Shown one piece after another: positions 1-64,000 of a stretch of DNA of 64,000 nt. The notes under the pieces are model-generated. The model was not told where the DNA came from, did no database searches, and saw nothing but the letters and a program-made list of their open reading frames with translations. This DNA is from Clostridia bacterium (lineage in GTDB: Bacteria; Bacillota; Clostridia; Christensenellales; UBA1242), in NCBI GenBank assembly GCA_045654505.1, contig JAZONM010000017.1:1556-65555 (forward strand), read 5' to 3'. Positions within the stretch are counted from its first letter, which is position 1. Each line of letters starts with the position of its first letter. The position numbers were made by a program, and so were the translations under genes.

Positions 1-678
1 TTTACACGCATCACTATCCTTACCCAATTTACCACTGTAGTTTAGTTGAAGCGCCACACAATCATCATCTGGCAAAACCCCAAGAACCTCAATGTTTAAA
101 TATTCTTTTATTGTATTGATATCAAGCATATCCCCATCAAGAATAAGATCTCCTCTTACACGATTGATTATGAGTTTTGGTTTTGAAATAGAATAATTGT
201 TTAGAATATTTATCACTTTATCTGCATCACGCAAGGCAGATAAATGTGGAGTTGTTATGACAATCGCCTCATTTGCACAAGCCACTACACGATGAAACCC
301 CTCATCTATTCCAGCAGGACAATCCAGTAAAACATAATCAAAACTCTCAGCCAACTCTTCAATCACGTATTTAATTTTCTCATATTCAATATTCTGAGAA
401 GTGTACGCGTGATTACTCGGCAAAACATAAAGATTGTCCTCAAAAAAATCTTGTACAAGAGCTTGTCTCGGTCTGCATCTATCATTAAGCACGTCCACAA
501 TATCAAAAACCGCTTTATTTTCCACTCCCATAACCACATCAAGATTATTTAGGCCAAAATCTCCATCAAGCATGAGTACTTTCTGACCGATTGCCGCCAA
601 AGCATAACCTAAATTGGCGCATACTGTCGTTTTTCCCACCCCACCTTTGCCGCTAGTAATTACGATTATTCTTGCCAT
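1..678 (-). CDS. minD: Septum site-determining ATPase MinD (3' end cut by window edge)
   Basis: Reverse translation from the ATG at 676-678 gives MARIIVITSGKGGVGKTTVCANLGYALAAIGQKVLMLDGDFGLNNLD. This contains the deviant Walker A KGGVGKT of MinD/ParA. The frame stays open to base 1, and the ORF is absent from the track because it is open-ended. Confidence 0.9.
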   Translation of the reverse strand, partial: MARIIVITSGKGGVGKTTVCANLGYALAAIGQKVLMLDGDFGLNNLDVVMGVENKAVFDIVDVLNDRCRPRQALVQDFFEDNLYVLPSNHAYTSQNIEYEKIKYVIEELAESFDYVLLDCPAGIDEGFHRVVACANEAIVITTPHLSALRDADKVINILNNYSISKPKLIINRVRGDLILDGDMLDINTIKEYLNIEVLGVLPDDDCVALQLNYSGKLGKDSDACK

Positions 679-710
679 ATTACCACCTTTTCACATATTT
701 TACAGACTTT

Positions 711-749
711 AAAAGAAAAAACAAAGCGACTTAAATTTCAATCGCTTTG
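711..749 (-). terminator. Intrinsic terminator after the mreB-like gene
   Basis: Stem caaagcga (722-729) pairs with tcgctttg (742-749). The plus-strand A-run at 711-721 becomes a T-run on the minus strand. Confidence 0.55.
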
Positions 750-800
750 TTTAAGAAAATAAAGTTTAAAATATTAAAAATTGTGATAAATTGCTACAAA

Positions 801-1799
801 TTATTTATTTTTTTGTAAAAGTGAATCTAATAAAACTGGGTCATTAAGTAGAGTTTTGCATCCGTCAACAACACAATCTTCCGGATCATCACATACATAC
901 ACTGGCAAACTAAGTCTGCCTTTCATAAATTTCTCAAATCCAGTAATTGTAGACAAACTTCCGCATACATACACACCTCTGCGTTTTATGTCTGACACAA
1001 TTTCACTATTACACACCCTCAACATACTTATGATACCATTACAAACTTTTGTGTAAAAATCCACAAATAAAGGACGGATTTCTTGTGATTGAAGCGTAAT
1101 TTCATTGTTTAATGCGGTATTTATATCATTTCCAACAACAGTAATGGACGAAATATCATTTGCAAGCAGTGTCTCAAGCCTTAGACGAATCTCTTCGCAA
1201 GTATTAAGACTAATATTGGTGCTATAACCCGTCTCAAAATAGTCCTTTATTCCTATATTTAACAAATCTTTTCCTATATCAAGCGTACAAGCTTGCAAAA
1301 TTGTACCATTGGCAATGACCGCTATGTCTACCACATCCTCAATATTAAGAATAAGATGCGCCGATAAATCATTTTCTTGGCATTCCATATTTATAAATGC
1401 AGACATCAATGCAGGTAAAACAGCCACATTATTCATCTTTACACTGTAAAGCAAGTTTACAAACTCATTTTTTTCTTGTTTTGTAAGGCTCGAAGCCAAA
1501 AGCAAAAGTGCGTTTTTTCTGGAGAATTTCTTTAGGTTTAGTTTTTCGACAATACCCTCCATTAAATATTGTGCATATTCACGATTAACAACCACCCCAT
1601 CAATAATAGGTCGAATTATCTCGATATTAGGCGGACACTTACCTTCCAAATCATAAGCCTCTTTGCCTACAGCAACAATATTTTTTTTGTTTCCGATATT
1701 CTCTACAGCAACAATAGAAGGTTCTTGCAAAACTTTGCCAGAACCCACTTTAAATACAATTATTTCGTTAGACATTACAAAAGCGTAGTTGTAAGTCAT
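801..1799 (-). CDS. MreB/Mbl-like actin-fold protein with degenerate nucleotide-binding motifs
   Basis: 332 aa. EPSIVAV...IVAVGKEAYDLEGKCPPNIEIIRPIIDGVV aligns by eye with the MreB N-terminal region. A GGAGG RBS lies 4 nt upstream. The phosphate-1, phosphate-2 and adenosine glycine-rich motifs are not conserved (see finding). Confidence 0.7.
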   Translation of the reverse strand: MTYNYAFVMSNEIIVFKVGSGKVLQEPSIVAVENIGNKKNIVAVGKEAYDLEGKCPPNIEIIRPIIDGVVVNREYAQYLMEGIVEKLNLKKFSRKNALLLLASSLTKQEKNEFVNLLYSVKMNNVAVLPALMSAFINMECQENDLSAHLILNIEDVVDIAVIANGTILQACTLDIGKDLLNIGIKDYFETGYSTNISLNTCEEIRLRLETLLANDISSITVVGNDINTALNNEITLQSQEIRPLFVDFYTKVCNGIISMLRVCNSEIVSDIKRRGVYVCGSLSTITGFEKFMKGRLSLPVYVCDDPEDCVVDGCKTLLNDPVLLDSLLQKNK

Positions 1800-1814
1800 A
1801 TTTCCTCCAAGAAA

Positions 1815-3323
1815 TTATAGAATTTCTAGATTTTTATTGAATGCTTTTTTAAATTCATTGCTTGAAAGCATAGCATGTTTTATCTCAAGTTCAGCTGGCT
1901 CTTTCACAACAGTTTTCATAATTACACTGTCACCAAGAATATCACAATTGATATCTATTACACTTCCAAAGTGAGTAATATCAAGTGATTCAGCAATCTT
2001 CAAAATAACCGCCAATTTCTTTGCAATTAGCAAATCTTCTTCTTTAATAAGGTCTTTATATTTTACCCAATCCGACAAATTGAAATTGTCTGCATTTGTC
2101 ATCATAACAACAAATGCCGCAAGCACGATATCCCCGTGATTTACGCCGAAAATGTCACTTTGCATAGTAGTGCCAAAACTTGCTTTTTCATTTTCGAATA
2201 CATTGATTCTATAACCCGAATTACACATATAACTTGCAATTCTAAGCACCTTTACATATGGACGTCCAAGTTTGTGCAAAACTTTAAGTTGTTTAAACAA
2301 AATCATCGCAACATCATAAACATGTTGAGTATTATTAGGTTTTCTATCATAGTAGTCATTTAATACTTGAAGACTATAACCCAATGTGTCACTAATAGGT
2401 TTTTCAATTGTAAGAGGTATTGCATTATTAAATAATACACCTTCTGCAAAACCAGTACGACTGATTGACAAAGTATCCTTATTGATATGAGATAGTACTC
2501 CGTCCATAATGACAAAAGCAGATTGAAGATAACGACTATCCTCCATACTTACGCCTTTTACTTTAGTGGATTTTGTAACATCTTGCGCTTTCAAAACCCC
2601 ATAAACTTTGTCAAAATTTTCTTTGTTTAGGCTGTAATTATGTGCAAGGTCAAGCGGATATTTTCTCGCCTTTCTTGAAATTGTGCCTAAATTTAGGAAC
2701 ATATTTCCTGCACCAATAACCTCAAACTCTTCTTGCAAATTCAAAATCCACTCTTCGTCTTTAATCTCATTGTAGATAGTGTCCGAAACGTTTTGAAAAT
2801 CAATGTTTGATTTATTTGCGAAATGAGTCTCATACACATTTTCATAACCATATGGAATAGTCTTTGTATTAAGAATATTTCTTCTGTTGTATAGTAAAAA
2901 AGTAGTGTAAAAATTGGAAATATTTATAATAAGACCTTTTGGTTTGTTGAATGTATTGATAACAGCAGTATAGATATAATTTATCTCCTCCTCTGCTGTA
3001 AGCACGCTAAATTGTAATCCAGTAACAGCAAAAAGTTCATTTAAGAAGCCATTATTGTTTTTAGCTTCTTCCATAAATGCCCCTGCATAACACAAGGTCT
3101 CTGTAATACCTTCTGCATCAATCATTTTCTTAAATATAGTAAGTACTGATTTTACTTCTTTAATGATTGCTGGTTTTATAAAATTGTCTGTTTTGAAATC
3201 TTTCAAAATATTGACTGGCAGACTAACATTGCGATAAACAACAAACCACTTGTTTTTCACAACATCGACAAATTGCATTTCAATGTTTTGAGGATTTAAT
3301 TTTACTATAGCTATTTTATCCAA
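1815..3323 (-). CDS. Ppx/GppA-family (exopolyphosphatase-like) protein, degenerate motifs, TTG start
   Basis: 502 aa. YAGAFMEEAKNNNGFLNELFAVTGLQFSVLTAEEEINYIYTAV matches the Ppx/GppA pattern ATSAxRxAxNxxxFxxxxxxxxGxxxxVISGxEEA. The C-terminal half resembles the HD-like domain. RBS is aaggaga, 7 nt before the TTG. Confidence 0.65.
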   Translation of the reverse strand: MDKIAIVKLNPQNIEMQFVDVVKNKWFVVYRNVSLPVNILKDFKTDNFIKPAIIKEVKSVLTIFKKMIDAEGITETLCYAGAFMEEAKNNNGFLNELFAVTGLQFSVLTAEEEINYIYTAVINTFNKPKGLIINISNFYTTFLLYNRRNILNTKTIPYGYENVYETHFANKSNIDFQNVSDTIYNEIKDEEWILNLQEEFEVIGAGNMFLNLGTISRKARKYPLDLAHNYSLNKENFDKVYGVLKAQDVTKSTKVKGVSMEDSRYLQSAFVIMDGVLSHINKDTLSISRTGFAEGVLFNNAIPLTIEKPISDTLGYSLQVLNDYYDRKPNNTQHVYDVAMILFKQLKVLHKLGRPYVKVLRIASYMCNSGYRINVFENEKASFGTTMQSDIFGVNHGDIVLAAFVVMMTNADNFNLSDWVKYKDLIKEEDLLIAKKLAVILKIAESLDITHFGSVIDINCDILGDSVIMKTVVKEPAELEIKHAMLSSNEFKKAFNKNLEIL

Positions 3324-3504
3324 AGTATATCTCCTTTGTGGTAGGTGCTTTAGTACACACCTCTTCCATGCTACACAAATTATAACACATAATTAAACAT
3401 TTGTACACATAAATTGATTTTTTTATTATAAAAATTCAGATATTTTTATTTTATCCCATCAGTACATAGCTGCATTCAATACAAAAATCTTCAATGTTTT
3501 TGGA

Positions 3505-3532
3505 AATAAAAAAATCGCTTATTGAAGCGATT
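3505..3532 (-). terminator. Intrinsic terminator after the ferredoxin gene
   Basis: Stem aatcgctt (3513-3520) pairs with aagcgatt (3525-3532) and is followed on the minus strand by a T-run. Confidence 0.6.
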
Positions 3533-3700
3533 TTAGTCAATTTTTATTGCAGCTACTGGACAAGACATTTCACATGCATGACATTTGATACAAATGTTTT
3601 TATCAATAACAGCCTTGCCGTCTTTATCCATACTGATTGCTCCTACTGGACAAATGCCCACACAAGTACCACAACCAATACACTTTTTCTTATCTATCAT
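3533..3700 (-). CDS. Small 2x[4Fe-4S] ferredoxin (55 aa, below the track length cutoff)
   Basis: Manual reverse translation gives MIDKKKCIGCGTCVGICPVGAISMDKDGKAVIDKNICIKCHACEMSCPVAAIKID. It carries two CxxCxxCxxxCP cluster motifs. Confidence 0.85.
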   Translation of the reverse strand: MIDKKKCIGCGTCVGICPVGAISMDKDGKAVIDKNICIKCHACEMSCPVAAIKID

Positions 3701-3771
3701 AGTCCTTACTCTCCTATTAAATTATTGAGAGTATACCACCTTTTACAAGATTTCTCAATCAAAAAAACCTC

Positions 3772-4188
3772 TTATCTTAAAAAACCTATATACTTGAATT
3801 GAGGATTGGGCATTTTCTTTTTTCGCAAAGATATCAGAGTCTCTATCAATTGCCAAACCCCGACTGCGAGTAAGAAAAATCCAAAGTACACTTTAAGGCG
3901 ATCATTGCTCACACTTAGCGCTACAATTGACCCCAGTACAGAAGTTACCAATCCGCTCAATATTATTGGTATACCAATCTTAAAATTAACCAGTTTGTTT
4001 TTACAATGAATAATCAGCGCCACAATTGACATGGGTACAAAAGCAATAAGATTGATACCCTGTGCTGTCCTCTGACCTACGTCTAAAAATATAGTCAAAA
4101 TAGGAATAAGAAGAGTACCTCCGCCCATTCCCATACCTCCTATTATACCGCTTACAAAACCAGCAACAATATACCAAAAAATACTCAT
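3772..4188 (-). CDS. TSUP (TauE/SafE) family permease, C-terminal half-size subunit
   Basis: 138 aa, 4 predicted TM segments, glycine-rich motif GIIGGMGMGGGTLLIPIL typical of TauE/SafE. Its ATG overlaps the upstream TGA (ATGA). Confidence 0.75.
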   Translation of the reverse strand: MSIFWYIVAGFVSGIIGGMGMGGGTLLIPILTIFLDVGQRTAQGINLIAFVPMSIVALIIHCKNKLVNFKIGIPIILSGLVTSVLGSIVALSVSNDRLKVYFGFFLLAVGVWQLIETLISLRKKKMPNPQFKYIGFLR

Positions 4189-4616
4189 AAAATCAGTTTT
4201 AAACCTCCCGCTATAATGACGCCGGCAAAGACAATTCTAAGGATTACATTGCTCATGGTTTTTAGTAAAATTGCCCCAGTTGCACCGCCAAGCACAAATC
4301 CTGCACCCACTTGCACTGCCATCATTACATCTATTGAGCCTTTTAGCAAATACACTACAAAACTACATATTGAAAGAGGTAACATAATAAGTAATGCAGT
4401 GGCGTGAGCGGATTTTTCAGGGAGTTTTAATATACTTATAAGCACTGGTACACACACCATACCTCCACCACCTCCCCAAAATCCATTTATCCAGCCAATA
4501 ACAAGCCCTGAAAGAATGAGCCAAAGCAAAAGAAATTTTGATTGCTTTTCCTTTTTAAATGTATTCGTCTCCACAAAAACACAGTTTTCGTTTATTCTAA
4601 AATTGATGTTTTTCAT
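4185..4616 (-). CDS. TSUP (TauE/SafE) family permease, N-terminal half-size subunit
   Basis: 143 aa, motif GFWGGGGGMVCVPVL, 4 TM segments. It is translationally coupled to the next half. Confidence 0.75.
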   Translation of the reverse strand: MKNINFRINENCVFVETNTFKKEKQSKFLLLWLILSGLVIGWINGFWGGGGGMVCVPVLISILKLPEKSAHATALLIMLPLSICSFVVYLLKGSIDVMMAVQVGAGFVLGGATGAILLKTMSNVILRIVFAGVIIAGGLKLIL

Positions 4617-4774
4617 AATGTTAGTTTTTATAAAACAAAATTAAATATTCTACTTTGGTAGAGTATTTTCCAAATTGTTGTGCATAATATTTGTAATGGT
4701 AAATTTTTCCAAATTTCTTAGCGGATCTTATCTATATATAATTTATTATATTTATAATAACCTTGTAATAATAG

Positions 4775-4803
4775 TTGATAGAATCGGTAAAATGTTGTAT
4801 AAT
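4775..4803 (+). promoter_or_regulatory. Sigma-A type promoter for the large surface protein gene
   Basis: TTGATA (4775-4780), a 17-nt spacer, then TATAAT (4798-4803), about 35 nt before the start codon. Confidence 0.55.
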
Positions 4804-4837
4804 TTTTAAGTTAGAATTACGATAAAAGGTGGGCAAA

Positions 4838-7800
4838 ATGTCTAAAAAATCTTTAACTAAAAACTTTAAAAAGAAAATTGTTTCGGGAGTAATCGCGCTT
4901 GGCCTAGGTATATCCTCTCTATCAGGTCTTATTTTACACAGACCAAATAATGTTGTTTACGCCGAACAAGGAAATAGCGTAGTAGAAAACTATAATTTCA
5001 AACAAACAAGCGGAAGCTCTGTTCCGGCTACTCCTTCTACTTGGACCAAAATCAGCGACGATAGTTCCAATACTGACGGAGTTGTGTCGGGTGTTTTCTC
5101 TTCCTATCAAGCAAATATAACCAACAATGAAAAGTACCTTGACAATTACAAACTTTTGAATAGTCCAGGACATGTTGAGGACAATATGCCTGAGAATGAG
5201 GATAAGGACACAAATGGTCTTTACCGTAGCCTTATGATCAACTCTCCAAAAAATGAGAGCCGTATGGGTTATGAGAGTAATAAATTTACACTAAACGCAA
5301 ATTCGTATTATGTAGTTACTGTAAAATTGAAGACAACAACTTGTGAGAATCCTGACGACAACACAAATTACTCTGATTGGGACAGCCGTGCATCAATCTA
5401 TCTAATGGACAAGTCAGACGACAAAAAACCTGTTGTTATTGACGAATTTAGTATGATTGATAGCAACAACAACTATAATGAATACGAGATCTATCTTGCA
5501 ACAAATGAATTTGTTTCTGCATCATCTACCCTTCAATTATATCTTGGTGGACGTACTTCCGATCTACTTACAATCGGTGCAGTTTTCTTTAATAGTGCAT
5601 CCGTAACTGAGGTAAGCCGCGACAAATATCTTCAACAAACTGCCGCTGGCGAAAATGAGTACGTAAGCATAACAGACCTAAGACAAGGCGCTGATTACAA
5701 TCCAGTAACAAACCCTTCTTTCGAAGAAGACTATTCAGTAGGCTGGACCTTGACAGAAAGTGACAGTAATTTGAGTCATGTTGCTAGTGTTATGGGAGAT
5801 AGCTTCCACACACTAAGCGATGCTAAAGACCATGACCTTACTGATGTAAAACCTTATACCAACAACTCATCTTTAGACAATACTCACATTCTATTTATGC
5901 ACTTGAGTGACGAAGGTAGTATTTCACTTGAATCCACACCTATCAAAATCAAACAACATGGTTTTTATAAAATAAGCGTATGGGCATGGTGCAATGCTGG
6001 TTCTGATTCTACTCCATCAATTTCAATAAATGACAAAGAAGGTGAAGTTGAGAGTGTATCGCTAAATGTCAACAACACACTAAACTCTAATTCAAACAGC
6101 CTTACAAATGACTGGAAACAATATTCTATATATGTTAATGGCTCAGCATATGAAGATAAAGAAGTAACTCTTAATCTAACTCTTTCTACAAAAGGAAAAG
6201 GTTATGTATTCTTTGATGAAGTTACACTTCAACGCTTGAGCAGTCAAAATTCTTCCGATGGACAATCTCAAAGCAATAGCACTTTAATGACCTTCAATTC
6301 TGACTCCAAAAACTATAATGTAGCAAATTACGAGTTTAATTTGACAGTCAATGAAGACAACACTATCACCTACCCTCTTGCTCCTAAGGATTGGGAAGCT
6401 GATTTAGATGAAGATAATATGATTGGTGGCGTAATCAATACTAGCACAAGCCACTTCGACGCTAATAAATCACAATATGAAATCAATGATGGCGGAGCAC
6501 CAAACAATCCTGGCTATGTAGACAAACTTGTATCGGACGAGACAAGCAACAACGTATTGATGATTGGTAGTGATTCTGCAAATGTTTCGGGAAGCTTTAC
6601 CACAGCAGATTCATTTCCTGCCGAAGCAAATAAAACTTACAGACTTTCCCTACTTGCTCATGGTAATGTAGGCGTAAAAGTATTTAATGATGATTATTAT
6701 ATCTTCAGTCAAGACAATATTGTATGCGACGACTGGAAAACAATCGAAGTTTACTTCACCACTGGACAAAACTCCGAGAATATCAAAATCCAATTAAGCC
6801 AAAACAATACTATAGGTTATGCATACTTTGATCGTGTTAAGATTGAGGCTAGTAGCCTTGAGGCATTCAATTTGAGCAATGCTGGTCACAAATATTTGAT
6901 TGACCTAAGCACTTTCAATTTTGAAAATTCAAATGCTAATGATATCACTCCAAATTTCTTTACTGTAAATCAAGACGCTGCAAATGTAAAATCAAGCATT
7001 GTAGATTTGAGTGTAAATGGTGGTTATCATGGCATCAAATCTTATGATGAAAATAATAAGTTTGCCCTTGTAATTGATAGTGATAATGAGGTTGTTTATC
7101 AATTAGCAAGCGCACGTCAATTCAAGCTTACTTCTGGTAGTTTTTACAAAATCTCTGCCATGATTAAGACTTTAGACGTAAATAATGGTGCATATTTTGG
7201 AATTGATGGAGAAGGTATTACCAAAAACTTCTCATGTATCAATACAAAATTAGATGAAAATACAAATAAATGGACCGAGTACTCTATTTATGTTAGAGCG
7301 ACATCAGATACCGAAATTAGTGTACTTCTAGGACTTGGTTGTGAAGACAATGCTAGTTATGGTATGGTATTCTTTGATGATATTGCAATCACTACCCTAT
7401 CTGACGAAGCAGCATTCAACGAAGCTATTGAAGGAAAAGATAATGATCCTGCAGTACTTATCGTAAATGAAATCAAAGACACAGAAGAAGACACTACTGA
7501 ACCAGAAGAAAACAGTCCTCTAGACGGTAGCTTTAATTGGGCTATTATCCCAAGTCTTATCACTGCCCTTGCAATATTCATTGCTTTGATCGGAACATTG
7601 GTAAGAAAGATCAACTGGAAAAAACACACCAAAGTAAAAACATCTTATGACAGAGCAAAAACTCTTGAAAAAGATATGGATAGACGCGAACGTATCGCTC
7701 TAAGACAACAAATTATTGCAGAATTGAATGATCAAATCGCTCAAATTGATCGCGAAATTGAAGAATACAAAGCTGTAATTAGAGAACAAGAAAAAGCTGT

Positions 7801-8362
7801 TCAAGCAAAGATTGCCGAACAACAAAGACAATATGTCGAGAAAAAACAAGCAATTACCGCTGAAAGAGAACAACTTCTTCATGAGAGAAATGAAAAACTT
7901 GCTAAAGACAAAAATGCTTATACTGCTAAGGCTGAAGAAGAATTTAATGCTTACATTAAAAAGCTTGAAAGCCAAGAAGCAAAACAACAAAAGATTATTA
8001 GCAGTAAAGAATTGGCGCTTAAAGAATTGCACGCAAAACGTGATGCAAAACTTGCAAATTATATAGCTAAGAAAGAGCGTATAAAAGAAGAAATTGCACG
8101 TGTTGATGCAGAGATTGAAGAAATTGCCAAAGAAGAAGCAAGAATTTGGGAAGAGTACAAACAAGCAAAAGCTGAAGCAAAACGCCAAAAAGCTGAGTAC
8201 AAAGCTCAAATTAAGAAAGAAAAAGAAGAACGTCAAGCAAAAAAATCTTCTAATAAAAAGAATGAGGAAAAAGTTCAAAAATCCAATGAAAGCAAACCTG
8301 AAAATGTAGAAGTAAAACAAGAGGATATTGAGATTACACCTCCAGATGAAGATAATAAATAA
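4838..8362 (+). CDS. Large cell-surface protein: signal anchor, four beta-sandwich (CBM-like) modules, C-terminal TM, K/E-rich coiled-coil tail
   Basis: The ATG at 4838 is preferred over the GTG at 4829 because AAGGTGG lies 5 nt upstream. The N-terminal hydrophobic segment is IVSGVIALGLGISSLSGLIL. Modules end in AVFFNSASVTEV, YVFFDEVTLQRL, YAYFDRVKIEAS and MVFFDDIAITTL. The TM segment is WAIIPSLITALAIFIALIGTLV, followed by about 250 aa of K/E/A/Q heptad-like sequence. Confidence 0.8.
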   Translation: MSKKSLTKNFKKKIVSGVIALGLGISSLSGLILHRPNNVVYAEQGNSVVENYNFKQTSGSSVPATPSTWTKISDDSSNTDGVVSGVFSSYQANITNNEKYLDNYKLLNSPGHVEDNMPENEDKDTNGLYRSLMINSPKNESRMGYESNKFTLNANSYYVVTVKLKTTTCENPDDNTNYSDWDSRASIYLMDKSDDKKPVVIDEFSMIDSNNNYNEYEIYLATNEFVSASSTLQLYLGGRTSDLLTIGAVFFNSASVTEVSRDKYLQQTAAGENEYVSITDLRQGADYNPVTNPSFEEDYSVGWTLTESDSNLSHVASVMGDSFHTLSDAKDHDLTDVKPYTNNSSLDNTHILFMHLSDEGSISLESTPIKIKQHGFYKISVWAWCNAGSDSTPSISINDKEGEVESVSLNVNNTLNSNSNSLTNDWKQYSIYVNGSAYEDKEVTLNLTLSTKGKGYVFFDEVTLQRLSSQNSSDGQSQSNSTLMTFNSDSKNYNVANYEFNLTVNEDNTITYPLAPKDWEADLDEDNMIGGVINTSTSHFDANKSQYEINDGGAPNNPGYVDKLVSDETSNNVLMIGSDSANVSGSFTTADSFPAEANKTYRLSLLAHGNVGVKVFNDDYYIFSQDNIVCDDWKTIEVYFTTGQNSENIKIQLSQNNTIGYAYFDRVKIEASSLEAFNLSNAGHKYLIDLSTFNFENSNANDITPNFFTVNQDAANVKSSIVDLSVNGGYHGIKSYDENNKFALVIDSDNEVVYQLASARQFKLTSGSFYKISAMIKTLDVNNGAYFGIDGEGITKNFSCINTKLDENTNKWTEYSIYVRATSDTEISVLLGLGCEDNASYGMVFFDDIAITTLSDEAAFNEAIEGKDNDPAVLIVNEIKDTEEDTTEPEENSPLDGSFNWAIIPSLITALAIFIALIGTLVRKINWKKHTKVKTSYDRAKTLEKDMDRRERIALRQQIIAELNDQIAQIDREIEEYKAVIREQEKAVQAKIAEQQRQYVEKKQAITAEREQLLHERNEKLAKDKNAYTAKAEEEFNAYIKKLESQEAKQQKIISSKELALKELHAKRDAKLANYIAKKERIKEEIARVDAEIEEIAKEEARIWEEYKQAKAEAKRQKAEYKAQIKKEKEERQAKKSSNKKNEEKVQKSNESKPENVEVKQEDIEITPPDEDNK

Positions 8363-8363
8363 T

Positions 8364-8397
8364 AAAAAAAGATGCTAAATTAGCATCTTTTTTTTTT
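8364..8397. terminator. Bidirectional intrinsic terminator between convergent genes
   Basis: Stem aagatgcta (8369-8377) pairs with tagcatctt (8381-8389). It is flanked by an A-run and a 10-nt T-run. Confidence 0.8.
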
Positions 8398-8428
8398 AAT
8401 TAGTCAATTACAAAGCATCTTAAAAAAT

Positions 8429-8803
8429 TTATTTACTTATTTGAATAATTTGCCCAATAAAAACTTCTTTAACATTATTTAATTGTTTTAAGGACAAGTG
8501 ACTTACTTTATATTTCTCGGCGATTTTCTGCAATGTCTCACCTGGTTTTACTACATGAAACTTCTTATCCACCTTTTCTATAAGCACAACACTATCAGTC
8601 GTCGGATTTCCCTCTACTATTCTATATCCCATAAGTTCAAGTTCTCTTTCGTCCCAATTGGAACGAATATTATAAAGATACCTTTGAGGGTAATTTTGTA
8701 TGATAGTTATGTCATCACTACCTTCGCAAATTATCTCAAAATCTTTTAAATTTTTCCAGTCAAAAGTCTCATAGTCTATATTTTTTAGTTTTATTTCTCT
8801 CAT
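8429..8803 (-). CDS. LysM domain-containing protein (no signal peptide)
   Basis: 124 aa. The C-terminal HVVKPGETLQKIAEKYKVSHLSLKQLNNVKEVFIGQIIQI fits the LysM consensus. Confidence 0.75.
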   Translation of the reverse strand: MREIKLKNIDYETFDWKNLKDFEIICEGSDDITIIQNYPQRYLYNIRSNWDERELELMGYRIVEGNPTTDSVVLIEKVDKKFHVVKPGETLQKIAEKYKVSHLSLKQLNNVKEVFIGQIIQISK

Positions 8804-8975
8804 ATTTCACCTACTACAAATCTATATGCCTCGATAAAACATTTTATTAGTAAAAATTTGAATTTTATAATATTCTACGCCCAACTCAAATACAATATTG
8901 GTAGAATAATGTTTTTGAGGTGATATTATTAAATCTTTAATAAAGTCTGTAGCTATCCTGTCAGTATTTAGTGTT

Positions 8976-10472
8976 TTGACCCGACTATTAGGGTTTTTAT
9001 ACCGAATTGTTTTATCGTGGAATCTTAGTGCGTCAACACTAGGTGCATACACAATTGCTTTATCCATATGTAGTGTTTTTACCACCATTCTTTGTAGTGG
9101 TATCCCTCTCACAATTTCACGCACAATTGCAAGCAATGAAGCAAATAATCGTAATAAATCCTCATACGGAACGGTATTTTCTGGTATAATTTTATCTCTA
9201 GGTATATCTACGATAATAATCCTGTTTACAGTAATGGGCAAAAATCTATTTGGCTTTGTTTTTACTGATAGTGACAGCTATATTGTGCTACTTACACTTC
9301 TCCCTTTCATTCTATCTACCGCTATTTATTCATCAATCAGAGGATATCTTTGGGGCAAGGAAAAATACTTTGACGTTAGCATGGTAGAATTTATTGAGCA
9401 GATAATAAAAATAATACTATGCATAGTACTATTCAAAACATTAAAAAATGCCTATATTTACGTGCCTGGGCTGGCAATAAGTATTTCATGCGTTCTAAGT
9501 ACTTTGCTTGGCTTTTACTACTTTAAAAAAGCATGTGGTAAAATAAAACCAGCCCCTGGTACATTCTCTCATCTTGTCAAAAAATCGCTTCCTTTGACCT
9601 TAGTGCGTTTTGTGGGTAGTCTTATTACTCCATTCATATCCATTCTACTTCCTATTATGCTTATTAAGGGTGGTTATACCAATGAGCAATCATTAGCACT
9701 TATAGGTATCAGCATGGGAATGGTACTCCCCCTTCTCTCTGTTCCGTCCACCGTCATTGGTTCATTATCCATGGCTCTAATTCCTCAATTAAATGTACTC
9801 AAAGAACAACAAAAATTTCTTACACTTAGACGCCAGATCAATTCGTCATTTGTTTTTACATTATGTGCCACTTTTATATTTGTTCCAATATTCTCAAGCA
9901 TAGGAGTACCTATTTGCGAGACTTTGTTTAATAGTACAAATGCCGGCGAAATTCTAAATACTTTTGCGTGGATTATGGTGCCAAATGGTATAATGATGAT
10001 AAGCACATCAATACTAAATTCACTTGGCTACGAAAAGTACACTTTCTTTTCATACGGAATTAGCTCAATAATCTTGATACTTGGTGTGCTAGTACTTCCT
10101 CAGTACATGGGTATAAATGCACTATTTCTGTCTCTTGGACTAAACTCTCTTTTGGTTTTTGTGCTAAATTACATCAAAATTAAGCGTGTAGTATCAATAG
10201 ACAACAAAACTATTACCAACACCGCTATATTGCTTTTACTAAGCATACCTATTACATTACTTTGTAGATACATGTACAAATTACTAATTATTATTTTTCC
10301 AAACATAATTGCAATTGGTCTCATATGCATAATCTCTTTAATCGCCACAATGTTGCTTATGTTTGCATTTAATATCATCAATATCGAATACTTTAATACA
10401 TTTAAAGAGAATCTATTTAAAAAGGTAAAAATCAATAAATTAAAGTTAAAAAAACGCCATAATAAAGTATAA
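8976..10472 (+). CDS. MOP-superfamily flippase (MurJ/SpoVB/Wzx-like polysaccharide biosynthesis protein)
   Basis: About 14 predicted TM helices. The N-terminus TRLLGFLYRIVLS is typical of MurJ/SpoVB. The TTG at 8976 is the first canonical start, but the family-typical N-terminus continues upstream to the stop at 8916-8918 (see finding). Confidence 0.75.
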   Translation: MTRLLGFLYRIVLSWNLSASTLGAYTIALSICSVFTTILCSGIPLTISRTIASNEANNRNKSSYGTVFSGIILSLGISTIIILFTVMGKNLFGFVFTDSDSYIVLLTLLPFILSTAIYSSIRGYLWGKEKYFDVSMVEFIEQIIKIILCIVLFKTLKNAYIYVPGLAISISCVLSTLLGFYYFKKACGKIKPAPGTFSHLVKKSLPLTLVRFVGSLITPFISILLPIMLIKGGYTNEQSLALIGISMGMVLPLLSVPSTVIGSLSMALIPQLNVLKEQQKFLTLRRQINSSFVFTLCATFIFVPIFSSIGVPICETLFNSTNAGEILNTFAWIMVPNGIMMISTSILNSLGYEKYTFFSYGISSIILILGVLVLPQYMGINALFLSLGLNSLLVFVLNYIKIKRVVSIDNKTITNTAILLLLSIPITLLCRYMYKLLIIIFPNIIAIGLICIISLIATMLLMFAFNIINIEYFNTFKENLFKKVKINKLKLKKRHNKV

Positions 10473-10501
10473 ATAGTCCAAAACTATGAAATACTTGTAA
10501 T

Positions 10502-11221
10502 ATGACGTTTACATTGATAATTAGAAGCGTAATTATATACGCAGTTGTGCTTATGTTAATAAGAATGATGGGCAAAAGGCAGATTGGTGAAATGCAACCT
10601 TTTGAGCTTGTCATAACTCTTGTTATAGCTGATTTAGCGACTATACCAATGGCAGAAACAGCTTTACCTCTAATACACGGAGTTATACCTCTTCTCACAA
10701 TTGTTTGTGTGCATTATCTATTATCATTTATTGCACGAAAAAGCCTTAGATTTCGCAAATTATTGAATGGCAAACCCATTATTGTAATCAATCCAGATGG
10801 AATTGATTTTGAGGCACTTCAAAGGCTAAACATGAATTTTAATGACCTAATGGAAGCATTACGTACTTGCAACTATTTCAATGTAGATGAGGTCCTTTAC
10901 GCGATTGTTCAGACTAATGGCTCTCTTACTGTCGTTCCTCGTGCAATATATGCTCCATTGACTCCCAATGATATGAAAATAGAAAAAGATGAAAATGCAC
11001 TACCAATTATAATAGTTTCTAAAGGAAAACTCGTGAAAGAAAATCTTACAATAAGTAAATTGAAAGAAGAAGACATCAAAGAGGCATTAATGAAAGCAAA
11101 CGCCGGGACAATTAAAGACGTTATGTTTGCGACAATTGACAATAATGGCAAAATGTATATTCAGCCGTATAAGAAGGCATATATAAGTTTTGAAAGTGAT
11201 TTGAGTGGAGGTGAATGGTGA
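10502..11221 (+). CDS. DUF421 (YetF-like) membrane protein
   Basis: 239 aa. The N-terminus IIRSVIIYAVVLMLIRMMGKRQIGEMQPFELVITLVIADLA matches the DUF421/YetF pattern. Confidence 0.8.
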   Translation: MTFTLIIRSVIIYAVVLMLIRMMGKRQIGEMQPFELVITLVIADLATIPMAETALPLIHGVIPLLTIVCVHYLLSFIARKSLRFRKLLNGKPIIVINPDGIDFEALQRLNMNFNDLMEALRTCNYFNVDEVLYAIVQTNGSLTVVPRAIYAPLTPNDMKIEKDENALPIIIVSKGKLVKENLTISKLKEEDIKEALMKANAGTIKDVMFATIDNNGKMYIQPYKKAYISFESDLSGGEW

Positions 11222-11604
11222 AAAAAGCACTTCCAGTAATAATAATAGCCCTACTTCTTCTTACACTTGCAATCGTGGAAATCATATATGTAAATAATAT
11301 AGTAAGAGACATAGACAAAGATGTAGGTCAATTGGTGATCCTATACGAAAAAAATGAAGATGACATAACAATTATTTTGCCAGAACTTGATAAAGTCAAA
11401 GATAAATGGAAAAAGAACGAGGCAATATTATGTTATATTTTTAATCACAGAGACATGTCAATGATAACTGATTCACTAAGCAAATTATCCTCTTACACTC
11501 GAGTAAATGATTATGAGGACGCATACACAGAAGTGCGACTACTAAAAGAATACACGGAAAAAAGCCCACGGATAATGAGCTTTAATATCCATAATGTATT
11601 GTAA
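11215..11604 (+). CDS. DUF4363-like small membrane-anchored protein
   Basis: 129 aa with a single N-terminal TM. It overlaps the DUF421 stop. The DUF421-DUF4363 pairing is recalled from Clostridia genomes. Confidence 0.6.
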   Translation: MVKKALPVIIIALLLLTLAIVEIIYVNNIVRDIDKDVGQLVILYEKNEDDITIILPELDKVKDKWKKNEAILCYIFNHRDMSMITDSLSKLSSYTRVNDYEDAYTEVRLLKEYTEKSPRIMSFNIHNVL

Positions 11605-11696
11605 TAATAACACACACTTGCATAGTACTATGTAAAGCTATACAAAATGGCTTTATATAGGCATTTATTGTAATTTTATGTAAGACAAAAAGAAAC

Positions 11697-11727
11697 AAAA
11701 AAAGAGTGAAAATCACTCTTTTTTTAA
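11697..11727. terminator. Bidirectional terminator between DUF4363 gene and rplQ
   Basis: Stem agagtga (11703-11709) pairs with tcactct (11713-11719). An A-run lies upstream and a T-run downstream. Confidence 0.8.
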
Positions 11728-12231
11728 TTATACTAATTCAATAATAGCCATCTCTGCAGAGTCGCCATTACGAGTACCAAGTTTAATAATGCGAGTATAA
11801 CCGCCACCAGTACCCAAAGTTTCTTTTCTTTGAGCATATTTAGGAGCGATTTCATTGAACAATTTTTCAATCAAAGGATATTTGATATCTTTTGTTCTGT
11901 TTACAAAATCAGTCTTAGACTCTTTCGCAGCTCTTTGCTCTTTAACAATGTAAAGTTTTGACATAATAGCACGTCTTGCAGCAAGTTTCTTTGGACCATC
12001 ATTTATTACTTCTCTGTTTACTTTATTGCCCTTAGCATCAACAGAAGTTTTTACAACTTTAACGCTATCAGTATAAGTATTAACAGCAAGAGTAATGATC
12101 TTTTCAGCAAAACTTCTTACATTTTTAGCACGTGCGTAAGTAGTTTCTATTTTACCATTCCAAAGAAGACTAGTAGCTTGACTTCTAATTAAAGCCATTC
12201 TTTCATCGCTTGGTTTGTTTAATGCTTTCAT
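11728..12231 (-). CDS. rplQ: 50S ribosomal protein L17 (extended, 167 aa)
   Basis: SDERMALIRSQATSLLWNGKIETTYARAKNVRSFAEKIITLA, with GGGYTRIIKLGTRNGDSAEMAIIELV at the C-terminus. It is the last gene of the alpha operon. Confidence 0.95.
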   Translation of the reverse strand: MKALNKPSDERMALIRSQATSLLWNGKIETTYARAKNVRSFAEKIITLAVNTYTDSVKVVKTSVDAKGNKVNREVINDGPKKLAARRAIMSKLYIVKEQRAAKESKTDFVNRTKDIKYPLIEKLFNEIAPKYAQRKETLGTGGGYTRIIKLGTRNGDSAEMAIIELV

Positions 12232-12240
12232 AATGTCTCC

Positions 12241-13194
12241 TTATTCCTCATCGTTTCTCAAACTTAGACCATAACTGTTAAGTTTTTCTTGTACTTCTTC
12301 AAGAGAACGTTTGCCAAGATTTTTCACTTTAGCAAGATCGCTTTCTGATTTTTTAGTCAAATCTTCTACAGTAGAAATTCCTGCTCTCTTTAGGCAATTA
12401 AAACTTCTAACTGACAAGTCCATATCCTCAATAGTCATTTCCAAAACTTTTGTTTGTTGGTCTTCTTCCTTGCTTACAAGGATATCCATTTCAGCCATGT
12501 TTTCTACAAGTTCTACAAATAGATTGATATGGTCTTGTAGAAGTTTGCCTGAAAGGCTAATAACTTCACGAGCAGACAATGTACCATTAGTCTCAACTTC
12601 AATAGTAAGTTTGTCATAATCAATACTTTGTCCTACACGTGTATTGCTAACAAAATAGTTTACTTTCTTTACTGGTGTGAAGATGCTATCAACAGCGATA
12701 TATCCAATAGGCATATCGTCATTTTTATTAGCGTCAGCAGGCACATAACCTCTTCCACGACCAATAAATACTTCCATTTCAAATTTTGCACCATCATTAA
12801 GTGTTGCAATATGAAGTTCTGGATTAAGAATCTCTACCAAATCATTTGGCTCGAAATCAGCAGCAGTAACATCTCCTGCACCATATTTATTGATGCGAAG
12901 TACTGTAGTGAAATCTTTGTTTGTATCAAAACTCTTAACAGCCAAGTTTTTGATATTAAGTACAATATCAACAACATCTTCAACAACACCCTTCATAGTG
13001 CTGAATTCATGTTGGACACCATTAAGTTTGATTCCAACAGGAGCTGCACCAGGAAGCGCAGATAGAAGTGATCTGCGAAGTGCATTACCGATAGTTATAC
13101 CAAAACCTCTATCTAGTGGCTCGACAATAAATCTTGCAAATGTACCATTATCTGTTTCTTCACAAGTAATTTTTGGCTTTTCGATTTCCATCAT
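12241..13194 (-). CDS. rpoA: DNA-directed RNA polymerase alpha subunit
   Basis: MMEIEKPKI...FIVEPLDRGFGITIGNALRRSLLS. A GAGGAA RBS lies 7 nt before the ATG at 13194; the track start at 13209 is an upstream GTG inside the RBS. Confidence 0.95.
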   Translation of the reverse strand: MMEIEKPKITCEETDNGTFARFIVEPLDRGFGITIGNALRRSLLSALPGAAPVGIKLNGVQHEFSTMKGVVEDVVDIVLNIKNLAVKSFDTNKDFTTVLRINKYGAGDVTAADFEPNDLVEILNPELHIATLNDGAKFEMEVFIGRGRGYVPADANKNDDMPIGYIAVDSIFTPVKKVNYFVSNTRVGQSIDYDKLTIEVETNGTLSAREVISLSGKLLQDHINLFVELVENMAEMDILVSKEEDQQTKVLEMTIEDMDLSVRSFNCLKRAGISTVEDLTKKSESDLAKVKNLGKRSLEEVQEKLNSYGLSLRNDEE

Positions 13195-13227
13195 ACGAAA
13201 ATTCCTCACTTTATATAAATTTAGTTA

Positions 13228-13848
13228 TTATTTCGAGTACAACTCAATGATCAAGTGTTCGCGGATATTAAGGTCAATATCATCTCTTTGTGGAAGAGCA
13301 TTGATTTTGCCTGCTAATTTCTCAGCATTAAACTCCAACCATTTTGGCATAACAACTTTAACGTTTTTAAGTTCTTTAAACATTTCAAGTTCTTTTTTGT
13401 TTTCTTTAATTGCAATTACATCGTCTACTTTAATAAGGTAAGAAGGGATATTTACTGTCTTACCATTTACAGTAATGTGACCATGATTTACAATTTGACG
13501 GCTTTCAGCACGAGACGCGCCGATACCCATACGATATACTACATTATCTAGTCTACGCTCTAGAAGAGACAACATATTTTCACCGACAATACCTTTCATA
13601 TTATTAGCCATATCGTAATATTTTCTGAATTGTTTTTCCAACAATCCATATGCTCTTTTTACTTTTTGTTTTTCACGCAATTGCATACTATATTCAGTTT
13701 GTTTTTTCTTTGCTTGTCCATGAACGCCAGGAGCACTTGGTCTACGTTCAAATGCACATTTCTTAGTTAAGCATCTCTCGCCTTTCAAGAACAATTTGCA
13801 ACCTTCACGACGACATAGTTTGCAATCAGCACCTGTATATTTTGCCAT
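13228..13848 (-). CDS. rpsD: 30S ribosomal protein S4
   Basis: [26 protein letters not shown], with an S4 RNA-binding domain. Located in the alpha operon. Confidence 0.97.
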
Positions 13849-13867
13849 TGTTTTTTATTTCTCCTTA

Positions 13868-14263
13868 TTATATTCTTCTGCGTTTTGGTGGACGACAACC
13901 ATTGTGTGGAATTGGTGATACGTCTTTGATAAGCGTAATGTCAATACCTGCTGTTTGGATTGCTCTTATAGCAGTTTCTCTACCATTACCTGGTCCTTTA
14001 ACGTATACCTCTACACTCTTAATGCCTTGCTCTCTAGCATTTTTGCCAGCGATCTCGGCTGCTTGTTGGGCAGCATAAGGTGTACTCTTACGACTACCAC
14101 TTAATCCTAGACTACCTGCACTTGACCAAGCAACTGCATTTCCTGCTTCATCAGTAATAGTAACAATAGTGTTGTTGAAAGAAGCGTTGATAAATGCTTT
14201 ACCTTTATCAAGGTTTTTGGTAGATTTTCTCTTTTTAGTAGTTGTTTTCTTTGTTACAGCCAT
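13868..14263 (-). CDS. rpsK: 30S ribosomal protein S11
   Basis: [30 protein letters not shown]...CRPPKRRRI. Confidence 0.97.
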
Positions 14264-14281
14264 TGTTTAACTCCTTACTTT

Positions 14282-14656
14282 TTATTTGGCTTTTTTACTT
14301 TTAGAAACGGTTTTCTTTGGTCCTTTTCTAGTTCTTGCGTTTTGCTTAGTGTTTTGACCACGCACAGGAAGATTTTTTCTGTGACGGATACCACGGTAGC
14401 ATCCGATTTCTTGCAAACGCTTAATATTTAATGAAACTTCTCTTTGTAGGTCACCTTCTACAACACAGTTTTTCTCAATGTAATTTCTGATTGCATTAAC
14501 TTCTTCTTCAGTCAAGTCTTTTACACGAGTGTCTGGATTGATATTAGTGGCTTTAAGAATTTCATTTGAAGTTTGTCTGCCAATACCATAGATATAGGTA
14601 AGTCCTATCTCTACTCTCTTTTCTCTTGGCAAATCAATACCAGCAATACGAGCCAT
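14282..14656 (-). CDS. rpsM: 30S ribosomal protein S13
   Basis: [34 protein letters not shown]. Confidence 0.97.
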
Positions 14657-14774
14657 TTTATTCCTCCATAAATTTTAAAATATATATTGATGCAATGAGA
14701 TATGTTTTCACATACAGCCGCCTCATTACAGTTGTTTTTAAAGTCATACACCCTTAAATGCTTAAGGGATTATA

Positions 14775-14891
14775 TTAGCCTTGTCTTTGTTTGTGTTTAG
14801 GATATTTAGAACAAATAACCATAACTGTGCCGTTTCTCTTAATAACTCTACAAGCGTCACACATTTTTTTAACAGATGGTCTTACTTTCAT
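14775..14891 (-). CDS. rpmJ: 50S ribosomal protein L36 (38 aa, below track cutoff)
   Basis: Manual reverse translation gives [38 protein letters not shown]. Confidence 0.95.
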
Positions 14892-14908
14892 GATTTTTTC
14901 TCCTAATA

Positions 14909-15136
14909 TTATTTAGATTTCATACGCCAAATGATGCGTCCTTTGGTCAAATCGTAAAGCGACATCTCAACTTTGACTTGGTCTCCAGCCAAAATCTTGA
15001 TGTTGTTTAGATGAAGTTTTCCCGAAAGATATGCAGTAATAATAAATCCATTTGTAAGTTTTACCTTAAAATTTGCATTACGAAGAACCTCTACTACTGT
15101 GCCTTCGGTTTCGATTACGTCTTCTTTATTAGACAC
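14909..15136 (-). CDS. infA: Translation initiation factor IF-1
   Basis: [35 protein letters not shown]...[21 protein letters not shown]. Confidence 0.96.
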
Positions 15137-15139
15137 TAT

Positions 15140-15409
15140 TTATTCCTCCAATAACTTCTTTGAAGTTGATTTATAGTTCTTAATTGTATGTATTATATCA
15201 CAATTGTGTATATTTTTAAAGAGCAAATTGCAATTTTTACATACTAATTGAAGATGTTTTATATTTTTTTTCTTAGGTTTTTCGATTGTTTTGGCATAAC
15301 CATCGACGATATTGACAAAATTGCCTTGTTTTTCCACAACAATATAGTAGTTTCCTTTGTCTCTACCAGATGTAGATAAAACAATACTTCCAATTTGAAT
15401 GTCTTTCAT
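15140..15409 (-). CDS. KOW domain-containing RNA-binding protein
   Basis: 89 aa. IGSIVLSTSGRDKGNYYIVV is a KOW-like motif. The gene occupies the map-infA slot, as recalled from Clostridia. Confidence 0.7.
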   Translation of the reverse strand: MKDIQIGSIVLSTSGRDKGNYYIVVEKQGNFVNIVDGYAKTIEKPKKKNIKHLQLVCKNCNLLFKNIHNCDIIHTIKNYKSTSKKLLEE

Positions 15410-15417
15410 ATATCACC

Positions 15418-16161
15418 TTACAATGTCAAAATTTCCACACCCTCATTGGTTATCAAAACAGTATTTTCGTAATGAGCACTAGGCAAGCCATCACGAGTAA
15501 CACAGGTCCAACCATCGCTTAAAAATACTACATTTTTCTCACCCATATTAACCATAGGCTCTATAGCAATGGTAGCATTTGCATTTAGTCGAGCTCCACT
15601 TCCAGCGCGTCCAAAATTAGGAACATCTGGCTCTTCGTGAAGTTCGCGTCCTACTCCATGACCAATAAGTTCTCTTACAACCGAATAACCATGTTTTTCG
15701 ACATAGTTTTGAATCCTATGTGAAATATCTCCAACATAACAACCCGCCTTCAAGCCTTTAATTCCCTCAAAGAAACTCTCTTGAGTAATCTTAATAAGTC
15801 TCTTCTTTTTAGCATCAATTTTGCCTACAGGAAAAGTCCTAGCAGCGTCGCCGTGGAAACCTTTATAACACGCACCAACGTCTACACTAATGATATCCCC
15901 TTCTTTCAAAACTCTATCCCCTGGTATTCCATGTACAATCTCTTCATTGATTGAAGCACAGATTGATGCAGGAAATCCATATAGACCTTTAAAAGACGGA
16001 GTAGCGTTTCTACTAACAATATAGTCAAAGGCTATCTTATCCAATTCTTTAGTAGTAATATTTGGTTTGATATGTTTTTCAACCTCTATTAGCGTGTCGC
16101 GAGTTATTTCACAAGCAACACGCATAATTTTAAGGTCATCTTCAGTCTTATATTTAATCAT
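15418..16161 (-). CDS. map: Type I methionine aminopeptidase
   Basis: 247 aa. Metal ligand context DIISVDVGACYKGFHGDAARTF, GHGVGRELHEEP, AIEPMV. Confidence 0.95.
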   Translation of the reverse strand: MIKYKTEDDLKIMRVACEITRDTLIEVEKHIKPNITTKELDKIAFDYIVSRNATPSFKGLYGFPASICASINEEIVHGIPGDRVLKEGDIISVDVGACYKGFHGDAARTFPVGKIDAKKKRLIKITQESFFEGIKGLKAGCYVGDISHRIQNYVEKHGYSVVRELIGHGVGRELHEEPDVPNFGRAGSGARLNANATIAIEPMVNMGEKNVVFLSDGWTCVTRDGLPSAHYENTVLITNEGVEILTL

Positions 16162-16810
16162 TTACATCACCTAGAATCTCTTGGATTTCTGTAAATACAA
16201 ATTTTACACTTTCGTCAAAATGCATATTAGCAGTTTTATTTAAGTCAAGCAAACGTAATATTCCTTTCTTTTCAAAAAGTGGAAGTAGTGGCAAAGTTTC
16301 ATTTTTATAAATCTCTATTCTTTTCTTAATAGAATTTATATCGTGCTCGTCACTTCTTACAATAAGTGGCGTATTGCACTTCAAACAGTTTTTATTTGAA
16401 TGTGCACTTGTCGAGTAAATCTCACCGCATTTGGGACAAACTTTACGATTTATAATTCTGCCAAGTACAATATCTTCATCAAGATGAAAGAATAAGACAT
16501 GATCAGGATTATTGGTTTTGAAAAAAGTTTTGGCTTGACCCATATTTCGAGGATAACCATCAAGGATATAACCTTTTTTGCAATCATCTTCTTTGAGTCT
16601 TGCTGATACTACTTTTGCAGTTAGGTCATTAGGAACCAAATTCCCTTCATTGACATAACTCGCAACCATCTCGCCAAGTTTACCACCCTTAGCAATGATT
16701 CCCTTAAATATGTCTCCCACCGAAATATGTGGAATACCATACTTTTCACTAATCAACTTTGCTTGAGTTCCTTTTCCGCTTCCTTGGATGCCTAATAAAA
16801 CTATTTTCAT
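16154..16810 (-). CDS. adk: Adenylate kinase (with Cys4 lid)
   Basis: MKIVLLGIQGSGKGTQAKLISEKYGIPHISVGD. Lid CPKCGEIY...CLKC. The ATG at 16810 is preferred because the GAAGG RBS lies 7 nt upstream. Confidence 0.93.
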   Translation of the reverse strand: MKIVLLGIQGSGKGTQAKLISEKYGIPHISVGDIFKGIIAKGGKLGEMVASYVNEGNLVPNDLTAKVVSARLKEDDCKKGYILDGYPRNMGQAKTFFKTNNPDHVLFFHLDEDIVLGRIINRKVCPKCGEIYSTSAHSNKNCLKCNTPLIVRSDEHDINSIKKRIEIYKNETLPLLPLFEKKGILRLLDLNKTANMHFDESVKFVFTEIQEILGDVND

Positions 16811-16822
16811 ACACATACCTTC

Positions 16823-18109
16823 TTATTTATTTAAGAAGCCTTTATGGTTTCTAATAATCAATTGACTGCTAAGTGATTTGTCAAATTCTATCGCAACACT
16901 AACAACAATAAGTAGTCCAGTCGCACTAAATGCACCTACAAGACCGCCAGTAAAGCTCAAAGCTTTAAATACGATTGAAGGAACAATAGCAACAACTGCT
17001 AGGAACAATGCTCCAAATAGTGTGATACGATTTGATATTTTCTTTAGATATTCAGCAGTTGGTTTTCCTGGTCTGATACCTGGAATAAAACCGCCATTTT
17101 GTTGGATATTTTTTGAAATATCCTCAGGATTGAATGTGATTTGTGTCCAGAAATATGCAAAGAAAGTAATAAGTAGTCCCACAAGGATAATATAAACCCA
17201 ACCACCAGCACCAAGCCAAGTAGAATACCATTTATAGAATCCACTATTTGGCCAGAAAATACTGAATAGAAGTTGTGGAAAACTTAGTAGTGACATTGCA
17301 AAGATAATTGGCATAACACCAGTAGCATTTACTCTGATAGGAATAAATGTGCTTTGTCCACCATACATTTTTCTTCCCTTAATTTGTTTTGCATACTGAA
17401 CAGGGATTTTTCTCTCAGCAGAATCAAAGAATACGATAAATCCGAAGATTATTACAAGAGCAAGTATAAATAGTACCAACTCCCAAATACTCTCTGTACT
17501 ACCTGAGAAGATATTAACAATTACATTATAGATTGAAGTTGCGGATGTTGACAAAATACCTACGAAGATAAGCATTGAAAGTCCATTTGCAATACCTACA
17601 GCAGTTATTTTCTCACCAAGCCAATATGTGAACATTGAGCCCGCAACAAGTATAAGCACAACCATTGTACCTACAAGCCAAGCTGGCAAAGTAACAGTAT
17701 TAAGAGAATCTGAATAGCTTATTACTATTGCTACAGCTTGTACAATTGCTAATACAAGTGCGCATATTTTATTGTAAAGTCCAATTCTTTTCTTACCTTC
17801 CTCACCCATTTTTGAAAGTCTTTCAAGACTAGGGATTGCAATTGTAAGCAATTGGATAATAATTGATGCACTAATATATGGTGAAATACCAAGTGCTAGG
17901 ATTGCACCATTTGAAAGCGCACCACCACTTACACTACTGATAAGGGATAAGAAATCTTGTCCCTCAACAGATGTACGGAATGCTTCTAGATTGATACCAG
18001 GCACTGGAAGCCAGCAACCAAGGCGATAAATCAAAAGTAGTCCAAGTGTAATGAAAATTTTGTTTCTAATTTCTTTTACTTTAAAAGCGTCCGCTATTGT
18101 TTTAAACAT
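16823..18109 (-). CDS. secY: Preprotein translocase subunit SecY
   Basis: 428 aa, 10 TM. IRNKIFITLGLLLIYRLGCWLPVPGIN and GISPYISASIIIQLL. Confidence 0.97.
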   Translation of the reverse strand: MFKTIADAFKVKEIRNKIFITLGLLLIYRLGCWLPVPGINLEAFRTSVEGQDFLSLISSVSGGALSNGAILALGISPYISASIIIQLLTIAIPSLERLSKMGEEGKKRIGLYNKICALVLAIVQAVAIVISYSDSLNTVTLPAWLVGTMVVLILVAGSMFTYWLGEKITAVGIANGLSMLIFVGILSTSATSIYNVIVNIFSGSTESIWELVLFILALVIIFGFIVFFDSAERKIPVQYAKQIKGRKMYGGQSTFIPIRVNATGVMPIIFAMSLLSFPQLLFSIFWPNSGFYKWYSTWLGAGGWVYIILVGLLITFFAYFWTQITFNPEDISKNIQQNGGFIPGIRPGKPTAEYLKKISNRITLFGALFLAVVAIVPSIVFKALSFTGGLVGAFSATGLLIVVSVAIEFDKSLSSQLIIRNHKGFLNK

Positions 18110-18555
18110 TATAGCACCTCTACTTTTCCGCCTGCCTTAGTGATTTTTTGTATTGCTGATTCAGAGAACGCTGCAGCCTTAACAGTCAATGCTTTATCTA
18201 AGTTCCCATTACCCAATACTTTCAAACCATAAGGGGCAACTTTACTAATAAGATTTTTCTCTTTTAGTAGCTCAACTGTGATGACAGTGTTTTCTTTAAA
18301 ACTGTTAAGTTGTGCAACATTAACAATATTGTACACTTTCTTAAAGTTTTTGTTGTTGAAACCACGTCTTGGTAGTCTTCTAACCAAAGGCATTTGACCG
18401 CCTTCGAATCCAACTCTTACTCCACCACCACTACGTGAGTTTTGACCTTTAGTACCTTTACCAGCGGTCTTACCTGTACCGCTACCAATTCCGCGACCAA
18501 TTCTCTTTACTTCTTTCTTGGAATTAGGTGCAGGGGACATTTGATGTAGTTTCAT
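18109..18555 (-). CDS. rplO: 50S ribosomal protein L15
   Basis: [38 protein letters not shown]. Confidence 0.96.
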
Positions 18556-18565
18556 ATAATCCTCC

Positions 18566-18952
18566 TTAGTTTAACTCTTCTACCTTAACCAAGTGTTTTA
18601 CACGGAAAATCATTCCTCTAACACATGGATTGTCAGGTAGAACGTGTGATGAATTTAGTTTTCCAAGACCTAGTGCTTCTACAACACGTGCTTGTTTTTT
18701 ATTATAACCAATAGTACTGCGTACTAGAGTTACTTTTAATTGTTTTTGTGCAGTTTTTACTGCTTTAACTTCTTTTTCTACAACTTTAACTTCTTCTTTT
18801 ACTTCTGCTTTAGGAGCAGTAGTTTTCTTTGCTGCTGTTGTTGCTTTTGGAGCAGCAGCTTTTGTAGTGGTAGTTTTTGTAGCCTTTGGAGCTGTTTTTG
18901 CTGTTGTAGTTGCTTTAGAAGTTGTAGTTTTTGTTGTTTTTGTCTCTGCCAT
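18566..18952 (-). CDS. rpmD: 50S ribosomal protein L30 with long T/K/A-rich N-terminal extension
   Basis: The C-terminal 60 aa, [55 protein letters not shown], is canonical L30. It is preceded by about 68 aa of T/K/A/P low-complexity sequence. Confidence 0.9.
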
Positions 18953-18961
18953 AATACCCTC

Positions 18962-19495
18962 CTATAGTTCCTCAACAGTTTTTCCACGAAGTGCAGCAAT
19001 TTCTTCTTTAGTCTTCAATTGTTGAAGTCCATTTAGAGTTGCTTTTACTACGTTGATTTTATTTCTGCTACCATATGCTTTAGCAGTGATATCTTTGATT
19101 CCGCAAAGCTCAACTACTGGTCTTACGCTACCACCAGCAATGATACCAGTACCTTCGCTACTTGGAAGAAGTTTTACCATACTCTTTCCGAATACACCAA
19201 CAACTTCATGAGGGATTGTTGTACCGCAAAGAGCGATTTTTACCATGTTTTTCTTAGCACTTTGAGTTGCTTTATCAATAGCATTAGGTACCTCAGCAGC
19301 TTTACCGCTACCAATACCTACTCTACCTTGATTGTCTCCACAAACAACTAGAGCGCTAAAACGCATATTACGACCACCTTTAACAACCTTAGTTACGCGA
19401 TTAACATCAACTAATTTGCTAGCAATAGGGTCAACCTCACGAGTTTGAGGACGTCTTTCTCTTCTTTCAGCAGGTTTTCTTTCATCTTTTTGCAT
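18962..19495 (-). CDS. rpsE: 30S ribosomal protein S5
   Basis: [38 protein letters not shown]. Confidence 0.97.
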
Positions 19496-19504
19496 AATAC
19501 ACCT

Positions 19505-19873
19505 CTAAAATTCAAGTCCGGCTTTTCTAGCGCCTTCAGCAAGTTGTTGTACTCTGCCAGTGTAGATGTAACCAGCTCTATCAAATACAACTGTCTTTAC
19601 ACCTTTCTTCATAGCTGCTTTAGCAACTGCTTCGCCTACCATAAAAGCGGCCTCTTGTTTATTTTTACCTTCAAGTTTGTTAGCAATAGTTTTTGTCATT
19701 GTAGATGCACTAGCAATAGTAACACCATTTACATCGTCAATAACTTGAGCGTAAATATGACTCAAACTCTTAAATACGCTAAGGCGTGGTCTTTCAGGAG
19801 TACCTGAAAGTTTTTTTCTAATTCGAAGAGCACGAACTTTTCTTTCTACATTTTTATTCTTCTTACTTATCAT
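19505..19873 (-). CDS. rplR: 50S ribosomal protein L18
   Basis: [20 protein letters not shown]...[27 protein letters not shown]. Confidence 0.97.
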
Positions 19874-19885
19874 CTTTCTACTCTC

Positions 19886-20422
19886 CTACTTCTTACCTGT
19901 TTTTCTTTCTTTTCTTCTTACAGTTTCGTCTGCATAGTAAATGCCGTAAGCGTGATAAGGCTCAACAGGCTTAATATCTTTAACAGTACTAGCGAATTTA
20001 CCAACCAATTCCTTGTCGATTCCTCTAACAATTAGGTTGTTTTTGTCAATAGCTAGTGTGATACCGTCAATAGCTTTAATCTCAACAGGGTGTGAAAAAC
20101 CAATATTCATTGTTACATCATTTCCATTTTGAGTAAGCTTATAACCTACGCCATTAACGGTAAGAACTTTTTGATATCCTTGGCTTACACCAACAACCAT
20201 ATTGTTGATAAGTTGGCGATATAGACCATGGAATTTATTAAGTTCTTTATTGTTGTTTTCATTTTGAACTAAGATTTTGTTTCCGTCGATAACAACTTTA
20301 ACATCATGAACGATTTCACGAGAAAGTGTACCAAGTTGACCTTTTACAGTAAGAGTTCTGCCATTAAGCTCGGCTGTAACAGTCTCAGGAAGTAAAATCT
20401 CTTTTTTACCAATTCTACTCAT
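19886..20422 (-). CDS. rplF: 50S ribosomal protein L6
   Basis: MSRIGKKEILLPETVTAELNGRTLTVKGQLGTLS. Confidence 0.97.
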   Translation of the reverse strand: MSRIGKKEILLPETVTAELNGRTLTVKGQLGTLSREIVHDVKVVIDGNKILVQNENNNKELNKFHGLYRQLINNMVVGVSQGYQKVLTVNGVGYKLTQNGNDVTMNIGFSHPVEIKAIDGITLAIDKNNLIVRGIDKELVGKFASTVKDIKPVEPYHAYGIYYADETVRRKERKTGKK

Positions 20423-20431
20423 ATCTTCCTC

Positions 20432-20827
20432 CTACCATACATAAGCCAATACTTCGCCACCAATACCTAGTTTGCGAGCATCTCTATCTGTCATTAAACC
20501 TTTACTTGTAGATATAATTGCAATTCCAAGTCCATTTAGTACTCTTGGAAGATCCTCAGAGTTTGCATAAATTCTAAGACCTGGTTTTGAAATTCTTTTC
20601 AATCCTTGGATAACTTTTTCATTGTTTGGACCAAATTTAAAATCAATTACGATGTTGGCTCTTACACCCTCACCCTCAACTTTATATGACTCAATGTATC
20701 CTTCCTTTTGAAGAAGTTCTACAATAGCCATTTTGATTTTAGATGTAGGCACGGAAACATTTTTGTGTTTTGCTTGTAATGCATTACGCATTCTTGTAAG
20801 CATATCTGCTATTGGATCTATTACCAT
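20432..20827 (-). CDS. rpsH: 30S ribosomal protein S8
   Basis: [16 protein letters not shown]. An AAGGAGG RBS precedes the ATG at 20827; the track start at 20848 lies inside rpsN. Confidence 0.95.
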
Positions 20828-20841
20828 ATATATTTCCTCCT

Positions 20842-21027
20842 TTACCAACTCGACTTCTTAACGCCTGGGATTTCGCCTTTGTAGGCCAATTCTCTAAAGC
20901 AAATTCTGCAAATGCCGTATTTTCTCAAAACTGAGTGTGGGCGTCCGCAAAGTTTGCAACGAGTATACTCACGCGTAGAAAATTTTTGTTTTCTTTGTTG
21001 TTTTACTAATAATGCTTTTCTTGCCAT
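20842..21027 (-). CDS. rpsN: 30S ribosomal protein S14, zinc-binding type Z (61 aa)
   Basis: [38 protein letters not shown]. Confidence 0.96.
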
Positions 21028-21044
21028 AATTATCTCCAGACCTC

Positions 21045-21596
21045 CTACTTCTTAAAAGGCAAGCCAATAAGTTCTAGAAGAAGTTTGGCTTCCTTATCAG
21101 ATTTTGCAGAAGTTACTATAACAATGTCCAATCCACGGATTTTATCGATTTTCTCATAACTAATTTCTGGGAAAACTAATTGCTCTGTAAGACCAAAAGC
21201 GTAGTTTCCTTTTCCGTCAAATGACTTATTTGAAATACCTTGGAAGTCTCTTACACGAGGAAGTGCAATTGAAATTACTCTGTCAAGGAATTCGTACATT
21301 TGTTTTCCTCTAAGTGTAACTTTAGCACCAATTTTATTTCCTTCTCTTAGTTTGAAGTTTGCGATTGATTTTTTCGCAACAGTAACTACTGGTTTTTGTC
21401 CAGTAATTGCTGCCAATTCATCAACAGCTTTATTAAAAGATTGCGCGTTGTCTTTGCAGTCACCAAGACCACGGTTTACAACGATTTTCTCAATTTTAGG
21501 AACTTGTAGAGGATTTGTGTATCCCATTTCCTTAGTCATTGCAGGAACAACGGTTTCTTTATAATAAGCTTGTAATCTATTCATTTCGTTTGCCAT
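21045..21596 (-). CDS. rplE: 50S ribosomal protein L5
   Basis: [40 protein letters not shown]. Confidence 0.97.
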
Positions 21597-21607
21597 TATT
21601 ATTCTCC

Positions 21608-22102
21608 TTATTGTCCCTTACTTTGTGTTTTCTTTACAGTGCTTTTTGCAGGTGCTTTAGTAGCAGCCTTTTTTACTGTCTCTTTTGCAGGTGCTTTTTT
21701 AGTCTCTTTCTTTACTGGAGCAGCTTTAACTTCGGCTTTTTTAGTAGTTTTTACTTCTTTCTTAACCTCTTTTTTAGTAGCTACAGCTTTATCTAGAGAA
21801 GCTCCGCATTTTTTGCATTTACGATATTTCTTTCCGCCTTCTTCAGCATAAGAAATACGTGTTGCTTTATTACATACAGGACAAATGATTTGTACATTAC
21901 TAGAATCGATTTTATTTTCTCTTTTAATAATGCCACCTTTGTCTTGTGCTGATTTTGGTTTAGTGTGTTTTGCAACAATGTTTACACCACTAACTACAAC
22001 TGCATTATCAGCAGGAATAGCGGTCAACACTTTGCCAGTTTTACCTTTGTCTTTACCAGCAATAACTACTACATTATCGCCTTTCTTAACATGCAATGCC
22101 AT
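21608..22102 (-). CDS. rplX: 50S ribosomal protein L24 with Cys4 insertion variant and K/A/T-rich C-terminal tail (164 aa)
   Basis: The KOW core is [23 protein letters not shown]. It is followed by [30 protein letters not shown] and then a 60-aa K/A/T/E/V tail. Confidence 0.93.
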
Positions 22103-22115
22103 ATTCTATTCCTCC

Positions 22116-22484
22116 TTATAATACTTCTGGAGCAAGAGATATTATTTTCATAAATCCTTTATCTCTAAGCTCTCTTGCAATAGGTCCAAAGATACGAGTA
22201 CCTTTTGGTTGTTTTTGGTTATCAATAATAACCGCTGCATTGTCGTCAAATTTGATTACCGATCCGTCTGGTCTTTGGATACCCTTAACAGTACGTACGA
22301 TAACTGCCTTAACAACATCACCTTTCTTAACAGCGCCACCAGGAGTAGCAGTCTTTACAGAAGCAACAACAATGTCACCTACGTGACCGCTTCTTCTAAA
22401 AGAACCACCCAATATTCTGATAACCATAATCTTTTTAGCGCCGCTATTATCAGCGACTTTCAATATTGTTTGAGGTTGTACCAT
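22116..22484 (-). CDS. rplN: 50S ribosomal protein L14
   Basis: [27 protein letters not shown]. Confidence 0.98.
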
Positions 22485-22495
22485 AATATTTCTCC

Positions 22496-22762
22496 TTATT
22501 TAGCCCTTTCGATTATTTTTACTAGACGGTAGTGTTTGTCTTTGCTAAGCGAACGTGTTTGCATAATTTCTACTCTATCGCCTACTTTTGCTTCGTTGTT
22601 TTCATCATGAGCAAAAACTTTTTTAGTAGATTTGTATACTTTGCCATATAGTGGATGTCTTTTATTAGATACAACAGCAACGTTGATAGTTTTGTCCATC
22701 TTGTCGCTTACTACTGTACCAATATAAGTATGGCGTCTATTTCTTTCAACTGTATTTTCCAT
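22496..22762 (-). CDS. rpsQ: 30S ribosomal protein S17
   Basis: [42 protein letters not shown]. Confidence 0.97.
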
Positions 22763-22779
22763 AAATTCCTCCTATATGC

Positions 22780-22986
22780 TTACGCTTTTGCCTTTTTATT
22801 AAGTTCGCGCTCAGTAAGTAAGGTTTTAATTCTAGCAATATCCTTTTTGCAAGCAACAAGTTGCATAGGATTATTCAATTGACCAGTTGCGTTTGAAAAA
22901 CGAAGATTAAACATTTCTTGCTTCAATGCTTTAAGTTTTGCATTAAGCTCTTCGTTGGTCATTTCTCTTAATTCTTTAGCTTTCAT
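22780..22986 (-). CDS. rpmC: 50S ribosomal protein L29
   Basis: [30 protein letters not shown]. Confidence 0.96.
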   Translation of the reverse strand: MKAKELREMTNEELNAKLKALKQEMFNLRFSNATGQLNNPMQLVACKKDIARIKTLLTERELNKKAKA

Positions 22987-23429
22987 TATTCGTTACCACC
23001 TTGCTCAGTTGTTTCTTCGGCTTTCTCTTTTACCATGAATTTTGTTTTACATGGCAATTTGTGGCTAGCAAGTCTCATAGCTTCTCTTGCTTGAGCTTCG
23101 CCTACCCCAGCCAATTCAAATAGAACTCTACCAGGTTTTACAACAGCTACCCAATATTCTGGAGCACCTTTACCTTTACCCATACGAGTATCAGCAGGCT
23201 TTTTAGATACTGGTTTGTGAGGGAATACGTTGATCCACAACTTACCACCTCTTTTGTTATAACGGTTGATTGCAATACGGGCTGCTTCGATTTGATTTGA
23301 AGTCATCCAGCATGGCTCAGTAGCTACAAGTGCGTATTCGCCGTAAGAAATCTTATTTCCTTTTGTAGCTTTACCTGTCATTCTACCTCTAAATTGTTTT
23401 CTTCTTTTTACTCTCTTAGGCATTAACAT
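22986..23429 (-). CDS. rplP: 50S ribosomal protein L16
   Basis: [25 protein letters not shown]. An AAGGAGG RBS lies 8 nt before the ATG at 23429. Confidence 0.96.
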
Positions 23430-24099
23430 TAGAGTTACCTCCTTCAACTACTTCATTTGAAGGTTTTTTGCTTAAAATTTCGCCTTTGCAAATCCAAACT
23501 TTAACACCGATTACACCAAATGTAGTGTGTGCTTCGTATGTTGCATAGTCGATATTTGCTCTCAAAGTGTGAAGTGGAAGGCGTCCTTCGTGATAGTGCT
23601 CACTTCTAGCGATTTCTGCACCATCAAGACGTCCGCTTACCATTACTTTGCATCCTACTGCACCAGCACGCATAACTCTTTGCATAGCTTGTTTCATCGC
23701 ACGTCTGAAAGACATACGTTTTTCAAGTTGTTGTGCAATGCTTTGTGCTACAAGTTGTGCATCTAGGTCAGGTTTTTTAACTTCTTTGATATTAACGTTT
23801 ACGTTTTTATTATCGCAAAGTTTTACCAAATCTTTTTTCAATTCTTCTACACCAGCTCCCTTAGTGCCAATCATAACACCAGGTTTTGATGTATAAATGT
23901 CTACGATAACACGGTTTGCAGTTCTTTCAATAACTATTTTAGAAACACTGCTTTGTGCATGTTTTTTGTTAATAAAGGTTCTAATTTTATTGTCTTCGAC
24001 AAGCAAGTCAGAAAAATCATTCTTTTTTGCAAACCAAGAACTATTCCAATCTTTATTAACACCAACTCTAAAACCGTGTGGATTAACTTTTTGTCCCAT
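23416..24099 (-). CDS. rpsC: 30S ribosomal protein S3
   Basis: [24 protein letters not shown]. Confidence 0.98.
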
Positions 24100-24117
24100 A
24101 CTTATATATTAGCTCCT

Positions 24118-24507
24118 TTATTTTTTCAAAACGTCAAGCACAACTGTGATATGACATGTTCTTTTAATTATTGTATCAACTCCACCTCTTCCTCTAAAAG
24201 CAACTCTTTTGAAAGATGGACCTTGATTTGCGTATGCTTCTACAACATACAATTCGTCTTTACTAAGACCTTTATTGTTTTCTGCATTTGCTGCAGCAGA
24301 ATCTAGCACTTTCTTAACAGCCATTGAAGCAGTACTTGGAGTAATGTCAAGGATTGCAGATGCTTCTACATATTGTTTTCCTTTAATTACATCTAGTACT
24401 CTTTTAGCTTTAGATGCTCCCATTCTTACATATCTAGCGGTAGCATAAGGACGGGTTTCTTTATTTGCTTGTTTTCTAGCAGCTTTTTCTCTCATTCTAG
24501 TAGCCAT
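24118..24507 (-). CDS. rplV: 50S ribosomal protein L22
   Basis: ATARYVRMGASKAKRVLDVIKGK...GPSFKRVAFRGRGGVDTIIKRTCHITVVL. Confidence 0.96.
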   Translation of the reverse strand: MATRMREKAARKQANKETRPYATARYVRMGASKAKRVLDVIKGKQYVEASAILDITPSTASMAVKKVLDSAAANAENNKGLSKDELYVVEAYANQGPSFKRVAFRGRGGVDTIIKRTCHITVVLDVLKK

Positions 24508-24518
24508 TGTTACCCTCC

Positions 24519-24803
24519 TTATTTCTTACCTTTAGCAGCTTTCTTATCCCCAGCGTGACCTCTAAATGTTCTTGTAGGTGCAAATTCGCCAAGTTTGTGA
24601 CCTATCATATCGATAGTGCAATACACAGGAATATGTTTCATACCATTATGAACTGCAATGGTATGTCCAACAAATTCTGGATATATAGTTGATGAACGAC
24701 TCCATGTCTTAACAACTTGTTTCTTTCCTTCATTGTTCATTTTTACAATGCGGTCGAAAAGACGTTGTTCTACATAGGGTTTTTTCTTTAAACTTCTACT
24801 CAT
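24519..24803 (-). CDS. rpsS: 30S ribosomal protein S19
   Basis: [15 protein letters not shown]...[16 protein letters not shown]...[16 protein letters not shown]. Confidence 0.98.
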
Positions 24804-24814
24804 AACACACTCTC

Positions 24815-25642
24815 CTACTTAGCACGCTTAATAATAAGCTTTGTACTGTGTTTTTTATTGTTTCTAGTCTTCATACCAAGAGCAGGTTTTCCCCAAGGAG
24901 TAAGTGGAGATTTTCTACCAACAGGGCTCTTACCTTCACCACCACCGTGTGGGTGATCAACTGGGTTCATAACAGAACCACGAACAGTAGGACGAATACC
25001 CATATGTCTTTTTCTACCAGCCTTACCAAGAGAAACGATTTCGTGTTCGTTGTTGCCGATAGTACCGATAGTAGCTCTACAAGCAGCAAGAACCATTCTC
25101 ATTTCGCCCGATGGTAATTTGATTGTGGCATATTTACCTTCTTTAGCCATCAATCTAGCTTCCATACCAGCCGAACGAACCATTTGTCCGCCCTTGCCAG
25201 GAGTAAGCTCGATATTGTGGATAACAGCACCAACTGGCATATCGCGAAGTGGAAGGCTATTACCAACTTTGATTTCTACGTCTGTTCCGCTCATAAGAAC
25301 GTCACCTACATTTAGTCCCTTAGGTGCAAGAATATATCTCTTTTCACCGTCAGCATAATTTAGTAGTGCAATGTAAGCACTTCTATTTGGGTCATATTCA
25401 ATACCCACAACTTTAGCAGGAATATTGTCTTTATTTCTTTTAAAGTCAATAATTCTGTATTTAACTCTGTTTCCACCACCTCTGTGTCTTACAGTGATTC
25501 TGCCGTTGTTGTTTCTACCACCATGTTTCTTCTTTTCTACCAACAAGGATTTTTCTGGCTCTTTTTTGGTAATCTCTTCGTAAGAAGCGGTTGTGTAGAA
25601 TCTACGTGCAGGAGAGGTAGGTTTATATGTTTTGATCGCCAT
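24815..25642 (-). CDS. rplB: 50S ribosomal protein L2
   Basis: [15 protein letters not shown]...[17 protein letters not shown]. Confidence 0.98.
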
Positions 25643-25660
25643 TATAATATCCTCCGTTTC

Positions 25661-25951
25661 CTATGACAAACTATCGAAGAACTCAATAGATTTGCTATCT
25701 TGACTAAGAGTAACATACGCTTTCTTATAGTCTGAAGTGTAGCCTTGAGTTTTTCCTTGTCTTTTCAATTTTCCTCTAATAATAGTGGTGTTTACTTTGT
25801 CTACTTTTACACCAAATACTTTTTCTACTGCCTTTTTGATTTCAGTTTTGTTTGCATCAAGTCTAACTTGGAATGTATATTTCTTGTTGGCTATATCTGC
25901 ATAACTTTTTTCACTTAAAATAGGCTTAATTATAACATCAAATTCTTTCAT
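25661..25951 (-). CDS. rplW: 50S ribosomal protein L23
   Basis: IIKPILSEKSYADIANKKYTFQVRLDANKTEIKKAVEKVFGVKVDKVNT. Confidence 0.96.
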   Translation of the reverse strand: MKEFDVIIKPILSEKSYADIANKKYTFQVRLDANKTEIKKAVEKVFGVKVDKVNTTIIRGKLKRQGKTQGYTSDYKKAYVTLSQDSKSIEFFDSLS

Positions 25952-25952
25952 A

Positions 25953-26576
25953 TTATTTCTCGTAAGCCTCCTCTATTGATTTGATAGCTTCTACAGTCAA
26001 AACCAATTTATTGCTTACTACAATATCATATACATTAAGTAGATTTGCAGTAGTAACGTCTGCATTTGCAATATTTGCAGTAGCTCTCATAAGCATTTCG
26101 TCATTTGCTTTAGTAACAAACAATGTATTGCGGTTTAGACCAAGCTTATTCATCAATTCAACCATATTTTTGGTCTTGCCATCTACAGTCAAATTGTCCA
26201 AAACAACAATTTCTTTCTCAGCAAGTTTTGTACTGATAGCACTTTTGAATGCAACTGCTTTTGCTGTTTTGTTTACTTTTTGTGAGAAATCACGTGGCTT
26301 TGGAGCAAATACAACTCCACCACCTCTCCATTGTGGGCCTTTAGTCGAGCCTTGTCTTGCTCTACCTGTGCCTTTTTGTCTCCAAGGTTTTTTAGCATGT
26401 CCCCTAACCTCACTACGAGTAAGAGTTGACTTAGTACCTTGTCTTTGGTTTGCCAAATATGCAACAACTACTTGGTGAATAAGTGCTTCATTGTACTCTT
26501 GTTTGAAAACGCTATCTTTAAGTTTTAGAGTATCGCACTCTACACCAGCCATATTTAATACTTTTACACTAGCCAT
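25953..26576 (-). CDS. rplD: 50S ribosomal protein L4
   Basis: TLTRSEVRGHAKKPWRQKGTGRARQGSTKGPQWRGGGVVFAPKPRDF. Confidence 0.97.
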   Translation of the reverse strand: MASVKVLNMAGVECDTLKLKDSVFKQEYNEALIHQVVVAYLANQRQGTKSTLTRSEVRGHAKKPWRQKGTGRARQGSTKGPQWRGGGVVFAPKPRDFSQKVNKTAKAVAFKSAISTKLAEKEIVVLDNLTVDGKTKNMVELMNKLGLNRNTLFVTKANDEMLMRATANIANADVTTANLLNVYDIVVSNKLVLTVEAIKSIEEAYEK

Positions 26577-26590
26577 TGTCTATCTCCTTC

Positions 26591-27220
26591 TTAATTTGCC
26601 TTGACAGCTTCTTTTACCGCAACCAAACTTCCTTTAGGACCTGGGATTGCGCCTTTGATAAGAAGAATATTTCTGTCAATATCAACTTTTACTACTTTAA
26701 GGTTTTGGATAGTAACTGCTTCGTTGCCATAACGACCAGCCATCTTTTTACCTTTGAATACTTTTCCAGGGTATGCACAAGCACCGATAGAACCAACGTG
26801 TCTATGAACTGGGCCGTTACCGTGGGTCATTCTGTGACGATGGAAATTCCATCTTTTGATAGTACCAGTATATCCGTGTCCTTTAGTACGACCAGATACG
26901 TCTACCAAATCACCTTCTGCAAATACATCACATTTAATTGTGTCGCCAAGTATGTATTCGCCTTCAAGTTTAAACTCTTTAAGATATTTCTTTGGTGCAA
27001 CTTCTGCTTTTTTGAATTGTCCAAGACGTGGACGATTAACAAGATTTTCACGAGTGTCGCCATAAGCTACTTGAACTGCGTCATATCCGTCATTGTCTTT
27101 TGTCTTAACTTGTGTAACATAGCAAGGACCTGCTTCCACAACAGTTACAGGAACTACTAAACCATTTTCAGAAAAGATTTGAGTCATACCAAGTTTTTTG
27201 CCTAAAATTGCTTTCTTCAT
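26591..27220 (-). CDS. rplC: 50S ribosomal protein L3
   Basis: MKKAILGKKLGMTQIFSENGLVVPVTVVEAGPC. Confidence 0.98.
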   Translation of the reverse strand: MKKAILGKKLGMTQIFSENGLVVPVTVVEAGPCYVTQVKTKDNDGYDAVQVAYGDTRENLVNRPRLGQFKKAEVAPKKYLKEFKLEGEYILGDTIKCDVFAEGDLVDVSGRTKGHGYTGTIKRWNFHRHRMTHGNGPVHRHVGSIGACAYPGKVFKGKKMAGRYGNEAVTIQNLKVVKVDIDRNILLIKGAIPGPKGSLVAVKEAVKAN

Positions 27221-27238
27221 AATTTGCCTCCTTAACTG

Positions 27239-27547
27239 TTATAGTTTGATGTTGATATCAACGCCTGCTGGAAGGTCCAACTTCATCAAAGCATCTACTG
27301 CTTTAGCTGATGGGCTGTAGATATCAATTAACCTTTTGTGAGTTTTCATTTCAAATTGTTCACGACTATCTTTGTATTTGTGTGGTGAACGAATGATTGT
27401 TACCACTTCTTTGTCTGTAGGAAGTGGAATTGGACCACTAATCTTTGCTCCAAACTTCAATGCAGTATCAACGATACGTTTGCTAGCTTGGTCGATTAGG
27501 TTGTGGTCATACGCTTGTAGTTTTACTCTAATTTTTTGAGTTGCCAT
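27239..27547 (-). CDS. rpsJ: 30S ribosomal protein S10
   Basis: [41 protein letters not shown]. Confidence 0.98.
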
Positions 27548-27770
27548 TAATTTTCCTCCGTTTAAATTAATTTACCTAACACTTGTGTTTTTGCATAACT
27601 TATAATATAAAAACACTTTTCCGTGTGTTTCGCGCTGTAAAACAAAAAAAATATGCTTAAGTGTTAGTCGTTTATGTTCGATGTATAAACACTTGGTAGG
27701 CGTAAATTCTCCCTATATTTTGGCTTATATAAAGGTAACTTCACGCTTCGCCCCATAATACAGCAACACT

Positions 27771-27799
27771 ATTCTACCCGATTTTGTCACCCTTGTCAA
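27771..27799 (-). promoter_or_regulatory. Near-consensus sigma-A promoter of the S10-spc-alpha super-operon
   Basis: Minus-strand TTGACA (27794-27799), a 17-nt spacer, then TAGAAT (27771-27776). It leaves a leader of about 215 nt before the rpsJ ATG. Confidence 0.7.
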
Positions 27800-27908
27800 C
27801 ACTTTTTATTAAAATAAATTCAAATAATTTACTCGCAAATATCAGTAGCCAGTAGCCTTATGAAGCCCTTATTTTATCTAATGTACACGCATGCACATAT
27901 GCGTACGT

Positions 27909-27933
27909 GAAAAAAGAGTGCTTTCACACTCTT
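27909..27933 (-). terminator. Intrinsic terminator after the LRR protein gene
   Basis: Stem agagtg (27915-27920) pairs with cactct (27927-27932), directly after the stop at 27934-27936. A T-run follows on the minus strand. Confidence 0.65.
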
Positions 27934-29385
27934 TTATCTTCCTCCCCTACCCGAAGATTTCATATCACTAAATACGGTCTCCTCTGCAGGTTTTGCTTCT
28001 ACTTTATGCACTCTAAGATATTTTCTTATCGATTCATTGAGATAATTACCGCTATCATATTTCAAATGTAGCACTGGTCTCTTTACATGCCTTCTTGTTA
28101 TTCTCTTAGGTTGTTCATTAGCCAAATAATTTGGATTTACAAAATAACTATCAACTTTAGTATCAAGTGTATTATCAATATATATCTTACATTGATGGTC
28201 AATTATGTCTGTGCTTATTTGCGTACATGATGACGGAATTTCGAGACTTGTTATCTTACTGCCAGCAAAAGCCCTGTGTCCCAAATCAACATAATTACCA
28301 TACACTTTCTCGACAGATGAATTGGCAAGCGCAAATCTATCAATACCTATTTTCTTGCCTTTAATCTCAACCTCTTTCACTCTTTCATTTCCAGCAAGGC
28401 AGAATGACGGCAAATCAGTATTGTTTACGGCATATACAAGTTTTCTTAAATCACCATGAACAAAATTATTATCCTTTACAATATCAAAAACTATCTTATT
28501 AAAGTTTTCTCTAGTGCTATTTAAAGTCAATCCTTTGCTTTTCAAAACCATACTACTAATAAGTTTTGTGTCTTCAATCATATCTGCAAGTTGGTCATCA
28601 ATAGTAAGAGTTTTGTTTTCAATATCAAATGCCTCTTTAAGCATTTTCTTAATATTGTATTCATCCACAAAGTATGACTTTACTTCACTATAAACTTGCC
28701 CGAACTCATACTCATAGTTATATTTTTTAAACATAACAAATAAAGGATTGTTTTCTACACATCTTTCATTTATTAAGTCAAATCTGACATTATGATACTT
28801 TTCCTCTTCATCTCCATCAATTTCAATATCCGGAGAACCAAGGAAAATCTTAAAACCTTCTTTTCTGCCCACTTCATTTATGATTGGCATATGAAAAGTA
28901 CATGGGGTCTTAACAATTATGTTTTGCAGTGCAGAATTTACAAATGCATTTGTTTGTATATCCAAATGTGGCGCATTCTCTAAATCGTCGGCTTTTTCGC
29001 CATCGAAAAATGTGATATATCTAAGGTTTGGAGTGTTTGCAAACGCGTTCTTTGATATCGTCAATCTAGGACTACTACTCAAGTTTACAAATTCTATCTT
29101 CCAGCCATTAAAAGCATTTTCTGGTATAAAGGTTATGTTGCTTTCAAAATTTATATGCGAAATTCTATTCACTATATTAGGATGAATTTTCGCCATATAA
29201 TCCAAAACCTTAAATACTCTCTCTTGGTTTATATCTCCTGGCACAAACAGTTCTTTCGAAACATAACGTGATTCTCTAAGATTCCAAGACATAAATTCTT
29301 TCAAAAGTTCGGGATTACTTTCCAAAGGTTCACTTTTTGCAAGCTTTCTATTGATATACTTTCTTATGTCATCAAAAACGCCCAT
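27934..29385 (-). CDS. Leucine-rich repeat (BspA/LRR_5-like) protein, no signal peptide
   Basis: 483 aa. Segments such as IPENAFNGWKIEFVNLSSSPRLTISKNAFANTPNLRYITF and LPSFCLAGNERVKEVEIKGKKIGIDRFALANSSVEKVY...GHRAFAGSKITSLEIPSSCTQI resemble the LRR_5 repeat. Confidence 0.6.
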   Translation of the reverse strand: MGVFDDIRKYINRKLAKSEPLESNPELLKEFMSWNLRESRYVSKELFVPGDINQERVFKVLDYMAKIHPNIVNRISHINFESNITFIPENAFNGWKIEFVNLSSSPRLTISKNAFANTPNLRYITFFDGEKADDLENAPHLDIQTNAFVNSALQNIIVKTPCTFHMPIINEVGRKEGFKIFLGSPDIEIDGDEEEKYHNVRFDLINERCVENNPLFVMFKKYNYEYEFGQVYSEVKSYFVDEYNIKKMLKEAFDIENKTLTIDDQLADMIEDTKLISSMVLKSKGLTLNSTRENFNKIVFDIVKDNNFVHGDLRKLVYAVNNTDLPSFCLAGNERVKEVEIKGKKIGIDRFALANSSVEKVYGNYVDLGHRAFAGSKITSLEIPSSCTQISTDIIDHQCKIYIDNTLDTKVDSYFVNPNYLANEQPKRITRRHVKRPVLHLKYDSGNYLNESIRKYLRVHKVEAKPAEETVFSDMKSSGRGGR

Positions 29386-29532
29386 ATTATACTCCTATAT
29401 AATGCTTAAATATTATAAACTAGATACATGCATAAGTCAATATGCAATTTGAAAACACCACCTGACATATAAGCCTTATTATTTGCACAAATGAACATAT
29501 TTTCATAAGACAATTAATACTAAACACTAAAA

Positions 29533-29558
29533 CAAAAAAAGACGCCCTCTGGACGTCT
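29533..29558 (-). terminator. Intrinsic terminator after small membrane protein gene
   Basis: Stem agacg (29540-29544) pairs with cgtct (29554-29558). The plus-strand A-run at 29533-29540 gives a minus-strand T-run. Confidence 0.5.
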
Positions 29559-29569
29559 AAAAAAGCAAT

Positions 29570-29797
29570 CTATACACTCAGCAATATAATATAAGCAATC
29601 AACAATATCAAACTTATTACCGCAACCCAAAACAAAAACCAGTTTTTGATTGGTTTACCTTCTTTACCACCTTTAAAGGCACCAAGAATACTAAGAAGTG
29701 TAATAAACACAAGCACACCTATAATAGCGCCCTTTACTTCATTTGATACGTTTCTTACTACGCTTGAATAAAAATTATTCCACAATGCTTTAAACAT
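29570..29797 (-). CDS. Small two-TM membrane protein, unknown function
   Basis: 75 aa with two hydrophobic helices (AIIGVLVFITLLSILGAF and WFLFWVAVISLILLIAYIILL). It lies downstream of gpmI. Confidence 0.5.
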   Translation of the reverse strand: MFKALWNNFYSSVVRNVSNEVKGAIIGVLVFITLLSILGAFKGGKEGKPIKNWFLFWVAVISLILLIAYIILLSV

Positions 29798-29843
29798 TTT
29801 TCTTCCTCACCTATATATAGTTTAGACCATAACAGTTGTTTTG

Positions 29844-31376
29844 TCAATGATTTAAGCCTTTTTTAATTAGGGATTTATGAGTAAATGATTCGGGACAAGG
29901 AATACCTAATAAATGCAAAATAGTAGGCGCTACATTTGACAAAACACCCCTCTCCAATTTTACATTGTCCACGCCTATCAAAATACAAGGAACTGGATTG
30001 GTTGTGTGATCGGTAAGGACCTTTCCTCCTTCAAGCATTTCCTCTGCATTGCCATGGTCAGCAATAATCAATGCACAACCACCAATGGATAAAATAGCAT
30101 CTACCAGTTTTTTTAGATTTTTGTCCACACATTTTACAGCTTTTATTGCAGCCCCAACATCACCAGTATGCCCTATCATGTCCGTATTGCTATAATTTAT
30201 CGCCATGAAATTATATTTTTTACTCAAAATGTTTTGAATAGCAATATCAGTGATTTCATTGGCTCGCATCTCAGGTACTTGCTCGAAAGGCACGCCTTTT
30301 ATCGTTTCAACTAAAAACCTACTTTCATTTTTATAGGGTTTTTCAATGCCACCATTCATGAAATATGTGACATGAGCGTATTTAGTAGTCTCACTTATTT
30401 TAAATTGTTTTAATCCCGCTTTACTTATAATTGCAGATAGATTTTCCTCTACACTTTTCACAGGAAATGCAATGATAGGCTTCTTAAATTTTTCATCAAA
30501 ACTAACAAATGTACACATTTTCACATTTCTAAGCTTACGAGTCTCAAATTTATCAAAATCCTCTATCAAGGCCGAAGTAAGCTGACGACCTCTATCTTCA
30601 CGGAAATTGAAGTGTATAATGCCATCATTATCCTTGATTCCTTCATAATAAGGTGAATCAAGCAAAATTGGCTTTACAAATTCGTCATATATGCCTTTTT
30701 GATAACTCTCTTTTACACTTTTAATTGCATCACTTGACTTGATTGGATTTTTACCATCGACAATCAAATCATAAGCCATTTTAGTATAATTGTAATTTTG
30801 CTCTCTATCCATAGCATAATATCTACCTATTATGGTGCTTAGATAGCATCCCGGAGCATCCTTGATTTTTTCAAGCAAATCTTTAATGTAATCAACACCA
30901 TTTTCACGATAAGTATCTCTGCCATCTAGAAAAGCATGTATGCTTACTTTTTTCACACCCAATTTCTTTGCCATATCAATAAGAGCAAAAAGGTGCTTGA
31001 TGTGACTATGCACACCACCATCGGAAAGCAAGCCCATCAAATGCAAAACACTATTGTTTTTTACACAATGAAGCATTGTAGCTGTCAAATTTTCATTTTT
31101 GTAAAACTCACCACTTTCGATTGCTTTATTGATTTTAAGTAGATTTTGATAAACAATCTTCCCTGCACCAATATTTAGATGCCCTACTTCACTATTACCT
31201 ATTTGACCTTTAGGAAGTCCGACACTCTCACCACTCGCAAGAAGAGTCGTAGAAGGATTGTTTTTATAGTAGTCAAAAAAATTAACAGGATTGGCAAGTT
31301 CTATAGCATTGCCTTCTCCGCCTTTTTTTACTCCCCAGCCATCAAGTATAATCAAACCAACAAATTTATTGTCCAT
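29844..31376 (-). CDS. gpmI: 2,3-bisphosphoglycerate-independent phosphoglycerate mutase
   Basis: 510 aa. LIILDGWG...GNSEVGHLNIGAG...GLLSDGGVHSH...ADHGNAE. Confidence 0.96.
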   Translation of the reverse strand: MDNKFVGLIILDGWGVKKGGEGNAIELANPVNFFDYYKNNPSTTLLASGESVGLPKGQIGNSEVGHLNIGAGKIVYQNLLKINKAIESGEFYKNENLTATMLHCVKNNSVLHLMGLLSDGGVHSHIKHLFALIDMAKKLGVKKVSIHAFLDGRDTYRENGVDYIKDLLEKIKDAPGCYLSTIIGRYYAMDREQNYNYTKMAYDLIVDGKNPIKSSDAIKSVKESYQKGIYDEFVKPILLDSPYYEGIKDNDGIIHFNFREDRGRQLTSALIEDFDKFETRKLRNVKMCTFVSFDEKFKKPIIAFPVKSVEENLSAIISKAGLKQFKISETTKYAHVTYFMNGGIEKPYKNESRFLVETIKGVPFEQVPEMRANEITDIAIQNILSKKYNFMAINYSNTDMIGHTGDVGAAIKAVKCVDKNLKKLVDAILSIGGCALIIADHGNAEEMLEGGKVLTDHTTNPVPCILIGVDNVKLERGVLSNVAPTILHLLGIPCPESFTHKSLIKKGLNH

Positions 31377-31387
31377 ATTACCTCAAT

Positions 31388-32131
31388 TTATTTATAAGCA
31401 AAAATTTTCTCAAAAGTCTCCACCTTAAGACTTGCTCCACCAATCAAGCCGCCATCAATATTAGGTTTTGACAAAATTTCATTTGCATTTTTATCATTTA
31501 ATGAACCGCCGTAAACAACGCATATTTTCTCTCTTTGCATAGTATATCGCTTTGCCACAAAATCCTTGATATGTCTTGCCATCTTATCCGCTTGGTCACT
31601 AGTAGCGCTTACACCTGTACCTATCGCCCAGATAGGCTCATACGCAAACACGATTTTTTCAATTTTATCTCCATCAATATCTTTCAATGCATTTACTATT
31701 TGCTTATCTACGATTTTGTTTTGTTCGCCCCTCTCCCTTTGCTCTAGATTCTCGCCAAAACAGAATACAGGTACAATTCCACATTCCAACAACACCTTAA
31801 TTTTTTTGTTTATTGCCGTATCATTTTCATTGTAGTACGCACGTCTTTCGCTATGCCCTACTAGTACCAATTTTACACCAAAATCCTTAAGCATATCCAC
31901 TGAGACTTCACCAGTAAATGCACCTTTAGAGTACTCGTTTACATTTTGCGCGCCATAGTACACATTGGACTTAGCCAAATATTTTTCCGCTAAATACAAA
32001 TATGGAAATGGCACTGCCACTCCCACTTTGTTGTTGGATTTCTTTGCTTGTTTTTTAAGACCTTTCAAATATGCAACAATTTCTTCTCTTGTCATATTCA
32101 TTTTAAGGTTTCCAATCAAAAACTTACTCAT
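31388..32131 (-). CDS. tpiA: Triose-phosphate isomerase
   Basis: IGNLKMN...GAFTGEVS...LVGHSERR...YEPIWAIGTG...YGGS. Confidence 0.96.
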   Translation of the reverse strand: MSKFLIGNLKMNMTREEIVAYLKGLKKQAKKSNNKVGVAVPFPYLYLAEKYLAKSNVYYGAQNVNEYSKGAFTGEVSVDMLKDFGVKLVLVGHSERRAYYNENDTAINKKIKVLLECGIVPVFCFGENLEQRERGEQNKIVDKQIVNALKDIDGDKIEKIVFAYEPIWAIGTGVSATSDQADKMARHIKDFVAKRYTMQREKICVVYGGSLNDKNANEILSKPNIDGGLIGGASLKVETFEKIFAYK

Positions 32132-32139
32132 TGATACCT

Positions 32140-33321
32140 CTATTTATTTTCAATTACATCTACACCTGGTAAAATTTTGCCTTCAAAAAGTTTTAGGCTA
32201 GCACCCCCACCAGTAGACATGTGAGTTACTTTTTTACCAAATCCCATATTAACAATTGCACTTACGCTATCGCCGCCTCCGATAATGGTTGTGCCCTTGC
32301 ACTTAGCAACAGCTTTAGCAATCTTATATGTTCCATCAGCAAAAGCCGGATTTTCAAATACTCCCATTGGTCCATTCCAAATCACAGTGCGTGCCTTTTT
32401 AATTGCCTTTGCATATTGTTTTACGGTTTGTTTTCCAATATCAAGTCCCATATAACCTTCAGGGATATTGATTGTCTTAATGTACACGCCTTCTTTGTCT
32501 TTAATATCCTTACCTACTACATGGTCGCAAGGAAGCAATATCTTCACATCCTTCTCGTTTGCCTTAACTAAAATTTCACGAGCCAATTGGATTTTCTCTT
32601 GATCTACAATTGATGCACCCATCTTATATCCCATTGCTCTTAAGAATGTGTACGCCATACCACCACCAATAATTACAGTATCGGCAATCTCACACATAGA
32701 CTCCACGATGCCAAGTTTGTCAGCAACTTTTGCACCACCTATCAATGCTACAAAAGGGCGTTTTTTATTTTCAATTGCACCGCAAATCGCATTCAATTCT
32801 TTCTCAATCAAAAATCCTATCGCAGAAGGTAGAAGTTTTCCCACACCATAAGTAGAGGCGTGTTTTCTATGAGCAGTACCAAAAGCGTCGTTTACATACA
32901 TGTCACCAAGATTTGCAAGTTTTTTACAAAACTCTTGGTCATTCTCCTCCTCACCTTTTTCAAAACGAGTATTTTCCAAAAGCAAAACTTCACCCATTTT
33001 AAGTTTGCCCGCTTTCTTTATCGCGTCATCTCCTACGACATCTTTTGCCATAACAATTTTTGTATTAGGCAACAATTCTTGAAGTCTTTGACAAACAGGT
33101 TTTAGAGAGTATTTTTTTACCACTTCACCATCAGGACGACCAAGGTGACTCATAAGTACCACACTTGCACCCTTCTCAAGCAAATATTTAACAGTATTTA
33201 ATGACTCAGTAATACGAGTGTCATCAGTTATTTTTCCGTCTTTAAGAGGGACATTGTAATCCACTCTAAGCAATACTTTTTTTCCATAAACATCTATATC
33301 TAATAAGGTTTTCTTATTCAT
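32140..33321 (-). CDS. pgk: Phosphoglycerate kinase
   Basis: VLLRVDYNVPL...MSHLGRP...NDAFGTAHR...IGGGDS...STGGGASL. Confidence 0.97.
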   Translation of the reverse strand: MNKKTLLDIDVYGKKVLLRVDYNVPLKDGKITDDTRITESLNTVKYLLEKGASVVLMSHLGRPDGEVVKKYSLKPVCQRLQELLPNTKIVMAKDVVGDDAIKKAGKLKMGEVLLLENTRFEKGEEENDQEFCKKLANLGDMYVNDAFGTAHRKHASTYGVGKLLPSAIGFLIEKELNAICGAIENKKRPFVALIGGAKVADKLGIVESMCEIADTVIIGGGMAYTFLRAMGYKMGASIVDQEKIQLAREILVKANEKDVKILLPCDHVVGKDIKDKEGVYIKTINIPEGYMGLDIGKQTVKQYAKAIKKARTVIWNGPMGVFENPAFADGTYKIAKAVAKCKGTTIIGGGDSVSAIVNMGFGKKVTHMSTGGGASLKLFEGKILPGVDVIENK

Positions 33322-33478
33322 AATCTCTCCATTAGGGCATAATAACCCACAATATTATTATATATTTAATAATAAAATAACGCAAACATTCTAAAAAAAA
33401 TATGAGAAATTTTTTAAATTTTCCCATATTTCCAGCGTTTTTGCCACAAACAATATCTATTTATGACTCAAAAACCAA

Positions 33479-34414
33479 TTATTGATTTGTATAGACCTCT
33501 TTAAGTGACTTCAATATTTTTTCTATATTGGTCTCTCTAGAAATCTCATTTTTAAATACATTGATGTTTTTAAGACCTTTTATATACCACAAAATATGCT
33601 TACGCATGTGTTTTGCGACAAATCTATCAGGATAAAATTTTCTAAGAAGTGTGATATGTTTTTCGATTATATCATACTGAGATAGTGCACACTCGCTACC
33701 TTTTAGCTCGCTAAATATTTTTGGATTTCCCATACTAGCTCTGCCTATCATAACCCCATCTACTTTTGTATAATTTAGCATATGTTGGTATGATGCCTTA
33801 TCCCTTACATCTCCATTACCGATTACTGGAATATTCACACTCTCTTTCACTTTCTTTATCGCGTCCAAATCCACGTTTCCACTATACATTTGTTTTGCAG
33901 TCCTGCCATGTATAGTGATTGCTGCAGCCCCTGCCCTCTCACACATCTTAGCAAATTCGATATAGTTTTCATGCTCCTCATCCCAGCCCTTGCGAAATTT
34001 CACAGTGATTGGTTTTTCACTAGCCTCCACGCAAGCACGAATAATTTTCTCTGCAAGGTCGATATCCTTCATTAAGGCTGCACCCTCACCATTTTTTACA
34101 ATCTTAGGCGTAGGACAACCCATATTTATATCAATTATATCAAATTTTGCAAGTGCCGGATTTTTGACAGCTTCCGCCATAATCTTTGGGCTACTTCCAA
34201 AGATTTGGGCAATCTTTACTTTTTCATTATCAGCAGTATAAAGTAGAGATAGGGATTTTTCATTGCCGTACTTTAGCGACTTGCTTGATACCAATTCGCC
34301 CACTCCCCAGTCAGCGCCCAACTCCACACATATACTTCTAAAAGCCACATCCGTAACTCCAGCCATCGGAGCCAATATAAGCGGATTTTGTACTTTAATA
34401 TTTCCTATTTTCAT
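33479..34414 (-). CDS. dusB: tRNA-dihydrouridine synthase (DusB-like)
   Basis: LILAPMAGVTDVAFRSIC...DINMGCP...VKFRKGWD...ITIHGRT. Confidence 0.9.
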   Translation of the reverse strand: MKIGNIKVQNPLILAPMAGVTDVAFRSICVELGADWGVGELVSSKSLKYGNEKSLSLLYTADNEKVKIAQIFGSSPKIMAEAVKNPALAKFDIIDINMGCPTPKIVKNGEGAALMKDIDLAEKIIRACVEASEKPITVKFRKGWDEEHENYIEFAKMCERAGAAAITIHGRTAKQMYSGNVDLDAIKKVKESVNIPVIGNGDVRDKASYQHMLNYTKVDGVMIGRASMGNPKIFSELKGSECALSQYDIIEKHITLLRKFYPDRFVAKHMRKHILWYIKGLKNINVFKNEISRETNIEKILKSLKEVYTNQ

Positions 34415-34551
34415 GTATAACCTTTTACAAAAATTTCTATTTTACTTACTTCTTAGCGTATCCTAAGACAATATATTTACTTGCTCATTATACCATATAT
34501 TCACATTTAGTCAAACAACAAAAAAGAGGAGAACCTCCCCTCTTTTTATAG

Positions 34552-34662
34552 TTATTTTTTGTAGCCATGCTTTTTAGCAGTAGCATTTAGGTCTTTTTCC
34601 ATTTTATCCAAAGCAATATCTACTTTCTTTTTTGCTTGTTCCAATTCATACAACATACTCAT
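34552..34662 (-). CDS. Possible 36-aa helical micro-protein
   Basis: Manual translation gives MSMLYELEQAKKKVDIALDKMEKDLNATAKKHGYKK. GGAGGTG lies directly upstream and a hairpin plus T-run (about 34520-34547) lies downstream. No family was recognised. Confidence 0.35.
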   Translation of the reverse strand: MSMLYELEQAKKKVDIALDKMEKDLNATAKKHGYKK

Positions 34663-34674
34663 ACACCTCCAAAA

Positions 34675-35955
34675 CTATCTGCCTTTTGAAACATTGTCAA
34701 GTTCTATCATATTGCCTTCCATTTGGTCAGCTAGATATTTGGCAACAACTACACCTTTTCTTCCTTCTCTATTTTTAGCTGCTTCTTTTGCTGTCTTTTC
34801 TTCTTCTTTGCGTTTTCTAGCCTCTTCTTTCAATTTAGCATTGTTTATTTTCTCAAGTTCTTTTGCTGTTTTCTTAGCCAATGCAGACTCCATTGCTTTC
34901 TCAACAACAGGTGCAATATCTTTAATCAATTTTGTGTATTTTTCAGCAATAGCATTACCTTTAGTAATTGCCTCTACTCTCATATCATTAAGAGTTTTAA
35001 AACGACTCGAGCCACAACTTTTTTCTTTTGTATCAATAGTCTTTTCAAGTTTTTCAATAGCTTTTTGTTGTGCTACAATCTCTTTATTTTTAGCATTAAT
35101 TTCTTTAGCATCTGTCAAAAGAACTAGTTCGTTGTTAAGTTGTATAAGTTTGCCGTTCTCTTCTTCTAGAGACAACTTGTCTTCTTTTAGCTCATCCAAC
35201 AATTTGAAATAATCATAGTAAGTTTTAGCGTTTTTCTCGCTTAGGTTTCTAAAAGCAAGAGTCTTTTGATTAAAGTCCTCACTAAGTGCATTTATTCTGT
35301 TGTGAGCTTGAGTTCCTAGATTTTCTTTAAGTGTCTTCACATATTTTTCATCGGTAAGTAATACTTCACAGTATTTTAAATCTGCTGCAAGTACTGCAGG
35401 AAGTTTAAATACTTCTTCATCGCTTTTTACCAATACTTCTATAAGTGCTTTTACAAATCTTGGATTCTCTTTATTTTCGCCTGCAATTCTATTAAGTTGG
35501 ACAGCATCTTTTGCGATAATATCTTTAAATAGATCCACATCAAGACCTGCAGAATAAGTAGTAAATTCATCAGATTTCATTTCTACCAAAGATTCCAAAA
35601 CTTCTTTAGTAAGATATCTTCTACTTACATTTATTTTGCCAAGTTTTGCTTCTTCTTTAGCACGAGTCTTTTCAGCGCGATTATTAGCTACCATTACTTT
35701 AATTAAGAAATCCTTGTCCTTATTAAGTTCTGGGCTCATATAGCCAAAGAAAAATTCTTTTTGTGCAGGAGTAAGTGCAATTGAATTAGCAACTGCCAAC
35801 ATTATCTCTCTGTCATTAGAAAGTCTCTCTACAAATTCTCTATCCCTTCTCCATTCTTTTTGGTCATTGTAAGCTTTGATAAGAGTAGAATTTACGAAAT
35901 TTTTACCTCTATTCATTTCTGTAAACAACCAATCATATTTCAAATATTTATCTGC
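34675..35955 (-). CDS. Coiled-coil hypothetical protein (426 aa)
   Basis: The ATG at 35955 (MADKYLKYDW) has a GAGGT RBS 8 nt upstream; the longer track start at 36051 has none. The C-terminal half is K/E-rich coiled coil. No enzymatic motif was recognised. Confidence 0.6.
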   Translation of the reverse strand, partial: ADKYLKYDWLFTEMNRGKNFVNSTLIKAYNDQKEWRRDREFVERLSNDREIMLAVANSIALTPAQKEFFFGYMSPELNKDKDFLIKVMVANNRAEKTRAKEEAKLGKINVSRRYLTKEVLESLVEMKSDEFTTYSAGLDVDLFKDIIAKDAVQLNRIAGENKENPRFVKALIEVLVKSDEEVFKLPAVLAADLKYCEVLLTDEKYVKTLKENLGTQAHNRINALSEDFNQKTLAFRNLSEKNAKTYYDYFKLLDELKEDKLSLEEENGKLIQLNNELVLLTDAKEINAKNKEIVAQQKAIEKLEKTIDTKEKSCGSSRFKTLNDMRVEAITKGNAIAEKYTKLIKDIAPVVEKAMESALAKKTAKELEKINNAKLKEEARKRKEEEKTAKEAAKNREGRKGVVVAKYLADQMEGNMIELDNVSKGR

Positions 35956-36065
35956 CATATCTTTATACCTCACATATTTTGATATGCATATATTACCACG
36001 ATTTGTGCCTAAAGTCAATACCCATTTTATTAAAATATTTATTAAAAACAAGTGCTAAAAACATA

Positions 36066-36094
36066 ACAAAAAAGTCACGCATAAAGCGTGACCT
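36066..36094 (-). terminator. Intrinsic terminator after hup
   Basis: Stem gtcacgc (36074-36080) pairs with gcgtgac (36086-36092), with a minus-strand T-run. Confidence 0.7.
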
Positions 36095-36110
36095 TCTAAA
36101 GACTGAATTA

Positions 36111-36386
36111 TTATTTGTTTACAGCGTCTTTAAGAGCTTTAGCTGCTTTGAAAGCAGGAGCTTTTCTAGCAGGAACTTTTACAAGCTCTTTTGTGCGAGG
36201 ATTGATACTAGTACGAGCAGCTCTTTTGCTTACTACCCATTTTCCTAGTCCTGCAACTGCAACTTCTTGACCTTTAGCCAAAGCACCTGTTACTACTGCT
36301 ACTAATTCGTCAACAACTGCAGCAACGTCCTTTTGAGTAAGTTCAAGATTTTCTGCGATAACTTTTACCAATTCAGATTTATTCAT
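36111..36386 (-). CDS. hup: HU family DNA-binding protein
   Basis: MNKSELVKVIAENLELTQKDVAAVVDELV...GLGKWVVSKRAARTSINPRTKELVKVPARKAPAFKAAKALKDAV. Confidence 0.93.
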   Translation of the reverse strand: MNKSELVKVIAENLELTQKDVAAVVDELVAVVTGALAKGQEVAVAGLGKWVVSKRAARTSINPRTKELVKVPARKAPAFKAAKALKDAVNK

Positions 36387-36504
36387 TTTATTATCTCCTT
36401 ATCAAATTGATACCCAATTATACCAAAATTATATGTTTTCACCAAATATTTTTTGCAAAAAAATACAAAAAACCCGCAATTTAAGGGGTTTTTGCATCGT
36501 ATTA

Positions 36505-36777
36505 TTAAGAAATGGCACGTTTTAGACATTTACCTGCTTTAAAGACAGGCATTTTACATGCTGGCAGTTTTACTTGCTTTTTAAGTATTGGATTGTAAGA
36601 ATTGCGTGACGGACGTTGTTTTACCTCCCATTTACCAAATCCAACAAGATTGATATTGTCACCTTTTTTTAAGGTTTTTTCTACGATTTCAGTCAATGCA
36701 TTTAGACAAAGACAACAATCTTTTTGAGTTAGTTTTGTATCCTTGCTAAGTTCTTTGATAAGTTCTATTTTATTCAT
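36505..36777 (-). CDS. Divergent cysteine-rich HU-family paralogue
   Basis: MNKIELIKELSKDTKLTQKDCCLCLNALTEIVEKTLKKGDNINLVGFGKWEVKQRPSRNSYNPILKKQVKLPACKMPVFKAGKCLKRAI has the HU fold pattern and five Cys. It has its own terminator, and the hup promoter follows. Confidence 0.8.
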   Translation of the reverse strand: MNKIELIKELSKDTKLTQKDCCLCLNALTEIVEKTLKKGDNINLVGFGKWEVKQRPSRNSYNPILKKQVKLPACKMPVFKAGKCLKRAIS

Positions 36778-36829
36778 ATATTCGCCTCCTAAATTATTTA
36801 AGTATAAACTTATATTTCCGCTTTCATAC

Positions 36830-38563
36830 CTATTTTTTAGAAGGACGCAAAAATTTTTGAAGTGGGAGTTTTGGGAAATGTTTTTTTTCTTGCCTAGTAA
36901 ATACTTTTAGCAATAATATTCCTGACAAATATACGATAATTACAATAAGTGCACTTATGAATACATTTGCATATGTATTGATATCCCTCAGTAGTCCTTT
37001 TACAACATACCCTACTCCTGCTGACGCTCCTGCAATAATCAATGGCAAAACAACACTTCTACCAAAGTCTAGAGATAAATCCAAATAATTTCTTAGTTTT
37101 GCAGTGCAAATCAAACATGCCAAAGCCATAAAAATACTATTAGAAATATAAACAGCAAATATATTGATTTGTGGCACTAAAATAAGTGTATAAGATATTG
37201 CAAAACGCACTATCATTGCTACAATTAGTGCAACAGTAGGTATAGTAGGTTTTCCAAGACCATTCAGGAGTGCAATTAGTGTAGAGAGTAGACAATTATA
37301 AATAATGGTGCTACTAGCCACAATTAGCAGTCTATTTGAGTACGCAAATTCGTCCAGCACCCTCCCGCTCAAACCTTTACCATATAGGATACCAATAATA
37401 TCCGAGGAAAATACAATAAAACCAACAAACAAAAGTAGTGAAATTATCCAAGTGATTTTTATGAAAAATGAGCTACGTTCGCTTAATTCTTCTCTATTGT
37501 GCTGACTTACAAGCGCTGATATATTAGGCATAACAGCGGTAGAAAAAGCAACTGTAAATATAACAGGCAAAGATATAAGTGACGAGACTACACCATTTGA
37601 CAAACCATACAAAGATGTGGCAAGCATGGACGACACCCCCGATTTTTCGAGGATATTGATAACGACAAAACTATCCACCAGCGACACAAGTGGCAAAATC
37701 AATGAAGACAGCGTCGTAGGAAGGGAAAATGCAACAAGTTTTTTTACCGCAACTCTCTTTGATACATAATCTTTATTAGTATAAAAATATTGTATCGTCA
37801 ATTTTTGTCTAAAGTGCTTTCTTCTTTTAGTATAGTACTTTTTGTATATTTTTCTTACTATAATTTTCTCATTGAAATCTATAGTTTTTATCCGTCCCTC
37901 ACTATCCCTCATGAAAAACTTGTAGTCCTCTTTTTTCTTATACCAAATATAATTGAAAACCATAATGAAAAGTGTAATAAGTTCTGATATAGTTACACCA
38001 CAAATCGCACCGAGTACCGCATACTCCACCCCACGATACAACCATGCACCCGATAATATAAGACCTATGACTAGTTTTACAATCTGCTCAAAAATCATGG
38101 CTATTGACGACGGAATCATGTTTTCTATTCCTTGAAAATACCCCTTAATCACACCTACTAGGGACGCGCATACAAGTGCTGGCGCTATTGCAATATAACC
38201 AAGTATCGCATTACTATTTTGTTGTAAGGTGGCAAAATCACGACAAAAAATCAAAATCGCAAGAGCACACAAAAAACTGACTGTAAAAGAGAGGAAAACC
38301 GCCATTTGAAAATATGTCGTTTCGTTTCGTTTGTTTTTATTGACACGCTCATGTGCGACACACTTGCTAAGCGCCAAAGAAAATCCATTTGACGCTAGCA
38401 CTAGCATTATGGAATATAATGGAAAAACAAGATAATATATTCCCATTCCATTACTTCCAAGTATATTGGTCAGTGGTATTTTGTAAAAAGCACCGATGAT
38501 TTTTGCAACAATCCCACCAATTGTCAAAATCACGGCACCCATAATAAAGGATTGTTTTTTCAT
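36830..38563 (-). CDS. MOP-superfamily flippase, YabM/SpoVB-like
   Basis: 577 aa, polytopic. The N-terminus IMGAVILTIGGIVAKIIGAFYKIPLTNILGSNGMGIY is family-typical. It overlaps the spoVT stop, mirroring B. subtilis spoVT-yabM synteny. Confidence 0.8.
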   Translation of the reverse strand: MKKQSFIMGAVILTIGGIVAKIIGAFYKIPLTNILGSNGMGIYYLVFPLYSIMLVLASNGFSLALSKCVAHERVNKNKRNETTYFQMAVFLSFTVSFLCALAILIFCRDFATLQQNSNAILGYIAIAPALVCASLVGVIKGYFQGIENMIPSSIAMIFEQIVKLVIGLILSGAWLYRGVEYAVLGAICGVTISELITLFIMVFNYIWYKKKEDYKFFMRDSEGRIKTIDFNEKIIVRKIYKKYYTKRRKHFRQKLTIQYFYTNKDYVSKRVAVKKLVAFSLPTTLSSLILPLVSLVDSFVVINILEKSGVSSMLATSLYGLSNGVVSSLISLPVIFTVAFSTAVMPNISALVSQHNREELSERSSFFIKITWIISLLLFVGFIVFSSDIIGILYGKGLSGRVLDEFAYSNRLLIVASSTIIYNCLLSTLIALLNGLGKPTIPTVALIVAMIVRFAISYTLILVPQINIFAVYISNSIFMALACLICTAKLRNYLDLSLDFGRSVVLPLIIAGASAGVGYVVKGLLRDINTYANVFISALIVIIVYLSGILLLKVFTRQEKKHFPKLPLQKFLRPSKK

Positions 38564-39105
38564 ACTTTTAGTTGTTTACCCGCAAAACATGCTATTGCTT
38601 GCAAAACCTTTATATCACTTTGTGTTATTTCTTTCTCGTCACTTGACAATGCAACAAGCATTCCTTCGCATACTCCATCACTCACTATAGGAAACAAAAC
38701 CTGCGAGAAAAATTTGATTTCTTCATCTACTACTATTGGTATTAAAGTAGTGTGATTGGATTTGCTTGCAATATAATTCTGTCCCGCATGAATTAGTTTT
38801 ACTACTTCACTGCTTAGCGCTTTATTTATGTAAGTTTTTTTTGACACACCTACGCACACAACAGGCATAGATGTTGTGGTCATAAGGATAGGAAAATGCA
38901 GACAATCATACAAGACCTCACAAAGTTCTTCTCCAATCTCCGCAATACTATTTAGCGAATCATATTTGGTAAGGACTATATTACCTCCCTCTATCGTTAT
39001 ATGTAATGGAGAACCCTCTTTTATTAGCATAGAATTTCGTATTTCTTTTGGTATTACTATTCGTCCCAAATTATCTATTCTTCTTATCATTCCTGTATCT
39101 TTCAT
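38560..39105 (-). CDS. spoVT: Stage V sporulation regulator SpoVT (AbrB-type N-domain plus GAF-like C-domain)
   Basis: 181 aa. The N-terminal GMIRRIDNLGRIVIPKEIRNSMLIKEGSPLHITIEGGNIVLTKY is a SpoVT/AbrB swapped-hairpin motif. Length and synteny fit SpoVT rather than AbrB. Confidence 0.85.
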   Translation of the reverse strand: MKDTGMIRRIDNLGRIVIPKEIRNSMLIKEGSPLHITIEGGNIVLTKYDSLNSIAEIGEELCEVLYDCLHFPILMTTTSMPVVCVGVSKKTYINKALSSEVVKLIHAGQNYIASKSNHTTLIPIVVDEEIKFFSQVLFPIVSDGVCEGMLVALSSDEKEITQSDIKVLQAIACFAGKQLKV

Positions 39106-39175
39106 ATTATCCTCGTTATATATTTAGTATCTATATTTCGAGAATTTATTATGCAGAAAAATTAAAATTTGTGCG

Positions 39176-39199
39176 ACAAAAAAACACCCAAACGGGTGT
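39176..39199 (-). terminator. Intrinsic terminator after DUF975-like gene
   Basis: Stem acaccc (39184-39189) pairs with gggtgt (39194-39199), with a minus-strand T-run. Confidence 0.7.
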
Positions 39200-39211
39200 T
39201 TTTAATTTCTA

Positions 39212-40063
39212 CTATTTATCTTCTTTTGTAGTTTTTGTAGTCTTTTTAGCAGGAGCTTTTCTAACAGGTTTTGCAGGAGCTTCTTTTACTTCCTTTTTTA
39301 CTTCTGTTTTTGGCTCAACTACTTCAGGTTTTGCCTCAGCAACAACATTTACTTTCTTTCTTGATTGTTTTGTTTTTTCTTCATAGTACAAAACTTCTTG
39401 GAAGAAAGTCTCATTTGCAGCGTGATAGTAAGCATTTAGGATTGAATATAGTACTATTAGTACCAAAACACCAACTACTCCTACCAAGATTGCAAGTACA
39501 AGATTAGTCTCAGCTAGAGCCAAAACTCCCAAATAACCTAGCAATACGCCAGCAATCAAAATTATATAGAAAACCCAGAAGAATAATTTGTAAGAGAACA
39601 TAGAAACAATATTTTTGTTCATCTTATCCTTAGTGGATTTTAGAGCAACGCTCAAAGAAGCGCATCTCTCTTTTTCAGCAACAAATAGTGACATTCCGAA
39701 GAAGCCATAAAGAACTACTCCCGGAACAATGAAAAGTACACCGCCTAGTAAGAACATAATAATCATAACGGTGCCAAGGAAAGTCTCAAGCCAACCAGTC
39801 TTGATTTCTGAATAAATAACTTTAAGGCTTGGATTTTCACCATTCATAAGTGCACGCATAAAACGGATATAACCTGTTTGCATAACACCAAACAATAGAA
39901 CTGCAAGTGCAAAACCAATATAGTAAGGTACTGCAATAGCCAAAATTAGAAGTGGCGCGAAAGCAACAAGTGTACCTACAAATGCTTTACCAAACTTACC
40001 TTTCAATTTACCAGCAGAGATTTTGATCAAATCCATACCGTTTTTACTAACAACATTTGTCAT
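39212..40063 (-). CDS. DUF975-like polytopic membrane protein with K/E/P/T-rich tail
   Basis: 283 aa. The N-terminal ISAGKLKGKFGKAFVGTLVAF pattern and TM layout resemble DUF975. The tail is KKVNVVAEAKPEVVEPKTEVKKEVKEAPAKPVRKAPAKKTTKTTKEDK. Confidence 0.55.
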   Translation of the reverse strand: MTNVVSKNGMDLIKISAGKLKGKFGKAFVGTLVAFAPLLILAIAVPYYIGFALAVLLFGVMQTGYIRFMRALMNGENPSLKVIYSEIKTGWLETFLGTVMIIMFLLGGVLFIVPGVVLYGFFGMSLFVAEKERCASLSVALKSTKDKMNKNIVSMFSYKLFFWVFYIILIAGVLLGYLGVLALAETNLVLAILVGVVGVLVLIVLYSILNAYYHAANETFFQEVLYYEEKTKQSRKKVNVVAEAKPEVVEPKTEVKKEVKEAPAKPVRKAPAKKTTKTTKEDK

Positions 40064-40162
40064 ATAATACGACCTCCATATTTACGTTAATTATAACAAC
40101 ATTTTTTCTTTTTACCAAATATATTTATCAAATTTTTGTTATTTTACGAAAAACTTAATAAT

Positions 40163-43129
40163 TTACGACTCTCCACCACCATCTGGTATAGGCTCTTGCC
40201 CACCATCTGGGTCAGGTGATTCGCCACCACTGCCCGGCTCCTCTTCCGCAGCTTTCTCTATGCGAATAGAAGTAATAGCTGGATTTTGAAGATTGTAGTA
40301 TGGGATAGTAGTGTAAATACTCGAATATATTTGTGGAGTAAGATACACAATGAAATCTAATTGAATAGGATTTGTACTTGTAGCAAGCACAATATCATCT
40401 TCAGTATTGCTTTCTGTACCATTGTTGTATACAGGATTTTCATCCATAGCATTGATATTGATACCTATCAAAATATATTGTGGCTCCATTTGCATATCAT
40501 ACACAATATCTTTTTTGTTTAATTGTACAAATGAGGATGCTTGTTTTCCATCACTTGGCTTGTAAGTACCTTGTGTGTAATCTAAGGTGTATGATAATGT
40601 GCCATTATAAAGCGTGAAATAATTGTTTAGCGCTGATATATTTAACATAGCATTGCACACGCCATCTACATCAATTCCACTTTCAGCATCTATTTCATCT
40701 ATTACCTTTTTTTCCTTATCAAGAGGGAAAGCTGAAAGATATATTTGTGCAGTAGCGCCTGTTTTTACAAACAACTTACTTCCAGATGCAGAAGAAACAA
40801 ATTCTTCAGCACCATCCTCACCCTCTCCCATATAATAAGAGTAAAGATTTTGTGCAAAATATGACACTGTATATTCTTTCGCAGATGTATACGCAACAAC
40901 TTTTCTATAAGTATCTTTTTCTGGAGTTGTGTAAGTCACAAATTCGCCATTAGCATCTGTTTGGAGAATACATGCAAATATTTTTACACTGCTTGCAAAT
41001 TCTTCACTATTTAGTAATGTTACGTTTTTTGCTGTAAGGGTCGGATTTGAACCTAAATCATAGAAGGTGTCCCTATCACTTATTTTTAGAATACTATTAT
41101 CAGACATATTTACAAGTTTTACTGTGTCTGCCAATCCGTCTTCATCTTTATCGTCAAAACTGCTTGTGTCAAATATTTCGTATTTTATTCCTTCATATTC
41201 ATACACATTGGATTCAGCAAGCATATAAAAACGTACATTTTTATACTCCAATTCATTTAGAGCATTTTCACTTATTACTAATGATTTATTTAGAGTGAAT
41301 GCATTAATCGTGTAAGCGTTTGCTTGCATAATCTTATCTTTACCAATATTGTTGTTATTGTGCAGCAATATCTTATTGTCATTAAAATTGTTCCAATTAA
41401 AACTTGTAGGAGTCGAATAATCAATTTTTAATTTGCTTTTTGCATATTTGTAAGTCGCATTGCCGTCGCTACTTATTGATTCAATTGAATAGATAATATG
41501 TAAAGAATTTACATTTGCTTCATTTGTAGGTTGAAGAGTGCGAATTGACCAAGTAGTACCTCCATTTTCTAGAGGTTGTTTTTTAATAGTAACATAATCT
41601 TCATTATATTTATACCATACTGGTTGGGTTTCTTCATCTACCACTTCATCAAATTTAATATACTCAAGGTATTGATTTCCATCAAGTCCAGTCACTTTTG
41701 GACCACTCTCAATAATCGGTTCACCCTCTAGTATTTCACCACCATTATCTATAACCTCATATTGCCATTGCGAATGCTCGCCTGGCACCTTAGCACCATC
41801 ACTAACAATATATTTAGTGTATGGCGCAACTGTAAGGTTTCCGATACTATCTTTCAAAAGTTTGTTGTCTGCGTCTGTTTGGGTAGATGAGTTTAGCACA
41901 ACACCAAGATAATTTAGATTGGTGTCACTATCACCTATTGTCTCCTCTGTATAACCCTTCTCATCAAATACTTTAAATGTAATTAGATCCTTACATGAAA
42001 TATTTGCAATCTCAACATCTGAAATTATTATACCTTGCTCACATGTCGCGAAAATAGCATCCATAACTCTAATAAGGCGCGCATGCATATCTCCAGTGTC
42101 AAGAAGTACTCGGACCCCTGTACTTTCGTCCACGACAGTATTTGTGTCCATAAATTCTTTATGACTGCCATATGCAATATATGGGTAGTACTTATTTATA
42201 AATGCATTAAGTTCTGTAATAGGATAATTGGTTAGATTGTTGTTGAGTGCATCATAAAGCCAACTCTCAACAAATTCTTTTTGCATAGCAAAAGTTTTGT
42301 GGATATAGGTCTTCATTCCTACATTTTGTGTAGCACCAAGAGCACGGAATGAGTATTTGAAATCAATAGTACCATTTAATTTTGAAATAGTCTCCACATT
42401 GCTATTTGTAGCCGAATCAATTTCTTTCACAAATTTCTTTGTGTCTCCTGACACTACATACAACATTTTTTTGTTTTTGTATTCTAAAATCTCGCTATTG
42501 GTAAACACTACCGCACCCTTTTTAGGAGCAATCGCATTTGAATTTAGAGTATTTAGAGTGATAGTTTTTACAGCATTTGGATTGCTAGGCGTAACAATCT
42601 TGCCTATATTGCTTCCTGATGTAACATCAACAAAATCCGAAGTTGAAAAACGAATATCGCTGGAAAGCAAAGGACGGTCTACCAATACCTTAATCGTATA
42701 GTCTACAAGTCGTGTACTATTTACAAATTTTATCTCAACCTCACCACCTACAGGTAGTCCGCTTGCATCTTTCTTAAATTTAAGAGTGAATGGTTTTCCC
42801 GAAATGATTGTCTCAGGAGTCTCAGCCAAAATGTCTTTACCATGAATATATTTTATAGACAGCACTTTCTCAGTAGCCTCAGCAGGCTCGTGAGAAACAG
42901 TAGCAGTAATATCAGTATCTCCGACCACAACCACTTCCATAGATTTATCCGACAGCGAAAGAACAGGTGCATTGTCACAAACAACTGTATCTTGCGAAAT
43001 ATTTAAATTGGTTATGTAGACGGCTTTTTGACTAAATGCCCCCGTGATCCACGCAATTCCGAGTGCCAAAACCACGACACCCAAAAGACCGAGCATACAA
43101 AAGCCAGAAATCTTTAAAAATTTTTTCAT
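40163..43129 (-). CDS. Large membrane-anchored extracellular protein (988 aa), unknown function
   Basis: N-terminal signal anchor FLKISGFCMLGLLGVVVLALGIAWITGAF. The body is long and beta-rich. The acidic G/P/E/S tail is EEPGSGGESPDPDGGQEPIPDGGGES. Confidence 0.7.
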   Translation of the reverse strand: MKKFLKISGFCMLGLLGVVVLALGIAWITGAFSQKAVYITNLNISQDTVVCDNAPVLSLSDKSMEVVVVGDTDITATVSHEPAEATEKVLSIKYIHGKDILAETPETIISGKPFTLKFKKDASGLPVGGEVEIKFVNSTRLVDYTIKVLVDRPLLSSDIRFSTSDFVDVTSGSNIGKIVTPSNPNAVKTITLNTLNSNAIAPKKGAVVFTNSEILEYKNKKMLYVVSGDTKKFVKEIDSATNSNVETISKLNGTIDFKYSFRALGATQNVGMKTYIHKTFAMQKEFVESWLYDALNNNLTNYPITELNAFINKYYPYIAYGSHKEFMDTNTVVDESTGVRVLLDTGDMHARLIRVMDAIFATCEQGIIISDVEIANISCKDLITFKVFDEKGYTEETIGDSDTNLNYLGVVLNSSTQTDADNKLLKDSIGNLTVAPYTKYIVSDGAKVPGEHSQWQYEVIDNGGEILEGEPIIESGPKVTGLDGNQYLEYIKFDEVVDEETQPVWYKYNEDYVTIKKQPLENGGTTWSIRTLQPTNEANVNSLHIIYSIESISSDGNATYKYAKSKLKIDYSTPTSFNWNNFNDNKILLHNNNNIGKDKIMQANAYTINAFTLNKSLVISENALNELEYKNVRFYMLAESNVYEYEGIKYEIFDTSSFDDKDEDGLADTVKLVNMSDNSILKISDRDTFYDLGSNPTLTAKNVTLLNSEEFASSVKIFACILQTDANGEFVTYTTPEKDTYRKVVAYTSAKEYTVSYFAQNLYSYYMGEGEDGAEEFVSSASGSKLFVKTGATAQIYLSAFPLDKEKKVIDEIDAESGIDVDGVCNAMLNISALNNYFTLYNGTLSYTLDYTQGTYKPSDGKQASSFVQLNKKDIVYDMQMEPQYILIGININAMDENPVYNNGTESNTEDDIVLATSTNPIQLDFIVYLTPQIYSSIYTTIPYYNLQNPAITSIRIEKAAEEEPGSGGESPDPDGGQEPIPDGGGES

Positions 43130-43257
43130 AGTTCTCCCATTTTTCTCTAGTATACCATCTAAAATTAGTATGAGTATATTTTTACAAAATAATTATATAT
43201 TTAATTACGTATTAAAGTCAAACGTTTGGGTAATATCATATGCGCAATTATACATAT

Positions 43258-44478
43258 TTACGGCAAAACAACCGTTTTGGTCAATATAGCATCAATACAC
43301 TCAAGAGTATCTGAGTATGTTTGCTTGTAATACCCCACTTGAAAATTGATATCCATTTCTCTGTCAACAGTAAATGTATACACTACTTTACCGTCTATAA
43401 GATTGGCCTCAGATAAAGTAATATAGTCAAGAGTAGTAGAGTCGGCTGAATTGACAAGTATACTCGTAAATTTACCTAATTCGCAAGTTGCAGATACTAC
43501 AAGTTTGTATTCTTTTCCTACTTCCAAATGTCCGTCTACGCTCACACCATTGTCCAAAACTTCCAAATTTAGCGATGTCGGCTCGTCATAGATTCGCACT
43601 TTATATTCTTTTGTGTACCAGTCTCCAACACCTCTCTCGTATGTCAAGGTAAGAGAGCACTCACCGGCACTTACCGCAGTATATCTTGTACCATCAAGCA
43701 CAAGTATGTCGCCTGCAACATTAAGTGTAGGCGCATTTACAGTATATTTTTGTGGAGATATATCCAATACAAAATCTCCGATTTCACCCACTTTCAAGTT
43801 TATGCCACCCGCAGAGCCTTTAAGTGTAACCTCAGTGATGTATCTATTGACAATTACATCAAATGTATATGTATCGTAATGAATGGTTTTATTTTCATCT
43901 CGAGACGCTGGCACTTTTAGTGTGACCTTGCATTCCCCTACCGCCAAAACATCAATTTTACCTGTTTTGTAGTCATAATTTACATTATCGCTCGAATACT
44001 CGACCAATACAGGATATGTAGTCTCTCCTTCGTAATGCGCAATGTTTGTAATATTGTCACGATTTCGATAATCCACCAAAACAACACTCTTTTGCAATGA
44101 GAATGTTTCAAAGTAAGTCGGTCTATTTTCTACAATTACTTTCTCGCGTGCATATACATATTTTCCTTCACTTAGTTTTCCACGCACATAAATATTTGTT
44201 GTTCCGGCCTTTTCACACGAAAAAGTTGTGCCGTCAAAACTTATTATGTTTTTGTCGTCACTTCCAAATTGTATTTCGGGATTTATCATGTTTGTGGAAA
44301 TTTCCGCATAATCAAAAAGTCTAAAACTATCCCCTACATATAAATTTTCGTCAATTTCAAACCGAATATTGAGAAAGTCTACCGATTTTATGTCTTTTTC
44401 GGTTTTCTCAGCTCCACAACCCGTCAAAACCCCGCAAAATATTAAAATAAGAAAACAAATTATATTTCTTACTTTCAT
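43258..44478 (-). CDS. Lipoprotein with Ig-like (Big_2-type) repeats
   Basis: Lipobox in MKVRNIICFLILIFCGVLTGCGAEK. Repeated motifs CEKAGTTNIYVRG, AVGECKVTLKV and AVSAGECSLTLTY are typical of bacterial Ig-like domains. Confidence 0.75.
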   Translation of the reverse strand: MKVRNIICFLILIFCGVLTGCGAEKTEKDIKSVDFLNIRFEIDENLYVGDSFRLFDYAEISTNMINPEIQFGSDDKNIISFDGTTFSCEKAGTTNIYVRGKLSEGKYVYAREKVIVENRPTYFETFSLQKSVVLVDYRNRDNITNIAHYEGETTYPVLVEYSSDNVNYDYKTGKIDVLAVGECKVTLKVPASRDENKTIHYDTYTFDVIVNRYITEVTLKGSAGGINLKVGEIGDFVLDISPQKYTVNAPTLNVAGDILVLDGTRYTAVSAGECSLTLTYERGVGDWYTKEYKVRIYDEPTSLNLEVLDNGVSVDGHLEVGKEYKLVVSATCELGKFTSILVNSADSTTLDYITLSEANLIDGKVVYTFTVDREMDINFQVGYYKQTYSDTLECIDAILTKTVVLP

Positions 44479-44479
44479 T

Positions 44480-44737
44480 TTATTTCTTTGTTTTACAACC
44501 TTTTGTATTCTTAGAAATTTTGATTTTTTCAGGCATTTTAGCCTCTGTCAATTCATTAAGTTTTCCTAGTACAAGGTCAAGTTCTAGCCCGTGTACCATG
44601 CACGCTTGTTCGATTGTCTCCATTTGGCTAAAAGGACAAGAAAAACAATGCATTCCAAAACCCATAAGTACTTTATCCGTATTCTTGTGATTTTTAAGGG
44701 CTTCACCCAAAGTCATGTCTTTATTAAATTTTTTCAT
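44480..44737 (-). CDS. DUF1858 / hybrid-cluster-protein-associated redox disulfide domain protein
   Basis: MKKFNKDMTLGEALKNHKNTDKVLMGFGMHCFSCPFSQMETIEQACMVHGLELDLVLGKLN has the CxxC motif of the DUF1858 family. The start at 44737 is preferred over the track start at 44794. Its stop abuts the lipoprotein start. Confidence 0.7.
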   Translation of the reverse strand: MKKFNKDMTLGEALKNHKNTDKVLMGFGMHCFSCPFSQMETIEQACMVHGLELDLVLGKLNELTEAKMPEKIKISKNTKGCKTKK

Positions 44738-44822
44738 AATACTCTCGCTTATTATATTTTTTGATATTATATATATTTTTAAAAATCTTCGCAATAAAAA
44801 AAGACCTTTGTGCCTTTTTTAT

Positions 44823-44851
44823 TTGTCAAAAACATATAAAATATATAAAAT
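44823..44851 (+). promoter_or_regulatory. Sigma-A type promoter of fba
   Basis: TTGTCA (44823-44828), a 17-nt spacer, then TAAAAT (44846-44851). Confidence 0.5.
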
Positions 44852-44876
44852 GTCTATAAAGAATTTTGGGGGAAAT

Positions 44877-45794
44877 ATGAAACTAATCAATACAAAAAAA
44901 CTATTTCAAGATGCCATAAAACGCAATTATGCAATAGGCGCATTTAATTTTGTAAATATGGAGACACTTCACTCTATTATCGACGCACAAAAAGAAGAAA
45001 AAAGTCCTGTGATAGTACAATGTAGTACTGGCGCAGTAAAATATGCTGGTGCAAAAACTCTTTTCAACCTTGTTTCTGCGCTTGATACGCCCTACCCTGT
45101 GGTACTATCTCTTGACCACGGCAAAACCTTTGAAGACTGCAAAAGTGCAATCGACAATGGGTTTACCAATGTAATGATTGACGCATCGTCACTTCCATAT
45201 GAAGACAATGTCGCACTTACAAAACAAGTAGTCGAATATGCTCACAGCCATAATGTTACTGTCGAGGCCGAATTGGGAGTGCTTGCGGGAGTCGAAGACG
45301 AAGTGAGCGCAAGTGCCAATATATATACAGACCCAAAACAAGCGTATGATTTTGTTTCGCGCACAGGAGTAGATTCTCTTGCGATAGCAATCGGAACAAG
45401 CCACGGGACACATAAATTTAAAGGTGAAGCAAAACTTCGCTTTGATATACTAGAAGAAATACAAAAATTATTGCCTGACTTCCCTCTTGTATTGCACGGA
45501 GCAAGTTGTATCCCTCAAGACATGGTATCGCTTGCCTGCAAATATGGAGCAAAATTGGATAAAGCTAATGGTGTACCTGAGACACTACTAAAAAAAGCAT
45601 GCCACGATTACAATGTATGTAAGGTCAATGTAGATAGCGATTTGCGTATAAGTTATACTGCAGGCATTCGCGAGTATTTGGCAGAAAACCCTACTGATGT
45701 TGACATAAGAAAGTACAATATTAATGGCAAGAAGTATATCACAAAAACAGTGGCTTATAAAATGCAAAACATCCTTAATAGTAGCAATAAATAA
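44877..45794 (+). CDS. fba: Class II fructose-1,6-bisphosphate aldolase
   Basis: MKLINTKKLFQDAIKRNYAIGAFNFVNMETLHSIIDA...LSLDHGK...IAIGTSHG...LVLHGAS. A GGGGGA RBS precedes the ATG at 44877; the track start at 44715 is upstream read-through. Confidence 0.93.
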   Translation: MKLINTKKLFQDAIKRNYAIGAFNFVNMETLHSIIDAQKEEKSPVIVQCSTGAVKYAGAKTLFNLVSALDTPYPVVLSLDHGKTFEDCKSAIDNGFTNVMIDASSLPYEDNVALTKQVVEYAHSHNVTVEAELGVLAGVEDEVSASANIYTDPKQAYDFVSRTGVDSLAIAIGTSHGTHKFKGEAKLRFDILEEIQKLLPDFPLVLHGASCIPQDMVSLACKYGAKLDKANGVPETLLKKACHDYNVCKVNVDSDLRISYTAGIREYLAENPTDVDIRKYNINGKKYITKTVAYKMQNILNSSNK

Positions 45795-45833
45795 AAATTT
45801 TCTATACTTTATTTGATTATCAGAAAATAAAAA

Positions 45834-45890
45834 ATATAATCATTAAGCGATTCCGCAGGCATTAGCCGAGGACCAGCGAAATGATTATAT
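45834..45890. repeat. Hairpin unit A1 (11-bp AT stem enclosing GC-rich core)
   Basis: atataatcatt (45834-45844) pairs with aatgattatat (45880-45890). A T6 run follows. Confidence 0.85.
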
Positions 45891-46030
45891 TTTTTTAATA
45901 AAACAAACTTATAAAGTTTTGTATGCAGTAGATTTTGATTGATATATATAGAGAGAGTATCTTGAATAAAACGACCTTATAAAGTTTCATATTCAGTAGA
46001 TTTTGATTGATTATTAGAAACAAAAAAACA

Positions 46031-46082
46031 ATATCACCGAGCGATTCCGCAGGCATCTGCCGAGGACCAGCGAGGGATATAT
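46031..46082. repeat. Hairpin unit A2 (same core, different outer stem)
   Basis: The outer stem is atatc(a)cc (46031-46038) paired with gggatat (46074-46080), replacing the A1/A3 stem. The loop is ATCT instead of ATTA. Confidence 0.8.
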
Positions 46083-46159
46083 TTATAGTGTATCTTGAAT
46101 AAAACGACCTTGTAAAGTTTCGTGTGCAGTAGATTTTGATTGATTATTAGAAAAGAAAA

Positions 46160-46216
46160 ATATAATCATTAAACGATTCCGCAGGCATTAGCCGAGGACC
46201 AGTGAAATGATTATAT
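46160..46216. repeat. Hairpin unit A3
   Basis: atataatcatt (46160-46170) pairs with aatgattatat (46206-46216). Inner-helix positions change G>A and C>T together relative to A1. Confidence 0.85.
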
Positions 46217-46248
46217 TTTTCTTTTCGTCTATCAATTAAAACTACAAA

Positions 46249-46491
46249 TTAGTTTTGTTCGTCAATAATCTTCTTGATTTCTTGAAGATTGGCAAGAGTA
46301 AGCTCGTCTCTAATTTCCTTATATGCATTTTTGAAAGCATCTTTGATATCTTGCGAATATTCGTCATTATCAAGAGCAATATCACGCATTTTTTTAGCAA
46401 GCTCTACTACCTCTTCTTTTGTAGTGAAAGGACGCGCACAAATAACACGTTCGATTATTTCAAATTTGTAGATATTGGTATTTCTATTCAT
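46249..46491 (-). CDS. Small acidic helical protein (80 aa), last gene of the T4SS-like block
   Basis: ORF with no TM segment and an acidic helical composition. It lies 64 nt downstream of the giant gene. No family was recognised. Confidence 0.5.
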   Translation of the reverse strand: MNRNTNIYKFEIIERVICARPFTTKEEVVELAKKMRDIALDNDEYSQDIKDAFKNAYKEIRDELTLANLQEIKKIIDEQN

Positions 46492-46555
46492 AACTCTATC
46501 TCCTTTATACTTTCATAGTATAACTCAAACTTTTCCACTTTTCAAGAGGTAATTT

Positions 46556-49500
46556 TTATTTGCCCATTCCGTCGTCACTTTTACCCGAATCTGAAGGTGC
46601 AACTGGAGAACCACCACCTTTTGCTGCAATTTTATCATTTTCTACCATTTGATCAAAAGTAATAAATTCTTTACTGCCCAATTCCTCTTCTGCTATTTCA
46701 TCTATTTGTTCTTTATTCAAAATTTTTCCATTAACTCTTAGATTATAGTTATTACGTTGTTGCAAATTTTCCATAATTAAAGCAGATTCCTCATCTACTG
46801 GCTTGCCATTTTCATCGACCAATCCTAATTGCTCAGCATGTTCTAAATAATACTGAGCACCATTTTTATTATATGTCACAATGAAATTTCTGATTTCTGG
46901 ATCTTTCAACATCTCTTCTATATTCTCCGGAACCTCCATTCCAGGATTTGAATACCTATAATCTATAAATGCCATTAGTTCGGATATACTATATTGATTA
47001 AATTCTTCATGAACTGGAATATCAGGTTTTTCATAGTTGCCATTTATTAGGCTATGCTCCACTCTGCTTTTTATTAAATACTCTTCAAAAGTTATTGGTT
47101 GATTTGGATCCAAACCATATTCCTCCAATACTTTCTTTTGCTCTTGTGTGATTTCATCATCAGTTTTAGTTTTATCTTCCTTTTTCTCGAGCTTTTGTTG
47201 AAGTCTTTCATAGCCAGGGAGAGCACGATTTATGTCAGGATGTTTATCTTTCAATTCCTCATTTTTAAGAAATAATGCTTTATAAAGCAAAGTACCATGT
47301 CTACTCGCAGAAATAACGATATTCATATTATCTCTATCCATAAAATAATTTTGATCGTACTTATGTGATAATATATTCAACATATCTTTGCCAGTTTCTT
47401 CTCGTTTGAGACCATCATAACCGGTAATATTGCCAACAGATGCTACTTCGATAATATGTGCATATTCAGTCATTTTTTCATCGGATACATCATTGAATAG
47501 ATCTCCTACACGATTTTTATTTATTGCAAATGTGCTATTTTTTATTTTGTTTAAATTTTCCTCCCTAGTACTTTCACTACCTGGGCTTACTGGTTTTGGG
47601 TCTGCAGAAGAACTTTTTTCTCTTTCACGTTCTACTATATCATCAAATGAAGACACATCTTCTCCATATACTTCCTTATATTTAGCCTTACGCTCTTCTT
47701 CTATTTCATCCTCAGTTTTTGGAGTTCCATCTTCATTTTCAGGATTAATATCTCCTAATTTCCCTGAAATAGTAGTCATTGGCTCAATTGCATTTACTAC
47801 AGCCTTATCTGTAATATTGTCAAATATTGGAGATGCACCATAGATCAATACACCTTCTTTAGTATTTTCTACAATTATACTCATAAGTTTTGTATTATTG
47901 TACAATGCTTTTTGTTGGTCAGTCATTCCCGACTCTCTAATCTCTGATCCATCAGAAGAAAGAATAGTATAACACATATCAATTTCGTCTTCTGATAATG
48001 TATTAAGTTTTTCTTCCAATACAGCTCTATTTGCAGGAATTGCCTGTCCAAGTATATATGCCTTCTTTTCTTCAATGGTACGAGGTTTTTCTTCTTCGGC
48101 AGGACCGGCAAGTTTTGCCTCCTCAATTGCTACCATTTCTTCATATGACAACATCTTATCACTACCATAAACCTCCATATACACTGCTTTACGATCAGCC
48201 TCCAAGTCGCCTAGACTTCTTGGAGTACCATCAGGGTTTGTAGTAGGTATTGCTGCCAATTTGGAATTTAACTCTTTTTTAGTCTCAAGGGCTTTTTTCT
48301 CCGCATCTGTAAGACTAATGATACCCTTTTCTTCAAGTTTTTCATAAAACTCAGGGCCATTTTTATGATATTTAATAATGAAGTTGCGCACTTCAGGATC
48401 TTTAAATTCTTTTATGTTTTCAGGGTCACTTATTATTGCAGTAAGTATTTTTTCATTATTCAAATCTTCACCTAGTAAAACAAATATATCAGAATACTTA
48501 TCTAGTGTAGCTCTGTCCATTATTCTATCATTTGTTTCCATAAAGATAGGTCTATCATATGCAGGATAAGTATTGTTTTTTATATTCTCACGCATTTTCA
48601 AGACTTCTTTTTTCGCCAATTTATCAAAGTATTCTGATTGCCTTTTAGCCAATCCTAAATACCATTCATATGCCTTATCTATGGCTTTTCTACGGCTGTC
48701 TTTAGTAGCATAACTACCCGCAACAGCTACTGGAGTGTATTTCCAAGCAGTAGTAGGATTTTTATCCTCACCACCAGTAGTGCTTAGTAACACAGGATCA
48801 ACTCTAGGTGAATTCATCTCAACAATCTTTTCTCTGCATTTTTGATTTCTGTGTCTCTCAATCTCAGATTTTCCTACTGCACTCAAAATTCTTAAAGTAA
48901 ACTCATCAGTTTTTCCTTTTTCTTCAAGTTTTGCAGCAAGAACTTCACTATTTATTGTAGTAACACTAGCACCCGTCTCATCTAATGAAGTAACTACTAT
49001 TGTACTATATACATCTTCTCCAAGAACTTCCTTTGCAATCGCAAGTACATTTTTACGACGATTGTTTATCACTCTATTACGTATACCTTCTTCAGACTCA
49101 TCTTCAGGCAAGACTGGTTGGCTTGCTATAAAGTCAAACCCTACCATTGCAGACTTCTGTAAATCTGCTTTTACTTCGTCAGATGACTCATTGTATGCTT
49201 TTTCCAAAGCTGCAGAAGTATTTGTTATACTACCGTTGTATTTATTGTTTACTTCTTCTTTATGAGATTCATAAGTAGTGTATGCCTCATCTTCACCCTT
49301 TTCTGCAAGGTCAACATAGTATTGTGCATCATAAGTAGCTATAGTATCTAAGTCAGCATTGATACTTGCGACCATTTCAGGAGGCAAAACAAGACAGTAT
49401 CTATGTTCTGGATCAGGACCACCAATAAGATTGATTACCCCTAGTTCGCCTTTTTCCGCTTCTTCTCGGGTCAAAACCTTAATTTCACCTTTCGAAGCGT

Positions 49501-64000: not shown

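Follow-up and report, generated by a model that had tools for sequence, protein, structure and literature searches.

A hypervariable orphan giant protein with a conserved 80-residue partner at a chromosomal type IV secretion locus of gut Clostridia

The minus-strand gene at 46556–52099 of the window (the 64,000-nucleotide stretch of Clostridia DNA analyzed here) encodes a soluble, acidic protein of 1847 amino acids (pI 4.8), the giant, which matches no known family or fold. It lies between the gene for a VirB4-type ATPase and that for p80, a conserved acidic protein of 80 amino acids, and differs far more between sister species than either of them. [quoted passage not shown] The extreme divergence and mosaicism of the giant favor a substrate or effector over a cytoplasmic scaffold, two of the roles between which the sequence-only reading had left the choice; a third, a transferred protein of the T4SS, is weighed below.

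The giant gene, its signals and the search for relatives

The giant is the largest open reading frame in the window, as first claimed, with a runner-up of 1177 amino acids. The frame is open across 46556–52174 on the minus strand, and its start ATG at 52099 is preceded by AAAGGAGA. Across the giant family an open frame of 1698–1847 codons is retained in four genomes at 34% G+C, with dN/dS of 0.26–0.64; the giant is a real gene under constraint. Because its highest 19-residue Kyte-Doolittle mean is only 1.24, and from an N terminus (MAKNTMSKWLQNY) with no Sec or Tat signal peptide, we assign it neither a signal peptide nor a transmembrane segment. The motif scan found no HExxH, no HxH and just three cysteines, in line with the earlier view that HUH-like histidine and Cys-His hydrolase patterns are absent. 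The companion claim that there is no Walker motif needs qualifying, as a single string, APSDSGKS at residues 1834–1841, fits [AG]xxxxGK[ST]. We regard it as a chance match because it falls within the disordered, Gly/Ser-rich tail and is missing from other giant alleles.

Both expression signals proposed from the sequence alone hold up. A near-consensus TTGAAA-17-(TG)TATAAT promoter at 52257–52229 (minus strand), the top-scoring promoter-like site within 12.6 kb, precedes a leader of ∼120 nt. An intrinsic terminator with a 14-bp hairpin and a T-run (∼52280–52311, minus strand) follows virB4 and parts it from the giant. The promoter and the ribosome-binding site are conserved in the sister species, and the terminator hairpin is kept there despite altered stem bases. 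A search of Rfam with the leader and the locus gave no match.

Searches of Pfam, NCBIfam and PHROGs with the giant returned nothing at E ≤ 0.01, including no SNF2 or DEAD helicase, methyltransferase, ArdA/ArdC or LPD domain. The giant likewise has no relaxase match in Pfam, and PADLOC assigned no family to the giant, p80 or the VirB6-like protein of the locus. Sequence profiles of the giant family, of p80 and of the “A” family, a conserved ∼1700-amino-acid protein of another clade, found nothing meaningful in the PDB; homology between the giant and “A” was rejected at an hhalign probability of 0.5%. Foldseek comparison of the giant models with the PDB and BFVD gave no significant match (best E 0.03–0.3), and its top matches, such as tape-measure proteins and nucleoporins, are uninformative because they are long helical proteins. 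The earlier judgment that the protein does not visibly match helicase/methylase fusions agrees with the family, PDB and fold searches, which linked it to no relaxase, antirestriction protein or other known family either.

Relatives are few. HMMER searches of 1.8–5.8 billion proteins recovered only three, all at the same syntenic locus. With word-indexed comparisons, exhaustive phmmer with residues 1–1200, and scans for sequence patterns in JGI metagenomes and IMG/VR taken together, the family totals four members plus a partial relative in species G026, and the window’s own genome holds no giant paralogs and no silent or orphan cassettes. Two results had been named beforehand as counting against the first interpretation, a match to a known family and homologs mostly outside T4SS contexts; we found neither.

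Modular architecture and exchange of blocks

The giant comprises an N-terminal body, a middle block and a C-terminal third built from repeats. The body (residues 1–905; 49385–52099, minus strand, as for all segments below) is ∼99% identical within the species and ∼20%–30% identical to the sister species. Its AlphaFold2 model, which spans residues 1–1000, is mostly helical with an α/β part at residues ∼700–825, at a poor pLDDT of 44; the model of residues 860–1847 has a mean pLDDT of 59, within which residues ∼869–1100 reach 70–89. The middle block (residues 906–1214; 48458–49384) exists as a divergent allele in one conspecific, where dS is 1.27 against 0.04 in the flanks. An island within it, residues 1106–1150 (48650–48784; STTGGEDKNPTTAWKYTP...AGSY...AI.KAYEWYL), is invariant although its surroundings diverge. 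The island is also the sole part of the giant recognizable in the 1145-amino-acid protein of G026 (island HMM E 8e-12), where it sits C-terminally.

The C-terminal third consists of four tandem helical modules of ∼120 amino acids: module 1 at residues 1215–1330 (48110–48457; pLDDT 70–85), module 2 at 1380–1496 (47612–47962), module 3 at 1566–1683 (47051–47404) and module 4 at 1710–1826 (46622–46972). They are supported by Smith-Waterman comparison, with z scores against shuffled sequences of 13.7 for modules 1 and 2, 12.9 for 1 and 4 and 5.3 for 2 and 3, and by a module HMM that detected non-seed copies in the giant’s relatives at E 1e-5 to 9e-8. Each closes with a Y..EVYG...(S/T)(F/Y)(D/E)(D/E)hV motif, and their number varies from two to four. 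The repeated features noted earlier in this region turn out to be components of these modules. Both duplicated peptides are present, at corrected coordinates (residues 1234–1259, nucleotides 48323–48400; residues 1733–1759, nucleotides 46823–46903), and the four acidic motifs lie at residues 1305–1323, 1472–1489, 1656–1675 and 1805–1819.

Modules 3 and 4 and the tail form a swapped cassette (residues ∼1510–1847; 46556–47573). Its place is taken in other samples by 611 nt that cannot be aligned with it and include a single module, with a breakpoint just after the conserved linker SADPKPVSPGSE and an extent reaching the stop codon. The swap was seen again in independent ruminant metagenomes, and the window’s own cassette allele is present at ∼95% identity in one sequencing run (X4). 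A conserved N-terminal 900 residues followed by a C-terminal cassette replaced after a conserved linker would suit a polymorphic antibacterial toxin, with a fixed delivery part and a swappable toxic domain, and T4SS-delivered antibacterial effectors are known from Xanthomonas. However, the replaced cassette contains more copies of the same helical module rather than a distinct toxin domain, and it matches no Pfam toxin domain. The only gene downstream, 64 nt away, is p80, which is 96%–100% conserved and so is no variable immunity gene, and the genome has no orphan cassettes. Because both toxin domain and variable immunity gene are lacking, we rejected delivery of a toxin as the main reading and consider it very improbable.

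Exchange is not confined to the cassette. Within one species the giant is a mosaic in which blocks with dS > 1 adjoin blocks with dS of 0.02–0.04. Between sister species it is 33% identical, compared with 97% for VirB4, 96% for p80, 93% for VirD4 and 87% for fba; judged by these comparisons, it evolves far faster than any neighboring gene. Hypervariability also marks the VirB6-like protein (60% identical to the sister species, 65%–84% within the species, dN/dS 0.23–0.41), whose variable block lies within a hydrophilic C-terminal domain of ∼470 amino acids. Among three conspecific loci the allele of this domain co-varies with the middle block of the giant, and the N-terminal part of the VirB6-like protein co-varies with the giant’s C-terminal cassette; VirB4, encoded between the two, is identical in all three.

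Such co-variation would be expected if the giant stayed in the cytoplasm as a specificity or gating partner of the VirB6-like C-terminal domain, and perhaps of VirD4, setting allele-specific behavior of the machine, for instance telling strains apart in a self/non-self or exclusion-like manner. A precedent is F/SXT TraG, a VirB6-family protein whose polymorphic C-terminal domains set exclusion specificity, and no other gene of the locus besides the VirB6-like one shares the giant’s hypervariability. Nonetheless, the co-variation comes from three genomes, small membrane proteins rather than soluble giants serve as partners in known exclusion systems, and purely intracellular partners of ATPases conserved at 93%–97% rarely fall to 33%. 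In a third of the genus, moreover, the giant and p80 are encoded away from the VirB6-like gene. We think a cytoplasmic partner of this kind unlikely.

A chromosomal T4SS and the linkage of the giant to p80

The genes for VirD4, the VirB6-like protein, VirB4, the giant and p80 are contiguous, in an order shared by all four giant-family members. The VirD4-type coupling protein is encoded at 58225–60237 on the plus strand; the extended VirB6-like membrane protein (55130–57952), VirB4 with its N-terminal membrane hairpin (52350–55004), three VirB2-like pilin genes (60398–61763) and p80 (46249–46491) are on the minus strand. The pilin assignment draws on precomputed PF18895 matches to orthologs in two related loci (L001 and L003). 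VirB4 scores 589.3 bits against NF045975, whose cut-off is 590, and the VirB6-like protein matches NF045848 and NF045889. The host genus comprises Clostridia of ruminant and human gut with ∼1 Mb genomes. Its genomes are labeled Christensenella or Clostridia by their submitters, and the organism is uncultured.

The conjugative setting assumed at first was not borne out. VirB4 of this type occurs in all 37 genus genomes. None of five relaxase families (PF03432, PF02486, PF03389, PF01076 and PF08751) had a match in the 94%-complete genome, the flanks of the locus are housekeeping genes whose order is kept in several species, and no mobility genes, integrase or element ends were seen. Because relaxases of these families are absent and the flanks are conserved, the locus reads as a genus-core chromosomal T4SS rather than a conjugative element. 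The same evidence bears on whether the giant could be an antirestriction or “polyvalent” protein transferred with DNA, of the sort that conjugative elements encode in their leading regions. Its size, acidity, solubility and position beside VirB4 would suit this role, as would the closeness of VirB4 and the VirB6-like protein to mycoplasma ICE families. Against it stand the missing relaxases, the chromosomal and syntenic position of the locus in every species, and the lack in the giant of any helicase, methylase, ArdA/ArdC or LPD domain; we give it hardly any weight.

All homologs of the giant lie between virB4 and p80, which answers for the family itself the question raised at first, whether homologs always sit next to VirB4. 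Across the genus this position does not extend to all analogous proteins. The post-VirB4 position is real, but in other species unrelated giants occupy it: just upstream of p80 the genus encodes large, soluble, domain-less proteins in at least 18 families unconnected by phmmer, and the giant, p80 and 25 other slot proteins were all without a match in Pfam, NCBIfam, PHROGs and PADLOC. In ∼11 of the 37 genus genomes a giant+p80 pair has housekeeping genes around it and the nearest ∼10 kb are free of T4SS genes, its neighbors including a Na/Ca exchanger, a ZIP transporter, an HD/TGS protein, a SIS protein and a Nuo51-like protein. Proximity to virB4 is consequently not obligatory. Eleven of the 12 loci away from the T4SS retain the adjacency of giant and p80, which argues that the linkage under selection is that of the giant to p80 and not to virB4. 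By gene neighborhood, the invariant partner gene of the giant is p80, not VirB4.

p80 is small, acidic and helical, and is 99%–100% identical within the species even where the giant cassette differs. All 37 genus genomes encode it and 24 other families of the order lack it; it belongs to no known family and has no homology to the adaptors VirE1 or IcmS/IcmW. No terminator lies between the giant and p80, and no further gene of the unit follows.

The relocated pairs raise the prospect that giant and p80 work without the T4SS as a two-gene module, fast-evolving and with a structural, conflict or cell-biological function, whose place after virB4 would be inherited synteny only. Besides the housekeeping surroundings of those pairs and the persistence of giant-p80 adjacency in them, this idea draws on each gene of the T4SS block having its own promoter and terminator. 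Other comparisons point the other way. Adjacency to virB4 is held by most of the genus and by outgroup loci whose VirB4 is ∼53% identical, where a large open reading frame and p80 also follow virB4; for this reason it is probably ancestral. One outgroup (L125) has p80 directly after virB4 with no giant, p80 and this type of VirB4 occur together in every genus genome, and PADLOC found no match to a defense-system model. Independence from the T4SS also seems to us improbable, at a level with a cytoplasmic specificity partner.

Export of the giant as a working model and comparison with known systems

T4SS substrates carry no Sec signal, and many depend on a small acidic chaperone or adaptor which docks on the coupling protein; for VirE2 this is VirE1. 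In the substrate reading, the giant would be transcribed from its own sigma-A-type promoter and synthesized in the cytoplasm, without Sec signal or membrane segment, and p80 would act as its dedicated chaperone or adaptor and pass it to VirD4. The machine of VirB4, VirB6-like protein and pilins would then export it, either onto the cell surface or into a neighboring cell. The N-terminal body of ∼900 residues may carry the activity, and the two to four C-terminal modules may mediate binding or recognition. The giant would be under diversifying selection, with whole blocks traded between strains, because it meets molecules of another organism. While the gene, its architecture and its linkage are observed, we infer that it is exported, what p80 and the modules do, and the target.

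The giant has no recognized T4SS translocation signal. An acidic-Gly-Met tail at the C terminus, noticed post hoc, is found in 12 of 38 p80-linked giants compared with 9 of 672 control open reading frames. Neither conspecific giant alleles nor 28 further post-VirB4 proteins have it; as a shared export signal it failed in this second set and is a weak lead only. Of 222 VirB4-positive relatives, 80 were covered. Further difficulties for the substrate reading are the pairs encoded away from T4SS genes and the fact that a conserved p80 binding sequence-unrelated partners is hard to picture.

More tentatively, and with less confidence than in the substrate reading itself, we suggest that giant+p80 loci encode polymorphic pairs of cargo and adaptor for a Gram-positive T4SS dedicated to protein translocation. 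This would be a conjugation machine domesticated in tiny-genome gut Clostridia, a counterpart of the T4SS that is essential in Patescibacteria, exporting orphan giants of fast turnover that mediate dependence on, or conflict with, neighboring cells; the ∼120-amino-acid module and the island would serve as recognition elements of a new kind. A 2025 review of T4SSs describes it as a long-debated matter whether those of Gram-positive bacteria include dedicated protein translocators, and protein-secreting examples are barely documented there (PMC12857230). No substrates are known for chromosomal relaxase-less T4SSs of reduced-genome bacteria. The locus supplies a concrete candidate, a hypervariable soluble giant and a conserved 80-amino-acid partner beside a full VirD4/VirB6/VirB4/pilin set. 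Should the giant prove strictly intracellular, block exchange within a species in an 1847-amino-acid orphan protein would still be striking.

A close parallel in organization is CagA of the Helicobacter pylori Cag T4SS. CagA is likewise a large soluble protein without a Sec signal, with a conserved N-terminal body and C-terminal short-motif modules that vary in number and sequence between strains by recombination. It also has a dedicated partner, CagF, which docks on the coupling protein, as do IcmS/W (PMC12857230); p80 is the candidate equivalent, although CagF is larger than its 80 amino acids. CagA differs in coming from a diderm pathogen that targets human cells and in having no sequence or fold similarity to the giant, and its export is proven where that of the giant we infer. 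VirE1, partner of VirE2 in Agrobacterium, and IcmS/IcmW of the Legionella Dot/Icm system are small, acidic, helical proteins whose genes lie beside or together with those of T4SS substrates; they maintain the substrates in an exportable state or bring them to the coupling protein. p80 matches these small proteins in size, charge and gene position, and by this analogy may share their role, but VirE1 is encoded upstream of a conserved substrate and p80 downstream of a hypervariable one. The Bartonella Bep effectors resemble the giant in carrying a variable number of helical C-terminal modules of ∼100–140 amino acids, the tandem BID domains, followed by a short tail. They belong to another phylum and another T4SS class, Foldseek found no BID match to the giant (best E 0.33), and the giant’s tail is acidic and Gly-rich rather than positively charged.

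Among Gram-positive systems, the Streptococcus suis 89K T4SS, which secretes SspA-1, is the only one reported to secrete a protein (PMC12857230). SspA-1 is a subtilisin-like protease of known family from a pathogenicity island, in contrast to an orphan giant at a genus-core T4SS. The mycoplasma ICE backbone (CDS16 and CDS17, the Mbov_0396 and Mbov_0397 families) resembles our locus in the VirB4 score, just under the family cut-off, and the VirB6-like matches given above, but it is mobile, has a DDE transposase and encodes the membrane protein CDS19, instead of a soluble giant, after CDS17 (PMC6030558); the giant matches no ICE family. The setting also resembles that of the chromosomal T4SSs of Patescibacteria (PMC12102498; Wang et al., 2023, reviewed in PMC12857230), which are MPF-FATA-type systems of monoderm bacteria with reduced genomes, fixed in the chromosome without a relaxase, equipped with a VirB2-like pilin array and presumed non-conjugative. 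Their hosts are CPR bacteria, whereas the locus described here belongs to a clostridium (Bacillota). A domesticated T4SS with a pilin array, hitherto discussed for Patescibacteria, thus appears to occur inside the Bacillota as well.

Sequence and modular architecture of the giant protein

The largest ORF in the window, a status already given to it by the sequence-only reading, occupies 46556–52174 on the minus strand (the runner-up has 1177 aa). From the ATG at 52099, preceded by AAAGGAGA, it encodes a protein of 1847 residues, here the giant, with a pI of 4.8 and only 3 Cys. The protein is free of hydrophobic segments, as had been claimed (maximum 19-residue hydropathy 1.24), its sequence carries no signal peptide, and a motif scan detected neither HExxH nor HxH. 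The further claim that there is no Walker motif holds with one reservation: a Walker-A-like string is present at residues 1834–1841, but it lies in the Gly/Ser tail and is missing from the other alleles. The proposed promoter, TTGAAA-17-TATAAT, is the top-scoring promoter-like site within 12.6 kb, with TG before the −10 hexamer, and the terminator proposed between virB4 and the giant gene is a hairpin plus T-run that folds well. Both elements are kept in the sister species (L137), where pairing of the hairpin is preserved though stem bases have changed.

Both duplicated peptides and all four acidic motifs noticed earlier were found, not as separate features but as parts of four tandem ∼120-residue modules at residues 1215–1330, 1380–1496, 1566–1683 and 1710–1826. 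Local alignment sets the units apart from shuffled controls (z = 13.7, 12.9 and 5.3), and the HMM, seeded with motif-anchored units, found further copies in relatives, outside the seed, at E values of 1e-5 to 9e-8. The module count across four family members is 4, 3, 3 and 2.

The giant has no match in Pfam, NCBIfam, PHROGs or PADLOC, and its family profile matches no PDB sequence. AF2 modeled residues ∼869–1100 and module 1 with moderate confidence (pLDDT 70–89) as helices plus a small sheet, and residues 1–700 poorly. Foldseek, proposed earlier as a check, returned no known fold for the models, with nothing under E 0.03 in PDB or BFVD. Only three relatives, P0003 (86% identity), P0004 (77%) and P0006 (33%), emerged from two word-indexed searches (5.8 billion proteins) and from phmmer run exhaustively against 1.84 billion representatives; scans of JGI metagenomes and IMG/VR gave none. 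The suggested census of neighborhoods places all three at the same syntenic position. By sequence comparison, the giant is an orphan protein family.

A chromosomal T4SS cluster with a variable slot

The source genome (1.01-Mb assembly, 34% G+C, estimated 94% complete) has relatives among gut MAGs from cattle, sheep, goat, deer, chicken and humans, labeled by their submitters as uncultured Clostridia or Christensenella; farm-animal Christensenellales with genomes < 1 Mb are known (PMC12306168). VirB4 (884 aa) reaches 589.3 bits with the mycoplasma-ICE VirB4 model, whose cut-off is 590, and a 940-aa membrane protein encoded upstream of the VirB4 gene matches the MMCAP2_0566 / Mbov_0396 families. 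Also in the cluster are the gene for a VirD4 coupling protein and three genes for VirB2-like pilins (60398–61763; PF18895 in orthologues). This T4SS is chromosomal and Gram-positive; according to a 2025 review (PMC12857230), no other Gram-positive T4SS outside Patescibacteria is known to have VirB2 homologues. Because VirB4 is found in 37/37 genus genomes (63–97% identity), the housekeeping genes that border the cluster (fba, DUF1858, spoVT, spoVB-like) also border it in the closest species and the genome has no member of five relaxase Pfam families, the cluster is not a mobile element. The lack of a relaxase and of mobility, together with the lack of matching domains, makes it unlikely that the giant is a conjugation-linked antirestriction protein. 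Second, divergent VirB4 copies (41–47% identity) with in-frame stop codons occur in relatives (genome:contig G016:C152, G033:C2, G043:C5 and G005:C7) and may be decaying second systems.

An 80-codon ORF, p80 (46249–46491), starts 64 nt downstream of the giant, with no terminator found between them, and is present in all 37 genus genomes and in 0/24 other families of the order. Between p80 and fba lie GC-rich hairpin repeats (45800–46225) whose copy number varies among metagenome samples; contigs omit 135 or 164 nt at 46051/46080–46216, and the repeats align with conspecific locus L003 in shifted registers.

Across 20 + 80 surveyed loci around VirB4 homologues, virB4 is followed by large plus-strand ORFs (335–1823 aa, at times two consecutive) and then p80. 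These slot proteins are soluble, mostly acidic, without Pfam domains and mostly without mutual relationship by BLAST or phmmer. In another clade of the genus (L047–L056, L068–L090), virB4 is followed by an "A" protein of ∼1700 aa, which is conserved (53–79% identity) and contains a Gly/Asn/Pro/Met-rich low-complexity stretch, then by a "B" protein of ∼1250 aa, which is variable (25–32% identity), and then by p80. A ∼140-aa region is common to A and B; considered as a homologue of the giant, A shows no relation by hhalign. Elsewhere the slot contains only a 335-aa protein (G031, loci L038/L058; VirB4 89% identical), p80 directly follows virB4 with no giant between (outgroup L125; VirB4 ∼54% identical), or ORFs of 3295 and > 3344 aa directly after virB4 reach the locus end (the more distant L130 and L133).

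p80 lies away from virB4 in 12 genomes, one of these probably a contig break, and at 11 of the 12 loci a large (829–1731 aa), soluble, domain-less ORF is directly upstream. Since variable large ORFs precede p80 here too, the conserved unit is a variable giant plus p80; the 38 distinct proteins upstream of p80 form 18 phmmer-unconnected families. The relocated pairs sit among housekeeping genes, and the surrounding ∼10 kb contain no T4SS gene, which favors a T4SS-independent module, a reading we regard as doubtful. Adjacency to virB4, the majority state and one also seen in outgroups, is probably ancestral.

Acidic tails with Gly-Met or Met-Gly occur at the extreme C-termini of giants upstream of p80 (SDDGMGK at 46559–46580 in the window; DNEGM, NEMGS, EFGMDA, GGGMS and DEGMDM elsewhere). 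The pattern, picked post hoc, ends 12/38 p80-linked giants (4–6 of 18 families) versus 9/672 control ORFs. Neither the conspecific alleles nor a second set of 28 further post-VirB4 proteins carries it, so that the enrichment was not reproduced there, and it may serve only as a weak lead.

Block replacement in the giant and VirB6-like genes

Identity to the sister species is 97% for VirB4, 96% for p80, 93% for VirD4, 87% for fba, 61% and 68% for surface proteins p406 and p988, 60% for the VirB6-like protein and 33% for the giant. The lipoprotein-like p406 and the anchored 988-aa protein (40163–44478) diverge quickly between species, with 33–36% identity to species whose VirB4 is 90% identical and 97–99% within the species. 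Conspecific flanks are 96–98% identical at the DNA level and all proteins but two 96–100% (pilin1 96–98%, others 97–100%); the exceptions are the giant (76–86%) and the VirB6-like protein (65–84%).

Residues 1–905 of the giant are ∼99% identical across all three conspecific alleles. Over residues 906–1220 a divergent allele is substituted in one conspecific (dS 1.27 versus 0.04 in the adjacent part), and inside this block lies an invariant island, STTGGEDKNPTTAWKYTP..AGSY..AI.KAYEWYL. A 1145-aa slot protein of another species (G026, VirB4 90% identical) has only residues ∼950–1150 in common with the giant, the island sitting near its C-terminus. Over its final ∼340 residues, the window's allele shows no nucleotide similarity to either of the others. 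Independent cattle and gut metagenome contigs show an identical replacement (1016 nt to 611 nt) of a segment that runs from linker SADPKPVSPGSE as far as the stop codon, and the window's own cassette recurs in another metagenome sample at ∼95% identity. Judged from these alleles, the giant gene takes up whole blocks through recombination; a search of the genome for silent cassettes or giant paralogues found none. At 0.26–0.64, the dN/dS of the giant gene exceeds that of VirB4 and VirD4 (0.02–0.06) and of a surface protein (about 0.1), so the gene is constrained but far less than its neighbors. A classical polymorphic toxin is unlikely, as there is neither a toxin domain nor a variable immunity gene.

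The locus's second hypervariable gene encodes the VirB6-like protein (55130–57952; variable block about 55351–56174), with membrane segments in residues 1–470 followed by a ∼470-aa hydrophilic C-terminal domain. This domain is swapped among conspecific loci (17–50% identity in L003), its last ∼70 residues being conserved, and the N-terminal part is swapped in another strain combination. The C-terminal domain shares its allele pattern with the middle block of the giant, both grouping the window with L001 and setting L003 apart. The N-terminal part does so with the C-terminal cassette of the giant, both being alike in L001 and L003 and different in the window. VirB4 and giant residues 1–905, lying between, are near-identical in all three genomes; with n = 3, this co-variation is anecdotal. 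The shared patterns, and the position of the variable block in the hydrophilic domain, would suit a giant that is a non-exported partner of the VirB6-like protein, an explanation to which we give little credence.

A putative exported protein and its known counterparts

We tentatively favor, at a probability of about 0.4, a model in which the T4SS exports the giant, which then encounters another organism, with p80 in a partner role; both the export step and the target are inferred, as is the role of p80. We favor it because the giant is soluble, lacks a Sec signal and is encoded between a T4SS ATPase and the small, acidic, conserved p80; because the T4SS has a coupling protein yet no relaxase; and because the giant outpaces adjacent surface proteins in divergence and swaps alleles within the species. 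By analogy, p80 would play for the giant the part of VirE1, CagF or IcmS/W elsewhere (general knowledge; PMC12857230).

A full-text literature search returned no such unit described in Bacillota. In function it comes closest to CagA/CagF, VirE2/VirE1, the IcmS/W adaptors and those Bep effectors that carry tandem BID modules, to none of which homology was detected. At the system level, the nearest analogue is the Patescibacteria T4SS, which is chromosomal, relaxase-less and pilin-bearing, like this cluster (PMC12102498, PMC12857230). The giant and p80 would represent a T4SS substrate plus partner, a known type, here with an orphan protein family.
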